Of a stretch of DNA of 50,202 nucleotides, positions 1-50,202 are shown in pieces. Made by a program: the position numbers and the translations under genes. Origin of the DNA: a virus; IMG/VR virus record IMGVR_UViG_3300045988_017301; one strand, given 5' to 3'. A model generated the notes under the pieces. It was not told where the DNA came from. It did no database searches and was given only the letters and a program-made list of their open reading frames with translations. Positions within the stretch are counted from its first letter, which is position 1. Every line of letters begins with the position of its first letter.

Positions 1-55
1 ACCGAACCGAAGGGCGACCGCCACAATCTCGACATTCTGCCATAATCCGTCACAG
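1..55. repeat. Exact 55-bp terminal overlap with 50148..50202. The window is a closed circle of about 50,147 bp linearised inside a gene.
   Basis: Both ends read accgaaccgaagggcgaccgccacaatctcgacattctgccataatccgtcacag. Confidence 0.95.
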
Positions 56-1155
56 CCGCCAGTGGATGTGCTTCCCTTGCACGGATGAACCGGAACTGCT
101 CCGAAGCCGGGAACGGTCTGGTACTTATGCGGATAGAAAATACCTGTTTTCTGTGTGCTTCCGTCATCGTTAAGCATCTTCGGAAGGCTGATGCCTGTAT
201 CCTGGTATTTTGCTCCGGTCGCATCGTAGGTGTAGTTCTTGCTGACCTTGTATCTGCCATTCACGAGCAATGTGTACGGGTCACGCATCCACTGCTGATA
301 TGTTCCAAGGACGATGGAGTGGAAGATCTTGTTGAGTGACTTCGCATCCTTTGTTCCGTAGAACTGTCCGCCACCTACGACTGCGTTCTGCTTCACTCCG
401 TTGGTCGGCGCAAGGCTCGCATCGTATCCGCTTGAATTTCCATAGCCGTATGCTTCCTGTGAGTTCGTGCTCTTTGCGAACATGATCAGAAGGTCAGTGA
501 TTGTCTGAACAATTCCGCCGCCGAGGAATGCTGCACGGCTTGAGAAGTTTGCGATTGCGGTATGCTCTTTGTCCGTGGTGTTATTGTAGCAAGGCTGCAA
601 TCCTGCTAGAGACACCATCTTTGGTGTGGAGGTATCTGCTCCGAGGATTGAACCGTAAAACATCGGAATCCATACACCCTCCAGTACATTGTTGCTCGGG
701 TCTTTAAATCCGACAGGCTCGAATCCGTCTCTTTCCCTCATGGAGAATTTAACGACACGGTCATTGCCGAGCATATACTCCTGCTTGTAAATCTTGGCAA
801 GCCACGAGAACGCTCCGCCGTTGTAGCTTGTGTTGGAAACGTCCGAAGCAGTGCCGTCCTCTTTCTTGGTGTAGTCGTTCTCATCCAGTCTGTAGTCCGG
901 TGTTCCGTCTGCCCTTACCATCCACGGCTTATTTGCCACGATGATCGGGAAGTCCGCCCAACTGTTGAGTGTCATTGTTCCGGTGTCCTTGTTGAGTGAA
1001 ATCGGAGTGAAGTCTTTGTTCTGTCCGATGTATTCGATTCGTGCTGTCGCACTTAAAACATCCATGTGCTCAATAAAGCCATAGATTCCGTCTGCGGATA
1101 AAATCGCATAGCACTTGTCGAGGGTTTCCTTGTCTGCGATGTACGTCTTTCCCAT
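1..1155 (-). CDS. DGR target protein, first 385 codons (distal tail-fibre / receptor-binding protein). The ORF runs off base 1 and continues at 50147 down to the stop at 50025, giving 425 aa on the closed circle.
   Basis: ATG at 1155 overlaps the upstream stop (TAATG). I checked codon by codon and found no stop in this frame down to base 1. It is absent from the ORF track because it has no in-window stop. It is the last gene of the fibre module. N-terminus MGKTYIADKETLDKCYAILSADGIYGF. Confidence 0.85.
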   Translation of the reverse strand, partial: MGKTYIADKETLDKCYAILSADGIYGFIEHMDVLSATARIEYIGQNKDFTPISLNKDTGTMTLNSWADFPIIVANKPWMVRADGTPDYRLDENDYTKKEDGTASDVSNTSYNGGAFSWLAKIYKQEYMLGNDRVVKFSMRERDGFEPVGFKDPSNNVLEGVWIPMFYGSILGADTSTPKMVSLAGLQPCYNNTTDKEHTAIANFSSRAAFLGGGIVQTITDLLIMFAKSTNSQEAYGYGNSSGYDASLAPTNGVKQNAVVGGGQFYGTKDAKSLNKIFHSIVLGTYQQWMRDPYTLLVNGRYKVSKNYTYDATGAKYQDTGISLPKMLNDDGSTQKTGIFYPHKYQTVPGFGAVPVHPCKGSTSTGGCDGLWQNVEIVAVALRFG

Positions 1156-1706
1156 TATTCCTCTACCTCCTCGTAGTATAAAAGTCCTTTATCCACACCA
1201 AGCACATACTTATCCCCAGTGGTCTGGTCGTAAAGGTACATACTGTTTGGTGTTACGATAGTTACATCTGTTGCGTTGGCGACCTCGGTTAAGAAGTCCA
1301 TGGTAATCGTGGACGGGAGGAGGTCGTTGTAAGCGGGCATATAATCCCACTGGTTTGCGACTCCGACTGCCAGTGCGTAGAGGATTTCCCCCTCGTCCGG
1401 GTCCTGTGCATAAATGCCGACCTCTTTCACGTAGTAGCCATTCTTAAGGTTTCCGGTGTCCTGCTTGTTTGTGATGATAAATTTCACATATACATTGGAC
1501 TGGTTCTGGGTCGTCACTGTAATCAGTGCGAACTCCTGCTTCTTGGATTTGAGAGCAGTTCTGTTTGTGAGTGCTTCGCCATCTGAATATGATCCGTCTC
1601 CGGTTGCGGCCTTGGTTAGTTTGATTGTGCATCTTCCTGCCTGTGCCTTGGCGAGCAGGGCGATTCCTTTGGCTGTCAGCACTGCTTCTTTGAATACTCC
1701 TGCCAT
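1155..1706 (-). CDS. Tail-fibre protein, baseplate-proximal module (P2 gpH N-terminus-like, tail-collar fibre type)
   Basis: N-terminus MAGVFKEAVLTAKGIALLAKAQAG..IKLTKAATGDG resembles the conserved phage fibre N-terminus. It follows the gpI-like gene. Confidence 0.7.
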   Translation of the reverse strand: MAGVFKEAVLTAKGIALLAKAQAGRCTIKLTKAATGDGSYSDGEALTNRTALKSKKQEFALITVTTQNQSNVYVKFIITNKQDTGNLKNGYYVKEVGIYAQDPDEGEILYALAVGVANQWDYMPAYNDLLPSTITMDFLTEVANATDVTIVTPNSMYLYDQTTGDKYVLGVDKGLLYYEEVEE

Positions 1707-1719
1707 CGTTGTTCCTCCT

Positions 1720-2637
1720 TTATGTTGTTATTTTGGAATGTGATGCCATTCCCACTGCCACCCTCGGCACAGTGCCGTGTACGCTTGCCTGTGTTCGCTG
1801 TGCTCCGTTTAGAATTGTGGTCTTGGTGTTTCTTACCACTATCGCTGCAAAACCGCTCACACCGCCCGACAGCGTGCCTGTGCGTGGGTTGACATTATTC
1901 CCGATAGTCTCATGCGGGGAACTTACTGCACCTGCTGCAGCGTTCCCTTCCATGCCGATATCTCCGGTGCGTCCTTCCGGGTGGTTTGTTACCGTTCTGG
2001 ACGGTGCGGAGGTTACGGCTGATGCAGCCGTCTCCTGCATGGTGTAATCGTTTGTGGTCTGGTGGTGGTTCAGCACCTGTTCTTTCGGACTGCTGACCAC
2101 CCCGGATGCCACTGTCTCATGTATCTCCATTTCTCGCTCCACCAGTATCCTGCGGATATGGGAGCGGGTGTTCTTTACTCTCTGAATGATGGAGAGGAAG
2201 TAATTTGCCATTTCCTCTGTCATTCTGGCATTGGTTATGATGTCGAATGTTCCGGGGGTGTATGGACCCTCGGTGTAATCGAACCATTCCTCTGTCCTGC
2301 CTTCCCCGAATACAATCTCTATCAGTTCTGATACCGCACTCGGAGTTCCTGCCTTGGTGTGCCACAGGAGCGTCCTCTTTATGATGTTGCGTTTGGTTTC
2401 CAGATTCATGCTCTCCTGGTAGTATGGTGTCCTTAGTTCCACCGCCAGTACATCCAGTATCCGCTCCGGCAGTTCATCAATGACTGCCATAGTTCTGGTA
2501 TGCGCTGCCAGCCGGAGCATCCTCTGGTGTTCCTGCTGCACTGCGTAGGATATGCAGCGCACCTCAGTGCTCTGTGCTATCTTCCATGGCAGGAGGTCTG
2601 TGATCTGTCCGTCATATAAACTAATCATTCTCAACAC
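1720..2637 (-). CDS. Baseplate/tail protein, P2 gpI-like (XkdU-type)
   Basis: Position directly after the baseplate J gene. N-terminal half (..DLLPWKIAQSTEV..VLAVELRTPYY..) is gpI-like. Confidence 0.6.
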   Translation of the reverse strand: MLRMISLYDGQITDLLPWKIAQSTEVRCISYAVQQEHQRMLRLAAHTRTMAVIDELPERILDVLAVELRTPYYQESMNLETKRNIIKRTLLWHTKAGTPSAVSELIEIVFGEGRTEEWFDYTEGPYTPGTFDIITNARMTEEMANYFLSIIQRVKNTRSHIRRILVEREMEIHETVASGVVSSPKEQVLNHHQTTNDYTMQETAASAVTSAPSRTVTNHPEGRTGDIGMEGNAAAGAVSSPHETIGNNVNPRTGTLSGGVSGFAAIVVRNTKTTILNGAQRTQASVHGTVPRVAVGMASHSKITT

Positions 2638-3775
2638 CTCCGTATGTCACGGTCTGCGTTCCTATCCTTGCGACACTGGTATCCGGCACGGTTGTAAATA
2701 CCGGAGAGGTTATCTCCGCCCTCTTTGCTCCGGCTGCCACGATCCGTTTCATGAGTTCTGAAGGGTTGATATCTCTGCCGATGGTTCTGGTCTGCCATTC
2801 GATATAGTCAGCCACCGCCTGTGCCACCTCCGCCTGTATAGTTCCTGCCTTGGACTGGTCACTCAAATTTACATAGTATGTGAATGCAATGTTGAATTTG
2901 ACCGTCTCCGGTGCGAGCACGGTTACCTTGTCGGTAAGCGGGCGGATGTTTTCATCCTGCAGGTATGCTGCCACTCCGTCTATGACAGTCTTTGTCGGGA
3001 GTTCTCCGTCCGTCATAATGAAACGGATTTCTACCTCTACCGGGTTCGGACTGGTTACCTTTACATCTCCGATGGTCTGGCTGTAGGTCTTTGTCCAGTA
3101 TTTGTATGCATCGTCCGGTCCTGCGACACTGTATCCGCTTGGTGCGAGGAATATCCTCTCTGCAAGGCTCTCGTCTGATTCGAGGTCTGCTCCACCGCTT
3201 GTCTTGGTCGTGTTGCTTACGCTCTCCACATACGGTATCAAATCAACCAGTACATTGACCTGCCCCGGCAGCAGTTCGTTTCCGTCCACTCCGTTCTCGG
3301 TGCAGAGTGCCCTCACATCTACATAGGTTTCCCCTGCGGGGATTTCCTCGTATCCTACTGTGGCGAAGTAGTTGAGGTTGCCGTCCGTGACCTTTGTTCC
3401 TTCCGGTATGCCTACGGCTGCAGGCCGCTTCTCTGAAAGAGTGAACCTCAGTGTTGTTTCCGCAGGGGACGGCTGCTTTCTGGTTACTCCCCTGCCTGCT
3501 CCGAGGTTGTCGAGGAATTCGCCGTAGGAGTATTTGATTAAGTCCTGCTTTCCGGCTCTGTCTATGTACTGTTCGTCCTGGTATAATTCCAGTGCGATGG
3601 CATATAGCATGATGCGGTTCGGATCTGAAGGAGAGAGCGTTATCTCCTGTCCTGTGATGCGCTTCCATTCGCTCTCAAAGTTTGCCACCATTCTTGTTTT
3701 CATTGCTTCCAGTGTGTCATTGTCAATGAACGACACCTCTGGGAGGTCTTTTACGCTTTGGATTGTGTCAGACAT
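2621..3775 (-). CDS. Baseplate J-like protein
   Basis: 384 aa, lying between the gpW-like and gpI-like genes. Size and order match P2 J / PBSX XkdT. Confidence 0.8.
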   Translation of the reverse strand: MSDTIQSVKDLPEVSFIDNDTLEAMKTRMVANFESEWKRITGQEITLSPSDPNRIMLYAIALELYQDEQYIDRAGKQDLIKYSYGEFLDNLGAGRGVTRKQPSPAETTLRFTLSEKRPAAVGIPEGTKVTDGNLNYFATVGYEEIPAGETYVDVRALCTENGVDGNELLPGQVNVLVDLIPYVESVSNTTKTSGGADLESDESLAERIFLAPSGYSVAGPDDAYKYWTKTYSQTIGDVKVTSPNPVEVEIRFIMTDGELPTKTVIDGVAAYLQDENIRPLTDKVTVLAPETVKFNIAFTYYVNLSDQSKAGTIQAEVAQAVADYIEWQTRTIGRDINPSELMKRIVAAGAKRAEITSPVFTTVPDTSVARIGTQTVTYGGVEND

Positions 3776-4070
3776 TTGTTATTACCACCTCCGCCTGCAA
3801 CTGCCCATCCTCATTGAATGAGAAGTTGATATCTTTTACTGTTGCCCTCGGCTCGTACCGGTCCGTCTTGTCGATGATCTCCACTGCGAACTGGCTCTTT
3901 GCCACATCCATCGGCATCCCTACGAAGTCCGTGTTCAGACCGAATTCCCGGTCAAGTGGGCACGTTCCCTCTGCCGTCTGGTATAAGCATTCCAGACATC
4001 TTTTAATATCTGCGATGTCCCCGCTTGCGTAGTCAAAGGCTACGGTTATGTGTTTTAAGTCTATTGTCAT
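3768..4070 (-). CDS. Baseplate wedge protein, gpW/gp25-like
   Basis: Start moved to MTIDLKH (ATG 4070), preceded by AGGGAGGG. About 100 aa, immediately upstream of J. Confidence 0.65.
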   Translation of the reverse strand: MTIDLKHITVAFDYASGDIADIKRCLECLYQTAEGTCPLDREFGLNTDFVGMPMDVAKSQFAVEIIDKTDRYEPRATVKDINFSFNEDGQLQAEVVITNV

Positions 4071-4083
4071 TCCGCTGCCCTCC

Positions 4084-4482
4084 CTACAGATATTCTTCCA
4101 ATGAAAGATTGACATCCATCTTCTGGATTTCCCCAGTACCCATAACAACAAGGTTTGACTGGGTGGCCTGTGTGATCTTCCACCTGTTCGACCCTACGGC
4201 ATGGTTTCCGATGACCAGTTTCTCCACTCTTCCCTGTTGCACTGCTTTTGTGATTTCGTGGAATGTTTTCCATGGCTTCACTCCATGCTGTGCGTTCAGT
4301 ACGACCTTGAATTGTACGGTCATCAGTTCTGGGTTGAGGAATTCTGACTGCGGCTTTTTCCCGATGCGCTCATGCTTCGCCCAGTTTGCTGATATGGTTC
4401 TCTGGTAGTCTGTGAAGTTGAGGATTCTGCTGTCGCTCGTTTCAAAGACAATCAGTTTTCCAAAGTTTCCTATTCTTCCCAT
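4084..4482 (-). CDS. Tail/baseplate protein, possibly P2 GpU-like
   Basis: 132-aa ORF within the baseplate block. Pattern ..WAKHERIGKKPQSEFLNP..VQFKVVL..GVKP.. resembles GpU-family proteins. Confidence 0.45.
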   Translation of the reverse strand: MGRIGNFGKLIVFETSDSRILNFTDYQRTISANWAKHERIGKKPQSEFLNPELMTVQFKVVLNAQHGVKPWKTFHEITKAVQQGRVEKLVIGNHAVGSNRWKITQATQSNLVVMGTGEIQKMDVNLSLEEYL

Positions 4483-4486
4483 CCCA

Positions 4487-5032
4487 TCAACCTCCCAGTG
4501 CCTTTACTCTTTTTTCCAATGCGTCCAACTGTTCCTGCAGGGACGGCTTTCCTTTTGTCTTGGCTGTGTCATCCTGCAGGTTGGATATCCCGGTCTTGTT
4601 ATCATCAATGTCCGAGAACGCATCGTTTATCTGTTCCAGTGTCACATACGGCTTGTCCTCGTATCCGTACCCTTCGAATTCTATCTTCGGGGCACGCAGG
4701 ATTATTGTCTGCTTCTTTTCTGAATAGGACATGACTGCTTCATTCACATTGTTGCTCATCTCCTGCCGGAAGATGCCTGCGCCACCCTCATGTGGTGTGT
4801 TCGCTGAATTATACACCGGTCCGAGTATGACCCCGGACACCGTGCCGTTGGAAAAGCAAGCCACGACCACGAGGTCGTCTACCTTTGGTATGTTGTACTG
4901 CAGGGCGAGGAATGGAAGCTCGCTTGTCACGGAGTCGTCTCTGTCCTCATACACCACTCTGGCTTTCCCTGCTGTGTAATTGATTGAGGATATCTTCCCC
5001 AGTCTGATTGTCGCTGCTGCCATGCTCTCCAC
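4487..5032 (-). CDS. Baseplate central spike, gpV / Mu gp45-like
   Basis: N-terminal RLGKISSINYTAGKARVVYEDRD..LPFL resembles the OB-fold spike. Position after the gpD-like gene. Confidence 0.6.
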   Translation of the reverse strand: MESMAAATIRLGKISSINYTAGKARVVYEDRDDSVTSELPFLALQYNIPKVDDLVVVACFSNGTVSGVILGPVYNSANTPHEGGAGIFRQEMSNNVNEAVMSYSEKKQTIILRAPKIEFEGYGYEDKPYVTLEQINDAFSDIDDNKTGISNLQDDTAKTKGKPSLQEQLDALEKRVKALGG

Positions 5033-5036
5033 CTCC

Positions 5037-6356
5037 TTAGTTTGGGTTTATCCATGACCCCGGCACTCCTGCCTTGGTCGTTAGATTCAGCATACCCTGT
5101 GAAATGTTGAATATCGTATATGTTCCAGGTCGTCTTGTACCTGTCGGGTGTCCTCCAGTTACCTTGCCTGCCAGTGCTTCGGCTGCGGTGTAGTAACCCT
5201 TTTTCGTAGTGGTCAGTGTGTACTTTCCGCCCTTTACTGGTGTCTGCGTTCCTGTGGACTTCGTTGCCGTGGTAGTCGCTGTGGAGGACTTTGTCTCCGT
5301 CTTTGACTTCTTTGCCACAGCCTTGGTCGATGATTTGGCATCCGTGAAGCGATCCGCCACTCTCCGAAGGTCGAGTTTCTGCTTACATCCGCTTCCGATA
5401 TCCCATGTGACCTTTTCCACATAGTACTTGCCGTCCAATTTTCCGAAGCCTTTTATGGTCACGCAGGAGGTCGCTATGATCTTCCTGTTGGCTCTGGTCA
5501 TTGTTACCGACATGGTTGTGTCGCCCTTGTTGGCTTCATTGATTTTTGCCAGTGTAATGCGCTCTGCTTCCGATGCGTTGCTCGCTGCATCCGTGACCTT
5601 CAGTATCCTGTTTCCGCCACCGACCTCGACCTTTATCGTCTGGTTCTTATCATTGTTGGTGTACTCATATTTCGCCCCGGTGTAGGTTCTGCACAATTTT
5701 GTGTTCCATGACCAGTTCGGTTCTATGTTCTGTTCCGTCAGCGTTGCCACTGATTTCTTTTTCTCATAGGTGGCTTCGTTAAACACCACGATTTTGTTTT
5801 TATATATCTTCATGGCGAAGCCGTAGAGTTTTACCAACTCGTTATAGAATGAGCAGTCATCCTTCTCGCTCTGCTCCACCTTTTCTATTGGTATCCTTGG
5901 TGCTTCATAGTACAGTTTGATGCCCGCCCGCTTTGCGACTTCCTGTCCGATATTCTCCAAGGTTGTTTTCTCATATGTTTTTGTTCTCTGTGTTTCCTTG
6001 AAGCTGCTGTCTGCCGGAAGTGCCAACGCTTCCAGTTTCAGCTTGACTGGTGTTCCAGAAAAACTGAAATCATCAATCACAAAAGACCCGCAGCTTAATT
6101 TCTGCGTATCTCCCTCTTTGCTCCAGTTTTTCATAATAATCGTGGCCGCCATAGTGTCTCCCTTGCTTGGAAACCATGACTTGATCCACTTCCTGTCTCT
6201 GTCATTGATGTTGAGGGAGAGGCTGTCGCTCTCTCCCGATGCAACATCTGTGTAACTGAATGACTGGAGGTACTCTGCGAGTTTGGTATCGATCCGCTTT
6301 CCGTTATATGAAACGGAGGCGGTTGCTTTCCTTGGGTCCATGCTTAATCCCTCCAT
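5037..6356 (-). CDS. Tail protein gpD-like (late control D / XkdQ-like) with an extra C-terminal domain
   Basis: 439 aa following the tape measure and LysM protein. N-terminus ..ASVSYNGKRIDTKLAEYLQSFSYTD..SDSLSL is gpD-like. Confidence 0.65.
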   Translation of the reverse strand: MEGLSMDPRKATASVSYNGKRIDTKLAEYLQSFSYTDVASGESDSLSLNINDRDRKWIKSWFPSKGDTMAATIIMKNWSKEGDTQKLSCGSFVIDDFSFSGTPVKLKLEALALPADSSFKETQRTKTYEKTTLENIGQEVAKRAGIKLYYEAPRIPIEKVEQSEKDDCSFYNELVKLYGFAMKIYKNKIVVFNEATYEKKKSVATLTEQNIEPNWSWNTKLCRTYTGAKYEYTNNDKNQTIKVEVGGGNRILKVTDAASNASEAERITLAKINEANKGDTTMSVTMTRANRKIIATSCVTIKGFGKLDGKYYVEKVTWDIGSGCKQKLDLRRVADRFTDAKSSTKAVAKKSKTETKSSTATTTATKSTGTQTPVKGGKYTLTTTKKGYYTAAEALAGKVTGGHPTGTRRPGTYTIFNISQGMLNLTTKAGVPGSWINPN

Positions 6357-6547
6357 ATTGGCAGATCTTCGTCTACCTCATCTGCCAGTTCCGGTGTGGC
6401 GAGAGTGACCCCGCCCGGGAATACCAGGTATTCCAGTAACAGGCGGTTGTTCTCCATGAGGTATCCTGCGTACTTCTCATCTCCGTAGACCTGGTACGCT
6501 ATCTTATCCCATGTGTCGCCCTGCACCGTTTCGTATGTGCCTGCCAT
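6344..6547 (-). CDS. LysM-like tail protein X (XkdP-like)
   Basis: 67 aa. YETVQGDTWDKIAYQVYGDE is a LysM-type motif. Lies directly after the tape measure. Confidence 0.7.
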   Translation of the reverse strand: MAGTYETVQGDTWDKIAYQVYGDEKYAGYLMENNRLLLEYLVFPGGVTLATPELADEVDEDLPIWRD

Positions 6548-6559
6548 TCTCTCGCCTCC

Positions 6560-9500
6560 TTAGAACCTCTTTCTGTCGTTGTCACGCTGCCACTGCTCCA
6601 TCATTTCATTGAATTCTGCTTGTGACATACGCTCTGCTTCCACCAGATCATCCTTCGTAGGTGCTGCGCCGTTGAAGTTATATACTGGTGCGTAGTTTAT
6701 TGGTGCTCCGTTTGCTGTCGCAGGTTGCGGTTCGTTTCCACCGCCACTCAGTCTGTCGAGCAGACCGGATATTGGTGTCTGCGTGCTTCCCTGCATTGCT
6801 GCCCCGACCTTATCCACCAGTGCCGACAGTGCGTTGCCTGCGCCACCGTTCTGGCTCTCTGCGAGAATGCCTTTTAGGATGGTCGTCATTTTCTCCCATA
6901 ACTGGGAAAGAGGCACGATTGCTTCTGGTCCTGCTTCTCCGCCTGCCATTAAGTTTCCGCTTTCCGGATTGATTCCGAATGCGGTAGGCTGCGTCATAAT
7001 ACCACCATTTTTGTACCATTCGATTGAGAACTTAGGCAGTGAGCCTTTTCCTGCGATACCGTATGGTGCTTGTCCTCCACTTACACTGATGTGTGGGAGG
7101 TTGAGGTGCGGCAGTGACCACTTGAAGTTAAATGCTCCCTTGATTTTGTCCAGTGCTCCGGTTACCACGCTTTTCGCTGCTTCCAGTTTGTCACTGAATG
7201 CCTGCTTGATATTCCCAAGGACATTCGTGACGGCTGTTTGGGCTGCGTTCAGTTTGTTTGTGAATACACTTGTAATGGAGGATAATTTTCCTCCCGTCAA
7301 TGTATCCACGGTGCTCATCACACTGGAGAAGGTGCTTTGTACTCCTGCCATTGCTCCTGCGACCACTCCCTTAATGCCTCCACCTGCGCTGTCATACGCA
7401 GATTTCATGGCATCGAGTTTTGCCCCTACATTTGCTCTGGCTGTTTCCATGAGGTTTCCGGCTGTGTCTTTGACATTGTTGAATGCTTCCGAAACGCTCG
7501 CCTTTACCTCGCCCATCTTGGATGTGAACTTATCCTTGATGGCTGATAACTTTCCGCCTGTCAGATTGTCTATGAATGTGTATCCGGCTGTGTAATATCC
7601 TTTGACACCCTCGACCGCTGCGGCTGCTACACCCTTGATTCCGCCACCGTGTTGCTCGTATGCGGTTTTCATGTTGTTCAGCTTTTCGCTTACAGTGTCC
7701 TTGGCTGCCTGTAATACTGTACCTGCCGTCTGCTTCACATTGTTCCAACATTCGGACGCTTTTTCTTTAATTGCCGTCAGCTTTCCGCCTGTGGCTGTGT
7801 CTATGGCATTAAATGCTCCGGTTACTACACCCTTCAGTGCGTTCAAAGGAGCGAGTGCCAACGATTTCAGCGCATTAAATGCTCCGAGGAAGATGTTTTT
7901 CAGTCCATCCAGTGCCCTGCTCCAGTCTCCGGTAAATACCCCGGCTACGAAGTCAATGATTCCCTGGAATACCTGTTTCACTCCGTCAATTACTCCCTTG
8001 ACGGTTGTCCACCATCCATCAAATACACCCTTGATAAATTCGAAGGCTACCGGGAATTTATCTTTGAAACCGTCCACCGCATTGCAGACCGCATCTTTCA
8101 ATGCGGAGAACTTTGCGGAGATCCACTCTCCGAGTTGCCCTGCCTTTTCCTTTACCGTATCCCAGTTTTTATACAGTAATACACCGATAGCGATTACTGC
8201 TCCGATTGCCAGAATTACTAAGCCAATCGGACTGGTTAAGAATGTAAACGCTGCACCCAGTGCGGTCGTTACCGATGTCGCCGCCGTGCAGACCACGTTC
8301 CATGCGGTTGTGGCTGCTGTTTGTGCCCATGTTGCTGCTGTGGATGCTGCTTTCACGATTGCGTCCTTGGCATATAGTGCGTTCAGATACAATGTTTCCG
8401 CTTTATCCTTTATCTTGGCTACCCGAAGCAGTGTCATTGCCTTGGTAACCTTTGCGATCTCTATCGCTGTTTTCGCAAGTTTAAATCCTGCGATGGCTGT
8501 CGCCAGTGTGGTCACGGTAGGTATAAAACCTTTCCATTCCACGAATTTGTCAAGTACATTTGCCGCTGCGCCCAGTACATCCAATAGTGCCCCGACCAGT
8601 GCCGGAAGTCCTCCGCTTACCAGACTGCTTGCATCATCACTTGCGCCCCCGAAGGCTTCCGAGAATTTCTGCTGCACATCTGATAACAAATCCATGATTG
8701 CCTGTAGCTGTGGCTCATGCTCTGCGATTGTATCTTTTAATCCGCCCAGTGTTGCTTCGGCGGTGCTTCCTATCCATCCAATGAATGACTGGAAATCATC
8801 CCACAGGTTCTGGATCACTCCAAGGAATGTCTGTACGCTTCCGGGCAGTTCTACACCGAAATCTTCCGACAGTGTTGACGAGAATGCTTCGGAGAAACTC
8901 TGACCGTCCACTATCTTTCCGACAAAATCCAGAACACCGCCTGCCATCTGACCGACTCCGTTCATGAATTCTTGGATTGGTAGTTTCTGAATGAGTTCGC
9001 TGAACCCTGCCGTAATATCCGGGATTTTCAATGCCACCGCATCTATGATCTGCATCGCATACGGTCCGAAGTCCTCTACCATGCTTATCTTTAGGTCGCT
9101 GATTGCCGACTGGAATCGTGCCAGTGCGCCTTGTAATGTTCCGGTCGCTGTTGCATCCATTGCATCCAGTGCGCCAGTTGAATTGTCGATTGCTCCGGCG
9201 AGTTCATCCCATGCTGATGCAGAGCCGTTTACTCCCTCTTTTACTCCGTCCAGTAAGTAACCAAACTGTGAGTAGTAGTTCGTTCCGGCAATTGCTGACA
9301 TATAGGAGTTTTTCTGCTCCTGCGTCATTCCTGCCATTGCACCGTTTAGGTCCACGAGGATATCCCTCATGTTCCTCATTTCCCCGGAACTGTCGTAAAC
9401 TGCGACACCTAAATCCTTGAATGCCTTTTGTGCTACATCTTTGGTGCTGATTCGTACAAGCATTGAGTTCAACGCTGTACCTGCTTCACTGCCCTTGATA

Positions 9501-10153
9501 CCGTTGTTCGCCAAGATTCCGAGTGCTGTGGAGGTTTCCTTGTAGTTCATACCTGCGGCTCTGGCTGCACCACCGCATCCGATGAATGCATCCATAAGGT
9601 CTGCAGCCGTGGTATTCGCCTTGTTGTTGGTTGTTACGATAACATCGAGGTATCCCTGTAAGTCATCTATTCCAACTCCCATGGCACTCATAGAATCTGT
9701 TACCTGGTCACTGGTGGTAGCAAGGTCTGCCTGCGTTGCTTCTGCGAGTTTAAGCACTGGTGTTAAGGCTGCGGTACTTTCTTCCACATTCCATCCCGCC
9801 AGTGCCATATATCCCAAGGCATCGGCCGCCTCCGAAGCCGTGAAGGTTGTCGCTTTACCTGCTTCTCTGGCCGCAGCAGACAGTTTCGCATAATCGTCCG
9901 CAGATGCCCCTGCGATAGCAGAGGTGTTTGCCATTGCCTGTTCAAATTCCGCATACTCATCAACCGCACCGGATATGAAGTCTCCGACCTTAACGGCTGC
10001 GAATGCTGCGGCTGCCACTGCTGCGGCTTTCTTAGCAACGCTCGCTATTTTGTTTAATCCGTCCTCGGTTACTCCGAGACTTTGCTTGAAAGAGTTTTCG
10101 ACCTTGCCTGCGATTTTAATGGCGAGTTCCTGCTCTTTGCTGCTGCTTGCCAA
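6560..10153 (-). CDS. Tail tape measure protein
   Basis: 1197 aa, Ala/Gly-rich and helical, with a central hydrophobic segment. Follows the frameshifted chaperone. Confidence 0.9.
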   Translation of the reverse strand: MASSSKEQELAIKIAGKVENSFKQSLGVTEDGLNKIASVAKKAAAVAAAAFAAVKVGDFISGAVDEYAEFEQAMANTSAIAGASADDYAKLSAAAREAGKATTFTASEAADALGYMALAGWNVEESTAALTPVLKLAEATQADLATTSDQVTDSMSAMGVGIDDLQGYLDVIVTTNNKANTTAADLMDAFIGCGGAARAAGMNYKETSTALGILANNGIKGSEAGTALNSMLVRISTKDVAQKAFKDLGVAVYDSSGEMRNMRDILVDLNGAMAGMTQEQKNSYMSAIAGTNYYSQFGYLLDGVKEGVNGSASAWDELAGAIDNSTGALDAMDATATGTLQGALARFQSAISDLKISMVEDFGPYAMQIIDAVALKIPDITAGFSELIQKLPIQEFMNGVGQMAGGVLDFVGKIVDGQSFSEAFSSTLSEDFGVELPGSVQTFLGVIQNLWDDFQSFIGWIGSTAEATLGGLKDTIAEHEPQLQAIMDLLSDVQQKFSEAFGGASDDASSLVSGGLPALVGALLDVLGAAANVLDKFVEWKGFIPTVTTLATAIAGFKLAKTAIEIAKVTKAMTLLRVAKIKDKAETLYLNALYAKDAIVKAASTAATWAQTAATTAWNVVCTAATSVTTALGAAFTFLTSPIGLVILAIGAVIAIGVLLYKNWDTVKEKAGQLGEWISAKFSALKDAVCNAVDGFKDKFPVAFEFIKGVFDGWWTTVKGVIDGVKQVFQGIIDFVAGVFTGDWSRALDGLKNIFLGAFNALKSLALAPLNALKGVVTGAFNAIDTATGGKLTAIKEKASECWNNVKQTAGTVLQAAKDTVSEKLNNMKTAYEQHGGGIKGVAAAAVEGVKGYYTAGYTFIDNLTGGKLSAIKDKFTSKMGEVKASVSEAFNNVKDTAGNLMETARANVGAKLDAMKSAYDSAGGGIKGVVAGAMAGVQSTFSSVMSTVDTLTGGKLSSITSVFTNKLNAAQTAVTNVLGNIKQAFSDKLEAAKSVVTGALDKIKGAFNFKWSLPHLNLPHISVSGGQAPYGIAGKGSLPKFSIEWYKNGGIMTQPTAFGINPESGNLMAGGEAGPEAIVPLSQLWEKMTTILKGILAESQNGGAGNALSALVDKVGAAMQGSTQTPISGLLDRLSGGGNEPQPATANGAPINYAPVYNFNGAAPTKDDLVEAERMSQAEFNEMMEQWQRDNDRKRF
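7136..7805 (-). repeat. Three tandem, diverged repeats of about 60-88 aa inside the tape measure (TGGKL(T/S)(A/S)I..)
   Basis: Protein repeats ATGGKLTAIKEK.., LTGGKLSAIKDK.., LTGGKLSSITSV... Coordinates were back-calculated from the C-terminus and are approximate. Confidence 0.6.
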
Positions 10154-10642
10154 TGTCTGCCACCTCCTCGGCTATTTCCCGCAATTCAAAAACGGACAGA
10201 GATAGAAAGAAATCTATCCCGGTCCGTAATGTCATTGATAACTGTATTGCGAGTTTCCGGAGGTTTGCACCGTCAGTTGGACTTATTCCGCTCCGTAGAA
10301 AAAAGCTGTCACACGGTTCTTGACCTTGACTGCTTCCTTTGGGTGTAATCCCTTGAAAAATTCCACCGGAAGTTTGGTTGCCTTGGCAGCGATGATGCAC
10401 GCATACTCCAAGGACATTTCCGGGAGGAATGTGAATGATCCGGTTCTGTCCAGAATCTTATTTGCTGCGATCATGTCCGCTGCTGTCAGATTATCCAGTC
10501 CGCTCAGATCGATTTTGTCATAGGTTTCGCCCTCGAATGTGTACGGCTTATTAAAAACTACCGTATACTCGTTCTCGATCACTTCTCCGTCTTTGTCCAA
10601 TACCTCTACTGCTACCTCTGTTTTCTTTGTCTCTTTTTCCAT
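10116..10642 (-). CDS. Tail assembly chaperone, -1 frameshift-extended form (gpE+E' / G-T type)
   Basis: The slippery heptamer T TTT TTC is the reverse complement of 10298..10304. The -1 frame stays open for another 60 codons (LRSGISPTDGANLRKL...) to 10116, overlapping the tape measure start. Confidence 0.7.
10283..10642 (-). CDS. Tail assembly chaperone (gpE / XkdN-like), short form
   Basis: 119-aa ORF between the tube and tape measure genes, ending ..VTAFFYGAE with a TTTTTTC slippery site. Confidence 0.75.
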   Translation of the reverse strand: MEKETKKTEVAVEVLDKDGEVIENEYTVVFNKPYTFEGETYDKIDLSGLDNLTAADMIAANKILDRTGSFTFLPEMSLEYACIIAAKATKLPVEFFKGLHPKEAVKVKNRVTAFFYGAE

Positions 10643-10660
10643 CTTGCTCGTCCTCCTTGA

Positions 10661-11185
10661 TTAACACTGCTTTCTGATTTTTGCCAGTAAATCCACACCA
10701 TTGACCTTGTAAACGTTGTTGATCTTGTCAAGTTCGATTCTCTGCTTTCCGTCCAACTCAATCATGATATATGTGATCTCCACTGTCACTGCTGCGTCCA
10801 TCGCTCCGCCCTGCTTCACGGTGCCGCCTGTGAGTTTCTTCTGTCGTCCACGTGCAACTACTCTCATTCCCTTATAGTCAATACCGCCTGTGCTCTTGAC
10901 TGTGAACTGCTCACTGGCTCTGAGTGTCAGATTCAGTGAAGTTGCCGGGGACATGAGTTTGAATGCGTCCTCATCGAGGATGCGGAACGGAATCTCCAGT
11001 TCCATGCTTCCGAACTGTCCGATGATTACTTCCTCGATTTCTCCAAGGATACCGGGACCGCTCAGTGTCTCGGTCATTCCCTCGAAGTCCGGCAGGGAGA
11101 TTTCCCCTGTCAGACCCACGAGTGCTGTTCCGTTGTTGTAAAGGTTGAAGTTATTAATAACTCCGGGAATACCTAATGCGCCCAT
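10661..11185 (-). CDS. Tail tube protein (P2 FII-like)
   Basis: 174 aa directly after the sheath gene. N-terminus MGALGIPGVINNFNLYNNG is typical of contractile-tail tube proteins. Confidence 0.8.
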   Translation of the reverse strand: MGALGIPGVINNFNLYNNGTALVGLTGEISLPDFEGMTETLSGPGILGEIEEVIIGQFGSMELEIPFRILDEDAFKLMSPATSLNLTLRASEQFTVKSTGGIDYKGMRVVARGRQKKLTGGTVKQGGAMDAAVTVEITYIMIELDGKQRIELDKINNVYKVNGVDLLAKIRKQC

Positions 11186-11187
11186 TC

Positions 11188-12639
11188 TTATTCACCTCCG
11201 TTTAATGCTGCGGATAACATATCCGGGTCAAATTCCAAAATGTTGAGGATATCCTCTGCAGGTACATACGGTGCGAGGTACTGGTGGAACTGGATCTTGC
11301 CGTTGAGGATGTCCGTTACCGGGTTTTCGTCCTCGCTGAATTCAATTCTCGCCCCTGCACACTTGCCCTGTGATACATAGGAGTTTCCTCTGATGTTCTC
11401 GCTGTCTACGATGGACTCGATGAGACGGTAGTTGCCCGGTTCATCGACCTTCTGCTTGTAGGTCAGAATGAAGCTGTTGCCCCACCATGAGAAAAATCTA
11501 CGGCAGCAGAACCATCTGTCTTTCGGGTCTGTATTCGCCGGATAGCACGCTGTGTTGTTGCCCCATGACTTCCATCCGGAATCATTGATTGCGGTAATGA
11601 TTCCCTGTCCGTTTAAGAGGTTCGCCTGCGGCTGATCCAGTGTTACCTCTGTTCCATCTTCCAGACAGAGACCAGTAATTCCGATCAGCTTATTGGAAGG
11701 GGAGAGGTTCGGCACATCATCGTTGCTTGCGTCTGTGTACGCTGTCAATGCTCCGAAGATAGCGGAGTATGCATACTGCTTCGTTCCGACCTTTACCTGC
11801 GGCCAGAGAAGTGCTGCGTGCTTGTTGGTGTATCCGTTCTTATTCTTCCAGTCATTGCAGTCTGTGTACTTGGTTGCTTCTGCGGTGTCGATATCGAGGA
11901 TGCATTCGCAAGTGAATACTCCGTTGATTTCCTCGCACTTTGCTGCAAGGGCGATACCTACATTCGGCTTCTGCGTCCATCCTGGTGCTAAGAGCAGACC
12001 CGGTGTCATGCTGAATTTCGGATAGATGTGGCGGATTAACTCCATACCAGTCTCTGCTCCGGTGCTTGCATTGTATCCGCCGATGATGTCGCTCTCTGTT
12101 ACGGCAGTCGGGTCGATGCTTGTGCTATTGACTGTGAGGGTCTTGGCTGATGCACCCTTGCCTCCTGCGGTTAATGTGATCACAAGGTATCCGTCATCAT
12201 CGAATGTCGTGATGTAGTCCGTTCCGGCTGTGAGTGTGGCTTCGTTTGCCTTTACCTCTACGGTATCTGCGAGGATGCCTGCCACCTTTACTGTTGCCTG
12301 CATCTTCTCCACATTCACGGTCTGTTCCTCGTTTGCTTTCTTGTGTTTCTTCGGGTCGAGCACATTGATTAAGATAATCGGTGCGACATTGAGAACACGG
12401 AAGCAAGCGTCCATGCTCTGGCAGAGCGTGTAATTCTTGAAATCGTCACTGTATCCAACCTGCTCCACGGCTTCACTGAAACTGTAGGCGATCATCGGTA
12501 CATTGGTTGCCTTGTACGGGTCGGCTGCGAGGTTCACAGGTGCTGTTCCGATGATTACCTGCAGTCCGGCTGTTCCTGTAACGGGTGCGACCAGGCTCGT
12601 TGCCTGCTCTTTTACCCTTACTCCATGATTGTAAGCCAT
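11188..12639 (-). CDS. Tail sheath protein
   Basis: 483 aa. N-terminus MAYNHGVRVKEQATSLVAPVTGTAGLQVIIGTAP is a classic sheath start. Confidence 0.9.
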   Translation of the reverse strand: MAYNHGVRVKEQATSLVAPVTGTAGLQVIIGTAPVNLAADPYKATNVPMIAYSFSEAVEQVGYSDDFKNYTLCQSMDACFRVLNVAPIILINVLDPKKHKKANEEQTVNVEKMQATVKVAGILADTVEVKANEATLTAGTDYITTFDDDGYLVITLTAGGKGASAKTLTVNSTSIDPTAVTESDIIGGYNASTGAETGMELIRHIYPKFSMTPGLLLAPGWTQKPNVGIALAAKCEEINGVFTCECILDIDTAEATKYTDCNDWKNKNGYTNKHAALLWPQVKVGTKQYAYSAIFGALTAYTDASNDDVPNLSPSNKLIGITGLCLEDGTEVTLDQPQANLLNGQGIITAINDSGWKSWGNNTACYPANTDPKDRWFCCRRFFSWWGNSFILTYKQKVDEPGNYRLIESIVDSENIRGNSYVSQGKCAGARIEFSEDENPVTDILNGKIQFHQYLAPYVPAEDILNILEFDPDMLSAALNGGE

Positions 12640-12656
12640 TGCTTTTCTCTCCTTCC

Positions 12657-12953
12657 TTAAGCCTTATACTCGGCTGCTTTTTTATAAAATACATAAGCGG
12701 CACCGCTCTGTGATGCGATGTCTGCGTTCACGGCCGCCAGATTGCTGATCGGCACGACCAGATTGTAAATCGCAGGTTCTTTCTCCATTGCGGTTTTCAA
12801 TCCATCCGGCAGTCCGTTGTTGAAGAACTGATTGTGTGTTGCCACTCCCAGAATTGTCGGGCCGGCATACACCATCGTTTCCTGTGTCTTGGCTACCGTC
12901 TTTGCTTCCTGCTTGGCTTCCGCCTGCACTGCTTTTGTCTTTGCTTCGCTCAT
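12657..12953 (-). CDS. Hypothetical virion-module protein
   Basis: 98-aa ORF in operon context. Confidence 0.55.
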   Translation of the reverse strand: MSEAKTKAVQAEAKQEAKTVAKTQETMVYAGPTILGVATHNQFFNNGLPDGLKTAMEKEPAIYNLVVPISNLAAVNADIASQSGAAYVFYKKAAEYKA

Positions 12954-13426
12954 GCGAATCTATCCTCCTTCCTTATTGCTGCTGTTGCAAATGTCATGCT
13001 CGCTGCTCCGAAGAAGTAAGGGAATGATTCTTCGTCCTGCAGTGCCCAGTCGAATGGGTGCTGCTCATCATTCATAAAATAGAATTGCTTTGCGAGCATT
13101 GGTTCTTTCATGAACCGTTCCTGTATCTTCTGGATGATTCCAAGGACACCCTTGTGTCCGTTGTTTCCTGCGTCATCGTCAAAATATCCGATCAGCAGTG
13201 TGACGAACACTTCCTGCGGTTCTACACCGCCCTTGGCTTGCCCTGTTTCCACTCGGACGATCACATACGGAATCGGGTCCGGTGCATCTTCGTCCTGTCT
13301 GATGGGGAGGTTCTGCTCATAGACATTCATCTTGATGTACTCCCCTGCGGAATCCTTGAAGAGGTCATCCCTAAAAATAACCCCTATTTCCTTTACAAGT
13401 TCTTCCTGTAAAATCTGCGCCGTCAT
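12950..13426 (-). CDS. Hypothetical neck/tail-terminator candidate
   Basis: 158-aa ORF between the head-completion genes and the sheath gene. Called by position only. Confidence 0.4.
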   Translation of the reverse strand: MTAQILQEELVKEIGVIFRDDLFKDSAGEYIKMNVYEQNLPIRQDEDAPDPIPYVIVRVETGQAKGGVEPQEVFVTLLIGYFDDDAGNNGHKGVLGIIQKIQERFMKEPMLAKQFYFMNDEQHPFDWALQDEESFPYFFGAASMTFATAAIRKEDRFA

Positions 13427-14011
13427 TTACTTGCCTCCCAGTATTTTGTCGATCTGCTTCTGGATGTTCTTCTGCAGGTTCTTTTCTATGTTAGGCTTTA
13501 CGATGCCATATACCTTGGCTTCGTTTCCTACCATGGTAGGAATGGACGGACTGAGTAATTTCTTAAGTGGCAGCCTTGATGTTCCTTTTCTCTGAACTAC
13601 AGAAACATGACCACTTCCGAATTTGGTAATAAAAGCCTTGAGGTTACCCTTTTGCAGACTTTTCAGTCCACTTGCTTTCAGTACCTTACCTCTGGCCGCA
13701 TCTGTTGAAGTATTGTCTTTGTACTTGAAGTCCGCCAACTCATTCACTGCCCCTGTAATTTTCAGAGTGGCTGTCGGATTGGATGCCGTTGCGTTCTTCT
13801 GGGCGATAGCTTTCTTAAACCTTGGACTCTTTACCGCATAGGTTTCCTTGGCTTTGTCAGCCAGATCCTTTTTGGCATCCCTGGCGGTAGCATTCACGGC
13901 ATTCTTCAATGCCTGCGGTGCTTTCGCTTTCATGTCCTTCAGTTTCAGTTCTATCCTCTGGAGTTGAGTCTGGTCGACTTTAAACTCTATCATTCCGCTC
14001 TGCAATCCCAT
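13427..14011 (-). CDS. Tail/head completion protein, possibly minor tail protein Z-like
   Basis: 194-aa basic protein. Called on position and size. Confidence 0.4.
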   Translation of the reverse strand: MGLQSGMIEFKVDQTQLQRIELKLKDMKAKAPQALKNAVNATARDAKKDLADKAKETYAVKSPRFKKAIAQKNATASNPTATLKITGAVNELADFKYKDNTSTDAARGKVLKASGLKSLQKGNLKAFITKFGSGHVSVVQRKGTSRLPLKKLLSPSIPTMVGNEAKVYGIVKPNIEKNLQKNIQKQIDKILGGK

Positions 14012-14346
14012 TATTTCGTCCTGTTAGCCTCCATGGTTATTGTGTATACTCCGCCCTCGTCTGTGGAATCGGTTACCATGTACCTCTTTCCATCAAAGAC
14101 AATCTGCCGACCGATGGCAGGCAGTGGTCCGAAGTCATCCGCCTTGACATAGATTAGTTTCTGCTTCACATACACACCGTCCATGTTGGATTTCATCTTC
14201 TTTTCTCTTTCGATGATCTCATTGTCATCTACGAGAACTGGGATTTCTTTTCCGTCCACGGTGTGCATATCTGCGAATTCATCCACATTCATGAAGGTGT
14301 TATTCACATCGTCCTTCATGACTTCTTTGAATGATTTTCTAACCAT
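14011..14346 (-). CDS. Head-tail adaptor / head completion candidate
   Basis: 111-aa ORF after the capsid genes. Confidence 0.4.
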   Translation of the reverse strand: MVRKSFKEVMKDDVNNTFMNVDEFADMHTVDGKEIPVLVDDNEIIEREKKMKSNMDGVYVKQKLIYVKADDFGPLPAIGRQIVFDGKRYMVTDSTDEGGVYTITMEANRTK

Positions 14347-14614
14347 TCTTTTTCGCCCCTTTGCTTCGGGTCGGTGTCTTTGGCACTCTGCCGACTACAT
14401 TCTCTGGGGTTTCTCCGTTCTTGGATTCCCCTGCCAGTCCTGCTGTGGCGGTAGCAGGAGTCGCTTTCGCTTTCTCCTGCTTGCCTTCGCTCCACACGGC
14501 TGTTCCTGCGTCAAGCCATGCCTGCACCATTGATTCATCGTCTGCCGGGAGGCTGTCTCCGACTTCATACTGGTGTGATCTGTAAAGGATAGGGTATGTT
14601 GCTACCAGTTCCAT
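14339..14614 (-). CDS. Hypothetical head-module protein
   Basis: 91-aa ORF in operon context. Confidence 0.5.
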   Translation of the reverse strand: MELVATYPILYRSHQYEVGDSLPADDESMVQAWLDAGTAVWSEGKQEKAKATPATATAGLAGESKNGETPENVVGRVPKTPTRSKGAKKNG

Positions 14615-14626
14615 GGCTGCACCTCC

Positions 14627-14980
14627 TTATCCGATTTTTACAAGTACCTTTGCGTCTCCTGCGGCCGCTGCCTTGGCTGCGAAACCTGCAGGTGTGTATG
14701 CGACCTTGCTTCCGCCAGTCTCTCCGTTGTCCGCTGCGTCTGTGATGCCTGTCTTGTCGAAATAAACAGGCTGTCCGAATGCGATCTCGTTCGTTCCAGT
14801 CTTATCGAACTCAAAAACACCGCACACATGAAGGTCGCCTTCTGCTCCGGGTGCGATGTCAGTTCCTGCGATACCCACTCTGCCAGTAAGTTCTACGACT
14901 GTATTGGCTTCGATGGTGGATGATCCAGTATTTTTATAATCGAGGGTTTCCCCTCTCTGCCAGTAACTTGCTTTGCTCAT
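14627..14980 (-). CDS. Head decoration/cement-type protein (DUF2190-like)
   Basis: 117 aa immediately after the capsid gene. The Gly-rich beta pattern ..GDLHVCGVFEF.. resembles DUF2190. Confidence 0.5.
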   Translation of the reverse strand: MSKASYWQRGETLDYKNTGSSTIEANTVVELTGRVGIAGTDIAPGAEGDLHVCGVFEFDKTGTNEIAFGQPVYFDKTGITDAADNGETGGSKVAYTPAGFAAKAAAAGDAKVLVKIG

Positions 14981-14998
14981 GGCTGCATCCTCCTTCTG

Positions 14999-16564
14999 TT
15001 ATGCTAACTCGATCGGGTTCTTTACTTCGATACCAGGGTTCTTGATTGCTCCACGGTAATCCATGACGCTGATACCCCAGTCGAGGTAGATATCCCACAC
15101 GAATCCTAATGTGCCCGGAGTCTCCATTCTTCTGATTGTCGGGATCTCCTGTCCGTTCAGATAGTCAACCTCGATGAAGTCTGTGTCGTCCTTTGCTCCA
15201 AGTAACCACCAAGGCATTACATTTCCAAAACCACCGCAGAGTGCGTTGATTGTAGGATCTTCCACTACCGTGATGCTGTCCTTGTATCTGTAGAGCGGGT
15301 TCACTGCCTGTGTGTTGCCGGATGTGCTGATTGTCGGGCTGTAGAACAGCGTGTACATATCGAACATATATCCGCTCGGCACGATAATGATTGCAGGTCT
15401 GATGATAGTTGCTTCTCCGAACTGATCTGTCTGGTTCTGGAGCGCGAGGATCATGCCCTGCACGGCTTCCTTCGTGATTCCTGTACCCTTTGCCAGTAAA
15501 TTGGAGTGTGCGCTGCTGAATAATGCAGTACCGTCATAAATCGCCGGGTTGTTTACGAGGATCTGGTAACACTGCTTATTCTGGGTCTTTCTTGCGCTTG
15601 CTGCGTACTTGGCAGGAATTCTGGTTACAAGATCGATATCATCGTTGATGAATGCTTGTCTTGTAAGTGTGAACTGGCGGCCGTATGTTTTCAGCTTTCT
15701 GGTCGGGAGTTTCTCATCTCCGAACACATCATGCTTTAACTCTCCACCCTCCGGCACTTCGAGGAATTCGCCTACCGGTCCTGCTAAGTAGTTGTTGTCG
15801 TGGGTCTTGAAGTCCTTAAGAGTTCCCTTCTTTGTCCACTGGTCGAATGTTACGGCTACAGTCTTGTGTCCTTCCACATATGCCTTGTTGATGGCATTGT
15901 CGAGGATAGCAGGGAACGCTGCTGTCGGATTGTAGAACTGTCTCTGTAACATACCGTAGAGTTCATCAGAGGATCTTCTGTTGAGTCCGGACTGTCCTTC
16001 ATTGGTCAGACACTCAATGGCTAAGTCACGGAGCGTCATTCCCATCATCTGTCTTGCACCGTCTGCCGGGTTCTGGAGTTCCATTCCACTTCTCATCACG
16101 ATAGCGTCTGCCGCTGCCGCTCTGAACTTGTCCTCGGCACTTTCTGTGATACTCACTCTACCGTTTGCCGGAATCGGTGCGCCGTGCTGTCTTACGTGCT
16201 CCAGTGCTGCTTCTCTCACGGAGTCAAGTGTCGCACCGCTCTCGATGTAGCTTCTGGCTTCCATTCCGAACTCTCCGCAGAGTTCTGTGATGGAGCGGAT
16301 TCTGGCTCTTTCTTCCTGGATTGCTCTCTGGGTGTCTGCTTCCGGATTTGCCGGATTCTGCGGAGGAGCGTTTGGCTGAGGGGTCATACCTCTCTGCTGC
16401 TGTTCCTCTGCTTCGATCTCTCCGTTCAATCTCTCGATTTCTCTCTGAAGGGAATCGAACTCTGTCTGCTCCTCCGCAGTGAGATCTCTGCCTGCTTCTT
16501 TGGCGGCATTTACGATTTCCTGCTGACGGAGCATTTTCTGCTGTCTCTGCTGCTTTTTGTTCAT
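14999..16564 (-). CDS. Major capsid protein with an N-terminal coiled-coil, scaffold-like region
   Basis: 521 aa after the protease. The first ~100 aa are Gln/Glu-rich coiled coil, followed by a capsid-sized domain. Confidence 0.8.
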   Translation of the reverse strand: MNKKQQRQQKMLRQQEIVNAAKEAGRDLTAEEQTEFDSLQREIERLNGEIEAEEQQQRGMTPQPNAPPQNPANPEADTQRAIQEERARIRSITELCGEFGMEARSYIESGATLDSVREAALEHVRQHGAPIPANGRVSITESAEDKFRAAAADAIVMRSGMELQNPADGARQMMGMTLRDLAIECLTNEGQSGLNRRSSDELYGMLQRQFYNPTAAFPAILDNAINKAYVEGHKTVAVTFDQWTKKGTLKDFKTHDNNYLAGPVGEFLEVPEGGELKHDVFGDEKLPTRKLKTYGRQFTLTRQAFINDDIDLVTRIPAKYAASARKTQNKQCYQILVNNPAIYDGTALFSSAHSNLLAKGTGITKEAVQGMILALQNQTDQFGEATIIRPAIIIVPSGYMFDMYTLFYSPTISTSGNTQAVNPLYRYKDSITVVEDPTINALCGGFGNVMPWWLLGAKDDTDFIEVDYLNGQEIPTIRRMETPGTLGFVWDIYLDWGISVMDYRGAIKNPGIEVKNPIELA

Positions 16565-17298
16565 CGTCTGTTACCTCCTTGGTTGATGATATTTTTATTT
16601 ATTTGAAGTTGCCTTTCGAACCAGTCTGTAGAGCGGCTCTGCGTTCCCTGCTCGGTTTCTTCCTCCAGTTCCCTGCCTACACCGACCGTTGGGTCCGCAG
16701 GCACGCTCACGATACTAATTTCGTAAGGTGTCCACTTTCTTGCGATGTCTGCCGGTCCTGTGAACCTGCCATCTGCTGACTGTTTGTTTGGCATTACTTC
16801 CTCCCATGAGTCTATCTGGTAGCCTACGGACGTTGTTTTCAGTGTTCCGCTTTTGACTTTCTGATAGATGAGGTCTGCATCTTCATCGCTGTCGAATTCA
16901 ACCTCTGCCATTCCACGCAAGTCCTCAATCCATGCCCGGTTTACTTTTCCAATGACACGGTTGCGATCGTGGTTGAAGAGCAGCACACCAATTTCATTTA
17001 ATCGTGTAAGGTCTACTGCTCCGTCTGAGTGGTCGAGGATCTCTGTTCCCCACCATCTCTCGTATGGTTCTTCAGAAGAAAAGGAAAGAATGAATTTTCG
17101 CTCATTCCCCTCTCCTTCCATGGCTCTGATAGAATTAACTGTCAGTTCCCTGGTCGTCTGTTTTTCCTTCTTCCTCTGCTCCATCGCCTTCTTCTGATTC
17201 CTGCCCTGTTTCTTCTCCGGTTTGGTTTCCGTCTGTCTGCTGAGGATTGTCGGCAGGTGTTTCCTCATCCTCGTAGAGTTCTGCTGCTGTCTGGTCAA
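16561..17298 (-). CDS. Prohead serine protease (HK97 / S78-type). Start uncertain: TTG 17298, or ATG 17184 or 17121.
   Basis: Core ..FILSFSSEEPYERWWGTEILDH..VGVLLFNHD..ISIVSVPADP.. is HK97-protease-like. Lies between the portal and capsid genes. Confidence 0.75.
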   Translation of the reverse strand: MTRQQQNSTRMRKHLPTILSRQTETKPEKKQGRNQKKAMEQRKKEKQTTRELTVNSIRAMEGEGNERKFILSFSSEEPYERWWGTEILDHSDGAVDLTRLNEIGVLLFNHDRNRVIGKVNRAWIEDLRGMAEVEFDSDEDADLIYQKVKSGTLKTTSVGYQIDSWEEVMPNKQSADGRFTGPADIARKWTPYEISIVSVPADPTVGVGRELEEETEQGTQSRSTDWFERQLQINKNIINQGGNRR

Positions 17299-18733
17299 AA
17301 ATCACACCTCCTAAGTCGATACCCTTATCCTTTGCGTATTCGAGTACCTCTGCCATTTCATCTATCTGCTCTTTCCAGTCACGACCCTGTTCTGCGGCAA
17401 TCTGCTTGAAGGTCTTTTGTCCTGTGTTCAGAGCAATCTTGTTTGCGTTTGCTTCCTTCTGAGGGTCAATCCATTTCTTCGGTGCTGTGATCCATGCGTG
17501 CTCGAAGTATTTATCCTTGTTATCCCAGAAGTCCTTTGCGTCCAGTTCCCCTGCGAGCCACAGCGAAATAATAAAAGTTTCATATATTTCGTCCATGACT
17601 TCCATCAGCATCTCTTTTTCCTCTGCGTAGGTCATGTCATCTTCGATGATGCCCTGTCTGGTTGAGGAGTAATTGCTCTCTGACATATCACGGCTTGTGG
17701 CTTCGTAACTGATGCCCTGTCCTGCTCCGACAAGTCTCTGCTGCAGCTTGATGTAACTCGCTGCATCCGTTGCCTGTCCGGTCGGGTTTACGACCTGTAT
17801 CTCATCTCCGGCATTCAGTTCCTTTATCATGCCGGGTGCGATGGATTTGCCCTGGTAGTCCTGGTGCGGTCCCGGTACGCTGCCGTTCTGACGACCGATT
17901 CCGGTTGTCGGTAACTGCTTTTTGATGAATACTGAAAGGCAGGCCGCTATTCGCTCTTTGACCGATACGGCTATCATGAATTCGTTAGCGTCTCGGATTC
18001 TTGTGATTGTCGGACTCATATCGGACATCTCACGCACCTGCGATGGGCGGTGTTTTGTGTATAAAAAAATGACATCTTTCGCATCCACATATACGGGATT
18101 TGAGAGTGCCATTCCGTCCACGGAATACTGTCTGATCCAGTACCCCATAGGCTTGTTATACTCATTCATTTCAATACCACCGACTACCTTGTTCCCCTTT
18201 TTCTTCGGGAGCATCTGCGAGTTGTCCAGTTCGTCCACCTCGAATGTCTGAAGCTTGAATGGAAGGTATCCGTCCTTGGTGTATCTCTTTACGATAAGGA
18301 TTCCGCCATCAACCTTCTTTCGCTTCACGCACATTCTCATCATCTGCGTGAAGGACTGCGTTCCGGTCACATCGCAGTTCTGTTTCTTGCACCATTTTTT
18401 CCAGGCGGTCTGGATAATCTCGTTGGTCTTGTCGCTGCCTGTCTTTGCCTGCAGTGCGTAACCGCCGCCAATGACATTTCGCTTGTATGCCCCGATGACT
18501 GAATTCATCATGTCGGAGTTTCGCTCCAAGTCTCTGGCTCTGGCTCTGACATTGTCACGGCTGTACCGGTCCGTAAATTCTGCCGACTGGTTGAGTACCC
18601 TCCAGTTTGCATTGCCCCTGTCATAGTTGCCTGCATCGTAGTTCCTCATCTCAGTCAGACTCTGCCGCCATGCTTCCCTGCGTGCTCCCCACTCCGGGGA
18701 TATAAAACCTATAATTCCATCTAACCAGTTCAT
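17135..18733 (-). CDS. Portal protein, lambda gpB family
   Basis: 532 aa. N-terminus ..YDAGNYDRGNANWRVLNQSAEFTDRYSRDNVRARARDLERNSD is typical of lambda-family portals. Confidence 0.9.
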   Translation of the reverse strand: MNWLDGIIGFISPEWGARREAWRQSLTEMRNYDAGNYDRGNANWRVLNQSAEFTDRYSRDNVRARARDLERNSDMMNSVIGAYKRNVIGGGYALQAKTGSDKTNEIIQTAWKKWCKKQNCDVTGTQSFTQMMRMCVKRKKVDGGILIVKRYTKDGYLPFKLQTFEVDELDNSQMLPKKKGNKVVGGIEMNEYNKPMGYWIRQYSVDGMALSNPVYVDAKDVIFLYTKHRPSQVREMSDMSPTITRIRDANEFMIAVSVKERIAACLSVFIKKQLPTTGIGRQNGSVPGPHQDYQGKSIAPGMIKELNAGDEIQVVNPTGQATDAASYIKLQQRLVGAGQGISYEATSRDMSESNYSSTRQGIIEDDMTYAEEKEMLMEVMDEIYETFIISLWLAGELDAKDFWDNKDKYFEHAWITAPKKWIDPQKEANANKIALNTGQKTFKQIAAEQGRDWKEQIDEMAEVLEYAKDKGIDLGGVIFDQTAAELYEDEETPADNPQQTDGNQTGEETGQESEEGDGAEEEGKTDDQGTDS

Positions 18734-18736
18734 GTT

Positions 18737-18970
18737 CTACCTCCCATCAAATACTGCGACATAGGTATCATCCAGTAAACTGGTTGAACCCTCTGCTGCA
18801 ATCTGTGCTGTGAGGTCGTTCCTTAACTTGTAGAGCAGACTAAGGTCGGCACGGGTGAGCTGTCTCGTACCAATCTTGTAAGACTGGCCGCCTACGAGCA
18901 CTGCGTAAATGGCATTATTTACTTCGGTCAGCATTTCCGAAGCATTGTAATTGGATTCTACTGCTGCCAT
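18737..18970 (-). CDS. Head-to-tail joining protein gpW-like
   Basis: 77 aa between TerL and the portal. ..GGQSYKIGTRQLTRADL.. is gpW-like. Confidence 0.7.
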   Translation of the reverse strand: MAAVESNYNASEMLTEVNNAIYAVLVGGQSYKIGTRQLTRADLSLLYKLRNDLTAQIAAEGSTSLLDDTYVAVFDGR

Positions 18971-18982
18971 GCTCTGCCTCCT

Positions 18983-20863
18983 TTATACCCATGACCCTTC
19001 GTTCTGACTGATCCAGTGTTCTTCCGGGGTGTACTGGGTTGTTTCCTGTTTCTTTGGTTGCTCATTTTCCTGTATCTCATTCAGATGCAGGGTTCGTACT
19101 CCGAGGATGTCTGCCGCTGCTGTTGCGTATACCTCGCAGTCCAAGTAGTGGTTGTCTGCGTGGGAGGTTTTCTGCTGCCATTCCTGTTTGACCTTGCCGT
19201 TTCCCATTTTGACATTCACTTTATGTTCCGCAGTTACCTGCTCTGCGTACTCTCTGTCACATCCCTGGTAAACCATCCATGATCCGCTGCCGTTCTTTTT
19301 CTGCATTCGTCCGGCGATCATGTCCTTATATTTTCCGGTGTCTACCAATACCAGATTCATGCCGTATGCCTTGCTGTCGCTCTTATTTACCTTGGACAGT
19401 TTGTAGTGCGACAGCATCGGGTTTGATGAACCCTTGCTTGGCAGTGCCCATTCTGAATTGTTGGCGCAGAAATCGTACACCGTATCTGCGTCATTACCGG
19501 AGTCGATCAGTGCCAGTGCTACGACCAGTGGTGTGCTGTCCGGCATCTGGTATTCGAGGTTCATGATTCTCTCGACTTCCTGGAATGAGAAAGCCTGTCC
19601 ATGTGCTATGTTCTGGCTTGTGAGGTAGTTGCCCCACGCTCTGATGCTCCAGTACAGGCAGTTCTCCTGTACATCGACTCCTGCCGTGAGCAGTTTCGCC
19701 CACTCCGGCACTACCAGTTCCTCGTACTCGGTCTGTCTTTCCATGACGAGGTCTGCGTTGGTCTTTAGCTTGGTATCCTCCCACGGCTCTGCAAGCCATG
19801 AGTTGACGAAGTTCTGCAGCTTCTCCGGGTCGTCCTTACTGTCCAGAAATTCTTTTACAATCTCCGAAAAGCGAACAAATGGAGAGTACAAAGTGTTCAT
19901 CCAGAATGCTACCTTGCGGACGAACTTGGTGTTTTCCTTGACCGTCCGCCACTCTCCCTTGCGGAGCATCTCCGGCTTGTCCTGGTCTGTGATTACGCAT
20001 CCGCACTCCTGGCATACATAAGTTGCGAATTCTGCACGGTCTGCGTAACTCATCCCTTCCTCTTTGGGGAAGTGTATCTGCTTCCACTTGAGTTCGATGT
20101 ATTCCCCGCAGTGCGGACATGGAACGAAGTAGTGCTTCTCTATGTCTGCATCTTCCTTGGCTTTCCAGATATGCCCTGTTTTCAGTGTCGGTGTGCTTGT
20201 GATGAATATCTTCCTGTTGTGGAACGTCTTGGTTCGTTCCCTTGCCAGACTGACTGGGTCAGCTTCCTTTTTGGATGCCCCTGGATATTTATCCACCTCA
20301 TCGAGAAACAGGAATCGGATCGCCTTACTCGCAAGGCTTGATGGGGAGTTCGACCCTGCCAGTGTCAGATACATTCCATCAAACTGTAATTCCTGCAACT
20401 GCGAGTTCTCATCAAACCTCTTTCGGAGTTCCGGTGCCGCTTTGAACATCGGCTGCAGTCTGTTCTCCGATATGGATTTTGCGAGCGTATCTGTCGGATA
20501 TACGATCATGGTCGGCGCAGGGTCCTGTTGGACGATGTAACCTACCATGTTCTGGAGGCACTCTGTTCCACCTACCTGCGTAGGCTTCACGTAGACGATT
20601 TCCTCTGTCTCATAATTGTTGAACTCATCCATGATGCCTTTAAGGTATGGGGTGTGTTCTGTCCGCCATGGTCCCGGCATTGCAGAGGTCTTGGCGTCCA
20701 GTACCCTGTACTTGTCTGCCCACTCCGATACCGTGATGTCCTCTGGTGGCTGTAGGAACTTTAAGGCTTCCTTCTGGTATTCTGTGACCTCGTATCTACG
20801 ATACGGATTTCTTGCCACGCTTTTTCTTTTCCATTTCTTCCGGTGTGCAGCCTGCCACCACAA
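18983..20863 (-). CDS. terL: Terminase large subunit, GpA-type. Start uncertain: TTG 20863 or GTG 20818.
   Basis: 626 aa. ..VKPTQVGGTECLQN.. is Walker-A-like, with a GpA-like N-terminus ..TVSEWADKYRVL....PGPWRTEHTPY. Confidence 0.9.
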   Translation of the reverse strand: MWWQAAHRKKWKRKSVARNPYRRYEVTEYQKEALKFLQPPEDITVSEWADKYRVLDAKTSAMPGPWRTEHTPYLKGIMDEFNNYETEEIVYVKPTQVGGTECLQNMVGYIVQQDPAPTMIVYPTDTLAKSISENRLQPMFKAAPELRKRFDENSQLQELQFDGMYLTLAGSNSPSSLASKAIRFLFLDEVDKYPGASKKEADPVSLARERTKTFHNRKIFITSTPTLKTGHIWKAKEDADIEKHYFVPCPHCGEYIELKWKQIHFPKEEGMSYADRAEFATYVCQECGCVITDQDKPEMLRKGEWRTVKENTKFVRKVAFWMNTLYSPFVRFSEIVKEFLDSKDDPEKLQNFVNSWLAEPWEDTKLKTNADLVMERQTEYEELVVPEWAKLLTAGVDVQENCLYWSIRAWGNYLTSQNIAHGQAFSFQEVERIMNLEYQMPDSTPLVVALALIDSGNDADTVYDFCANNSEWALPSKGSSNPMLSHYKLSKVNKSDSKAYGMNLVLVDTGKYKDMIAGRMQKKNGSGSWMVYQGCDREYAEQVTAEHKVNVKMGNGKVKQEWQQKTSHADNHYLDCEVYATAAADILGVRTLHLNEIQENEQPKKQETTQYTPEEHWISQNEGSWV

Positions 20864-21353
20864 AGCTGTTTAATAACCGGATGATTTCTGCGTTCAGATC
20901 CTTTTCTATCGAGCGAATCTCCATCGGGTCGCAGTGACCGCTGATTCTGCCGGATAGTCGGCTCGGCAGGGATAATGCAAACTTTTTGAATGAAACAAAA
21001 AATCGGCTATAGTCCATCTTCACTTCCTCGATGTCGATGTACTTACCCGATGCGATCTCTGTCTTTAATCTATGCATTTCTCCCTGGGACTCCTTGAGGG
21101 CGATCTCTGCCTGCAGTTTCTGTTCCCTCAGTTCGGCTTCCTTTTCGGACTTGCTTTTTCCGTATGCCTTGTCTGAAAGGTATTTGACATACCTCTGAAT
21201 GGTAGGTGCTAATTCATACCGATTCCCCTCTTTGGTCTTGGTTGTTGATATGATGCCCTCTTGAGTAAGCTGCTGCACCCTTCGCACCGTTACTCCGAAC
21301 AGAGAAGCGATGACCTCTACACGGTAGAAGCCGCCCTGCTGTTCCTCTGCCAT
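20796..21353 (-). CDS. terS: Terminase small subunit, Nu1-like with an N-terminal MerR-type HTH
   Basis: IASLFGVTVRRVQQLTQEGI HTH followed by coiled coil. Directly upstream of TerL. Confidence 0.8.
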   Translation of the reverse strand: MAEEQQGGFYRVEVIASLFGVTVRRVQQLTQEGIISTTKTKEGNRYELAPTIQRYVKYLSDKAYGKSKSEKEAELREQKLQAEIALKESQGEMHRLKTEIASGKYIDIEEVKMDYSRFFVSFKKFALSLPSRLSGRISGHCDPMEIRSIEKDLNAEIIRLLNSFVVAGCTPEEMEKKKRGKKSVS

Positions 21354-21354
21354 T

Positions 21355-22719
21355 CTACTTTACATCCTCTGCCGGGATTCGGACTGCCTGCTGCCCGGTG
21401 TAATCTTCCCACCGCTTCACGATCACATCACAGAATCTCTCATCCAGTTCCATGATGAATGCCGTCCTTCCCAGTTGCTCTGCGGCCATGAGGGTGCTGC
21501 CGCTTCCACCGAACAGATCCAGTACATTCCATCCGGATTTACTGGAATTGGTTATGAATTTTCCGACCAGTGCGATTGGCTTCATGGTCGGGTGTATGTC
21601 ATTCCTTGTCGGTTTGTTTTCGTAAATAACAGAGGTCTGATCTCTGTTTTTCCTGCGGAGTTCTTCCAGATATGCCACAAGTTCGTTTTTCTTCATGGCA
21701 CTGAAATCTATATCATCTTCCAGAATGACGGTATCCTGTGTCCTGTCATTGATGAAGTAATGCGCCGCCCCCTCTTTCCATCCATACAGACACGGTTCGT
21801 GTCTCCACTGGTAGTCCTGTCTGCCGAGGACGAATGCGTTCTTTTCCCAGATTAAGCACTGGGCGAGTTTCAGTCCTGCGTCAAGGAATGCCTGTCTGAA
21901 TATGTGCCCGGTACTCTCTGCGTGGAATACATAGATTGCTGCCCCGGCTCTCATAAATTCATAGGCACTCTGGTAGGTTGCCAGTAAGAACGAATAGAAA
22001 CTCTGGTTGTCCATATTATCGTTCTTGATGTGATTGATGTTGCGGTGTCCTTTGGCAGGGAGGTACTCATCGAGCATCTCTGCCTTGTCTCCGTAGTTGA
22101 CATTGTATGGCGGATCAGTGACGACAAGGTCTGCGATTTCTCCATTCATCAGAACCGCCATGTCATCCTGCGATGTACTGTCTCCGCACATGAGCCTGTG
22201 TCTGCCCAGTAGCCACACATCTCCGAGTTTGGTTACTGGTTCGGCTTCCGCCTGCTCCAGTGCTTCGTCCTCATTGAAGTCATCGTCCACTGCTTCCGGC
22301 TCGATAGCGAGTTTGTCCACCAGTTCCGTGAGGTCGTTCTGCTCGAAGCCTGTCAGTGATATGTCGTAATCTCCGAGGTCGAGGTCAAGCAGGAGGTCTT
22401 TCAACTTCACTTCATCCCATTCGCCTGTAATCTTATTCAGTGCGATGTTCAGAGCCTTCTCTCTCTGCTTGTCCAGAGCCACCACGACCACGTCCACTTC
22501 CTGGTATCCGAGGTCTTTGAGGACGGTTGCCCTCTGATGGCCGCCTATGATAGTTCCATCCTCGTTTATGATGATGGGGTCAACGTATCCGAATTCTTCA
22601 ATGCTCCGCCTTATTTTCTGGTATTCCGCATCGTCCGGGGTCAGTGCTTTTCTTGGATTGTATTCTGCTGCCTTTAAGTCAGCCAGTTTCCTGCGTTCAG
22701 TTCTCAGTTTCTGGTCCAT
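21355..22719 (-). CDS. ParB-like nuclease domain fused to an N6A/N4C DNA methyltransferase
   Basis: N-terminal ..YNPRK..IRRSIEEFGYVDPIIIN..IIGGHQR (ParB-N), then VVTDPPYNVNYG (the DPPY motif) and C-terminal ..DLFGGSGST. ATG 22719 has AAGGAGG 7 nt upstream. Confidence 0.85.
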   Translation of the reverse strand: MDQKLRTERRKLADLKAAEYNPRKALTPDDAEYQKIRRSIEEFGYVDPIIINEDGTIIGGHQRATVLKDLGYQEVDVVVVALDKQREKALNIALNKITGEWDEVKLKDLLLDLDLGDYDISLTGFEQNDLTELVDKLAIEPEAVDDDFNEDEALEQAEAEPVTKLGDVWLLGRHRLMCGDSTSQDDMAVLMNGEIADLVVTDPPYNVNYGDKAEMLDEYLPAKGHRNINHIKNDNMDNQSFYSFLLATYQSAYEFMRAGAAIYVFHAESTGHIFRQAFLDAGLKLAQCLIWEKNAFVLGRQDYQWRHEPCLYGWKEGAAHYFINDRTQDTVILEDDIDFSAMKKNELVAYLEELRRKNRDQTSVIYENKPTRNDIHPTMKPIALVGKFITNSSKSGWNVLDLFGGSGSTLMAAEQLGRTAFIMELDERFCDVIVKRWEDYTGQQAVRIPAEDVK

Positions 22720-23330
22720 TTCCAAGCCTCCTTCCCGCTTTGCGTAACGAAATGGTTAAAATTTTTTTTATTTTATCGGCAAAAAAGCCGCGCCTTCCTC
22801 GCCCCGCATTGCATTTTGGGTCTGGGTAGTACCTACGGCGATGCCGTGCCCCGCCTGCACGCAAAAGAGGACACAGCGCAGGCTCTGATGCCTTGTGCCA
22901 TGTCCTCTCTGAGGGGAGCAAGTGGAGTGGTTGGGTGTGACCGTGTGGTCTGTCCCCTTGTGCTCCACGCTACTACTATAGCACACCTCGATGTACTCTT
23001 GTGTACTCTCTTGTGCTTTCTTCTGTGTGCTGTGCTTCTGTGTGGTGCTGTGCACCTGTCCTGTGGTGTGCCCTGTGCCTTGCCTGTCCTGCCTGTGGTG
23101 TGGCCGCGTGGTGCTGTGTCTGTGGTGTGCGGGTGCGTCCTAACCCTGCTCTCCCTACCCCTGTGGGTGTGTGCTACGGTGTGCCCTGTACCCCCTGTGT
23201 CTTGCCTGCCTTATTTTCTTGGGGTAATACCTGCCCTATATATGGGGGTGCTATATGCGGGCCTTGTACACTCCCTATATACGTGCCCTATTTTTTTAGG
23301 CTTGCTATTTACGATCCGTTCTGTACATAC
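22720..23330. other. About 610-bp non-coding region with an A-depleted GT-rich core and CTGTGGTGTG iterons. Candidate cos/packaging or regulatory region.
   Basis: No credible ORF. Plus strand 23021-23200 has 6 A in 180 nt, with an A-free run at 23055-23141. CTGTGGTGTG occurs at 23061, 23093 and 23120. CCCTATATA motifs lie at 23225-23300. Confidence 0.6.
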
Positions 23331-23380
23331 AGTAAAAGCCGGCCCTTGGATTCCGAATGCGGATTTCCAAAAGTCGGCTT
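23331..23380 (-). terminator. Putative intrinsic terminator of the moron gene
   Basis: AAGCCG (23336-41) pairs with CGGCTT (23375-80) and encloses an inner hairpin. It is followed on the minus strand by TTTTACT. Confidence 0.5.
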
Positions 23381-23466
23381 GAATTTTCGATGTTCTGTTT
23401 TTCTTTTTGCGGAATTTTCCCCGGTAAAATTTCCGGCTTGATATTCTGCAATATATTAGCCTTGAA

Positions 23467-24003
23467 TTATTCCACCTTTTCCACATCTCCTGTGTTTTTA
23501 TCCACATTGTATTCTGCGTACTTAGTGCCTGTGAATAAATTCTCCGCATACTGTTCTTCGTCTTTGATGTGCTCGTATATTCTAACATTGAGCGTATCTC
23601 CTACGCAGGTTATGCAGGCTGTGGTATTAAGCGTGAAATTGACGACTGCATGGACTTCATTATCCGCCTTGAAATATTGCTTATAATAATCCGCTGCGTA
23701 TTCCTCTGCTGATTTATCCCCTGTAACTTTTGCCAGTCTCCAATTTCCTGTCTTGTCATTTCTTACTGTGTCAGAGAATATGATGTCTACTCCATCAATT
23801 TCTGCGGGTTCGTCTTTTTCCTCTGTTTTTGGTTCGGTAGTTTCCGAAGCCTGCTCCGTGACCTCAGTATTCTGCTGCTCTGTCTGCTTTGGATTGCTAT
23901 CATCCTTTTTATCATCGCTTGGCGATGCAATTATTCCGATGATGCATAAAACAATGATTGCGATCAGTACAATGCCGACCTTTTTTCGCTTCTTCTCTTT
24001 CAT
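23467..24003 (-). CDS. Membrane-anchored protein of unknown function (moron)
   Basis: ATG 24003 is preceded by AAAAGGAGG. N-terminal MKEKKRKKVGIVLIAIIVLCIIGIIASPSDD is a signal/TM anchor. The gene has its own promoter and terminator. Confidence 0.75.
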   Translation of the reverse strand: MKEKKRKKVGIVLIAIIVLCIIGIIASPSDDKKDDSNPKQTEQQNTEVTEQASETTEPKTEEKDEPAEIDGVDIIFSDTVRNDKTGNWRLAKVTGDKSAEEYAADYYKQYFKADNEVHAVVNFTLNTTACITCVGDTLNVRIYEHIKDEEQYAENLFTGTKYAEYNVDKNTGDVEKVE

Positions 24004-24074
24004 AAGAGACCTCCTTTTGGGGTAGAATTTTGTTTGTGCTAAATTGGCTATAAATAAGCCTTTTTGCAACTACA

Positions 24075-24103
24075 ATTCTACCCCCCCCCTACTCCGAAGT
24101 CAA
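24075..24103 (-). promoter_or_regulatory. Sigma-70-like promoter TTGACT-17-TAGAAT whose spacer contains a G9 homopolymer (C9 at 24081-24089 on the plus strand)
   Basis: Minus strand reads TTGACT tcggagta GGGGGGGGG TAGAAT, about 70 nt upstream of ATG 24003. Confidence 0.6.
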
Positions 24104-24109
24104 GCAATT

Positions 24110-24622
24110 TCAAGGCTTTGAGGGTTCTTGGGAGGAGGCGAATTCCTGTAAAATTGACTGTACTTTTTTGTATGTAAGCAGCTTGTCAATTCCTGCGTTG
24201 TAGTATTTGTTGCAAGGGGTCCTTGTCATGTTTGCTTCCTTGCACACCTGCTTCCAACTCAAACAGTCAATGTGTCTGTATTCCAGTATGCTTCGTTCCG
24301 TGGAGTCCGTTGGTAAAAAATCCATGATCTTCATCACATTCAGCATGGTCTTTGCCATCTCTGCTTTCTGTGATTCGATTCTGTCCTCGATCTCCATTTC
24401 ACGGATGACCTGCGTTGCCGGTCCGTCTCCTACGCTGTTGGTCTGGCTGCGTGGCACTGGGGAGTATTGCATCCCCTTTGTGCCGAGCATATTTTCTCTG
24501 AAAGTACGAAGTCTGGCTTCCAACTGCTTCTTTTTCATCTTGGCATAATAATATTGTCCGAGGTACTGTTTGAGAAGCAGTTTTTGTTCTTCTACCCCAT
24601 TTGCCATGCTGTCTGGTGTCAT
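24110..24622 (-). CDS. Late transcriptional activator, ArpU/RinA-type (sigma region-4-like HTH)
   Basis: 170 aa. C-terminus ..ERSILEYRHIDCLSWKQVCKEANMTRTPCNKYYNAGIDKLL is sigma-70 r4-like. Lies at the end of the early region. Confidence 0.6.
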   Translation of the reverse strand: MTPDSMANGVEEQKLLLKQYLGQYYYAKMKKKQLEARLRTFRENMLGTKGMQYSPVPRSQTNSVGDGPATQVIREMEIEDRIESQKAEMAKTMLNVMKIMDFLPTDSTERSILEYRHIDCLSWKQVCKEANMTRTPCNKYYNAGIDKLLTYKKVQSILQEFASSQEPSKP

Positions 24623-24636
24623 AGTTTTCCTTCTTT

Positions 24637-24879
24637 CTAATCCCTGGGTTTGTCCTCCGCAAGGAAGTATGCTTTTCCGCCGAGTATCCTTACCTGCTTA
24701 AGTACCCGGTCTTTGTTCTCCCAGTCTCGTATCTCTACTCCACGCTCCTGCAGGATATTAATCTGCATTTCAATGGACGAGAGCATTGCCGACACCGGAA
24801 GCTGTCTCATTACCTGCGTTGCGTCCGCCAGACTGGAATTCATCCCGAATGGCTTACGCTTTGGTTTTCCTTTTGCCAT
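24637..24879 (-). CDS. Hypothetical protein
   Basis: 80-aa ORF, tightly packed in the operon. Confidence 0.55.
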   Translation of the reverse strand: MAKGKPKRKPFGMNSSLADATQVMRQLPVSAMLSSIEMQINILQERGVEIRDWENKDRVLKQVRILGGKAYFLAEDKPRD

Positions 24880-25124
24880 TATCGAACCACCTCCCCAAGC
24901 GGCTGTCTTGTAAATATTAATCTACCGTCTCCCGCTTTTATGCCCTTTTTTCTGTTGTCCTCTGATATCAGTATCCCAGTCTCTCTGCGTCTGATACCTA
25001 TCTCTGCTCTGGCTTCATTAAGCCAATATTCTTTCTGCTTCGGTCTTTGTGGCATCATTAGGTAGTTAAGTGCCTCCATGATTGCTAACTGATTTTCGAG
25101 GATCTGTCTCTGTACCTTCTTCAT
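24879..25124 (-). CDS. Hypothetical protein
   Basis: 81-aa ORF whose start and stop overlap its neighbours. Confidence 0.55.
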   Translation of the reverse strand: MKKVQRQILENQLAIMEALNYLMMPQRPKQKEYWLNEARAEIGIRRRETGILISEDNRKKGIKAGDGRLIFTRQPLGEVVR

Positions 25125-25444
25125 TTCTTACCACCTGCCATTTCACGGATTATTGTGCGGACGATATGACCGATTACCTTTGGCTCATCCCAGTCGTCCG
25201 GTCCGCTTAATATGCACCCGCATATCTTGTGCTCCCCGAACTTCTCCACATTGAATGGGCAGCCATCGCATGAGGGGTGTGTATATTCATGATCCGTTCC
25301 CTTGCCTTCGATTACTTCATGCGTGTACTTCCTGCAGATAGTCGCTGCTTCTGTCATAAACTTTGCCCAGTAGAATGCCCACTTTGCATTGATCGCCTTT
25401 TTAAATATCTTACTCTGCCTACTGCTTTTCTTTTTCAGTCTCAT
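25121..25444 (-). CDS. Hypothetical Cys/His-containing protein
   Basis: 107-aa ORF in operon context. Confidence 0.55.
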   Translation of the reverse strand: MRLKKKSSRQSKIFKKAINAKWAFYWAKFMTEAATICRKYTHEVIEGKGTDHEYTHPSCDGCPFNVEKFGEHKICGCILSGPDDWDEPKVIGHIVRTIIREMAGGKK

Positions 25445-25835
25445 CCTCTGCCTCCTTTAATTTCTGCCCACACCATGGACAGTGCGGATATAATTCTCTG
25501 CCTTTTCTGTATGGATTAATAACGGCTGCGCTTTCGCAGTTCGGGCAGACCATCGTTGTATCTCCGAATGCATCAGCTTTCTGCTTGAGCGACTTCGGGA
25601 CGTCTTTCTCGCTGATCACTCTGTAACATTTCAGCTTTCGCCCGATGATGTTGTGGTTAAATTCCACGCCCACTCCGTCATCGTTGCTGTACCATACTCC
25701 GTGCAAGAACGGGATTCCTGCCCATTGCCCAATTTTGTCGCACATCACGATTCCGTATGCTTCCTCATCCGGACACCACACTGGCTGCCCTGCCATCTGC
25801 CGCAGTTCTTCGGCTGTTAATGGTTTTTCTCCCAT
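25419..25835 (-). CDS. Hypothetical protein with a C-terminal zinc ribbon
   Basis: CPNC..(17)..CPWC near the C-terminus. Confidence 0.6.
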   Translation of the reverse strand: MGEKPLTAEELRQMAGQPVWCPDEEAYGIVMCDKIGQWAGIPFLHGVWYSNDDGVGVEFNHNIIGRKLKCYRVISEKDVPKSLKQKADAFGDTTMVCPNCESAAVINPYRKGRELYPHCPWCGQKLKEAEDETEKEKQ

Positions 25836-25837
25836 TG

Positions 25838-26047
25838 CTACGCTCCCTTCTGAAGTTCCATGATCTTCGTTGCCAATGACATAGGTTCATGGTTTTTCTT
25901 TGGATACTGCTGATATGTGGCATTACATACACTGCTTTTCACATATTCTCTGTAGTATTTGTTCGCCAGTTCTACCGGGATATCCTTGTGCTTTCCGGTT
26001 ATCGTCAATTTGCTTTTATCATCGTATTCTATAAAAATCTTCCACAT
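25838..26047 (-). CDS. Hypothetical protein
   Basis: Start moved to MWKIFIEYDD (ATG 26047), downstream of the preceding stop. Confidence 0.5.
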   Translation of the reverse strand: MWKIFIEYDDKSKLTITGKHKDIPVELANKYYREYVKSSVCNATYQQYPKKNHEPMSLATKIMELQKGA

Positions 26048-26054
26048 GGTTTGC

Positions 26055-26225
26055 CTACCTCTTGCTTTCAAAATCTGGACATTCTTCTCCATCATCGTAC
26101 TCCGTATCACATCCGTATGCGTCTGCCATGAAGTTATCGCAGTGCCATCCGCTCAGATGTCCTGTTTCCCATGATGGTCTGTGGTGCAGGCAGTTTCCGC
26201 AGCAACACTTTTCATCATCGTTCAT
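26055..26225 (-). CDS. Small Cys-rich protein (56 aa)
   Basis: MNDDEKCCCGNCLHH.., with an ATGA overlap onto the upstream stop. Confidence 0.5.
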   Translation of the reverse strand: MNDDEKCCCGNCLHHRPSWETGHLSGWHCDNFMADAYGCDTEYDDGEECPDFESKR

Positions 26226-26446
26226 CTTCCGCTCACTCCCTTCTTTAAAGCGCACATGGTGCAGAGTCCTTTTGCTCCCTGCGCCTTGGCTACTTCTGCC
26301 AGTGGCAGTTCCCAACACTGTGCACCGCACTCCGGGCACTTGGTCAGCTTCCAGTCCTTGCGTCCTGTCGGCACATTTACCTTCAGCGGCATACAGTAAT
26401 ATCCGCCACGGTCAGTTGCTTTTCTCGGTTCGATTGCTACTCTCAT
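26222..26446 (-). CDS. Small zinc-ribbon protein
   Basis: CPEC..C..(20)..CTMC pattern. Confidence 0.55.
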   Translation of the reverse strand: MRVAIEPRKATDRGGYYCMPLKVNVPTGRKDWKLTKCPECGAQCWELPLAEVAKAQGAKGLCTMCALKKGVSGR

Positions 26447-26462
26447 TCTGTTTGCTCCCTTG

Positions 26463-26948
26463 CTATTTCTGTGTCAGTTCCGGCAGCAGGATTTCTGCTA
26501 CTTCCTTTTCCGAAGTGACTACCCATGCTCTGCCACCTGCTCTGCGGATCTGTTTTATCGTCTGCTCCTGTATTTTGCTTAGTACCCCAATGAATGGCCG
26601 CTTGACCTCAAATCCGTAATACCTGCCATTGATGATGCAGGTAATGTCCGGGATTCCCTGTCTGGAGTACGGGCCGGCTGCTTCTTTCCATGCGATGGCA
26701 TTTGGTGCGTTATCCTTTATCCAGTCGAGGATTTTCTTCTGGAAGTAGCTTTCCTTTGGCATCTTCTCCCGGATGAATTTGTCGGCTGCTTCCCTGGTGC
26801 TTATACCCTTGTTATGCTCTATGGTGTAGTCCTGCAGTTCCTCGTAGGTTCTGAATGAGGTATAATCCAGTTTTCCGCCACGCATTACATGGCGGATTGC
26901 TTCCTCTGCTGTTGGGTCTGGATACCCTTCTGCGTTCTTTGCTGTCAT
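26463..26948 (-). CDS. VRR-NUC domain nuclease
   Basis: ..GIPDITCIINGRYYGFEVKRPFIGVLSKIQ.. matches the VRR-NUC PD-(D/E)xK core. Confidence 0.8.
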   Translation of the reverse strand: MTAKNAEGYPDPTAEEAIRHVMRGGKLDYTSFRTYEELQDYTIEHNKGISTREAADKFIREKMPKESYFQKKILDWIKDNAPNAIAWKEAAGPYSRQGIPDITCIINGRYYGFEVKRPFIGVLSKIQEQTIKQIRRAGGRAWVVTSEKEVAEILLPELTQK

Positions 26949-26959
26949 CGTCTGCCTCC

Positions 26960-27214
26960 TTAAAATCTGGCGGACACTCTCCCTGTGATGTGGAGTTTTC
27001 CGTTTTTCTCTACTGCATTGAAGTATCGGTGTCCTTTTGCCACCTCTGCCGCCAGTTCGTCTGTGAGTGTGACAATCCTGCGGTAATTGCCGCCCTTGGT
27101 TGTGATGAGTGCTCTTTCTCTATCCCACACTGGCTGATTGTTTTCTCCCATGACGACTTTCTCTACTCCATCTTCCACTGTCAGTTTCGGTACTGCTTCA
27201 ATCTTGATGATCAT
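26960..27214 (-). CDS. Hypothetical protein
   Basis: 84-aa ORF. Confidence 0.55.
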   Translation of the reverse strand: MIIKIEAVPKLTVEDGVEKVVMGENNQPVWDRERALITTKGGNYRRIVTLTDELAAEVAKGHRYFNAVEKNGKLHITGRVSARF

Positions 27215-27398
27215 GTTTCTCCATCTCCTTTTCGATTTCTTCTTTATGTTCCTCGTAAACCCTGCACTCAGTACAGGGTTTCTCCGGCTCTACGCATTTG
27301 TCCGAAAGAATGATACAAAACCACGGCAGACTTCCTTTGCGCTGCTTCTTGGCTCTGGCTCGCTCTCTCATCTGGGACAGCAGTTCCATCATGCTCAT
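27198..27398 (-). CDS. Hypothetical protein
   Basis: 66-aa ORF. Confidence 0.5.
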   Translation of the reverse strand: MSMMELLSQMRERARAKKQRKGSLPWFCIILSDKCVEPEKPCTECRVYEEHKEEIEKEMEKHDHQD

Positions 27399-28099
27399 AC
27401 TGGTGTCGCCTCCTCAAATACCGGGGCGGTTGCCTCCTGCAAGGTCGGCTGATCTGCGTATTCCGCTGATCCATTGTCTGCGTATGCCAGTTTGTTTCCC
27501 TCGTTGGCTTCCATGAAGTGGCTTGCCTGTGTGTCTGCGGAATGCAGTGCCCAGATCATCGGGTACTTGTCGATGGCATTGTTAAATGATAAGGTATCGG
27601 CTTCGGTGTATCCCATGTGCCATCTGATGGCATATCGTTCCACTGGCTGAAGCTTCATGTATTCCTCGATCATCATTACTGACTTTTCTCCGTGTCCGTA
27701 TGGGATTTTGTCATCCACTGCGAATGCTTCGTACTGCTCCCACTTTCCATTGACCTTGCGGTTTCTGATTTCCGTTGTGTAGAAGTAGGTCTTGCAGATG
27801 TCATGGAGCAGTGCCATGATGATCACATTTTCCTCTGTCACTCTGGCTGCCGGAACTCCTGCGACCTCGTATGAGTATGTGCCGTCATCGTTCTTTGTGA
27901 GGTTCGCCCTCAGTGCATCCAGTACATTGAGTGAGTGCTGCAGCAGTCCGCCTGTCACTGAAAGGTGGAATCTGGTACTTGCAGGTGCTGCGTACATATC
28001 ACTCTTTCTGATAAATGCCATCAGCTTGTCCACTCCGTCTCTTGTTACCTTTGTCATCTCTGCTTCAAATCTGTTGATGTTTGCCTGTCTGTTATCCAT
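27395..28099 (-). CDS. HD-domain phosphohydrolase
   Basis: ..LLQHSLNV.. and ..IIMALLHDICK.. match the H...HD metal-binding pattern. Confidence 0.7.
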   Translation of the reverse strand: MDNRQANINRFEAEMTKVTRDGVDKLMAFIRKSDMYAAPASTRFHLSVTGGLLQHSLNVLDALRANLTKNDDGTYSYEVAGVPAARVTEENVIIMALLHDICKTYFYTTEIRNRKVNGKWEQYEAFAVDDKIPYGHGEKSVMMIEEYMKLQPVERYAIRWHMGYTEADTLSFNNAIDKYPMIWALHSADTQASHFMEANEGNKLAYADNGSAEYADQPTLQEATAPVFEEATPV

Positions 28100-28181
28100 T
28101 GTTTTGCTCCTCCTGTTCTACTGCATCTGGTCCTTCGCCGTATTCTTTGGCACATCTTTTACTGTCTGGGTGTAAAAACAT
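28092..28181 (-). CDS. Possible 29-aa peptide (MFLHPDSKRCAKEYGEGPDAVEQEEQNNG)
   Basis: GAGGGAG lies 6 nt upstream of the ATG, and an ATGGATAA overlap joins it to the HD gene start. Not in the ORF track. Confidence 0.3.
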   Translation of the reverse strand: MFLHPDSKRCAKEYGEGPDAVEQEEQNNG

Positions 28182-28221
28182 ACACGCTCCCTCTGTTATT
28201 TCGCACTCCCATCCGTGGTAC

Positions 28222-28845
28222 TCATCTGTTGGTATCGCTGCTTTGCATCCCATCTGCTTCCTCCTTATTCTTTAATCCCTCAGCCAGAATGTGGCACGCT
28301 CCGGCTGTGATGATCATTCTGCTTTCTGTTTCCCACTCTGGTTTCTTCTCCCAGATGTTCTGTTCCTGGTCTACAAGGAACTCTTTTGTCAGATCGTTAT
28401 AAATCTTCGGTGGCGGTCCGTCCTCATCGAAGCACTCCGGTGCTGCGTATAAGCAGCAGTGTTGTTGCCAGTAAGGTATCCACAGATTCCAGACTGCTAT
28501 TCTGATTTCTTCCACCACCTGTAGGAATTTCTCGACACTGTATTCCTTGTAGATTGTCCTGCCGAGTTCCTTGCCTGTTCCGGCTCTCCGTTTTTCCTCA
28601 AGCATTTCCTGTATCTGCTTTATGAGCACCTGTCCGGCATCATCGTTTTTTATAACGATGTCCTGTCTGATTCTCCTGCCGGAGATCTGATCCGCTACTT
28701 CCTTGATGCTATCCTTCAGTTCCCGGTACGGTTTCTTGTACTTGGTCTTTAGGAGTTCCTTTGGCACATTCTCGTCATTCTTTTTCAGTGTCTCCAGTAG
28801 CGATTTCAGCTTTTCTTCATCCTTTTGGATGCTTTCATCTTCCAT
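28222..28845 (-). CDS. Hypothetical protein
   Basis: ORF 28222..28854 begins at GTG. The ATG (MEDESIQ) at 28845 is more likely. Confidence 0.6.
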   Translation of the reverse strand: MEDESIQKDEEKLKSLLETLKKNDENVPKELLKTKYKKPYRELKDSIKEVADQISGRRIRQDIVIKNDDAGQVLIKQIQEMLEEKRRAGTGKELGRTIYKEYSVEKFLQVVEEIRIAVWNLWIPYWQQHCCLYAAPECFDEDGPPPKIYNDLTKEFLVDQEQNIWEKKPEWETESRMIITAGACHILAEGLKNKEEADGMQSSDTNR

Positions 28846-28859
28846 TCGCACCACCCTTT

Positions 28860-29289
28860 CTGTCTCCGAACACCTAATGCTCCATTTTTCTACCGCACAC
28901 CTACGTGTTCATTTAGGTGTGCGGTGCGAAACCCTTGATTTTATTGGCTTTATCGGGATTACTAAACACCTAACACCTAATTTTTGAAATACACCATGTT
29001 TTTTTAGTGATTTCTGTGACTACCCCTTCATGCAGTCACACAATTTTCCGTAAATACAATAAAAATAGTGATTTAGGTGTTTTAGGTGTTTAGATGTTAT
29101 TAAAAGCCTTGATTTTACTGGGTTTTTTACTAAACACCTAACCGAACACCTAACTAAACACCTAATTTTAGGTGTGCGGTTTTTTAAGTTTTTTTATAAC
29201 TTTTTAGCGATTTTGGTCACATAATTTCCAGTCACACAATTTTTTCTGCTCCATGGTTTTTGTGACTAAATCGCAAATTCTGTGACTAA
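28860..29289. repeat. Iteron cluster / putative replication origin
   Basis: At least 12 copies of (A)ACACCTAA / TTAGGTGT(T) in both orientations (e.g. 28869, 28965, 28972, 29073, 29082, 29133, 29144, 29155, 29168). An 11-bp inverted repeat CCGCACACCTA/TAGGTGTGCGG sits at 28893-28924. A second motif family, AGTCACACAATTTT (29034, 29230) and TGTGACTAA (29262, 29281), is present, along with AT-rich tracts. The cluster abuts the primase-helicase gene. Confidence 0.65.
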
Positions 29290-32036
29290 TTGAACGGAAG
29301 CTTATCTGCTTCCTCATCGGGTATGGTCTGCCATCCGTCACCCATTCCCGGCAGATTCATCTGCTGCGGTTTCATCTGCTCTGCGATTTCTTCCTCCTCC
29401 AGTAATGGGTCCTTTTCCTCTGCGAGGTCGCCCAGGTGGAATTCCACAAAGCGACAGTTTCGGTTGTTAAACCATTTTGTTACGGAGTTCTTGGTGCTGC
29501 CATCCTTAAGGACTGATACTCCGATCAGACCCTTATCTGCGAGGTATTTCAGTGTCTTTCTGGATGAGTACCCTGCTTTCGTGAGTGCCTGCGTCAGCAT
29601 GGATGGGAAGATGTATGCGTTCTTGTTCTGGATCATACCAAGGCACGTTCCGAAGGCTTTCTCCCCGAAGCTGTCCTTGTTTGACAGTATCCAGTCCACG
29701 ATGTACTGCGTGGCATTCTCGTTTACATCTCCGGTGTCTGCGTTCATCTGCTCCTGCAGGATGTTCCTTGCCATCTCTTTGGCTCTTTCCCATGATTCCG
29801 GGTCGATTTGCAGGTTTTCCGTGTTTGTTTTGGCTGATTCCGTATCAAATTCTCCATTTTCGTACCGTTTCAGCCATTCTCCGTTATTAAATACCCATGT
29901 GTCGATGATTGCGTCTGCCAGTGCCACCGCTGCGATGCCCGCTATGTGTGATCCGCTCTTTCCTTTACTGATCTGGTACACATACTGCATCATTTCATCG
30001 TATTTCTCCGTGATGCTTCTTTCGTCTGTGTGCAGGAGCATTCCGATGTAAGCCGGCCCTGCCCATCCGCAGTTCATTCCAGACTGCTGATGCATGACGG
30101 AGGCTTCCCTCTCATCGTCAAATGGTCCGCCGTATATTTCAAGCACACGGGTGCTTACACCTGTCTGCGATGTTTCTGTTGATAGTGGTTCTTCTCCGGT
30201 TGCCAGTGCCACGGTTCTCCATGTCTGTGTTGCCTGGATGCCACCGCTCTTTGCACCTCGTATCTTTCCTGTACCACTGGCGATCATGTACACGATTTTC
30301 TCCAGTGAGTTCTGGTTATTTCCTGCCAACTGTCGCTCATCAATTCCGAGCGGAAGGTCGCAGTAAAAGGATGCGGTTCTCTCTAAGCCTACCTGCGTTG
30401 CATTAAAATTTACCATCAGTCTTTCCGGGTCGCCCCATACGGAGAGTGCTGCCTTAAGTGCTGCGGTCTTTCCGCCTTTTGAACCGCCCCAGTTGTACAC
30501 GAAGAATATTCGCTGCTTTATGATCCGCAGGAGCGGTGCTGTGAAACTGGCCGCCAATATGAACCGGAACTTGTCTCTGCTTCGGTGTGGCTTTATCATT
30601 TTGAGCCAGTCCGCCATTGTTCCGTTCTGGCAGTATGCCGCTGCCATGCCCCTCTGCGATGGGTCAATGTCCAGAACGATATCCTTGTCATGCCCTGGCA
30701 CGAATCGCTTTCCGGATTGCCATCCGAATGTACTTGTGGAGTCTGCTTTCTTTATGATGTCTATGTTCTCGGCTTCCAGTGCCGCCAAGAATTTTACGAT
30801 GTGCTTTGCATTCTCCGATGTGACGGTGCATCCTAAGTCTGCCAGTGCTGTGATGGCTCTGGATGTGAAGATGGTGCTTCGTGGGTAGATTGCCTTGTGC
30901 CACTGCCCATCCCTCTTGAATGCTACCTCTATCTTTTCCTCTCCTGTTTCCATGCTCCGCAGTCGCTGCGTGATAATGATCGGGGTTCTGCATACCATGA
31001 CTGGTGCATACTTCTTTTCATCGATCACGCTGATTCCCTTTTCTGAATAAATCCAACCTTCCGGCTGCCTTAAGTTCACAGGTGCTCCCTCGACCGCTTC
31101 CGGGATGTTATCTTCCTCGATGTCTATCTGCTCTGCGTTGCTGATTGCTTTTCGGATCTTCTCGGCCGCTTCCTCTTTGCCATACTTCATATAAACTTCC
31201 GATGGGTCCTTGCATCCGAGTGTTCGACAGCTCCATTTGTATACTTCTCCTACGAACTTTCCTTCCCGGAGTGCCCTTGTGACTTTTGCGAGGAATGCTT
31301 CCCCACCCTTGTCCGGCTCTACATGGATGTAAAGTTTCAAATCCTGCAGGACTCCTGCCCAGTCTGCTCGCATCATGGACGCTCCCGGTATTCCGAGTGT
31401 GCTGATTCCCATGTACCACATGGACTGGGAATCGCTCTCGCCCTCGACCAGTGCTGCGTATCCGATATTCCTTATGGCTTCTATCTGCCATAATCCATAC
31501 ATACACAGCCTGTCTGTCTTTCCATATTCCCACCGGAACTGCTTTCCGCCGTATCTCTTACGGTGCAGTGCCAGATTTTTTTCTGCATCAAAGTATGGTA
31601 TGTATAAATACTGGACTCCGTTTCGGTCTTTCTTTGTCTGCAGGCAGCATTGCTCTTTCAGCCAGTCCTCTGGGAGACGCTTCTCGAATGAATACTGGGA
31701 CACGGTGTAGTGATCCAGTCCTGGTTTCTTCTCTTTTGGTTTCTCCTGCGGCTCATTCAATGCTCCATACTTTTCCAGTATCTGCTTATAGGCTTCCTTG
31801 GTATCCAGTCCATTCAGCTTTGCATAAAATGTGACGAAGTTTCCGCCCTCATCCTCTGCGAAGCAGTGCCACATTCCGGTCTTTAAGTCTACCGAGAATG
31901 AATTTGCACGGTCGTCATGGAACGGACACAGACCTGTGAGGTTGTCGCCTGTGATCTTGTGCTTTTTGATAACGGAGCAGTATTCAGTTTTATAATCTAC
32001 CAGACGGTCTAAATCGACCTCCGCTGCCTGCTGCAT
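29286..32036 (-). CDS. Bifunctional DNA primase / SF3-type helicase (CHC2 zinc finger + Toprim + DUF927/D5-like NTPase)
   Basis: CPFHDDRANSFSV zinc finger; ..ALVEGESDSQS.. Toprim; ..NWGGSKGGKTAALKAA.. Walker A. 916 aa. Confidence 0.85.
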   Translation of the reverse strand: MQQAAEVDLDRLVDYKTEYCSVIKKHKITGDNLTGLCPFHDDRANSFSVDLKTGMWHCFAEDEGGNFVTFYAKLNGLDTKEAYKQILEKYGALNEPQEKPKEKKPGLDHYTVSQYSFEKRLPEDWLKEQCCLQTKKDRNGVQYLYIPYFDAEKNLALHRKRYGGKQFRWEYGKTDRLCMYGLWQIEAIRNIGYAALVEGESDSQSMWYMGISTLGIPGASMMRADWAGVLQDLKLYIHVEPDKGGEAFLAKVTRALREGKFVGEVYKWSCRTLGCKDPSEVYMKYGKEEAAEKIRKAISNAEQIDIEEDNIPEAVEGAPVNLRQPEGWIYSEKGISVIDEKKYAPVMVCRTPIIITQRLRSMETGEEKIEVAFKRDGQWHKAIYPRSTIFTSRAITALADLGCTVTSENAKHIVKFLAALEAENIDIIKKADSTSTFGWQSGKRFVPGHDKDIVLDIDPSQRGMAAAYCQNGTMADWLKMIKPHRSRDKFRFILAASFTAPLLRIIKQRIFFVYNWGGSKGGKTAALKAALSVWGDPERLMVNFNATQVGLERTASFYCDLPLGIDERQLAGNNQNSLEKIVYMIASGTGKIRGAKSGGIQATQTWRTVALATGEEPLSTETSQTGVSTRVLEIYGGPFDDEREASVMHQQSGMNCGWAGPAYIGMLLHTDERSITEKYDEMMQYVYQISKGKSGSHIAGIAAVALADAIIDTWVFNNGEWLKRYENGEFDTESAKTNTENLQIDPESWERAKEMARNILQEQMNADTGDVNENATQYIVDWILSNKDSFGEKAFGTCLGMIQNKNAYIFPSMLTQALTKAGYSSRKTLKYLADKGLIGVSVLKDGSTKNSVTKWFNNRNCRFVEFHLGDLAEEKDPLLEEEEIAEQMKPQQMNLPGMGDGWQTIPDEEADKLPFN

Positions 32037-32037
32037 A

Positions 32038-32673
32038 TTATCGCTCCAATCTACTAAGTATTACCTGTTCCAGTCCAAGTCTTGTGAAATTGATTGACTT
32101 GCCCTGCATCATGAGTTTGTTCGTCATGTAGTCGATCTCCTCATTCATTCCCTCGCTGATCACATTATCCACGGTCACTACGAGGAATTCCTTACACTGC
32201 ATCATCAGACGCTTGCCTGCTTCCATTCCGAAGTATCTCTCTCCGGCGATGGAGTCATCCATAAATCGTGGGAAGTAAAGGTGTGGTGCAATCGGTATCT
32301 TTCCTTCACTGACTACCTTGTTTGCTGCCCACTTCGCCACTCTGATGTTTTCTTCCAGTTCCTCTCTGGTATCTGCCCTGTATCTGCTGCAGATATAGCA
32401 CATCGGCATGAGTGCCGGATTTCTATTCTGTAACTCTCCCGGATAGCACTGTCCTGCGTACTTCCATGGCGAGTATCTGTTCTCTTTGTATATGGTGTCA
32501 TAGATTGGCAGATTGCCTACGATGTCTGCGACCTCGCTCATCTGGATCATAGTATCCGTCTGGTTTCCTGCGTTCTCTCTAAAGTTGTAAACCATAGCCG
32601 CTTCCACGATATCTCCCGGCATTAAGCATTCGTCATCGTATCTGCCGGTCCAGTTATCAAATAATATCTGCAT
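32038..32673 (-). CDS. Nucleoside 2-deoxyribosyltransferase-like (DUF4406-type) protein
   Basis: The C-terminal half ..CYICSRYRADTREELEENIRVAKWAANKVVSEGKIPIAPHLYF.. resembles that family. Confidence 0.4.
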   Translation of the reverse strand: MQILFDNWTGRYDDECLMPGDIVEAAMVYNFRENAGNQTDTMIQMSEVADIVGNLPIYDTIYKENRYSPWKYAGQCYPGELQNRNPALMPMCYICSRYRADTREELEENIRVAKWAANKVVSEGKIPIAPHLYFPRFMDDSIAGERYFGMEAGKRLMMQCKEFLVVTVDNVISEGMNEEIDYMTNKLMMQGKSINFTRLGLEQVILSRLER

Positions 32674-32791
32674 ACTGTGCCTCCTTTATATTGGTGCGGT
32701 TTTGCACCTTGCACGAGTCGGAGTCGAACCGATCCGTTTGAGGACTCGAACCTCGCTGCACCGCACTGGATGGCCGCCACCCATATCTGCC
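32674..32791 (-). ncRNA. Structured intergenic element with two tRNA T-arm-like hairpins. Not a canonical tRNA.
   Basis: Minus strand ..GAGGTTCGAGTCCTC..aaacgga..TCGGTTCGACTCCGA.., plus the 7-bp long-range pair GTGCGGT/ACCGCAC and the terminal hairpin GGTGCaaaaccGCACC. Confidence 0.35.
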
Positions 32792-33574
32792 TTAGTTGAA
32801 TGGCAGATTTGCATCTCCGTCCACACTCTGGAAGTCTGCTGCATCCACGGCGGCTCCTGTGTTATAGTCTGCTTCATCAATATCCGGGATATTGTCCGCC
32901 TGTGCCTTGATCATCTCCACCATTGCCTTTGTTTCGGCTCTCTGTTCGTCCGTCAGCTTACTCACAAATGCGAAGGCTGCTCTGGAGTACGTGATGCCGT
33001 CTGCTGACTTTTCCTTCTTCAGCGTGATCTTGGTTACGGCATCGTAGCAGCGGAGTCCTTTGAGGAGGATTCGCTTGCCGATGTAATCTCTGATGTATTT
33101 CAGAGAGGTTGGCGGTAAAGCGAGGATAATCGGTACAGGGTTGCCTTCCTGCAGGATGTAACATCTGTGAATGTTCTTGCAGGCTTTTCCAGATCCGTTC
33201 TTTCCGCTTCCGAACTGGTTATGCGGACACTTGCTGCAATCATGGATTTCCCCAGTCTCACGCTCCACTCCCTGCTTTCCGTCATGGCTTGAGCAGTCCG
33301 GCTGAACATTGCCGCCTGCGTATTCCTCTTTCCAGTATGCGTTTACCGGATGATGATGGATAAGAACTCCGGTGAGGTCTGTACTCATTACAGGCTCATC
33401 CTCAGTCTCTCCCGGCAGTTCAAATGCCAGACCGCCACCGCTTGGAATCTTTGCTCTCTCAAATGGAAGAGTGCCGAGACCATCCAGTTCTTCTGCTACT
33501 GCTTCCTTCAGTTCTCCGGTCAGCGTGACCAGATTGAAATTCTTTTCTGTTGTTGCTACCTCATTCTTTGCCAT
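32792..33574 (-). CDS. Replication-module protein with a Cys cluster and an SSB-tip-like C-terminus. Possible ssDNA-binding or accessory protein.
   Basis: 260 aa. ..PDCSSHDG..CSKCPHNQFGSG..GKACKN.. It ends ..DGDANLPFN. Confidence 0.55.
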   Translation of the reverse strand: MAKNEVATTEKNFNLVTLTGELKEAVAEELDGLGTLPFERAKIPSGGGLAFELPGETEDEPVMSTDLTGVLIHHHPVNAYWKEEYAGGNVQPDCSSHDGKQGVERETGEIHDCSKCPHNQFGSGKNGSGKACKNIHRCYILQEGNPVPIILALPPTSLKYIRDYIGKRILLKGLRCYDAVTKITLKKEKSADGITYSRAAFAFVSKLTDEQRAETKAMVEMIKAQADNIPDIDEADYNTGAAVDAADFQSVDGDANLPFN

Positions 33575-33577
33575 GTC

Positions 33578-34057
33578 TTATTCCTCCATTTCCTCTGCAT
33601 CTTCTTTGTTATTGTCTGCTTCCTCGAAGCCATCATCCTCTGACGCTCCTGCTTCCTGCTCGTCCATGTATTCTTCCATCGGTGTCGGCTTTCCGCTCTC
33701 TCCGTAGTAGAGGTCGTCCATGATCCTCTGTGCCTGCGCTGCCAGTTTGATGGACTCCACAGCTACCTCAACCGCTGAATTGTAAAGGCTGCCGATTACA
33801 TTGAGGACATCGCCGTCTCCATTCGGCAGGAGTTTTAAGAGGTCATCCATATCTGTCTTGGTTGATTTCATCTTGCCCTGCAGGGACGCATATCCCTCTG
33901 CTGCGATGCCGTATCCCTCATGGCGGTTCTTTACCTTGGTCGGGTGCTGATACTCCATAATCTGCCCCAGTGCGAACTTGGCAGTCGCCTGCATATTCTC
34001 TTTAAGGTCACGGTCACTTTCCAGTGTGATGTCAATTTCCATCTGTTCGTAGTCCAT
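33578..34057 (-). CDS. Hypothetical acidic protein
   Basis: 159-aa ORF with an acidic C-terminal tail. Confidence 0.6.
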   Translation of the reverse strand: MDYEQMEIDITLESDRDLKENMQATAKFALGQIMEYQHPTKVKNRHEGYGIAAEGYASLQGKMKSTKTDMDDLLKLLPNGDGDVLNVIGSLYNSAVEVAVESIKLAAQAQRIMDDLYYGESGKPTPMEEYMDEQEAGASEDDGFEEADNNKEDAEEMEE

Positions 34058-34059
34058 CT

Positions 34060-34530
34060 TTATACCTCCTGTGCTTTCTTTGCTCTGTTCAGAGCCTTGG
34101 TGTTGGCTTTTCTCTTGGATACCTTAAGTTCCGAATAAACGGAGAGTACCTCTGCCATTTCTTCCGGCAGTTCTCCATCGTTCTCGGCCGCCAGATTGTT
34201 CATCGCAGAGTCGAGGGTTCGTGGATCTACTCTTTCCGTGATGAGGTGTCCGAATCCCTGCTCTCTCAAGACATCGAAGAATACCAGACCTTTTTCCATC
34301 AGCTTTTCTTCTGAAATCTTGGAGTATCTCGTTTTCTCCTGCAGGCTGTACTTGAAGCCATCCACCGTAGTATCCGGCTTTTCCTCGTCCACCATCTGCT
34401 GTGCGATTTCCTGTTCGAGGTTTTTGAGTTCCTCATTGTTTGCCTTGGTCTGCTCTGCTAATTCATCTTTCTTGTCGAGCAGTACCTTGAAGGCCCTGAC
34501 CTTGTCGTCTAATGTTGTGACTGTTTCCAT
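34060..34530 (-). CDS. Coiled-coil protein, Gp157- or Gam-like
   Basis: 156 aa, with an N-terminal coiled coil. The family assignment is tentative. Confidence 0.5.
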   Translation of the reverse strand: METVTTLDDKVRAFKVLLDKKDELAEQTKANNEELKNLEQEIAQQMVDEEKPDTTVDGFKYSLQEKTRYSKISEEKLMEKGLVFFDVLREQGFGHLITERVDPRTLDSAMNNLAAENDGELPEEMAEVLSVYSELKVSKRKANTKALNRAKKAQEV

Positions 34531-34551
34531 GTTGTTGCTCCTCCTTTGGTT

Positions 34552-35118
34552 TTATAATTCATTTCCCCACTGGTCCCAACCGTCACGCTCCGCCCTTGCG
34601 AAGAGTTCCAGTTTCTTTGCCTGTGGGAAAAATGTTTCTAACATCTGATAGGCACATTCCGGCTTCTGGCTGTGATGCCGTTTGCTGTTCTCTCTGAGTA
34701 CCGTGGAAAAAGATCCACGCTTGTCCTTGTCTGGGAGGATGATATTTCCCTTTTTGTAGAACCAGAGCAGATACTCATGTGCGAAGCGCACCGTGTAGGC
34801 GGGTGCCGGCCCGTTGCCCTTATCCCATATCAGCCTTGCGTGGAGTTTATATCCAAGCAGGCTCATGATTTCCTCTGTCTGCGGCAGGTACTTGTCTATC
34901 GTCCACATGAATACATTGTGCTTTTTATTCATGAGTTCGTTTGTGACATAGCGGTGCAGTTCCATAATTCCGGGGACGTCCATTGTCTCGTATGGTACTG
35001 TCGTTCCGGTACTGTTCGGTCTGGCCGCTTTCTTTCCTCCCCTGCCTTGCTGCCAAGGTGGGTCCGTGTAGAGGATGTCGTATTTACTTTCTGGGTTAAA
35101 AATATCAATCTTTGCCAT
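34552..35118 (-). CDS. MT-A70 family N6-adenine DNA methyltransferase
   Basis: ..ILYTDPPWQQ.. (the DPPW motif) and the C-terminal ..HSQKPE.. motif. Confidence 0.85.
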   Translation of the reverse strand: MAKIDIFNPESKYDILYTDPPWQQGRGGKKAARPNSTGTTVPYETMDVPGIMELHRYVTNELMNKKHNVFMWTIDKYLPQTEEIMSLLGYKLHARLIWDKGNGPAPAYTVRFAHEYLLWFYKKGNIILPDKDKRGSFSTVLRENSKRHHSQKPECAYQMLETFFPQAKKLELFARAERDGWDQWGNEL

Positions 35119-35332
35119 TGCGATACCTCTCGTCCTGCTGTTCCTGGTACTCTTTCATTGTTGGACGTTTTCCGTCTAAATCATCCCATGTGTATAAGCA
35201 ATGATTCTCGTCCTGCCAGTTTGCTTTGTAACAATTCCTGCAAGTACATCTTCCCGACAGCCATCTCATTTCTCCCCAGTATTCTGGCTTACCGCACTGC
35301 TTGCAGATTACGATTTTGTCCATATCAATCAC
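35105..35332 (-). CDS. Small zinc-finger protein
   Basis: CKQCGK..(13)..CTCRNC pattern. 75 aa. Confidence 0.6.
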   Translation of the reverse strand: MIDMDKIVICKQCGKPEYWGEMRWLSGRCTCRNCYKANWQDENHCLYTWDDLDGKRPTMKEYQEQQDERYRNGKD

Positions 35333-36471
35333 TCCAATTCTTCAATGAGGTTTCTGATTTCCACCTGCGCTTCTGGCGGAAGTTTTTCAGCGTAAATGTC
35401 ATACCATCTATTGAATTTATCCTTTAAGGTCATAACACTGGCGCATGGTATTTCCATAAGTGTTTTAATACGCTTTTCCTTTTCCTCTTTAAGCAACTTC
35501 GCTACTCCGGATGGAACTACTACCGGATTTCCACCATATGCTTTGACTTTTTTCACATCTTCCTGTGAGTCTACTGGGATGGAGTATGGCTGTGGATTTT
35601 GACTATCAAACGATTCTATTAGCATTTCCTGTACTTTTTTCACATCGTTTTTGTAAGTATTGAACTCAAAATGATATACATCATCCGCACGTTCCTCAAT
35701 CATTTTCCTAACCTGCTCTATTGGAATGTCTCCCTTTACCATTGCTTCAGCAATCATAAGAGATGTAATTTCTTCAACATTCCAACTATCGCAAGTCTTT
35801 CGGTCACGCTCCAGTCGTATGTATTTAGGCTTAAAGTTGTACCCGTATTTCAAATCACTGTTGCAATCCACGAACAATCCATTGACATATACTTCTCCGG
35901 CATATTCTTCATCCAAGATAATTTCGCCGTACCCTGTCTCGGCTTTGCTATAATCGCAGTTCTCCAAATGAAGCCACACCTTGTATAAATTATTGAATTC
36001 CTCGTGTGTAACATTTCCAACTTCGATACATAAACCAGAGTTATCTGTATCATGCTTGTACACATAAAATGCGAGTATCTTTTCCAACCATTTTTCAGAG
36101 TTTTTAAATCTGGACTCCCATATTTCCCCTTTTTCATTGTTGTAAATCGTGAAGGTTTTCCCCAGTCTGTTCAAAACAAGAGCAGCAATTTTATAACCTT
36201 CTCCAAACTGTCCAACTGTGTCCTCATTGTTTGCTTTGCTGCTTCGTCCTAAAAGCAGGGTATTTATCTTAAGGACAGATTTTTGATTTACAAGTCTGAG
36301 TGTTTTTTCTTTTTCGTTGTAAATAATCTGGAACTTATTCTCCTTATCCAGTACCTCTTGGTCTGTGCCATTCTGGATTAATTCTCTAAGCGCATCATTA
36401 AAAGTCCAATCTGACACATAATTTGGTGTCAGTGTTAATTCATAGCATTTTGCATCTATATCTTTCTTCAT
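35329..36471 (-). CDS. GHKL/MORC-like ATPase-fold protein (HATPase_c_3-type)
   Basis: ALRELIQNGTDQ (N-box) and ..GRSSKANNEDTVGQFGEGYKIAALV.. (G2 box). The G1 box looks degenerate. Start set at MKKDID (TAATG overlap with the SNF2 stop). Locally lower G+C. Confidence 0.6.
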   Translation of the reverse strand: MKKDIDAKCYELTLTPNYVSDWTFNDALRELIQNGTDQEVLDKENKFQIIYNEKEKTLRLVNQKSVLKINTLLLGRSSKANNEDTVGQFGEGYKIAALVLNRLGKTFTIYNNEKGEIWESRFKNSEKWLEKILAFYVYKHDTDNSGLCIEVGNVTHEEFNNLYKVWLHLENCDYSKAETGYGEIILDEEYAGEVYVNGLFVDCNSDLKYGYNFKPKYIRLERDRKTCDSWNVEEITSLMIAEAMVKGDIPIEQVRKMIEERADDVYHFEFNTYKNDVKKVQEMLIESFDSQNPQPYSIPVDSQEDVKKVKAYGGNPVVVPSGVAKLLKEEKEKRIKTLMEIPCASVMTLKDKFNRWYDIYAEKLPPEAQVEIRNLIEELE

Positions 36472-37820
36472 TAAAAATAATCCCTCCATGTATCCACGAC
36501 TGTTTTTGCCAGATCCTCTTTCTTCGCCAGTGCTTTCAGCACCACTTCGTCTATCGTTCCCTCTGTGATGAGGTGGATATAAGTGCAGGCATTCTTCTGC
36601 CCGATACGGTGGATTCTGGCAAGGCTCTGACTGTATGCTGCATAGTTGAAGTTGACCGAATAATACACACAGGTATCTGCGGCCGTGAGTGTGATTCCCA
36701 GTCCTGCGGTATCGATCTGTGCAAGGAATACCATCGTTTCCGGGTTCGTCTGGAAGTCCTTGACGATGTCGCCCCTGTCCTCCAGTTTCACATCTCCATA
36801 GATTTCTCCGTAGCGGAGTTTCTTCTTTTTCAGCATCTGCCCGATGATGTCTATCTCCGGCCTGAAACGTGCGAAGATTACCAGTTTCTTTCCTGCGTCC
36901 ACCACATAATCGTCCACGATTTCTTCCAGTGCGTTCAGTTTGCCCTTGCTGACCAGTTCTGGCTTTTCCTCGCCGTCTGCCACTAAAAATCCGCCAGTGA
37001 ATTGCTGAAGGCGAAGCAGCTTTGTCAGCACGGTCGTTGCGCTGATCTGCCCGCCGCTTTCCAGTTCTGCGAAACTCTCACGCTTGATTCGGTCGTAGAT
37101 GTTCTTTTCCTTTGCCGACATCGTTATGTATCTCTGCAGGAATGTCTGCTCCGGCAGGTCGAGTGCTTCGTCCTTGGTCACTCGGTATGCGATGGAGTGC
37201 TCTTTCTGGATTAACTGGTCGAGGTCTTTGTATCCCACGATCTGGTGTCTGTTAAATCCGCCCATGATGGCATATCTGTTTCGGAACTGATAGAAGTTCG
37301 TTCCGAAGATTGTCGGGTCAAGGAAGCGGTACTGGCTATACAGGTCGATTGCATTATTCTGTACCGGAGTTCCGGACAGGATAAGTTTGTACTTTGCCTG
37401 GTCGCCCAGTTTGTGCATTGCCTTGGACTGCTCTGCATCGTGGCTCTTGATTCTCTGGCTCTCATCGCAGATGATCATGTCTGCGTTCCATTCATACAGT
37501 GCATCAAAGATACCTTCTCTCCATGTGGATTCGTAATTGATAACGGCTACCTTTAATGCCTTGAATGGGAAGTTGTCGAGATCGTTTAACAGCTTCAGCC
37601 TGCGGTTCTTGTCTCCGAGCAGTACCTTGATGTTCGCCTTGAAGTCTGCAAATTCTGCGAAGTCCTTGGGCCATACGGAGCAGACGGAGGTTGGTGCTAC
37701 CACCAGTACCTTTTCCACCTTACCCATCTGGTAAGCCGTGCCTGCTATCATGATTGCTGTTAGCGTCTTTCCACATCCCATTTCAAAAAGCAGACCGAAG
37801 CCTTTATGCGTTTCTGCCAT
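36471..37820 (-). CDS. SNF2-family ATPase, core fragment (motif I onward)
   Basis: Starts MAETHKGFGLLFEMGCGKTLTAI (Walker A), with ..MIICDESQRIK.. (DExx) and ..QSLARIHRIGQ.. (motif VI). It lacks the upstream Q/PxxHQ motif. Confidence 0.85.
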   Translation of the reverse strand: MAETHKGFGLLFEMGCGKTLTAIMIAGTAYQMGKVEKVLVVAPTSVCSVWPKDFAEFADFKANIKVLLGDKNRRLKLLNDLDNFPFKALKVAVINYESTWREGIFDALYEWNADMIICDESQRIKSHDAEQSKAMHKLGDQAKYKLILSGTPVQNNAIDLYSQYRFLDPTIFGTNFYQFRNRYAIMGGFNRHQIVGYKDLDQLIQKEHSIAYRVTKDEALDLPEQTFLQRYITMSAKEKNIYDRIKRESFAELESGGQISATTVLTKLLRLQQFTGGFLVADGEEKPELVSKGKLNALEEIVDDYVVDAGKKLVIFARFRPEIDIIGQMLKKKKLRYGEIYGDVKLEDRGDIVKDFQTNPETMVFLAQIDTAGLGITLTAADTCVYYSVNFNYAAYSQSLARIHRIGQKNACTYIHLITEGTIDEVVLKALAKKEDLAKTVVDTWRDYF

Positions 37821-37945
37821 TGGTTTTTACCTCCTTCCTGTGATTTTCTTTTGCTTTGCGGTGCTCCAAATTTCGCACCATCCTGTTCCAACCTGCTTCC
37901 TGCTGCTTGGTTGCTGCGGGGTTTCGACAGGATATGTAATCTCTG

Positions 37946-39682
37946 TTATTTCTGCTCATCTGCATCCTCCTCGCTTAGTATCATGGAAATGCCTTCCATC
38001 ACAAACATTGCACACGGAAGTGCTATGCCGTTGCCCCACATCTTATATTTGGCTGAGTCGCTCTCCGGGTCTTTCAGCCATTTGCAGATCTGGTTGTCTG
38101 TCTTTTCCTTTTTGCTCTCGCCCATGGCTTCTATCTGCGTTCGGAACACCTCTCGCCAGTGATCGATATCTTCCTGTGTTGGTTCTGGTATCCCCAGTTC
38201 CTCTGCCCAGTTATCTGGGAAGCCTTGCAGTCTGCAGCATTCCAATGGTGTGAGCCTGCGGATGATGTACTCCCAGAGAATGAGGTCGGTGCTGTCCTTA
38301 TAATCCCTGCGTTTCAGACAGGAGGCTTTCTCCGATTCCTCATATTCCCCGATTGCTTGTTGTGCGAAGCAGGCTACTCCGTGCCTGTCTGCGGCCGTGA
38401 GTGTGTTGGCAGGTGCTCCCGGTTCTCCGATGCCAAGTCCATTTGCAGAGCCGTCATTGTTTCTGGTGCTCCCACCACCCTTGTATCGGGTCGCCTTATC
38501 TGCTATCGGAATAGCGACTCCAACTGTCGCTTGTCCGGTCTTTGGATTGCCCTGTGTAAGGCATGGAGTTTTTCCTTCGAATACAGTCGGGTCTTGTGTG
38601 ATATGAAGTGCCATTGGCTCGATGATTGTTCCAACCGAACTCCCATGACCGCTTCCATGGAGCGTCTCCGATTTATCGTTTCCCAGTGAGAGGTTTCTCT
38701 GATCCACTGCTCTAACTTCATTCATTATCATTGGCACATTGCCCCCCCCTGTTCCCATTCGACTGGTCAGCGTTGGTACATTGCCGTCCTCTGCTATCGT
38801 CACTCTGCTGTCCTGTGGGTGGTTTTCCAATACAATGGGTACATTGTTACCGCCGGTTCCCATCTTAGTTGTGAGCGTGGGTGATACCTCGCTCTTATCT
38901 GCTACTCTGCGTCTGTCGCTGATGTCATAGCACTCGACATCATCTGTGCCTGTCTTATGAGTGCCAGTCTTAATATCTCCGGCAGTTCTTTGCCACGCTT
39001 CTCGGCTCTCCGCAAAATTCCCAGACAAGCCTTCTCGCTCAAATAATATTTTTGGTGCGGTGTTTCCTCCAAAATCTGCGACAAGGTAGATACGCTTTCT
39101 TCTTTGGGGCACTCCCCAGTATTGGGCATCAAGCACTCGCCAAGCGATGGAGAAATGGTCGCCCATGATGCATCCGGCTGTCTGCCATTTTCCCTTCGGA
39201 GGGAGAGGTACATTGGATTCTTCGTCTGTGATGCTGACGATTTCTTGGAGGACTGCCTGGAAATCTTTGCCCTTGTTGCTACTGAATGCTCCGGGCACGT
39301 TCTCCCAGACCATGTATCTCGGTCTGATCTGCGTTCCTGTTCTGCCTGCTGCTCTGTCACTTTCTCTCATCTCCTTTATGATCCGTATCTGCTCACGGAA
39401 CAGATTGCTTCGTGAACCGTCCAGACCCTCACGCTTTCCGGCTATGCTCATGTCCTGGCATGGAGAGCCGCCTGCGATGATGGTCACTGGCTCTAAGTCT
39501 GCGCCGTTTAATTTATTGATGTCTCCGAGGTGTTTCATTTCCGGGAAGTTCTTTGTTGTTACCAGTATCGGGAATGGTTCTATCTCGCTTGCCCATATCG
39601 GTCTGATTCCGAATATCGATCCTGCCAGTTCAAAGCCGCCGCTCCCGGAGAACAAAGACCCCATTGTTATTTCCTGCTTCAT
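37946..39682 (-). CDS. DNA (cytosine-5) methyltransferase with an expanded, repeated target-recognition region (candidate multispecific enzyme)
   Basis: FSGSGG (I), GGSPCQDMS (IV), ENVPG (VI), QRRKRIYLV (VIII), ..RRLTPLECCRLQGFP.. (IX), GNGIALPC (X). Repeated xTLTx..G..V modules lie between VIII and IX. Start set at the ATGA overlap (39682). Confidence 0.85.
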   Translation of the reverse strand: MKQEITMGSLFSGSGGFELAGSIFGIRPIWASEIEPFPILVTTKNFPEMKHLGDINKLNGADLEPVTIIAGGSPCQDMSIAGKREGLDGSRSNLFREQIRIIKEMRESDRAAGRTGTQIRPRYMVWENVPGAFSSNKGKDFQAVLQEIVSITDEESNVPLPPKGKWQTAGCIMGDHFSIAWRVLDAQYWGVPQRRKRIYLVADFGGNTAPKILFEREGLSGNFAESREAWQRTAGDIKTGTHKTGTDDVECYDISDRRRVADKSEVSPTLTTKMGTGGNNVPIVLENHPQDSRVTIAEDGNVPTLTSRMGTGGGNVPMIMNEVRAVDQRNLSLGNDKSETLHGSGHGSSVGTIIEPMALHITQDPTVFEGKTPCLTQGNPKTGQATVGVAIPIADKATRYKGGGSTRNNDGSANGLGIGEPGAPANTLTAADRHGVACFAQQAIGEYEESEKASCLKRRDYKDSTDLILWEYIIRRLTPLECCRLQGFPDNWAEELGIPEPTQEDIDHWREVFRTQIEAMGESKKEKTDNQICKWLKDPESDSAKYKMWGNGIALPCAMFVMEGISMILSEEDADEQK

Positions 39683-40005
39683 CTGCTCCACCCCAGTTTC
39701 TTTCCGCACCAGTGGCAGTGCGTATGATTTCGGGAGGTTCTCTTTCCGCAGGCAGGGCAGCAGTAAAAGTCCATACCTCTCTTGATTACTGGTGCTTCTG
39801 TCTCGTATTTTTCGACCATCCGCTTATGCTCATCTGCCATGCTCTGATAGTCATATATGATGTCCATCGCCTGCGTGAGTGCTTCCTCGACCTTTTCCGC
39901 CAGTTCGACTTCCATTTCGAGATCCCCCTCGCTGATCATCTTCGTATATCCTGTCTGTGCAGTCTTAAGGAATGGGATGATTTCTGTTTCCTTGATATGT
40001 ATCAC
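39679..40005 (-). CDS. Hypothetical protein with a C-terminal zinc ribbon
   Basis: GTG start with AAGGAGG 7 nt upstream. CPACG..(8)..CHWCG. Confidence 0.6.
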   Translation of the reverse strand: MIHIKETEIIPFLKTAQTGYTKMISEGDLEMEVELAEKVEEALTQAMDIIYDYQSMADEHKRMVEKYETEAPVIKRGMDFYCCPACGKRTSRNHTHCHWCGKKLGWSR

Positions 40006-40373
40006 TTCTCCGCCTCCTTTGGTTTCGGTGGGTCTACCAGTCCGAATGTCATAAGCGCCATGTTGTATCCTCGCACCTGGTGCGTGAATGGCGACACTTT
40101 GACTGGCGGTGGGATGAGCGGCTCTGGCTTCGGGTTCATGCGTTCCCGGTCGACTGCTGCCATTACTTCGTTCAGCTTCTTTCGCTCTGCTTCGATGGAC
40201 GGTGGCAAGTTTACCAGTCCTGCCAGTCTGTTCAGCAGTTCGATGTCAGCCGGTCCGCTTAGTGTCTGCGTCTGCCTGCTCCACTTCATCTTTCCCCAAC
40301 TCTTTATGATTGTGAACTGGACATTGTCTGCTTCTCTTATGAGTATCTGTCCGTCCTTCATTGCCATTTTCAT
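40002..40373 (-). CDS. SNF2-family ATPase, detached N-terminal fragment (carries the PxxHQ motif)
   Basis: Ends ..KVSPFTHQVRGYNMALMTFGLV.., the segment normally found about 20-25 aa before the GxGKT that opens ORF 36471..37820. Confidence 0.6.
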   Translation of the reverse strand: MKMAMKDGQILIREADNVQFTIIKSWGKMKWSRQTQTLSGPADIELLNRLAGLVNLPPSIEAERKKLNEVMAAVDRERMNPKPEPLIPPPVKVSPFTHQVRGYNMALMTFGLVDPPKPKEAEK

Positions 40374-40393
40374 TGTTGGTTACTTCCTTCCTG

Positions 40394-40636
40394 TTAGTCC
40401 GCGTTTTCTTCGTATTCGTCTCTGGATATTACTCTTACCTTTTCAACCAGGACGTGGCAGAACTGCGCCATGCCTTCCTTCTGGCTCTCTGCGTATTTCT
40501 TGAAATCAGCCTTCTGTAATCCGCTGAGTGAAATATCTACAATCGTTGCTGCATATCCGACTGTGCCTTCTCCACCATATATCTCTGCGTCCTTTACCTC
40601 GAAGTAAATTCCGAGCGACATTGTTATATTGTCCAT
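40394..40636 (-). CDS. Hypothetical protein
   Basis: 80-aa ORF. Confidence 0.55.
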   Translation of the reverse strand: MDNITMSLGIYFEVKDAEIYGGEGTVGYAATIVDISLSGLQKADFKKYAESQKEGMAQFCHVLVEKVRVISRDEYEENAD

Positions 40637-40665
40637 GCTTGCTTCCCCTTCCTGCGACCGTTCAT

Positions 40666-41397
40666 TTACTCTTCCGTGTAGAATGTGTGGTTACCGTGTG
40701 TGAATAATTTTTTCAGTGTGGTGTTGTGCCATGTGGTTTCATCCGTGGTTCTCTCGAAGTATGTCGCTCCTCGGCTCTCATCCCAGTGCTCTACCTGCAC
40801 CATTTCCAGTGCCCGGTAGCAGTCTGCGTCCGGTTCTACCCTGTCGTATCTTCCATTTTCGTATGCTGCGAACTGGGTATCCTCTGTGATCACTCCCTCG
40901 ATGGTATCTGGGAAGTCATCGCTCCATACTCGGTTCAGCACTACCAGTATGACCAGTGCCTTGCCCTCGGTGTCCTCGCCCTCTGCTTCTGCCATGGCGA
41001 TTTTCGCTAATCTGTAGGAGTCATCTGCATCCCAGTCCAGACTGCCGATTGCTGCGGTCGTTGTCGGTACTGGTGTCTCAGTGCTCTGGAGGATTGCGTT
41101 GTAGTAGGATTGTTCCTCTGCCTGCTCTGCTGCCTTGTATGCGTCACGCTCTTTGCACATCTGTTCATATTCTTCCTGCGTAAGCCATGTGTCCGAGCCT
41201 TCCACCTGCACCATGCCTATGTGGTTTTCCTCTATGTACTCGCTCCAGTCCGGCATCGGTTCGTTTGCCCATGCGATAAATAATCCGACAAACATTCCCG
41301 CTCCCACTATTACCGCTACTGCATCCCCTGCTATGCGCTTCAGCTTTCTTTTCAGAATTCGCTTCTGTCTCCTACTGAGTTTCAAATCGTCATGCAC
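40666..41397 (-). CDS. Membrane-anchored cell-wall hydrolase, SleB/CwlJ (Hydrolase_2)-like
   Basis: N-terminal TM AVAVIVGAGMFVGLFIAW. C-terminal ..LAKIAMAEAEGEDTEGKALVILVVLNRV..FPDTIEGVI..QFAAY..GATYF. Confidence 0.7.
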   Translation of the reverse strand: MHDDLKLSRRQKRILKRKLKRIAGDAVAVIVGAGMFVGLFIAWANEPMPDWSEYIEENHIGMVQVEGSDTWLTQEEYEQMCKERDAYKAAEQAEEQSYYNAILQSTETPVPTTTAAIGSLDWDADDSYRLAKIAMAEAEGEDTEGKALVILVVLNRVWSDDFPDTIEGVITEDTQFAAYENGRYDRVEPDADCYRALEMVQVEHWDESRGATYFERTTDETTWHNTTLKKLFTHGNHTFYTEE

Positions 41398-41404
41398 CTC
41401 CTGC

Positions 41405-41557
41405 TTACTTCTCGACTGCTTCCAGTCTCTTTTCCTTCCTGTTGTAGAGGATCATCTCTTTTTCATCCTCTGAATGGAGCATATAGTCATCTGGGTTCAT
41501 TCCCTTCTTGACCAGTATCTCTTTCTGATTCCTTGTCAGTTTCTTTGGCTGTTTCAT
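41405..41557 (-). CDS. Small protein (50 aa, MKQPKKLTRNQKEILVKKGMNPDDYML..)
   Basis: AAAGGAGAG RBS. The stop lies 7 nt before the next gene's RBS. Not in the ORF track. Confidence 0.5.
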   Translation of the reverse strand: MKQPKKLTRNQKEILVKKGMNPDDYMLHSEDEKEMILYNRKEKRLEAVEK

Positions 41558-41974
41558 ATGCTCTCTCCTTTATACTTACTTGACTTTTACCAGTACCTCA
41601 TTATGCTCTCTAGGCTTCTTGGGTCTGGCATGGAACAGGTTCTCCAAGGCTTTGAAGAGTAACTGTTCCGTTCATGCTCCCTGAGTATTCTTTGGGGTAG
41701 CTGTACTAGTCGCCTGCAGTGCGGTCTTTTTCATTCCCCGCTACCGAGTGTTAAATCGCACCCACGCATCCATGCTCTCGGTATTCTCTCTCTGCGTGTT
41801 TCTCATCTGCCTCCGAACCGTTGTTGTTTTACTTGGGTCTGCGTTCCCTACCCCAATTACGACAGCCATTCATGCAGGCTCATGTCCTGCTGCCGAAGCG
41901 ATTTACTGCGGCGGCTCGCTCCTACCTATCGGTTTTTATTCTGGTCGATGCTTGCCAGTGTGTTTCTTCGGTAT
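41558..41974 (-). ncRNA. About 420-nt ORF-free, helix-rich segment. Candidate structured RNA or cis element, class unknown.
   Basis: No minus-strand ORF longer than about 21 codons. Complementary pairs: 41692-41700/41848-41856 (9 bp), 41742-41748/41776-41782 (7 bp), 41632-41638/41663-41669 (7 bp, extended by GCAT/ATGC). Confidence 0.35.
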
Positions 41975-42400
41975 TCAGTTTTTAGGTATGATGCATACGC
42001 ATCGTTCTGTTTTCTTGGTATCTGTTGCCTGCACCGGGCAGGTGTAGTTGATCTTGCCATTGTCAGTGCTGCTTCGGAGCATTCCGCTTTCGTACAGGTG
42101 TTTCCTTGCGTATCTGGCACTCACTCCCTTTGTACTGCAGAAGTGATTAAACTCTGGAACTCTGATGCGGTATTCTCCGTCCTCCAGTTCCTTATCCTTG
42201 GTCAGCTCTGTCACAAAGGCATCTGTGTCAATCAGTGCGGTCTGCTTGTCCAGTGCTCTCCATTCTGCCAGTTCATCAAGTCCGTTGATGTCAACCTGTG
42301 CCTTGCTGAACACATCCAGTATCATGGGGATTCTTTCATCCGGGGCCGCTGCCAGTATCTTTGCTATCTGTATGGCAGTTTTGATATCCAGTTCTTCCAT
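41975..42400 (-). CDS. Hypothetical early protein
   Basis: 141-aa ORF, second gene of the early operon. Confidence 0.6.
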   Translation of the reverse strand: MEELDIKTAIQIAKILAAAPDERIPMILDVFSKAQVDINGLDELAEWRALDKQTALIDTDAFVTELTKDKELEDGEYRIRVPEFNHFCSTKGVSARYARKHLYESGMLRSSTDNGKINYTCPVQATDTKKTERCVCIIPKN

Positions 42401-42418
42401 TCCACTTGCTCCTCTCTG

Positions 42419-42619
42419 TTAGATGGAATGCTGTGCGACCTCTGCCTTGTACGGTTCTCCGCCTCTGGCGAGTTCACGGTACATGGTAGCCGAGTGGACA
42501 CCGATTGCCATCGCCATCTCATCTACTGTTTTGCCCTGTGCGTTCAGTGCTTCGATTTTCTTTCTGTCCTCGAATCCGATGCGCTTGTACGCTTTTCTCG
42601 GTCGCTTATTGGTTGCCAT
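42419..42619 (-). CDS. Stand-alone HTH protein, paralog of the IS30-transposase N-terminal DNA-binding domain (HTH_38-type)
   Basis: KRIGFEDRKKIEALNAQGKTVDEMAMAIGVHSATMYRELARG versus transposase KQLSRADRLKIEALLKAGHGKQEIADQIGVHVSTIYRELQRG: 22/42 identical by my alignment. Confidence 0.7.
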   Translation of the reverse strand: MATNKRPRKAYKRIGFEDRKKIEALNAQGKTVDEMAMAIGVHSATMYRELARGGEPYKAEVAQHSI

Positions 42620-42654
42620 TGCTCTCCACCTCCTCTGTTTTTAGGCAAAAAAAT

Positions 42655-42690
42655 AAATGCGCCAGAGTGATTATTCACTCTAACGCATTT
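42655..42690. promoter_or_regulatory. 36-bp imperfect palindrome (15/18 arm pairs), AAATGCG...CGCATTT
   Basis: aaatgcgccagagtgattattcactctaacgcattt, flanked by an A-run and a T-run. Candidate operator or bidirectional terminator. Confidence 0.6.
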
Positions 42691-42712
42691 ATCAATTTCT
42701 TATAAAAATTAA

Positions 42713-42748
42713 AAATGCGAAGTGAGTTATATCACTCATTTCGCATTT
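42713..42748. promoter_or_regulatory. 36-bp imperfect palindrome (16/18 arm pairs) with the same AAATGCG/CGCATTT ends
   Basis: aaatgcgaagtgagttatatcactcatttcgcattt. It abuts the -10 of the promoter at 42749-42777. Confidence 0.6.
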
Positions 42749-42777
42749 ATCTTATTACTTCACGATTGAAAAGTCAA
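42749..42777 (-). promoter_or_regulatory. Sigma-70-like early promoter, TTGACT-17-TAAGAT
   Basis: Minus strand reads TTGACT tttcaatcgtgaagtaa TAAGAT, about 130 nt upstream of ATG 42619. Confidence 0.55.
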
Positions 42778-42839
42778 GCAATAAATGCAAAACTTTACTT
42801 GCGAAACATCATTTCATCATTTTGCACAACTCTGTTTGC

Positions 42840-44042
42840 GTTTTGTTGGTAAATTTGCACAGACTACCCCTCTTTTCGTTTTGCTCTCTGCTTATTCTAC
42901 TCTATTTATGCCAGTCTTGCCAGTTCTTCCTGGAACAATTCGCCGGAGGTTTTCCATCCGAACATCTCCCTTGGGTAGTCGTTGATCCAGTCCTCTACCC
43001 TCTGGATATCGTCCTCTGTCCGGTCATCGAAGTTCTCTCCCTTTGGTATCTTCCTGCGCACCAGTCGGTTCTGGTTTTCGTTGCTGCCACGCTCAAAGGA
43101 GCAGTATGGGTGGCAGTAGAACACGGTCACTCTCTTTTCGGACTCATCTGCTGCCGACTGCTGCATTCCCTCCCAGTCAGCGAACTCCGAGCCATTGTCC
43201 ACGGTTATGGTCTTGAACACCTGCCCGAATCGCTCTCCCCATTCCGCTTCTAACTGATCCAGTCGCTTGCAGACCTGCTCAGTCGTGTGCTCATATAAAA
43301 GGTATATGAGTTCGTTCCTGGTCTTTCTCTCTGTCAGTACCAGAAGGCTGTGTTTGCTTTCCCCTCTTTTACCTACCACTGTGTCCATCTCCCAGTGTCC
43401 GAATTCCTCTCTGGTGTCGATGTCCTCTGGCCGCTTCTCTATGCTTGTGCCTGCGTTGGCTCTCGCCTGCCTGCGTACTTTCTTATTCTTCTTTTTCCGT
43501 CTGCCTTTTACTGGGAGTTCCTTATTTGTGATTGTGAGGAATATTCCCTTGTCGATGTAACTGTAAAGGGTCGGCTTGCTGATCTCTGTTTCAAACTCTA
43601 ACCCTTTGGCTTTAATCTCTCCGAGGACTGCTCCGGGCGAGTATCCGTCCTCTGCTATCTTTGTTTCTATGTACTCTGCCAGTCTGTGGTCTTTGCCTAT
43701 CTTAAGGTCTGGACCCTTGTCTCGCAGGTTCTGTTGGTACTTATCCTCTGCGATGTCTGGGGAGTATCGATCTTCTATCGTTAAGTCTGAATTTGTGTGT
43801 GGGTATCTGCCCCGCTGCAATTCACGGTATATGGTGCTGACATGGACTCCTATCTGATCCGCTATCTCCTGCTTGCCATGTCCTGCTTTCAGCAGTGCTT
43901 CTATTTTTAATCTATCGGCTCTGGATAATTGCTTAAATCTACGCATGGTAACCACCTCCCTGTCTCTTTCTACTATTATCGGTGTTAAAGTTATAAATTT
44001 CAATAACAAAACACTTATAAATAAGGATAAGATACCAACAAA
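42840..44042 (-). mobile_element. Possible IS30-like element boundaries (weakly supported)
   Basis: The only short inverted matches flanking the gene are TTTGTTGGTA (42843-52) / TACCAACAAA (44033-42) and GTTTTGTT..AAATTT (42840-56) / AAATTT..AACAAAAC (43995-44012). I found no target-site duplication. Confidence 0.25.
42906..43946 (-). CDS. IS30-family DDE transposase/integrase
   Basis: N-terminal HTH, then ..GHWEMDTV.., ..ITVDNGSEF.., ..FYCHPYCSFERGSNENQNRLVRRKIPKG.. (the IS30 signature). ATG 43946 has GGGAGGTGG upstream. Confidence 0.9.
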   Translation of the reverse strand: MRRFKQLSRADRLKIEALLKAGHGKQEIADQIGVHVSTIYRELQRGRYPHTNSDLTIEDRYSPDIAEDKYQQNLRDKGPDLKIGKDHRLAEYIETKIAEDGYSPGAVLGEIKAKGLEFETEISKPTLYSYIDKGIFLTITNKELPVKGRRKKKNKKVRRQARANAGTSIEKRPEDIDTREEFGHWEMDTVVGKRGESKHSLLVLTERKTRNELIYLLYEHTTEQVCKRLDQLEAEWGERFGQVFKTITVDNGSEFADWEGMQQSAADESEKRVTVFYCHPYCSFERGSNENQNRLVRRKIPKGENFDDRTEDDIQRVEDWINDYPREMFGWKTSGELFQEELARLA

Positions 44043-44095
44043 GAAGTGGTGCTTTTAGGGTTATATTTTTGTTGAATTTATGGGTTATAAAAGAC

Positions 44096-44124
44096 TTGAA
44101 TACCTCCGCAACCCAAGGTAATAT
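44096..44124 (+). promoter_or_regulatory. Sigma-70-like promoter P1, TTGAAT-17-TAATAT
   Basis: ttgaat acctccgcaacccaagg taatat, about 45 nt upstream of ATG 44169. Confidence 0.6.
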
Positions 44125-44168
44125 ACAGACACTTAAAGGATAGCAAATAAAAAACGGAGGTGCTTTTT

Positions 44169-44345
44169 ATGAAGCAGATGAGAAATATTATTGATACATG
44201 GAATATGATTGAAAAGTATAACTTGCAGGGATGGGTAGAGAAAGATAGCACCGTGATTCTTCTTCCGGACAGCGAATACGAGAGACTTCTTGCCAGTGTT
44301 AAAAATCAGAAATATATTCGCAACTTGGTTCATTGTCAGCGATAG
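44169..44345 (+). CDS. Small protein (58 aa)
   Basis: GGAGG RBS. MKQMRNIIDTWNM..STVILLPDSEYERLLASV.. is faintly Phd/YefM-like. Confidence 0.55.
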   Translation: MKQMRNIIDTWNMIEKYNLQGWVEKDSTVILLPDSEYERLLASVKNQKYIRNLVHCQR

Positions 44346-44357
44346 GAGGGATTGGTT

Positions 44358-44597
44358 ATGACGCTCACATTAAAATTAAAACGCTACAAACTTATGGAGG
44401 AACACCGTTCCTGCGTCAGATCTGGTAAGCTGCAGGAGGCTCGCAAAATCCTTCGCTTTCTTTCCAGAGGTTATGTTCGGCTTGGTTTCGATGATGTTAG
44501 CTGGGCGGTCGAGCAGATTCTGGAATCATGCGGCTTCCATATCAGTATTAATTCACGAACCGGAATGGCTTCCTGTTCCGTTAACTGGGAGTTATGA
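44358..44597 (+). CDS. Small protein (79 aa), unknown function
   Basis: GGAGGG lies 7 nt upstream of ATG 44358. Confidence 0.55.
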   Translation: MTLTLKLKRYKLMEEHRSCVRSGKLQEARKILRFLSRGYVRLGFDDVSWAVEQILESCGFHISINSRTGMASCSVNWEL

Positions 44598-44672
44598 AAA
44601 GCCTTAAAATACCAACAAAAAGTGAGCCTTAGACGGCTCGGAAGTTTGTGCAGATTATGTGTTATAAATAAC

Positions 44673-44701
44673 TTGAATTTACCTCTTTTCCAAGGTAATA
44701 T
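44673..44701 (+). promoter_or_regulatory. Sigma-70-like promoter P2, TTGAAT-17-TAATAT (a duplicate of P1)
   Basis: ttgaat ttacctcttttccaagg taatat. Part of an approximately 130-bp diverged direct repeat of 44031-44165. Confidence 0.6.
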
Positions 44702-44733
44702 ACACACAACCTAAAGGAAAGGAGGTGCATCCG

Positions 44734-44853
44734 ATGAATTTGGATGATTTGGTTTCTAAAATAAATAAGCTGAGTAAAGTTGTTCGAGCCCTTACTCAGC
44801 TTGCATTGGAAATCGGAACGCTCGTAGCGGTTATCCGATTCATCATCTTATGA
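44734..44853 (+). CDS. 39-aa peptide with a hydrophobic C-terminus (MNLDDLVSKINKLSKVVRALTQLALEIGTLVAVIRFIIL)
   Basis: AGGAGG RBS 8 nt upstream. A 10-bp-stem hairpin follows at 44863-44886. Not in the ORF track. Confidence 0.5.
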   Translation: MNLDDLVSKINKLSKVVRALTQLALEIGTLVAVIRFIIL

Positions 44854-44926
44854 TGATGGCTTGGGGGAGGGGTTCACCTCTCTCCCTTGCTTCTCAAAAT
44901 ATACCACACGATTGGAGGTCTTGTCA

Positions 44927-45025
44927 ATGAAACGGTTATGTGTTTCAGTTTCGGTTCTGGCTTTTCGGATAGCGGAGTTGCTTATCGTGGTTTCTGGTCT
45001 GCTTCTCCTGCTTTCCAGAATGTAG
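44927..45025 (+). CDS. 32-aa hydrophobic peptide (MKRLCVSVSVLAFRIAELLIVVSGLLLLLSRM)
   Basis: TGGAGG lies 8 nt upstream of the ATG. A single predicted TM helix. Not in the ORF track. Confidence 0.45.
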   Translation: MKRLCVSVSVLAFRIAELLIVVSGLLLLLSRM

Positions 45026-45371
45026 CCGGTCCGTCCGGGGCAGTGCATCTGCTCCGGCTCTAACCCACCGATGTCTGGTCCCAAGTCCAGAAGGCGGAAG
45101 CGTGAGGGGAGCAAAGGACAATGCCATGTCTGAGTGATGTCTGACAAGTTTGCCTGGTTTTTAATGTGAAAGCCTTAAAGGTAGGAGGAGTTATTGGTTT
45201 TTACCGATTGCCTATCGCAACTCGTTGATTTTGTTTCCTGCGTTGCAGAGAAAGGGTTAGGTGATGTGTAGCCGAGCACGAGGTCTTATCTGGTGTACCG
45301 TAACACTGGACGCTCTCTCCAGTCGGGCGAGACCGATGGGCGACATGGCTTATTGTTCCTTTTTGAAAAAC

Positions 45372-45409
45372 GGCGATAAATTTCCGGCGGTAAAACTCCG
45401 GCGATAAAA
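45372..45409 (+). repeat. Three tandem (C)CGGCG(A/G)TAAA repeats with a period of about 13-14 bp
   Basis: cggcgataaa (45372), ccggcggtaaa (45386), ccggcgataaa (45399), 20 nt upstream of ATG 45429. Confidence 0.6.
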
Positions 45410-45428
45410 TCTGAAAGGATCTGATAAA

Positions 45429-45659
45429 ATGATTTATATTGATAAGTGCCGCACCGACCTCGGTGTTACCGTGGACGAGTGGGCGGTTGATGATAGATGT
45501 CGGTTCTCTGATTCCGGCAAGGTCGGCATAGGGACTGGTGTTCGTGTGCTCGATATTACTGACAAGTTTGGCGATGTTCTGGTTCGCCTTGTGATTTCGG
45601 ATTCCTGCTCTGACAATGTCAGCAGGTTCTCCTGCAGGGAGGTGTTGTCTCATGAATAA
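45429..45659 (+). CDS. Hypothetical 76-aa protein, translationally coupled to the HTH gene
   Basis: AAAGGA RBS. The stop overlaps the next start (CATGAATAA). Confidence 0.45.
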   Translation: MIYIDKCRTDLGVTVDEWAVDDRCRFSDSGKVGIGTGVRVLDITDKFGDVLVRLVISDSCSDNVSRFSCREVLSHE

Positions 45660-45861
45660 AGAACTGCTTGAGCCGATCATGCGTGCTCACGGAGATAAAA
45701 ACAAGGACTTGGCTGCGGCCATTGGTATGTCCGTTCCGAACTTCTCCACCATCTGGAATGGTCGTGGCGAGTTTGCTCTGAAGTATATCCGTCTCATTGC
45801 CCGGAGATATTCTCTTACCCCGGAGCAGGTCTATAAAATCTTTATCTTTCCGCAGGGGTAA
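45652..45861 (+). CDS. Small XRE/Cro-type HTH regulator (69 aa)
   Basis: GGGAGG RBS. ..KDLAAAIGMSVPNFSTIWNGRGE.. is an HTH. Confidence 0.7.
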   Translation: MNKELLEPIMRAHGDKNKDLAAAIGMSVPNFSTIWNGRGEFALKYIRLIARRYSLTPEQVYKIFIFPQG

Positions 45862-45919
45862 TCATTGCCCCTGCTTTTTCTTTGGCTTTCAAATCTGCCC
45901 CATTTAGGCAATAAAAAAG

Positions 45920-45946
45920 ACCCAGTGGGTGTTTGTTCCACTGGGT
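45920..45946. terminator. Bidirectional intrinsic terminator between the convergent HTH gene (+) and endolysin (-)
   Basis: ACCCAGTGG gtgtttgtt CCACTGGGT (9-bp stem), flanked by an A-run upstream and TGCTTTTCG downstream. Confidence 0.7.
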
Positions 45947-46108
45947 TGCTTTTCGTCTTATTCTGGCTGTCACGGTGCGCCACGCTCTGGGTTCTGCGTT
46001 GCGGTGTTCCCGACATTTATGTCGGTCACATCGTCCGGGTGCTTACCCCCTTTAGAACCCCCTCTGCGGCACATCATACCTCCACTCTTTTTATAAGTCA
46101 ATCGCCAA

Positions 46109-47152
46109 TTACAGAAGTTCATTGACCTTCTTCTGCACGGCTGCGTAGTCGTATCCGGCTGCCTTCAGCTTCTGCTTTCTGGTTTCGCCGTTGCCCCACT
46201 TACCTGCGATCACTTCCTTGGCTACCTCAGTAACGCTTTTCTGCGGTTTTACTCCAAGCTGTGCATTGACCTCTTTCTGGACTGTATCGTAGTCATATCC
46301 TGCTGCCTTGATGCGGTTCTTTCTGTCATCGCCATTTCCCCACTGTCCTGCAATGACTTCCTTGGCGATTTCTGCCACGCTCTTTTTCGGTGCGGAGGTT
46401 GCTCCTGCAAGGCGGTTCACTTCTGCCTGCACCGTTGCGTAGTCATATCCGGCAGCAGCCAGTCTATTCTTGCGGTCATCTCCGTTTCCCCAGTCTCCTG
46501 CGAGCACTTCCTTTGCCACCTCAGTGACGGATTTCTTCTCGCCCTGGTTCTCTTTGATTTCCTCTCCGTAGTAGTAATCCATATCTACCTTGCCATCGAT
46601 GCCGCTTACTGTTCCGGAACTGGTGTACTGGTGGAATGCGCAGTCATAGTCCGGAGATCCTGTGTAATCTGCGAGCCAGTACACATACTTGGAGAGCACT
46701 TCGTCCGAATACATATTTCTGTGGTAGTCGATGTTGGAATAAACACCTGCCTTGTATCCATGGCTTTCCACATACTCGCAGAATGCCTTTGTAAATGCGA
46801 TGCACTCATTCTTTCCGAGGGTTACTCCCTTTGCCTTGGCTTTCTTTACAGTGTCGTACTCAAAATCGTAGAATACAATCACATCTTTTCCGAGACCTGC
46901 CTGCTCCATCTGCTTGATGCAGAATGCCGCCTCCTGCGCTGCCTGCTCTGCGTTGATCGCATAACTGAAATGATATACTCCCTTGATTTCGATGCCGTTC
47001 TTTCTGCAGCCTTCCACATACTGGCGGAACTTTGCGTCTACCGTCTGTGCGTATCCTTCACGAAGGATTGCGAACTTGATGCCGTCTGCTGCTACTCTGG
47101 CAAAGTCTACATTGCCCTGCCAATATGAAATGTCCATACCTTTGATTGTCAT
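46109..47152 (-). CDS. Endolysin: GH25 muramidase plus three Cpl-7-type cell-wall-binding repeats
   Basis: MTIKGMDISYWQGNVDF..GVYHFSY.. (GH25). Three repeats of ..VAKEV(L/I)AG(D/Q/K)WGNG..R...L.AAGYDY..VQ..VN. Confidence 0.9.
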   Translation of the reverse strand: MTIKGMDISYWQGNVDFARVAADGIKFAILREGYAQTVDAKFRQYVEGCRKNGIEIKGVYHFSYAINAEQAAQEAAFCIKQMEQAGLGKDVIVFYDFEYDTVKKAKAKGVTLGKNECIAFTKAFCEYVESHGYKAGVYSNIDYHRNMYSDEVLSKYVYWLADYTGSPDYDCAFHQYTSSGTVSGIDGKVDMDYYYGEEIKENQGEKKSVTEVAKEVLAGDWGNGDDRKNRLAAAGYDYATVQAEVNRLAGATSAPKKSVAEIAKEVIAGQWGNGDDRKNRIKAAGYDYDTVQKEVNAQLGVKPQKSVTEVAKEVIAGKWGNGETRKQKLKAAGYDYAAVQKKVNELL

Positions 47153-47182
47153 ATCTGTTTCCTCACTTTCTGTAATAAAATA

Positions 47183-47202
47183 GGGCAGCCTACTGGCCGC
47201 CC
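47183..47202 (-). terminator. Hairpin with a T-rich tail between the holin and endolysin genes (possible attenuator or partial terminator)
   Basis: Minus strand GGGCGGCC agta GGCTGCCC followed by TATTTTATT. Confidence 0.35.
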
Positions 47203-47220
47203 TGCTGCGTATGTTTCCTG

Positions 47221-47445
47221 TTACTGTTCCTCGGCATCATCCGAAGCACCGATGTTGGCGGAGTCGGTCAAGCCTTCCCCGATGATGTAAGCCACCACGG
47301 ACGCTCCTGCCATGATGAGTGCAGTTACCTGCGTTGCCGTGTTGTCTGTTCCGCCTGTGGCGAGGATCATCATTGAGACGAATGATGCCACTGCCGTCCA
47401 CAGTTTTCTGCTTGTGAGTTTTCTTACCCAGTCGATTTTCTTCAT
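47221..47445 (-). CDS. Putative holin
   Basis: 74 aa, two hydrophobic segments and an acidic C-terminus, immediately upstream of the endolysin. Confidence 0.65.
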   Translation of the reverse strand: MKKIDWVRKLTSRKLWTAVASFVSMMILATGGTDNTATQVTALIMAGASVVAYIIGEGLTDSANIGASDDAEEQ

Positions 47446-47460
47446 TGCTTTGTCCTCCTG

Positions 47461-47823
47461 TTATACAATTTGTTTTAGTGCCTGTTCGTTCAGAAAGTCC
47501 TTCTGTTCATGTTTGACCTTCTGAGCGTAGTCGAGTGCTGCGTGCATATCCCCATTGCAGTGTGCGTCTGGGATTCTCTGCACCGCTCTGGCTGTCGCTT
47601 CTCCGAGTGCCAGGGAAGCATTGACGCAGTTGATGATGCAAAGTTCATTCTTCTCTCGGATCTGCTCTCTGGCATCTACTTCCTTCTGCCGTTCTTCCCG
47701 CTCTGCTTTTTCCTTGTCGGCACGCTTCTGTATGCTCTGCTCGATGAGCCAGAAAAAGAAGCCAGTCAGTGCCGATGGGATACTCGCTGCCACGATGATT
47801 GCTGTCACATCCATGCGCTGCAC
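47461..47823 (-). CDS. Membrane-anchored coiled-coil protein in the lysis cassette
   Basis: N-terminal TM VTAIIVAASIPSALTGFFFWLI followed by a charged helix. Confidence 0.55.
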   Translation of the reverse strand: MQRMDVTAIIVAASIPSALTGFFFWLIEQSIQKRADKEKAEREERQKEVDAREQIREKNELCIINCVNASLALGEATARAVQRIPDAHCNGDMHAALDYAQKVKHEQKDFLNEQALKQIV

Positions 47824-47859
47824 CTCCTCTCTAAAAAGACCGCCTTGTCCAGACGGTCC

Positions 47860-48087
47860 TTAATTCTGATTTAATTTCTCACACCACTTGCATGGGTACT
47901 GCGTCATCGGTATGTGGTAATTTGTGCAGTGGGCACAGGTGCCGCTTTCCTTGCAGTCGAGGTCACATTCTTTCATGTGCTTATGGCAGTACCTGCTCCC
48001 ATGTGCGTGGGTACATTGGAAGTTATTTTGCCTTGGTTTCTGCCTTGTACTTCTCGCCTGTGATTTCCTCGTACTCTGCTTCATCAA
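47860..48087 (-). CDS. Cys/His-rich small protein. Start uncertain; the upper part overlaps the XkdX-like gene in another frame.
   Basis: ..CTHAHGSRYCHKHMKECDLDCKESGTCAHCTNYHIPMTQYPCKWCEKL. Confidence 0.4.
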   Translation of the reverse strand: MMKQSTRKSQARSTRQKPRQNNFQCTHAHGSRYCHKHMKECDLDCKESGTCAHCTNYHIPMTQYPCKWCEKLNQN

Positions 48088-48178
48088 TAGTTCCCTTCTC
48101 CACTCTGACCGCGATCTGTTCCTTTGTCAGCCTGCCTGCGGCATAAAGTCTTTTCAGACTGTCGATTAATACTCTCAT
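48023..48178 (-). CDS. XkdX-family small protein (51 aa)
   Basis: MRVLIDSLKRLYAAGRLTKEQIAVRVEKGTIDEAEYEEITGE.. matches the XkdX pattern. TAATG overlap with the upstream stop. Not in the ORF track. Confidence 0.7.
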   Translation of the reverse strand: MRVLIDSLKRLYAAGRLTKEQIAVRVEKGTIDEAEYEEITGEKYKAETKAK

Positions 48179-48441
48179 TATAACAATCCCTCCTCGATAA
48201 GCTGTGCGGTGTAATCATCAATCGCCTTGTCGGTATTGATCTGCTTAATGGATTCCAACATCTGGTATTCCGATACAGTGATTTCCCTGCTATCGCACTC
48301 CCAGTCGGTGTAGGCTTCCATGCCCTCGGTTGCTTCGTGCTGCACTTTCTTGATGTTCTTTCTCTGGATGTAGATGCCGTCAGCCACAAGCTGCAGCTCC
48401 TGCGGCTCCTCGGAGCATCTTTCCTTGGTCCATTCCTTCAT
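48178..48441 (-). CDS. XkdW-position small acidic protein
   Basis: AAAGGAGG lies 7 nt upstream of ATG 48441. 87 aa. It precedes the XkdX-like gene. Confidence 0.6.
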   Translation of the reverse strand: MKEWTKERCSEEPQELQLVADGIYIQRKNIKKVQHEATEGMEAYTDWECDSREITVSEYQMLESIKQINTDKAIDDYTAQLIEEGLL

Positions 48442-49603
48442 GGTTCTGCCTCCTTTTGATTTTTGATATTATTTTCTTAAGCCGGCCCACATGGATATAA
48501 GGTTTTATCCTGCTCTGGTAACAGTCATATGTGTCCGTGCAGGTAAACCATCCCATGTACGACAGCATGGCTTCGATGTGTCTGTGAAAGTATCCACGGT
48601 TCGCTTCCTTTGACCTCTCCATCTTCTTTGCCAACCGTGTTGCGGATAGCATGATGTTCTTTCTGATCAGCGTCTTGGTTCTGTAAAATATAAAACCCAT
48701 GAAATCCAGTGCCCTACCTATCTTCCGCTTGCCCTTCTCGTAGTAGAATTTGCATACCTGGTAGTTGTGCTTCAGCTTTAATCTGAAACGCTGACCGAGC
48801 ATCTTCCTTATCTCCACGATGGCTCTCTGGAGGACTTTCTTGCTGCTTGCGAATATGACGATATCGTCCATGTACCTTTGCAGCTTTGGCAGACCGAGCA
48901 CCTCTGTGATCAGTCGGTCGAGTGGTTCTAAGAGGTAATTTGCCAACCACTGGCTGATGTAAAATCCGAGAGGGATTCCTTTATTAAATCCCTGTAGGCA
49001 TAATCCGATGATGTATAAAAACCAGTCATCCTTGATTCGGATTGCCAGTTCCTTCATCAGAATTTTCAGCCGGATACTATCATAAAAGTGCCGGATATCC
49101 ATCTTTGCGAAGCACCGTGTTCCCTTCGGGTCATGCAAAAGCCACCGCTCTATCTGTCTCTTTCCGTAGTGTGCTCCACGCTTTGGGAACGAACCGCAGG
49201 AGTATGGATAGGCTGTGGCTGTGATGATTGGCTCTAATACCAGAACGATGATGTGGTGCAGCCATTGTTCATGAATTTCCGGCATATAAATTTTTCGTCT
49301 TTTCCCATGTTCGAAGATGATCTTCGGGGTTCTTTTCTTTGGCTTGTATGCCAGTTCCGGGTGTGGGACGTCCACTCCCTCCGGCTTTGTGTTTAGGATC
49401 ATGTCGTACATTTTCTGCACCTCATTATCGAGGTGTGCGTCTATGTACTGGATCTCTTTTCTCTTGGTTTTTCCTTTGCGTAATTTCTTATATGCTTTCC
49501 GAATGACATCATCCTTCAGCATTTGTTGATACAGATATTTGTACTCTTTGTGACCGTGTTTCGGTTCATTACGCAGATGGATTTCTGTGTGTGTTTTTCG
49601 CAT
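48380..49603 (-). CDS. DGR reverse transcriptase
   Basis: ..SCGSFPKRGAHYG.., ..KMDIRHFYDSI.., ..GIPLGFYISQWLANYLL.. (the DGR-type [LIV]GxxxSQ motif), ..RYMDDIVIF.., ..LDFMGFIFY... Adjacent to the TR. Confidence 0.9.
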   Translation of the reverse strand: MRKTHTEIHLRNEPKHGHKEYKYLYQQMLKDDVIRKAYKKLRKGKTKRKEIQYIDAHLDNEVQKMYDMILNTKPEGVDVPHPELAYKPKKRTPKIIFEHGKRRKIYMPEIHEQWLHHIIVLVLEPIITATAYPYSCGSFPKRGAHYGKRQIERWLLHDPKGTRCFAKMDIRHFYDSIRLKILMKELAIRIKDDWFLYIIGLCLQGFNKGIPLGFYISQWLANYLLEPLDRLITEVLGLPKLQRYMDDIVIFASSKKVLQRAIVEIRKMLGQRFRLKLKHNYQVCKFYYEKGKRKIGRALDFMGFIFYRTKTLIRKNIMLSATRLAKKMERSKEANRGYFHRHIEAMLSYMGWFTCTDTYDCYQSRIKPYIHVGRLKKIISKIKRRQNHEGMDQGKMLRGAAGAAACG

Positions 49604-49797
49604 TCTGCTGAGTACTCCTATAAGATATTTTTTCTTCTATCTCCTACGCACGGCAGGTGCGACCGCTTTACCGTGCGTCCTGTGTCGGACTCATTTCCAC
49701 TCATCTTCCCAGTAATGGTGAGTAAACCTTGTTTCAAAGGTCAGCGGTGTAGGAAGCAGGACTGCTTTGGGTTGTTATTCCGTTTAAGATAGAATAA

Positions 49798-49906
49798 GGC
49801 GGCCCCGATGTTCCAGTTGGCATTCCCGGCAGTGTTGTTCACATTCAAGTAGCGCAAACCATCATTCGTACCGTTGTTGCAATTACCGAACCGAAGGGCG
49901 ACCGCC
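49798..49906 (-). repeat. DGR template repeat (TR), 109 bp
   Basis: Matches 50061..50169 at 94 of 109 positions. In the target frame it reads ..FGNCNNGTNDGLRYLNVNNTAGNANWNIGAA (AAY-rich). Confidence 0.9.
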
Positions 49907-49973
49907 CGAGGTGACGCAGTCCTGCGCCCCTGTTATTCTTCCTTACGCTATTAAAATCCGATTTTGTTCCACT

Positions 49974-50000
49974 GGGGGAATTCTGCTAACGCAGACCCCC
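49974..50000 (-). promoter_or_regulatory. GC-rich hairpin downstream of VR and the stop codon. Candidate DGR target-recognition hairpin.
   Basis: Minus strand GGGGG TCTGC gtta GCAGA att CCCCC. An AGACCCCC tandem lies beside it. Confidence 0.5.
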
Positions 50001-50024
50001 AGACCCCCTATCACGGTGTCTTGC

Positions 50025-50202
50025 TTACGCTGCGACCCCGACAGGTGGTAAAAGAAGGACGGCGGCCCCGATGCTCCAGGCGGCAGCCCCGGCAGCGTTG
50101 TGCACAGGCAAGGCGCGCAAACCAGCAGCCGTACCGTTGTTGCAAGTACCGAACCGAAGGGCGACCGCCACAATCTCGACATTCTGCCATAATCCGTCAC
50201 AG
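50025..50202 (-). CDS. DGR target protein, C-terminal part containing VR (the continuation of 1..1155 across the circle junction; 50148-50202 duplicates 1-55)
   Basis: The frame continuing from base 1 reads ..VEIVAVALRFGTCNNGTAAGLRALPVHNAAGAAAWSIGAAVLLLPPVGVAA*, with TAA at 50025-50027. Confidence 0.85.
   Translation of the reverse strand, partial: CDGLWQNVEIVAVALRFGTCNNGTAAGLRALPVHNAAGAAAWSIGAAVLLLPPVGVAA
50061..50169 (-). repeat. DGR variable repeat (VR), 109 bp
   Basis: It differs from the TR at 15 positions, 14 of them TR adenines on the coding strand. Confidence 0.9.
50148..50202. repeat. Second copy of the 55-bp terminal overlap
   Basis: Identical to 1..55. Confidence 0.95.

Follow-up and report, generated by a model that had tools for sequence, protein, structure and literature searches.

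Catalogues list tens of thousands of diversity-generating retroelements (DGRs), and those of gut phages with tail-fibre targets are the commonest. One of them, the DGR of Faecalibacterium phage FP_Epona (Eponavirus epona, NC_047910), was published in 2018, and its target was called FGE/Mtd-like (Cornuault et al., PMC5883640). In Bordetella phage BPP-1 the cassette follows the order mtd-avd-TR-brt. Wu et al. (2018; PMC5758913) reported that avd is missing in 26% of 372 DGRs, notably those of Lineage 3, and that genomes with Avd-less DGRs contain no distant avd; Lineage 3A has been reported from Bacteroides (PMC5758913). The stretch of viral DNA analysed here (IMG/VR record IMGVR_UViG_3300045988_017301; 50,202 nucleotides, hereafter the window) very probably comes from a temperate phage of gut Clostridia with a contractile tail and carries an active Avd-less DGR, by which 15 codons for the C-terminal, C-type-lectin-like tip of the distal tail protein are hypermutated. 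The cassette type is already described in FP_Epona, which also lacks Avd.

The ends of the window share a 55-bp repeat (1-55 = 50148-50202); this repeat is an assembly overlap, so the genome is a closed circle with a true length of 50147 bp. On the minus strand, where all features given below are located, a 425-aa tail protein comes first, carrying the variable repeat (VR) close to its 3' end, and is followed by the template repeat (TR), a structured RNA, and the reverse transcriptase (RT; 407 aa). The target ORF, rebuilt across the circle junction, runs from 1155 to 1 and then from 50147 to 50025. Its 5' part (1..1155) encodes codons 1-385, and its 3' part (50025..50147) includes the variable region, an invariant tail (...AAVLLLPPVGVAA), and the stop codon TAA at 50025-50027. 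The 109-bp VR (50061..50169) covers target codons 378-414 and straddles the assembly overlap, so that on the circle its coordinates are 50061-50147 plus 1-22. The TR, also 109 bp, is non-coding and intergenic (49798..49906), and the RT lies at 48380..49603. VR and TR are 154 bp apart; the TR follows the target stop codon at a distance of 118 bp and precedes the start of the RT by 194 bp. Every coordinate of the cassette in the initial annotation (ORFs, VR, TR, and gaps) was borne out.

The target is preceded by a 183-aa N-terminal tail-fibre ORF (1155..1706; Pfam Phage_tail_fib 5e-10; phrog_5302 positions 2-135), whose stop overlaps the target start as TAATG; in other phages the two types of gene form one fused gene. 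Beyond the RT is an 87-aa acidic ORF (48178..48441; phrog_20201), whose start overlaps the 3' end of the RT by 62 nt. Pfam and PHROG profiles define the surrounding tail and lysis context as Baseplate_J, Tail_P2_I, Phage_tail_fib, XkdX, holin, and a GH25+CW_7 endolysin. Neighbours resembling both XkdW and XkdX had been proposed; XkdX is present (Pfam, 4.7e-12), but the XkdW assignment is not upheld, as the 87-aa ORF matches only phrog_20201, a family of unassigned function. A promoter and terminator scan of the minus strand yielded nothing useful. The -10-like TATAAC occurs directly before a conserved AGGGG, although a promoter role for it is speculation.

The TR and VR differ at 15 positions; 14 of the mismatches are at TR adenines, and the remaining one is T->G. 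For a TR with 25 adenines, the binomial probability that at least 14 of 15 mismatches fall on A is 1.3e-8. Translated in the target frame, the TR reads ...FGNCNNGTNDGLRYLNVNNTAGNANWNIGAA and contains 10 AAY codons, in agreement with the AAY-rich TR of the first description. Thirteen of its adenines are at codon position 1, 12 are at position 2, and none is at position 3. Since the adenines are confined to these two positions (mostly in AAY codons), a stop codon cannot arise, and up to ~6e14 peptide variants are available. The VR is single, as a search for a second VR elsewhere in the genome found none. A de novo repeat scan of RT-homologue loci recovered the TR/VR pair in 130 loci, and 118 distinct pairs with adenine-specific mismatches adjoin RT homologues down to 25% identity. 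Roughly every second adenine shows an A->N change, against below 1% of other bases; the latter rate is a lower bound because the scan by design allows no more than one non-adenine mismatch.

The RT ORF (Pfam RVT_1 3e-17; phrog_1423 8e-93) is intact, with YMDD and all catalytic motifs present. The closest solved structure is the BPP-1 enzyme bRT (PDB 8ub7, 6e-16). The RT segment IPLGFYISQ aligns with IPIGSLTSQ of bRT, both of the IGxxxSQ type ([LIV]GxxxSQ, as in DGRs) and not QGxxxSP, the form in group II introns, and R103 aligns with R74 of bRT. The claim of a DGR-type enzyme, made from IPLGFYISQ and YMDD, therefore holds for the 407-aa ORF. An RT derived from a group II intron, a retron, or a defence system, with the repeat a coincidence, has a next to negligible probability. 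The second-best PDB match is the GsI-IIC RT (9e-14), and an NCBIfam group II intron model matches below threshold at 100.6 bits; that score, however, is far under the 300-bit cut-off, and the RT is also below the cut-offs of the retron and Drt models. An Rfam scan of the window found no intron RNA domains, the motif is IGxxxSQ instead of QGxxxSP, and the coincidence would have to extend to the adenine bias and to a repeat pair conserved in 130 loci. Score, motif, and adenine bias refute this identity; clustering with group II intron or retron RTs was among the outcomes that the initial annotation had named as overturning its reading. The best structural match is bRT, and the RT is far below the cut-offs of both the group II and the retron models.

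Ten distinct VRs are found in 11 near-identical genomes from different samples, and the varying positions include all 25 adenine sites versus only four non-adenine sites. Nucleotide diversity is 0.145 in the VR, 0.00-0.065 in the flanks, and 0.000 in the TR (the window and six full-length relatives). Genomes that are 1-2% apart elsewhere bear unrelated VRs, with zero changes in the TR of the window and the same six full-length relatives. The TR is identical (0 mismatches) in most close relatives, apart from L073, with a single substitution, and L007, which has lost 6 nt. Each of the cluster members examined (16 of 16) has its own VR peptide; adenine-templated codons show as many as 10 alleles, other codons no more than three. 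The cultured isolate Clostridium sp. OF03-18AA holds a prophage with yet another VR. The VR heterogeneity that had been suggested as a check is thus seen at adenine-templated codons across samples, with the TR unchanged. Transfer is one-way from TR to VR, as the TR is invariant while the VR varies, and the DGR is active in nature, judged across samples and genomes rather than within one population. A decayed relic, whose old VR differences are kept by ordinary mutation, recombination, and selection, is highly improbable. No specific point favours it, and the intact RT ORF, the unrelated VRs beside an unchanging TR in such similar genomes, and the restriction of substitutions to adenine-templated sites in VRs that differ in 16 of 16 sampled proteins all argue against it.

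Several contigs break off inside the VR, a further sign of activity. Distinct sequences number 20016 for the target versus ~6200 for the RT; the ratio of target to RT cluster sizes, considered as a measure of hypervariation, has the expected direction but is too crude to be evidence.

The target belongs to a large family of C-terminal modules from phage tail-fibre proteins, with a module size of ~400 aa and more than 1500 clusters at 50% identity. It matches phrog_5302 'tail protein' (5e-92; profile positions 128-546 of 548), and this one profile jointly covers the 183-aa ORF and the target as a fused tail protein. Pfam and NCBIfam contain no match to the target. Foldseek with the AF2 model of the target (mean pLDDT 65.6, and <50 in the VR part) has a sole PDB match, TaqVP, from a DGR of a Thermus aquaticus prophage (PDB 5VF4; PMC6328139), with an E of 4.9e-4, a probability of 0.99, and TM-scores of 0.34-0.42. 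Independently, a sequence profile of diverse representatives has TaqVP as its sole PDB match (E 0.0026), and the alignment covers the VR. The diverse representatives were needed to reach TaqVP, as a profile built from close homologues matched only noise in the PDB. Mtd is absent from the matches of the target in PDB sequence and profile searches and in the Foldseek list, and the BFVD structural matches are annotated as tail-collar fibre proteins. Model and profile together support a C-terminal tip that is C-type-lectin-like and displays the variable region. The lectin fold suggested for the 425-aa protein is likewise favoured by its match, through both routes, to a CLec-fold DGR variable protein, with the VR part modelled at a pLDDT <50.

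The variants would most likely alter the ligand-binding face of the tail-fibre tip, letting the phage track changes in host surface receptors. It is improbable, if less so than a relic, that the DGR is real but diversifies a protein that binds something else (for example, mucus or other gut glycans) or serves superinfection-related functions. Hoc-like decoration proteins, which are thought to bind mucus, are DGR targets in related gut phages (PMC5883640), and the module is joined to very different N-terminal parts in other proteins (collagen, LRR, CBM). In this phage, however, the target comes directly after Baseplate_J, Tail_P2_I, and the N-terminal tail-fibre ORF, to which it is translationally coupled; phrog_5302 spans both of the coupled ORFs as one tail protein, and the BFVD neighbours are tail-collar fibres.

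The 3' end of the VR (50061..50073), as read directly from the sequence, is a G+C-rich, adenine-poor segment, CATCGGGGCCGCC, that is identical in the TR and resembles an IMH. By analogy to the BPP-1 IMH (PMC3240598), it would work as the IMH of this cassette. Beyond this segment the similarity of VR and TR is imperfect and pyrimidine-rich (TCCTTCTTTT versus TTATTCTATC). DNA folding places a hairpin or cruciform inverted repeat at 49972..50002, with a 7-bp G+C stem (CTGGGGG/CCCCCAG); in the window an inner hairpin, TCTGC-GTTA-GCAGA, sits inside it. The G5/C5 core of the stem does not vary across 27 related loci, pair 6 is paired in 27 of 27 (TA in 23, CG in four), and pair 7 is paired in 24 of 27 (CG, GC, TA, or GT). 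The loop is 4 nt long in 11 of the 27 loci and consists of YYTT or the inserted inner hairpin, not GRNA. Published DGR hairpins have a 7-10 bp G+C stem and a 4-nt GRNA loop located 4-34 bp from the VR (PMC3240598); the hairpin here has a conserved, covarying 7-bp G+C stem, but its loop is not GRNA, and it lies 58 bp downstream of the VR.

The structured RNA between TR and RT is Rfam RF03025 'RT-4 RNA' (49635..49751), whose full length (model positions 1-118 of 118) is matched at 127.8 bits, the gathering threshold being 73.5 (E 4e-25). Rfam has no other match in the window, and the motif occurs at the same place in 12 of 17 relatives tested and in FP_Epona. Weinberg et al. (2017; PMC5737381) speculated that further RT motifs act in DGRs, and a literature search found no assigned function or DGR link for RT-4. 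A 14-bp long-range helix is predicted to enclose the TR, with its 5' arm, GGGCGCAGGACUGC, at 49916..49929 and its 3' arm, GCAGUCCUGCUUCCU, abutting RT-4 at 49751..49765. RNAalifold predicted this helix unprompted on 27 loci; 91.7% of cells are paired, 12 of the 14 pairs have compensatory changes, none of 500 shuffles reaches the observed values, and slid controls are 35-52% paired. The helix emerged only from the alignment of loci, as single-sequence folding of the TR-to-RT region was no better than shuffles (z = -0.14) and missed it. The 'cPRT Stop' avd:Sp duplex of BPP-1, ~13 bp on average, is a precedent for a helix flanking the TR (bioRxiv 10.1101/2023.10.23.563531). A second pairing, in which a conserved UUCUAUC that follows the TR would bind an invariant GAUAGAA closing RT-4 at its 3' end, was dropped because its changes are one-sided and lack compensation. 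Only two points here may be new: the link of RT-4 to DGRs, and a TR-closing helix in a lineage that lacks Avd.

Pfam and NCBIfam scans of the plausible ORFs of the window, other than the tape-measure ORF and a few ORFs of <90 aa, found no Avd or four-helix-bundle protein. The 154-bp gap between VR and TR is too short for avd, and this interval is free of ORFs in all related loci. The initial annotation had called the locus a complete DGR on the BPP-1 paradigm; the DGR anatomy is there, but 'complete' needs a qualifier because no Avd was found, and the layout departs from mtd-avd-TR-brt. The chances are about even that this lineage is a natural two-component DGR, consisting of the RT and one RNA, in which RT-4 and the TR-enclosing helix would scaffold, prime, and terminate in place of the Avd and spacer roles of BPP-1. 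To our knowledge, Avd is essential in the only DGR studied biochemically, and a scaffold made of RNA alone is therefore something we infer for this lineage.

Dependence on a protein cofactor (the 87-aa ORF or a host-encoded analogue of Avd), in place of a two-component RT and RNA, is a more doubtful proposition. The 87-aa ORF shares 62 nt with the end of the RT gene, and this adjacency is conserved among relatives: the ORF adjoins the RT in almost all loci with an RT identity of at least 47% and in a few at 35-40%. Replacement of Avd by another small protein was raised as a possibility by Cornuault et al. (PMC5883640). The ORF, which has no Pfam match, is acidic, however, whereas Avd is basic. 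It always lies between RT and XkdX in relatives and travels with XkdX as in PBSX-type tail modules, and for this reason may simply be a tail gene. Its homologues among 50,697 phage records are found only beside an RT or in an unannotated record. A distant Avd is further disfavoured by the absence of distant avd genes from the Avd-less DGR genomes of Wu et al. (PMC5758913).

In the proposed mechanism, one transcript would run over the 5' arm, TR, 3' arm, and RT-4, and probably into the RT mRNA; each of these elements is present in the sequence. By analogy to the BPP-1 'cPRT Stop' avd:Sp structure, the 14-bp helix and the RT-4 fold would form an RT-binding scaffold that places a spacer adenosine near the G+C-rich 3' end of the TR for cis-priming of the cDNA, and the helix would halt cDNA synthesis. 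Copying of the TR by the RT would then be accurate at every base but adenine, opposite which any base may be inserted; this is the outcome observed in the sequences. The cDNA would replace the VR one-way, the direction seen in the invariant TR and variable VR, with the IMH-like end and the downstream hairpin as putative guides.

As one more DGR instance the cassette adds little. It is, however, a clean case of natural activity, with a closed circle, a cultured lysogenic host, and thousands of VR alleles in public data. It may also offer a handle on Avd-independent retrohoming, as RT-4, an RNA family so far uncharacterised, is here connected with DGR function, and the Avd-less lineage retains the TR-enclosing duplex known from the BPP-1 cryo-EM structure. 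The ~400-aa target module is an uncatalogued family, very widespread yet lacking a Pfam model. If the two-component reading is true, RT-4 gains a function, the 'cPRT Stop' architecture is older than Avd or independent of it, and a minimal hypermutation module becomes available from a phage of Gram-positive bacteria with a cultured host strain, Clostridium sp. OF03-18AA.

As with the Avd-less DGRs of Wu et al. (2018), no avd was found in the cassette or in the rest of the genome of this phage. TaqVP resembles the target in size (381 versus 425 aa) and in a CLec fold whose C-terminal end holds the VR, but the two are ~14% identical, the TM-scores of 0.34-0.42 were obtained with a medium-quality target model, and the organism and genomic context are different. 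The locus shares with BPP-1 an adenine-specific transfer from TR to VR into a C-terminal CLec-type tail-fibre tip, an RT that has the IGxxxSQ motif and a counterpart of R74, a structured RNA in the TR-RT spacer, a duplex joining sequences upstream and downstream of the TR, and a G+C-rich VR 3' end followed by a hairpin. In contrast to BPP-1, avd is absent, so the upstream helix arm is intergenic and not inside avd. The spacer RNA is Rfam RT-4 rather than RT-10, the RT is 407 rather than 328 aa, the target has no detectable sequence similarity to Mtd, the hairpin is further from the VR with a loop that is not GRNA, and the phage has a Gram-positive host and a contractile tail.

FP_Epona was found only by a protein search with the 87-aa ORF; a megablast of the cassette against the 50,697 phage records matched none of them, FP_Epona included. 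The two phages differ in host (F. prausnitzii for FP_Epona; here a Clostridium sp./Lachnospiraceae prophage), in their lysis genes, and in having a large serine recombinase (FP_Epona) or an IS30-like transposase (the phage here). Their gene order is nevertheless identical: baseplate J, P2 I-like, a 183-aa tail-collar fibre, a ~415-aa target, VR, TR, RT-4 (124 bits in FP_Epona), RT, the 87-aa ORF, XkdX, and lysis genes. FP_Epona likewise lacks an Avd homologue, and its 107-bp TR/VR pair has 13 mismatches at adenines. Because FP_Epona already has this order, with identities of 70% for the RT and 64% for the target, the novelty once suggested for the Gram-positive contractile-tail context and the target family is not upheld.

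The window begins and ends with the same 55 bases and therefore closes into a circle of 50147 bp, across whose junction a target ORF of 425 codons is read on the minus strand (1155->1, then 50147->50025). The target ORF carries a 109-bp variable repeat (VR; 50061-50169) that forms a repeat pair with a 109-bp template repeat (TR; 49798-49906). VR and TR lie just 154 bp apart, the target stop codon is 118 bp from TR, and TR is 194 bp from the gene for a 407-aa reverse transcriptase (RT; 48380-49603). The initial annotation had described these features as a complete diversity-generating retroelement (DGR) wired to a tail-fibre gene; its repeat coordinates and ORF are confirmed, and its three spacings are exact. 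A whole-genome search found no second partner for TR.

TR and VR differ at 15 positions, 14 of which are TR adenines (P = 1.3e-8 for at least 14 of 15 mismatches on adenines, given 25 adenines per 109 TR bases); the other is a T->G change beside an adenine. Each of the 25 adenines occupies codon position 1 or 2 of the target frame, and the TR codons, which include ten AAY and none able to turn into a stop, give about 6e14 reachable VR peptides by computation. The sole non-adenine mismatch (VR 50114 versus TR 49851) changes TAC to GCC. Across 118 TR/VR pairs from the wider family of RT-homologue loci (L001-L160), T->G accounts for 26 of 43 non-adenine changes, which suggests either recurrent second-order misincorporation or selection.

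The RT, identified by Pfam RVT_1 and PHROG 1423 (8e-93), is of the DGR kind, as originally proposed. Its best match among all solved structures is bRT, the RT of Bordetella phage BPP-1 (8ub7, 6e-16), with a group II intron RT ranking behind, and its scores against NCBIfam models of group II intron, retron, and defence RTs fall far under the cut-offs. The motif IPLGFYISQ aligns to IPIGSLTSQ of bRT, R103 aligns to R74 of bRT, and YMDD is present. The locus context agrees: an adenine-mismatched repeat pair lies just upstream of RT homologues in 130 loci, at RT identities down to 25%. In the 118 distinct TR/VR pairs of these loci, 1545 of 2923 adenine sites are substituted, against less than 1% for the other bases; the latter rates are lower bounds because the scan by design allows no more than one non-adenine mismatch.

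Comparison of related sequences indicates that the DGR is active in nature. IMG/VR holds many contigs whose RT is 96-100% identical, and most of those reaching the repeats have the window's TR; the exceptions are locus L073, with one different base, and locus L007 (1575-1700; IMGVR_UViG_3300029452_000027), with an in-frame 6-nt TR deletion (GTAATT) and a VR that is still full length. Among 11 genomes there are 10 different VRs, which vary at all 25 adenine positions versus four non-adenine positions only, and pairwise diversity is 0.145 in VR, 0.000 in TR, and 0.00-0.065 in flanking 109-bp bins. Six contigs terminate or drop homology within VR, as expected of an assembler at multi-allelic sites. 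The 90% cluster of the target protein contains 20016 distinct sequences; VR peptides are all different in the 16 members sampled, with up to 10 alleles per codon at 15 adenine-templated codons and at most three anywhere else. In the cultured isolate Clostridium sp. OF03-18AA, the prophage has an identical TR and a VR that is different again. In another related locus, L072 (IMGVR_UViG_3300045988_095184, 3380-3560), homology to the window ends mid-VR and the upstream DNA encodes the N-terminus of a Baseplate_J protein; either a ~3.9-kb deletion has fused baseplate J to VR, or the assembly is chimeric at this hypervariable point.

Upstream of the target are Baseplate_J, Tail_P2_I, and a Phage_tail_fib ORF of 183 aa; the stop of this ORF and the start of the target overlap in a TAATG (1153-1157). 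One profile, PHROG 5302 (“tail protein”), spans the 183-aa ORF and the target as a single fused protein, and many database homologues (500-1270 aa) are likewise undivided; the tail fibre is thus split in this phage. Downstream of the RT follow, in order, an 87-aa ORF, XkdX, a holin, and a GH25+CW_7 endolysin. Elsewhere, a lambda-type portal, GpA terminase, FII tail tube, GpU, and related proteins mark this as a contractile-tailed phage of a Gram-positive host. The target module is common, with 1557 clusters at 50% identity, and in every case it makes up the C-terminal ~400 residues, in proteins of 390-1271 aa. No Pfam model matches the target, nor the target-module region in any of 61 diverse homologues. 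The AF2 model of the target (mean pLDDT 65.6, pTM 0.75, weak over VR) has a single significant PDB neighbour, TaqVP (E 4.9e-4, probability 0.99, TM 0.34-0.42), a DGR variable protein with a CLec fold from a Thermus aquaticus prophage. A sequence profile built from diverse homologues, independent of the model, gave TaqVP as its one match in the whole PDB (E 0.0026), with the alignment covering the variable region, which supports the CLec-type fold first suggested. The BFVD neighbours are tail-collar fibre proteins from gut phages, crAss-like ones among them, and in the family alignment a fixed scaffold, RFGxCxxGTxxGLRxLxVxxTAxxAxWxxGAA-LLLPPVGVAA, surrounds the variable residues. The target is a distal tail protein whose predicted fold resembles that of TaqVP.

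The gap between VR and TR is just 154 bp, and no Avd-like protein (accessory variability determinant) was detected by Pfam or NCBIfam in the window's plausible ORFs other than the tape-measure gene and a few of the shortest. Avd-less DGRs are known: Wu et al. put them at 26% of 372, and their Lineage 3 is entirely without avd (PMC5758913). The acidic 87-aa ORF (phrog_20201) starts 62 nt within the 3' end of the RT gene (48380-48441) and adjoins RT and XkdX in nearly all relatives, the order being kept down to ~35-47% RT identity; it may be a tail gene that takes the place of XkdW or else an accessory protein of the DGR.

VR closes with a G+C-rich sequence that TR also has, and 58 bp farther on is a hairpin whose G5/C5 core is invariant and whose two outer pairs covary (27 relatives). 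Its loop is 4 nt in 11 of the 27, and the others, including the window, have an inserted inner hairpin. It resembles the published DGR target hairpin (PMC3240598) but differs in distance and loop sequence. Rfam has a single match in the window, RF03025 (“RT-4 RNA”), in the spacer between TR and RT (49635-49751); it is found at the same position in 12 of 17 relatives tested and in phage Epona. Directly upstream of an RT 36% identical to the window's, in a Melainabacteria MAG (L120, 3932-4008), Rfam RT-18 takes the place of RT-4, so several of the orphan “RT-n” motifs may be DGR spacer RNAs, each specific to a lineage; RT-10 occupies the spacer position in BPP-1, and other RT motifs have been guessed to serve DGRs (Weinberg et al., PMC5737381). 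In a 27-locus alignment, 49916-49929, upstream of TR, pairs with 49751-49765, just before RT-4, as a 14-bp helix with 91.7% of cells paired and compensatory changes in 12 of 14 pairs; none of 500 shuffles attains these values, and slid controls are 35-52% paired.

The genome also encodes a 367-aa IS30-like transposase (HTH_38 + rve; 42906-44009, minus strand), adjoined by a second, truncated copy of its HTH region (42449-42595, minus; 47% identity over residues 23-71). The genome yielded neither a tyrosine nor a serine integrase, a combination in keeping with the “IScream” class recently proposed for Clostridia gut phages that integrate by IS30 transposases (PMC12247996). Between transposase and endolysin, ~2 kb (44000-46100) gave no convincing ORF, Pfam match, tRNA, or Rfam match. 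Near the transposase and distant from the lysis cassette is a 243-aa protein with a C-terminal Hydrolase_2 domain (cell-wall hydrolase, SleB-type; 40666-41397, minus).

The DGR reading of the initial annotation is right and its observation real, but the novelty it proposed, in the Gram-positive contractile-tail context and the target family, was already known. From baseplate J through the lysis genes, the gene order is shared with Faecalibacterium phage FP_Epona, which has an RT 70% and a target 64% identical, and its own DGR with a 107-bp TR/VR pair, 13 adenine mismatches, and an RT-4 RNA. That DGR, its lack of an Avd homologue, and its FGE/Mtd-like target were reported by Cornuault et al. 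(2018) (PMC5883640), which places the present cassette among known DGRs; DGR clades of gut Firmicutes phages have mostly tail-protein targets (Roux et al. 2021, PMC8144416). Within the literature searched, the RT-4 motif as the spacer RNA of this Avd-less lineage seems not to have been stated before. The same seems true of its retention of a TR-enclosing duplex like that of BPP-1: the 14-bp helix is the counterpart of the avd:Sp “cPRT Stop” duplex, which cryo-EM showed in BPP-1 and which the same study predicted for DGRs that contain Avd (bioRxiv 10.1101/2023.10.23.563531).
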